A DNA stretch of 6,532 bases from Octopus sinensis (Eukaryota): assembly GCF_006345805.1 (NCBI RefSeq), contig NW_021829322.1, forward strand, positions 1 to 6,532. Direction: 5' to 3'. The notes under the pieces are model-generated. The model was not told where the DNA came from. It searched no databases and saw only the letters and a list, made by a program, of their open reading frames with translations. Below, one piece after another: positions 1-6,532 of this stretch. A program made the position numbers and the translations under genes. Every line of letters starts with the position of its first letter. The first letter of the stretch is position 1.

Positions 1-212
1 CTACGAGATTTGATCAACGGAACAGCCTGACGCAAATGGCTGAGTATTCCACAACACATGTTCCCTTAAATTATAGGTACAACTCATTTTTACGAGCTGA
101 ATAACCTGGAGCAACATGACATAAAGTGTCTTGCTCAAGGACACAAAGCGGCACCGGGTATCGAACTCCCAATCGTGAACTGAATGCCCTAACCACTTAG
201 CCACGCTCCTTC
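1..212 (-). mobile_element. tRNA-derived SINE, family A (CORE-like), copy 1; internally deleted, may extend past the left edge
   Basis: Minus-strand Pol III A box TGGCTAAGTGG (203-193) and B box GTTCGATACC (166-157), followed by TTGTGTCCTTGAGCAAGACACTTTAT, which resembles the CORE-SINE motif (TGTGTGACCTTGGGCAAGTCACTT). 121-146 is identical to 2407-2432 (26 bp) and the rest aligns co-linearly with copy 2. Confidence 0.88.
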
Positions 213-250
213 ACTCACATCCGCATGTATTTCCCAGCGTACATTACATA

Positions 251-396
251 CTAGATTTCTATAGCCGAAAGGCTATAGTTGACCGGCAGTCACGTGAGAA
301 GAGAAGAGAGAAAGAAGGAATTAAGGAGAGGGAGAAGAAAGGGATGTGCCAAGAATTGGCGGGCCAAAAGAAAGGCAGGGTCATGAGTGGCATAGA
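251..396 (-). mobile_element. Candidate non-autonomous Helitron
   Basis: Minus strand reads A|TCTATGCC...CTATAGCC-TTTC-GGCTATAG-AAAT-CTAG|T: 5' TC, perfect 8-bp subterminal hairpin (259-278), 3' CTAG (254-251), A/T target, no TSD. The 5' end is ambiguous (another A|TC at 415). Confidence 0.5.
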
Positions 397-412
397 TATA
401 TATATAATATAT

Positions 413-450
<38 letters not shown>

Positions 451-462
451 TATATATTTATA
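392..462. repeat. (TA)n microsatellite
   Basis: About 70 bp of alternating TA with a few interruptions. Confidence 0.97.
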
Positions 463-657
463 GTAAATCCAAAAAAGAAGAACAACAAACACAACACAAG
501 AACGCGAGGACGTGGTACATGTAAGGTATTAGCAGACGTTCAGGGATGGAAAGAAAGGTGGTTTAACGTTTCGAGTAGACGCTCTTCTTCAGAAACAGAG
601 GAAAGTCCAACAGAAAGGAAGACGGAGTAGGAAAATCGCCGACGATTCACATGTGGT
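463..657 (-). mobile_element. Penelope-like element pseudo-LTR / non-autonomous terminal fragment
   Basis: Contains a minimal type I hammerhead motif of the kind characteristic of Penelope-like element pLTRs and abuts a (TA)n tract. No RT or GIY-YIG remnant seen. Boundaries approximate; resemblance to an octopus repeat is from memory. Confidence 0.6.
561..596 (-). ncRNA. Minimal type I hammerhead ribozyme
   Basis: Minus strand: GUUU (stem I) CUGAAGA (core) A GAG-cgucua-CUC (stem II) GAAA C G U U (core, loopless palindromic stem III, GUU triplet) AAAC (stem I'). Stem I is in exact register with a cut between 565 and 564. Confidence 0.75.
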
Positions 658-1187
658 ATGAGATGCGTGTCTCATATATTATGAATGAGGATTCGGATAG
701 AATCAGGTACTTGAAAATGTATGCACCAGTTTGGACTGGGTGATCACTGTGTGCGTCGAAATATCAGATAGGATATATCGGTTGTGTACAGAGAGAAAAC
801 CAACCCTATGAGAATTTAGCACCTGAGGGGCTGGACAAAAGCACATGTTATGTTGAATAGTATGTTGTTGGTACACTCAAGGGTGTCCAAAAATTTTTTA
901 ATCCCCTTGGTTTATTATAAATCAAATGAATAATGACATACGATGGATAATTGTCAGCTCATAACAGCTGTTTCTTACGTAATTTTTTAATAGAAGAATG
1001 AGAACATTACATCTTTATAAAAGACCGTAATCATCAGATGAGAAATAGTTTTACAAAACAAAGAAATATCGCAAGAATACAGCAGGGATGAAGGGTGGAG
1101 TCTGTCGAGGCCATTTATGAAATGGGAGAATGACCAACTTGTTGTCCGTTTAGGTTAAGTATGTAGTTCCTGTTATATGCATGGGAA

Positions 1188-1280
1188 CGCGCGCGTAAAC
1201 ACAACCACACACAAGCACACACACACACACACACACAAACACACAAACACACAAACACACACACACATACACACACATAC

Positions 1281-1315
<35 letters not shown>

Positions 1316-1342
1316 CGCGCACACACACACCCGCACACAAAC

Positions 1343-1392
<50 letters not shown>

Positions 1393-1634
1393 ACGCACAC
1401 ACACACACGCGCACACACACAACAAACAACAAACACACAAACACACACAACATACACACACATACACACACCACACACACACACAACAACACACACACAA
1501 CACGCACACACACACACGCACAAACACCATACACATATACACACACACACACACACACACCAAACACACACGCACACACACACACGCGCACACACACACA
1601 AACACACAAACACACAAACACACACACACATACA

Positions 1635-1687
<53 letters not shown>

Positions 1688-1946
1688 GCACACACACAAC
1701 GCACAAACACACATACACATATCACACACACACCACACACACACACACAAACACACACGCACACACACACACGCGCACACAACACACACACACAAACACA
1801 CAAAAACACAAACACACACACACATACACACACATACACCCACACACAAACACACACCACACACGCGCACACACACACACGCACAAACACACATACACAT
1901 ATACACACACACACACAAACACACACGCACACACACACACGCGCAC

Positions 1947-1983
<37 letters not shown>

Positions 1984-2134
1984 CACACACAAACACACAC
2001 ATACACACACACATACACACACATACACACACACACAAACACACACACACACGCACGCACACACACACACACACGCACGCACACACACACACGCGCACAC
2101 ACACATGCACACATACACACACGCACACACACAA

Positions 2135-2167
<33 letters not shown>

Positions 2168-2183
2168 CACACATACACACACA
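1188..2183. repeat. Imperfect (CA)n/(TG)n microsatellite of ~1 kb with ~183-bp higher-order repeat
   Basis: CA dinucleotides interrupted by AA, TA and CG variants; starts at a (CG)4 run; variant pattern recurs at 1333, 1518, 1701 and 1881. Confidence 0.97.
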
Positions 2184-2185
2184 TA

Positions 2186-2506
2186 GTTTGGTGCCCTATC
2201 GGATACGATGACGAGTGTTCCAATTGTTCCAATCAATGGAACTGCTTGCTCGTGAAACGAATGTGCAAGTGGCTGAGTACACCATAGAGAGACACGTGTA
2301 CCCTCGACATACTTCTCCGGGAGATTCAGTGTGATACAGAATGTGACAAAGCTAGCCGTTTCAATTACAGGTATTACTCATTTTGAGTGGACTGGAGCAA
2401 CGTGAAATAAAGTGTCTTGCTCAAGGACACAACACGTCACCGGGAATTGAACTCACGACGTTACGATCGTCAGCCGAATTCCCTAACCACTGAGCCACGC
2501 ACCTTC
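2186..2506 (-). mobile_element. tRNA-derived SINE, family A (CORE-like), copy 2; near full length
   Basis: Minus-strand A box TGGCTCAGTGG (2497-2487), B box GTTCAATTCC (2452-2443) at tRNA-like 34-nt spacing, CORE-like motif 2432-2407, homology to copy 1 from ~2232 to 2506. The left boundary is inferred from the junction with (CA)n. Possibly one of the Octopus OR-type SINEs (from memory). Confidence 0.9.
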
Positions 2507-2522
2507 TCAACACACAAACACA

Positions 2523-2741
2523 TAATCCTTTCTACTCTAGGCACAAGGCCTGAAATTTTGAGGGAGGGGGATGAATCGATAACACCGACCCCAGTGCGTA
2601 ACTGGTACTTGTTTAATCGACCCCGAAAGGATGAAAGGCAAAGTCGACCCCGGCGGAATTTGAACCCTGAACGTAACGGCAGGCGAAATACCGCTAAGCA
2701 TTTCGCCCGGCGTGCTAACGATTCTGCCAGCTCGCCGCCTT
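2523..2741 (-). mobile_element. tRNA-derived SINE, family B
   Basis: Minus strand begins AAGGCGGCGAGC, A-box-like TGGCAGAATCGT (2729-2718), B box GGTTCAAATTCC (2666-2655), central CCTTTCATCCTTTCGGGGTCGATTAAACAAGTACCAG resembling a conserved SINE central domain (Meta/Sauria-SINE-like, from memory), ends ...GTAGAAAGGATTA. CpG-rich relative to its flanks, suggesting a young copy. Confidence 0.85.
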
Positions 2742-2774
2742 ACGTACACTCCACATAATGCAGTATAGACATAT

Positions 2775-3003
2775 CACACACACATACACACACACACACA
2801 CACATACTCGCGCACACACACAAACACACACTCATACGCGTATACATGGCTTAACACACTATAGATAACACATACATCAAACCACAAGCACACATATGTA
2901 CACGAGCGCACGTGCACACACTTCACATAACAGCATAGAGCACACACACACACGCATCACACACACACGCACACACACACCCACACACACACACACACAC
3001 ACA
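2775..3003. repeat. Degenerate (CA)n microsatellite
   Basis: Purer CA runs at ~2775-2831 and ~2941-3003 around a decayed CA/TA/CG-rich middle. Confidence 0.9.
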
Positions 3004-3280
3004 GACGTTGCCCCCACTGAACGTAAGTTCGGTCTACCAATGTTGTGATTCGAACGCAGGACTGCACAAAGCAATCTCCTTTTCTAAACGCTGTAAACAA
3101 CGCCAGCGAGAGGCTTCTATATTAAGAACGTTGTCTCCAATCGAACATTGTTATCTTCCTCTCCTGGGGCACCTAAACACCACTTCAAATGATTTTCAAA
3201 TCTTTTATCTCTTCTGTCCGTGTTTTTTCTCCATCTTGTTTTGTTGACAGCAAAAAGCTCCGTTGTCTGGTCTTCAAACA

Positions 3281-3425
3281 GTGTGGTGGTGGTGGTGGTG
3301 GTGGTGGTGGTAGTGGTGGTGGTGGTTGTATGGTGGTTGTGGTGGTGGTGATGGTGGTGGTGTTGGTGGTGGTTGGGGTGATGGTGGTGATGGTGGTGGT
3401 GGTGGTAGTGATGGTGGTGGTGGTG

Positions 3426-3459
<34 letters not shown>

Positions 3460-5366
3460 TATGGTGGTTGTGGTGGTGGTGGTGGTGGTGGTGTTGGTGG
3501 TGTTGTGGTGATGGTGGTTGTGGTGATGGTGGTGATGGTGGTGTGTGGGTGTGTGTTGGTGGTGGTGTGGTGGGGGGGTGGTGGTGTTGGTGGGGATGGT
3601 GGGGTGGGGGTTGGTGGGGGTGTGGTTGGGGGGGGGGGGGGGTGGTGAGGGTGGGGAGTGGTGGGGGGGTGGTGGTGGGTGGGAGGTGGTGGTGGTGGTG
3701 GTGGGGGGGGTGTGGTTTGGTGGTGGTGGTGGGGGTTGTGGTGATGTGGTAGTGATGGTGGTGGTTGTGGTGGTGGGGTAGTGATGGGTGGTTGTGGTGG
3801 TGGTGGTGGTGTGGTGGTGGTGGTGGTGGTTGTGGTGGTGGTGGTAGTGATGGTTGTGGTTGTGGTGGTGGTGTGGTGTGGTTGGGGGATGGTGGTGTGG
3901 TGGTGGTGATGATGGTTGGTGGTGTTGGTGGTGGTGGTGGGGGTGGTGTTTGGTGATGGGGGTGGTGGTGGTGTGTTGGTGGTGGTGGTGGTGGTGTGGG
4001 GATGGGGTGGTGGTGGTGCGTGGTGTGGTGGTGTGATGGTGGTGGTGTGGTGGTGGTGGGGGTGGTGGTGTGGTGATGGTGGTGGTGTGGTGGTTGTGAT
4101 GATGGGTGGTATGTTGGTGGTGGTGGTGGTGGTGGTTGTGGTGATGTGGTGGTGGTGGTGGTGTTGGGGTTGGTGTGTGGTGGTGGTGGTGATAGTGGTG
4201 GTGGTGGTGGTTGAGATGGTGGTTATGGTTGTGGTTGTAGTGGTGGTTGTGGTGGTGATGGTGGTGATGGTGGCGGTGGCGACGGTGATGTGGTGGTGGT
4301 GGTGTGGTGGTGGTGGTGGTAGTGTTGGTGGTGGTGGTTGTGGTGGTGGTGGTGGTTGTGGTGGTGGTGGTGGTGGTGATGATGGTGATGGTGGTGGTGC
4401 CGGTGGTTGTGGTAGTGGTTGTGGTGGTGATGGTGGTGATGGTGGTGGTGGTGGTTGTGGTGGTGGTTGTGGTGGTGATGGTGGTGATGGTGGTGGTGGT
4501 GGTGGTGGTGGTGGTGATGGTGGTGGTGGTGGTGGTGGTGGTTGTGGTGGTGGTTGGGTGGTATGGTGGTGATGTGGTGGTGGTGTGGTGGTGGTGATGG
4601 TGGTGATGGTGGTGGTGGTGGTGGTGGTGGTTGTGGTGGTGGTTGTGGTGTGATGGGGGTGGTGTGGTGGTGGTTTGGTGGTGGTTGTGTGGTGGTGGTG
4701 GTTGTGGTGGTGGTTGTGGTGTGGTGGTGGTGGTGGTGGTGGTGGTTGTGATGTTGTGGTGGTGGTGGTGGTGGTGGTTGTGGTGGTGGTTGTGGTGGTG
4801 ATGGTGGTGATGGTGGTGGTGGTGGTTGTGGTAGTGGTTGTGGTGGTGATGGTGGTGATGGTGGTGGTGGTGGTTGTGGTGGTGGTTATGGTGGTGATGG
4901 TGGTGATGGTGGTGGTGGTGGTGGTGATGGTGGTGATGGTGGTGGGGGTGGTGTGGTGGTTGTGGTGGTGGTTGTGGTGGTGATGGGGTGATGGTGGGGT
5001 GGTGTGTGGTTGTGGTGGGGGTTGTGGTGTGATGGTGGTGATGGTGGTGTGTTTTTGGTGGGGTGTTGTGGTGGTGGTGTGGTTGTGGGGCTGGTGGTGG
5101 TGGTTGTGGTGGTGGTTGTGGTGGTGATGGTGTTGATGGTGGTGGTGGTGGTGGTGACGGTGGTGGTGGTTGTGGTGGTGGTGATAGTAGCGGTAGTGTT
5201 GTTGTTGGTGGTAGTGGTGGTAGTGGTAGAGGTAGAGATGGTAATGGTAGTGAAATTGGTGGTGGAGGAGGAAATGATGATAGTGGTCATAGTGGTGGTG
5301 GTGGTGTCGGTGGTGGCGATGGTGTTGGTGGTGATAGTAGCGGTAGTGTTGGTGGTGGTGGTGTTG
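3281..5366. repeat. Imperfect (GGT)n/(ACC)n trinucleotide tract, ~2.1 kb
   Basis: GGT interspersed with GAT, TGT, AGT and GTT variants; G homopolymers at ~3570-3710; more decayed toward 5180-5366. Confidence 0.98.
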
Positions 5367-5631
5367 GCACTGGGGCAGGTTGCAGTTTGACCCAATTTGA
5401 CCCAAAGTTAAGTGGAGTGAGCATCAAAACCGATCCACCCATGACAGTCTCAACTTTAACCAATGTGTACGAAATTCAGTACAAGAGGAAAGACAACGAA
5501 TGTGGTTTGAGGGTGATGTGGCTGCTATTTCTACCATGTAGAGCTTGCCTTCTTTGGCTCATGCATACGTAAAACAGAAGAGATTAATTTGAGGGCGATT
5601 TGCTTGTCAGTTGTTTGACCTTAACTAGTTG

Positions 5632-6532
5632 AGCATGTCCCTTAGTAGCATGTCCCTTAGTAGCATGTCCCTTAGTAGCATGTCCCTTTGTAGCATGTCC
5701 ATTAGTAGCATGTCCCTTTGTAGCATGCCCCTTTGTAGCATGTCCCTTTGTAGGATGTCCCTTAGTAGCATGTCCCTTAGTAGCATGCCCCTTCGTAGCA
5801 TGCACCTTAGTAGCATGTCCCTTACTAGCATGCCCCTTAGTAGATGTCCCTTAGTAGCATGCCCCTTAGTAGCATGTATCTTAGTAGCATGCCCCTTAGT
5901 AGCATGTCCCTTAGTAGATGTCCCTTTGTAGCATGTCCATTAGTAGCATGTCCCTTAGTAGCATGCCCCTTGGTAGCATGTCCCTTAGTAGATGTCCCTT
6001 TGTAGCATGTCCATTAGTAGCATGTCCCTTTGTAGCATGCCCCTTTGTAGCATGTCCCTTTGTAGGATGTCCCTTTGTATCATGTCCCTTCGTAGCATGT
6101 CCATTTGTAGCATGTCTATTAGTAGCATGTCCCTTTGTAGGATGTCCCTTTGTATCATGTCCCTTCGTAGCATGTCCCTTTGTAGCATGTCCATTAGTAG
6201 CATGTCCATTAGTAGCATGTCCCTTTGTAGCATGCCCCTTTGTAGCATGTCCCTTTGTAGGATGTCCCTTTGTATCATGTCCCTTAGTAGCATGTCCCTT
6301 TGTAGCATGTCCATTAGTAGCATGTCCCTTTGTAGCATGCCCCTTTGTAGCATGTCCCTTTGTAGGATGTCCCTTTGTATCATGTTCCTTAGTAGCATGT
6401 CCCTTTGTAGCATGTCCATTAGTAGCATGTCCCTTTGTAGCATGCCCCTTTGTAGCATGTCCCTTTGTAGGATGTCCCTTTGTATCATGTCCCTTAGTAG
6501 CATGTCCCTTTGTAGCATGTCCTTAGTAGCAT
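5632..6532. repeat. 15-bp minisatellite, consensus AGCATGTCCCTT(A/T)GT; 60 units plus a partial, truncated by the window end
   Basis: Parsed unit by unit; 14-bp variants at 5842, 5916, 5990 and 6514; recurrent substitution variants form higher-order repeats. Confidence 0.98.

What the first reader, a model, noticed from the sequence alone, without database searches (positions are those of the whole stretch)
561..596. Minimal, probably dimer-dependent hammerhead ribozyme on the minus strand
Seen: intact cores CUGAAGA (592-586) and GAAA (572-569), a 3-bp stem II GAG/CUC preceded by an extra A, a 4-bp stem I GUUU/AAAC closing exactly around a GUU triplet, and a stem III reduced to AC/GU with no loop inside palindrome AACGTT (565-570). 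Established: minimal type I hammerheads with palindromic stem III occur in Penelope-like element pLTRs and self-cleave as dimers. Inference: this lone copy cannot fold stem III as a monomer, so cleavage (between 565 and 564) would need a second copy in cis or in trans. In a high-copy family that could act as a copy-number- or expression-dependent RNA cleavage switch in host transcripts.
Basis: partly seen in the sequence, partly recalled or inferred. Interest (0 to 1): 0.75.

Follow-up and report, generated by a model that had tools for sequence, protein, structure and literature searches.

The report
Decayed Penelope retrotransposon hammerhead ribozyme
This is a real miniature hammerhead (self-cutting RNA) motif of an already described kind, sitting in the left-over end piece of a Penelope-type jumping gene that has thousands of copies in this animal genome, and this lone, mutated copy is likely inactive.

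Summary
The motif is exactly as described and fits the published consensus of minimal hammerheads in Penelope-like elements (PLEs). It lies in a solo ~195-bp terminal repeat (pLTR, 463-657, minus strand) ending in (TA)n. [quoted passage not shown] Three of 20 ORF-bearing loci carry the pLTR on both sides of the ORF, in sense. The genome holds 4,784 exact intact family motifs (control 0). The core is conserved beyond its flanks (15/453 versus 514/5,073 deviations), mainly between source lineages. No partner motif lies on its 6.5-kb contig. Copy ends cluster about 110 nt upstream of the cut rather than at it, which fits copying from uncut RNA. Nothing found supports a host-transcript switch; cleavage is untested. 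This scan has reported PLE hammerheads of other families elsewhere in this genome. Verdict: new member of a known kind, low interest.

The parts
463..657 (-). Solo pLTR (3' end piece) of a Neptune-type Penelope-like retrotransposon, older subfamily A; 3' end uncertain by about 3 nt in the TA junction; 5' end about 12 nt short of the family's usual start
   Evidence: 4,185 first-look candidates, 40 scored, 39 other places at 85-90% identity over window 460-657 plus one at 72%; boundaries from alignments; contiguous with 3' UTR, GIY-YIG and RT in longer copies
561..596 (-). Minimal type I hammerhead motif
   Evidence: sequence; pattern match; fits the consensus in the supplement of PMC4209133
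593..596 (-). Stem I, 5' strand (GUUU)
   Evidence: sequence; pairs with 564-561; 4 bp in 48 of 60 family motifs found by pattern
586..592 (-). Core C3-A9 (CUGAAGA); position 4 (591) is U or C and position 7 (588) A or C depending on lineage
585..585 (-). Extra A between A9 and G10.1
   Evidence: A in 43 of 46 copies; described as a conserved feature of min-HHRs
573..584 (-). Stem-loop II: 4 bp in the family, 3 bp in this copy
576..576 (-). G-to-A change that removes the fourth pair of stem II
   Evidence: G in 38, A in 7, gap in 1 of 46 copies; hairpin -0.2 versus -3.8 kcal/mol for a copy with the same loop
569..572 (-). Core G12-A15.1 (GAAA)
565..570 (.). Palindrome AACGTT; ACGU can form a 4-bp helix III only between two molecules
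   Evidence: sequence; 15.2/16.2 is CG in 35 of 46 copies and CG or UA in other families
564..565 (-). Predicted cleavage site after GUU (untested)
   Evidence: hammerhead numbering from established knowledge
561..564 (-). Stem I, 3' strand (AAAC)
   Evidence: sequence
392..462 (.). (TA)n microsatellite at the element's 3' end, the likely insertion target
   Evidence: family copies end in TA-rich or other dinucleotide repeats at the same point
674..1170 (.). A different dispersed repeat next to the pLTR's 5' end, not part of the element; family not identified
   Evidence: 756 first-look candidates, 75-90% identity; no tblastn match to the PLE RT or EN at E up to 1

Best explanation
The motif is a minimal type I hammerhead inside a solo terminal repeat (pLTR) of a high-copy Neptune-type Penelope-like retrotransposon, and this lone copy, which has lost one of the four stem II pairs, is likely an inactive leftover. 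Shown: full-length elements are pLTR(hammerhead)-ORF-pLTR(hammerhead) with the ribozyme in sense; the core was kept while flanks diverged between source lineages; short copies have a fixed 3' end in (TA)n and a 5' end clustered about 100-118 nt upstream of the cut. Inferred: in the element's own transcript two hammerheads would pair through the ACGU palindrome (helix III between partners, stem I exchanged between them) and would cut slowly, likely helped by the element's protein as in the Anolis Poseidon element; selection likely acted only on transposing source copies. Solo copies such as this one were likely made when the RT began at the fixed internal site at the pLTR's 3' end (a short TA run in the RNA that could pair with a nicked TA repeat) and copied uncut RNA back to a preferred 5' stop, probably the transcription start. 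After insertion the copy likely drifted (15 differences from the subfamily majority in 168 nt).
For: PLE identity: pLTR joined to 3' UTR, GIY-YIG and RT in the window's own subfamily (L061/L062; L078); 15 of 20 ORF-chosen loci have the pLTR downstream on the same strand, 5 of 20 upstream, 3 of 20 on both sides; DKG, GxAMG, YIDD, CX4CxxC, GLIY-CxxC-YIG and H..H motifs in natural frames; RVT_1 E=2.5e-4 and GIY-YIG E=0.0045, both under Pfam's cut-off. Selection on the ribozyme: 0 of 30 functional positions against 28 of 132 flank positions differ between subfamily majorities (Fisher p=0.003); core 15/453 against flank 514/5,073 in 46 copies chosen on the upstream UTR, no base-matched permutation of 20,000 as low; core 8/219 against 194/2,081 in 29 young copies chosen on the 3' half; compensatory pairs across hand-picked families, 8 of 10 pairs. 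Lineage-level rather than per-copy: shared alleles in 0 of 10 core and 35 of 115 flank columns, rare alleles differ only weakly (p 0.04-0.09). Decay of this copy; no second motif on the contig. Uncut template: of 27 mapped non-self copies chosen on the 3' half, 20 start 100-118 nt upstream of the cut and at most 1 at it; 4 of 4 upstream pLTRs run through the same TA run into the element body. Literature: monomer inactive and dimer weak; PAc hammerhead needs the protein and is not needed for insertion.
Against: No cleavage assay exists for this family. Nearest-neighbour energies do not favour the hammerhead dimer even for intact copies (-5.7 to -8.3 against -19.6 to -22.5 kcal/mol for the best dimer fold), so the energy model cannot rank activity reliably. 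Stems are not significantly more conserved than flanks among old copies (p 0.075 and 0.27) and compensatory changes within the family are rare. Rare alleles are still somewhat fewer in the core (ratio 0.4-0.6), which leaves room for some per-copy constraint or many small source lineages. 20 of 66 UTR-chosen loci gave no subfamily A pLTR and were left out. The core of this copy is intact and 3-bp stems II occur in published min-HHR lists, so it may still cut. The clustered 5' ends could come from microhomology with TA targets instead of a transcription start. The contig ends 560 nt downstream of the cut, so a partner beyond it cannot be excluded. Neptune membership rests on motifs compared by eye, not on a tree.
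Confidence: 0.86

Rival explanations
1. The dispersed pLTR hammerheads act as a host-level switch: copies inside host pre-mRNAs would pair in trans (or be activated by the PLE protein) when family RNA is abundant, and would cut those transcripts.
For: 4,784 exact intact motifs and 13,743 further min-HHR-like matches against 852 control matches, many with the same ACGT palindrome, give many potential partners; rare alleles are somewhat depleted in the core; protein-assisted cleavage is shown for one PLE.
Against: The conservation signal is mainly lineage-level; only 5 of 46 old copies are fully intact; the helix between partners is 4+4+4 bp and cleavage is low even in cis dimers; no reads ended at the cut in Anolis RNA-seq; no host gene is visible on this repeat-filled contig; vertebrate retrozymes are reported as excluded from introns and exons (abstract only).
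Confidence: 0.05
2. The ~220-nt solo unit is itself a non-autonomous, retrozyme- or SINE-like element that is transcribed, cut and circularised by its hammerhead and copied in trans by the PLE enzymes.
For: Short copies with two fixed ends dominate (25 of 30 in the set chosen on the whole pLTR; 20 of 27); one locus has three pLTRs in tandem at about 270-bp spacing (L109); a preprint derives retrozymes from pLTRs (abstract only).
Against: The unit's sequence is simply the last part of the ORF-bearing element in both subfamilies; ends do not fall at the cut; by the strict pattern only 2 distinct pairs were seen among 59 loci with 1.5 kb flanks, unlike tandem retrozyme arrays.
Confidence: 0.08
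3. The motif is a chance arrangement in an A/U-rich repeat and has never been a ribozyme.
For: No Rfam match; no folding signal; little covariation within the family.
Against: Exact fit to the published min-HHR consensus in the expected place and strand of a PLE; core conservation; unrelated families in the genome keep the same core with different, complementary stems.
Confidence: 0.01

Closest known systems
Minimal hammerheads (min-HHR) in pLTRs of metazoan PLEs (Cervera and de la Pena 2014, PMC4209133; parts 1-2 of 4 of the text read, supplement file 2 searched and its part 2 of 3 read, file 1 not searchable)
   Same: U-rich lead-in, CUGANGA plus one extra base, G10.1-C11.1, GAAA, palindromic 15.2-16.2 with no loop III, 4-bp helix I, found in both pLTRs about 4.4 kb apart and mostly as single dispersed motifs.
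   Different: Helix II is short (4 bp in the family, 3 bp here, against 7-8 bp in Schistosoma). The younger subfamily mostly has C at position 4 (22 of 26); I saw no such core in the rows of the supplementary alignment that I read, though U4C is known from a viroid (PMC3088659, passage).
Neptune clade of C-terminal-endonuclease PLEs (Craig et al. 2021, PMC8557442; passages and supplementary alignment rows seen)
   Same: RT, then CX2-5CxxC linker, then GIY-YIG with CCHH; DKG motif; hammerhead near the 3' end; TA-repeat targets; tandem and inverted pLTRs (L068, L069, L109).
   Different: A family of this genome not matched to a named consensus here; no RT tree was built; all copies seen have broken frames.
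Poseidon_Ac (PAc) of Anolis (Frangieh et al. 2024, PMC11167929; passages and the second half of the main text read)
   Same: Hammerhead in the pLTR; fixed 3' end of insertions at an internal site followed by an AC-rich stretch; copies do not begin at the cut.
   Different: Other clade (no cysteine linker); PAc initiates at a site not homologous to the cut DNA, whereas here the RNA has a short TA run at that point; in PAc the ORF starts inside the hammerhead, which I did not test here.
Animal non-LTR retrozymes (bioRxiv 10.64898/2026.07.22.740005, abstract and outline only; PMC7229834, search listing only)
   Same: Non-coding hammerhead-bearing repeats linked to PLE pLTRs.
   Different: Retrozymes are tandem arrays with no ORF; this unit is mostly solo and contiguous with an ORF-bearing element.

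Membership tests
PLE minimal hammerhead (min-HHR) | Core CUGANGA and GAAA with an NUH triplet, type I order | tested here: met
PLE minimal hammerhead (min-HHR) | [quoted passage not shown] | tested here: met
   A585, G584-C573; feature list
PLE minimal hammerhead (min-HHR) | Palindromic 15.2-16.2, no loop III | tested here: met
   C568-G567; CG in 35 of 46 copies
PLE minimal hammerhead (min-HHR) | Located in the pLTR of a PLE, flanking the ORF | tested here: met
PLE minimal hammerhead (min-HHR) | Covariation in helices I and II | tested here: inconclusive
   rare within the family; 8 of 10 pairs across 7 hand-picked rows, 3 of them from this family
PLE minimal hammerhead (min-HHR) | Self-cleavage as a dimer or with protein, not as a monomer | not testable with these tools
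   needs an in vitro assay
Rfam hammerhead families | Match to an Rfam hammerhead covariance model | tested here: not met
   no hammerhead among 9 matches up to E=10
EN+ Penelope-like elements | Single ORF with RT and C-terminal GIY-YIG bearing CCHH | tested here: met
   motifs in order in L101, L113 and others; Pfam hits under cut-off; frames broken in all copies seen
EN+ Penelope-like elements | pLTRs in partial tandem or inverted arrangement | tested here: met
   3 of 20 loci with pLTRs on both sides; head-to-head pair L068 and direct pair L069
Neptune clade | CX2-5CxxC zinc-finger-like linker between RT and EN, long as in Neptune rather than reduced as in Nematis | tested here: met
   CX4CxxC followed by 24 residues to the next Cys, against 25-27 in two Neptune rows and 7-8 in three Nematis rows counted by eye in the supplement of PMC8557442
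Neptune clade | Placement in an RT phylogeny | not tested
   no reference sequences were at hand as tool sequences; by eye the DKG region resembles the Neptune1_Ap row
Non-LTR retrozymes | Tandem non-coding arrays of hammerhead monomers with no cognate ORF | tested here: not met
   unit is contiguous with an ORF; mostly solo
Non-LTR retrozymes | Abundant circular RNA | not testable with these tools
   only contigs of runs guessed to be RNA were offered

The most novel reading that the evidence does not exclude
Thousands of near-identical, fixed-length solo pLTRs put intact half-ribozymes into host transcripts, where they are cut in trans by pairing with family RNA or when the element's protein is expressed; the family-wide U4C core of the young subfamily would then tune a genome-wide, transposon-triggered RNA cleavage system.
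Probability: 0.05. Interest if true: 0.75.

Novelty: new member of a known kind. Interest (0 to 1): 0.2.

Why it matters
As it stands it is one more example of a class described in 2014 and of little weight alone. The family is a usable test bed for an open question, what PLE hammerheads do in vivo: it offers 4,784 intact motifs, two age classes, natural U4 and C4 cores, and solo copies whose two fixed ends bracket the uncut ribozyme. If dispersed copies did cut host RNAs in trans it would be a new form of transposon-driven gene regulation, but nothing found here points to that.

Tried and rejected
Rfam scan: no hammerhead model matched. Monomer folding: no signal. ORFs in the window: all 45 listed looked like simple-repeat or repeat-derived frames, none followed up. 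tRNA head: ARAGORN found none in the window; the sequence upstream of the family's 5' end was not scanned. PDB search with the RT frame: no match. Pfam on the first, decayed RT fragment: no family. Idea that the U at core position 4 is CpG decay of an ancestral C: rejected for subfamily A, TG 36 against CA 1 at that site in 58 copies, whereas other CpGs decay evenly, 17 and 17. Idea that cleavage sets the 5' end of inserted copies: at most 1 of 27 (2 loci unmapped and the query's own locus left out; the query held 5 nt upstream of the cut, which slightly favours uncut copies). Expression: no RNA holder listed; contigs of runs only guessed to be RNA hold family copies, some across the cut, and none listed matched this copy end to end; contigs cannot show ends, strand or level, so this is no evidence either way. 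Intron strand-bias test: not possible without gene annotation. Lunse et al. 2017 on dimeric PLE hammerheads could not be read; I saw only its title and a review's account (PMC6765202, passages), so it or the unread supplement file of PMC4209133 may already list this family or the C4 core. Searches for print: octopus+Penelope+hammerhead (5 papers, 4 listed), Neptune/Penelope-like/solo/pLTR, hammerhead/U4C/core variant; none showed this family, which is not proof of absence. Solo pLTRs are noted in PMC3846280 (passages) and ascribed there to recombination or deletion. Look-ups of this scan's notes by sequence and by nearness gave nothing.

Full report
Observation. A generic hammerhead pattern matches only there, and in 0 of 200 shuffles. 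Rfam has no matching hammerhead model and the monomer shows no folding signal (z 0.30), as expected for a motif with no helix III of its own. The window is a whole 6,532-bp contig of a 2.72-Gb genome, made mostly of simple repeats and a 15-bp satellite; earlier notes of this scan call the animal an octopus, which I did not test.

What it lies in. Window 460-657 is a dispersed repeat with 4,185 first-look candidates, of which 40 were scored. Its 3' end on the minus strand is fixed and runs into (TA)n. Five of the 30 fetched copies extend further upstream. Searching with that extension gave 1,855 candidates. One of them, L061, joins the repeat (83.5% identical to the window copy) through about 1.1 kb of low-complexity 3' UTR to a GIY-YIG remnant and an RT remnant, with L062 aligning along the same path. 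Searching with that coding part gave better-preserved copies. Of 20 such loci fetched with long flanks, 15 have the repeat downstream on the ORF's strand, 5 upstream and 3 on both sides; in L113 the two hammerheads are 4,408 bp apart. The frames hold DKG, GxAMG, YIDD, CX4CxxC, GLIY-CxxC-YIG and two histidines in that order, with RVT_1 and GIY-YIG hits under Pfam's cut-offs. A cysteine linker marks Neptune and Nematis (PMC8557442, passages); its length here, 24 residues, fits the Neptune rows of that paper's supplementary alignment, compared by eye. The repeat is therefore the pLTR of a Neptune-type PLE, and the window holds a solo copy.

Copy number. The intact family motif has 4,784 exact matches against 0 for the control. 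A looser pattern that leaves out the family's usual stem II start has 13,743 matches against 852; the first 100 listed include several unrelated families. Minimal hammerheads are thus common in this genome, as reported for other animals.

Is the motif under selection? Copies fall into an older subfamily A, which includes the window copy (mean 89.7% identity to its majority), and a younger B (92.5%). Between their majorities 0 of 30 core and stem positions differ against 28 of 132 flank positions; the four differences in the motif are at positions 4 and 7 and in loop II. Among 46 A copies chosen only on the upstream UTR (20 of 66 loci gave no A copy and were left out), the ten invariant core positions deviate 15 times in 453 against 514 in 5,073 for flanks, beyond all 20,000 base- and CpG-matched permutations; the stems do not differ significantly (p 0.075 and 0.27). 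A set of 29 B copies chosen on the 3' half agrees (8/219 against 194/2,081). The signal is mainly lineage-level: alleles shared by four or more copies occur in 0 of 10 core and 35 of 115 flank columns, while rare alleles differ only weakly (p 0.04-0.09). Only 5 of 46 A copies keep core, stems and palindrome intact. Compensatory changes are rare within the family but clear across 7 hand-picked rows, 3 from this family and 4 from others (8 of 10 pairs; that control ignores relatedness). My reading is that source elements were selected to keep the ribozyme and inserted copies mostly drift; some residual per-copy constraint is not excluded.

This copy. It differs from the A majority at 15 of 168 positions, one of them G to A at 576, which removes the fourth pair of stem II. 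The hairpin drops from -3.8 kcal/mol in a natural copy with the same loop to -0.2, and the modelled dimer fold from -8.3 to -1.1. The model leaves out the core's non-canonical pairs and metal ions and prefers other dimer folds even for intact copies, so this is indicative only. There is no second motif on the contig, though the contig ends 560 nt downstream of the cut.

How it most likely works. Established: min-HHRs lack helix III, showed no cleavage as monomers and low cleavage as dimers or trimers (PMC4209133); the Anolis PAc hammerhead cuts only with the element's protein, is not needed for insertion in vitro, and reverse transcription starts inside the RNA (PMC11167929). Shown here: of 27 mapped non-self copies chosen on sequence downstream of the cut, 20 begin 100-118 nt upstream of it and at most one at it, and their 3' ends fall at +114 to +119; in 4 of 4 upstream pLTRs that 3' point is a short TA run followed by an AC-rich stretch of the element body. 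Inferred: solo copies are reverse transcripts of uncut RNA from that internal site back to a preferred 5' stop, likely the transcription start, with TA microhomology as the rival cause of the clustering. In tandem transcripts two hammerheads would pair through ACGU and cut slowly or with protein help. The step of the life cycle that this serves remains open in the papers read.

The host-switch idea. The many near-identical motifs make trans pairing conceivable, but nothing found supports it: the conservation is mainly lineage-level, most old copies are damaged, published activity is low, and no host gene is visible here. The RNA runs offered could not address it.

Comparison and verdict. The motif meets every sequence feature of the PLE min-HHR class that I could test and matches the consensus in that paper's supplement; activity is untestable here. 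It is not a retrozyme by arrangement. Minor points of note are the C at core position 4 in 22 of 26 B copies, which in A is a lineage allele and not CpG decay and is known to lower activity in vitro in a viroid (PMC3088659, passage), and the fixed 5' end of solo copies. Lunse et al. 2017 could not be read and may cover such variants. New member of a known kind; interest 0.2.

Noticed in passing
L101, L102, L103, L109, L113 and most matches: The younger subfamily carries C at core position 4 in 22 of 26 copies; subfamily A has both U (31) and C (14) of 46, and the pattern is not CpG decay.
   Followed up: partly
L220-L249 and L002-L030: Solo pLTRs have a clustered 5' end 100-118 nt upstream of the cut and a fixed 3' end, so the cut lies near the middle of a ~220-nt unit; possible mark of the transcription start.
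   Followed up: partly
L109:2424-2539, L113:2504-2619, L105, L108: At the pLTR-to-body junction the element itself holds a short TA run followed by an AC-rich stretch, which could pair with a nicked TA target.
   Followed up: partly
L109:7560-8396: Three pLTRs in direct tandem at about 270-bp spacing after the ORF, a natural cis-dimer arrangement; each has a change in core or stem II.
   Followed up: no
L068 and L069: A head-to-head pair and a direct pair 730 bp apart, each combining an old and a young subfamily pLTR.
   Followed up: no
L150-L179: Several unrelated minimal-hammerhead families with different complementary stems; one with a 6-bp stem II dominates the first 100 of 13,743 matches.
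   Followed up: partly
window 674-1170: A second dispersed repeat (756 candidates) with a fixed end next to TA-rich sequence in other copies, resembling a PLE-like end; not identified.
   Followed up: partly
window 32-212 and 2265-2506: Two diverged copies of a short dispersed repeat 2.3 kb apart, with SINE-like appearance (recalled, not tested); also present in other fetched loci.
   Followed up: no
window 2520-2750: Another short dispersed repeat, matched by about 40 fetched loci.
   Followed up: no
window 1197-2185, 3283-5350, 5632-6532: Long (CA)n and (GGT)n tracts and a 15-bp satellite of 60 copies that runs off the contig end.
   Followed up: no
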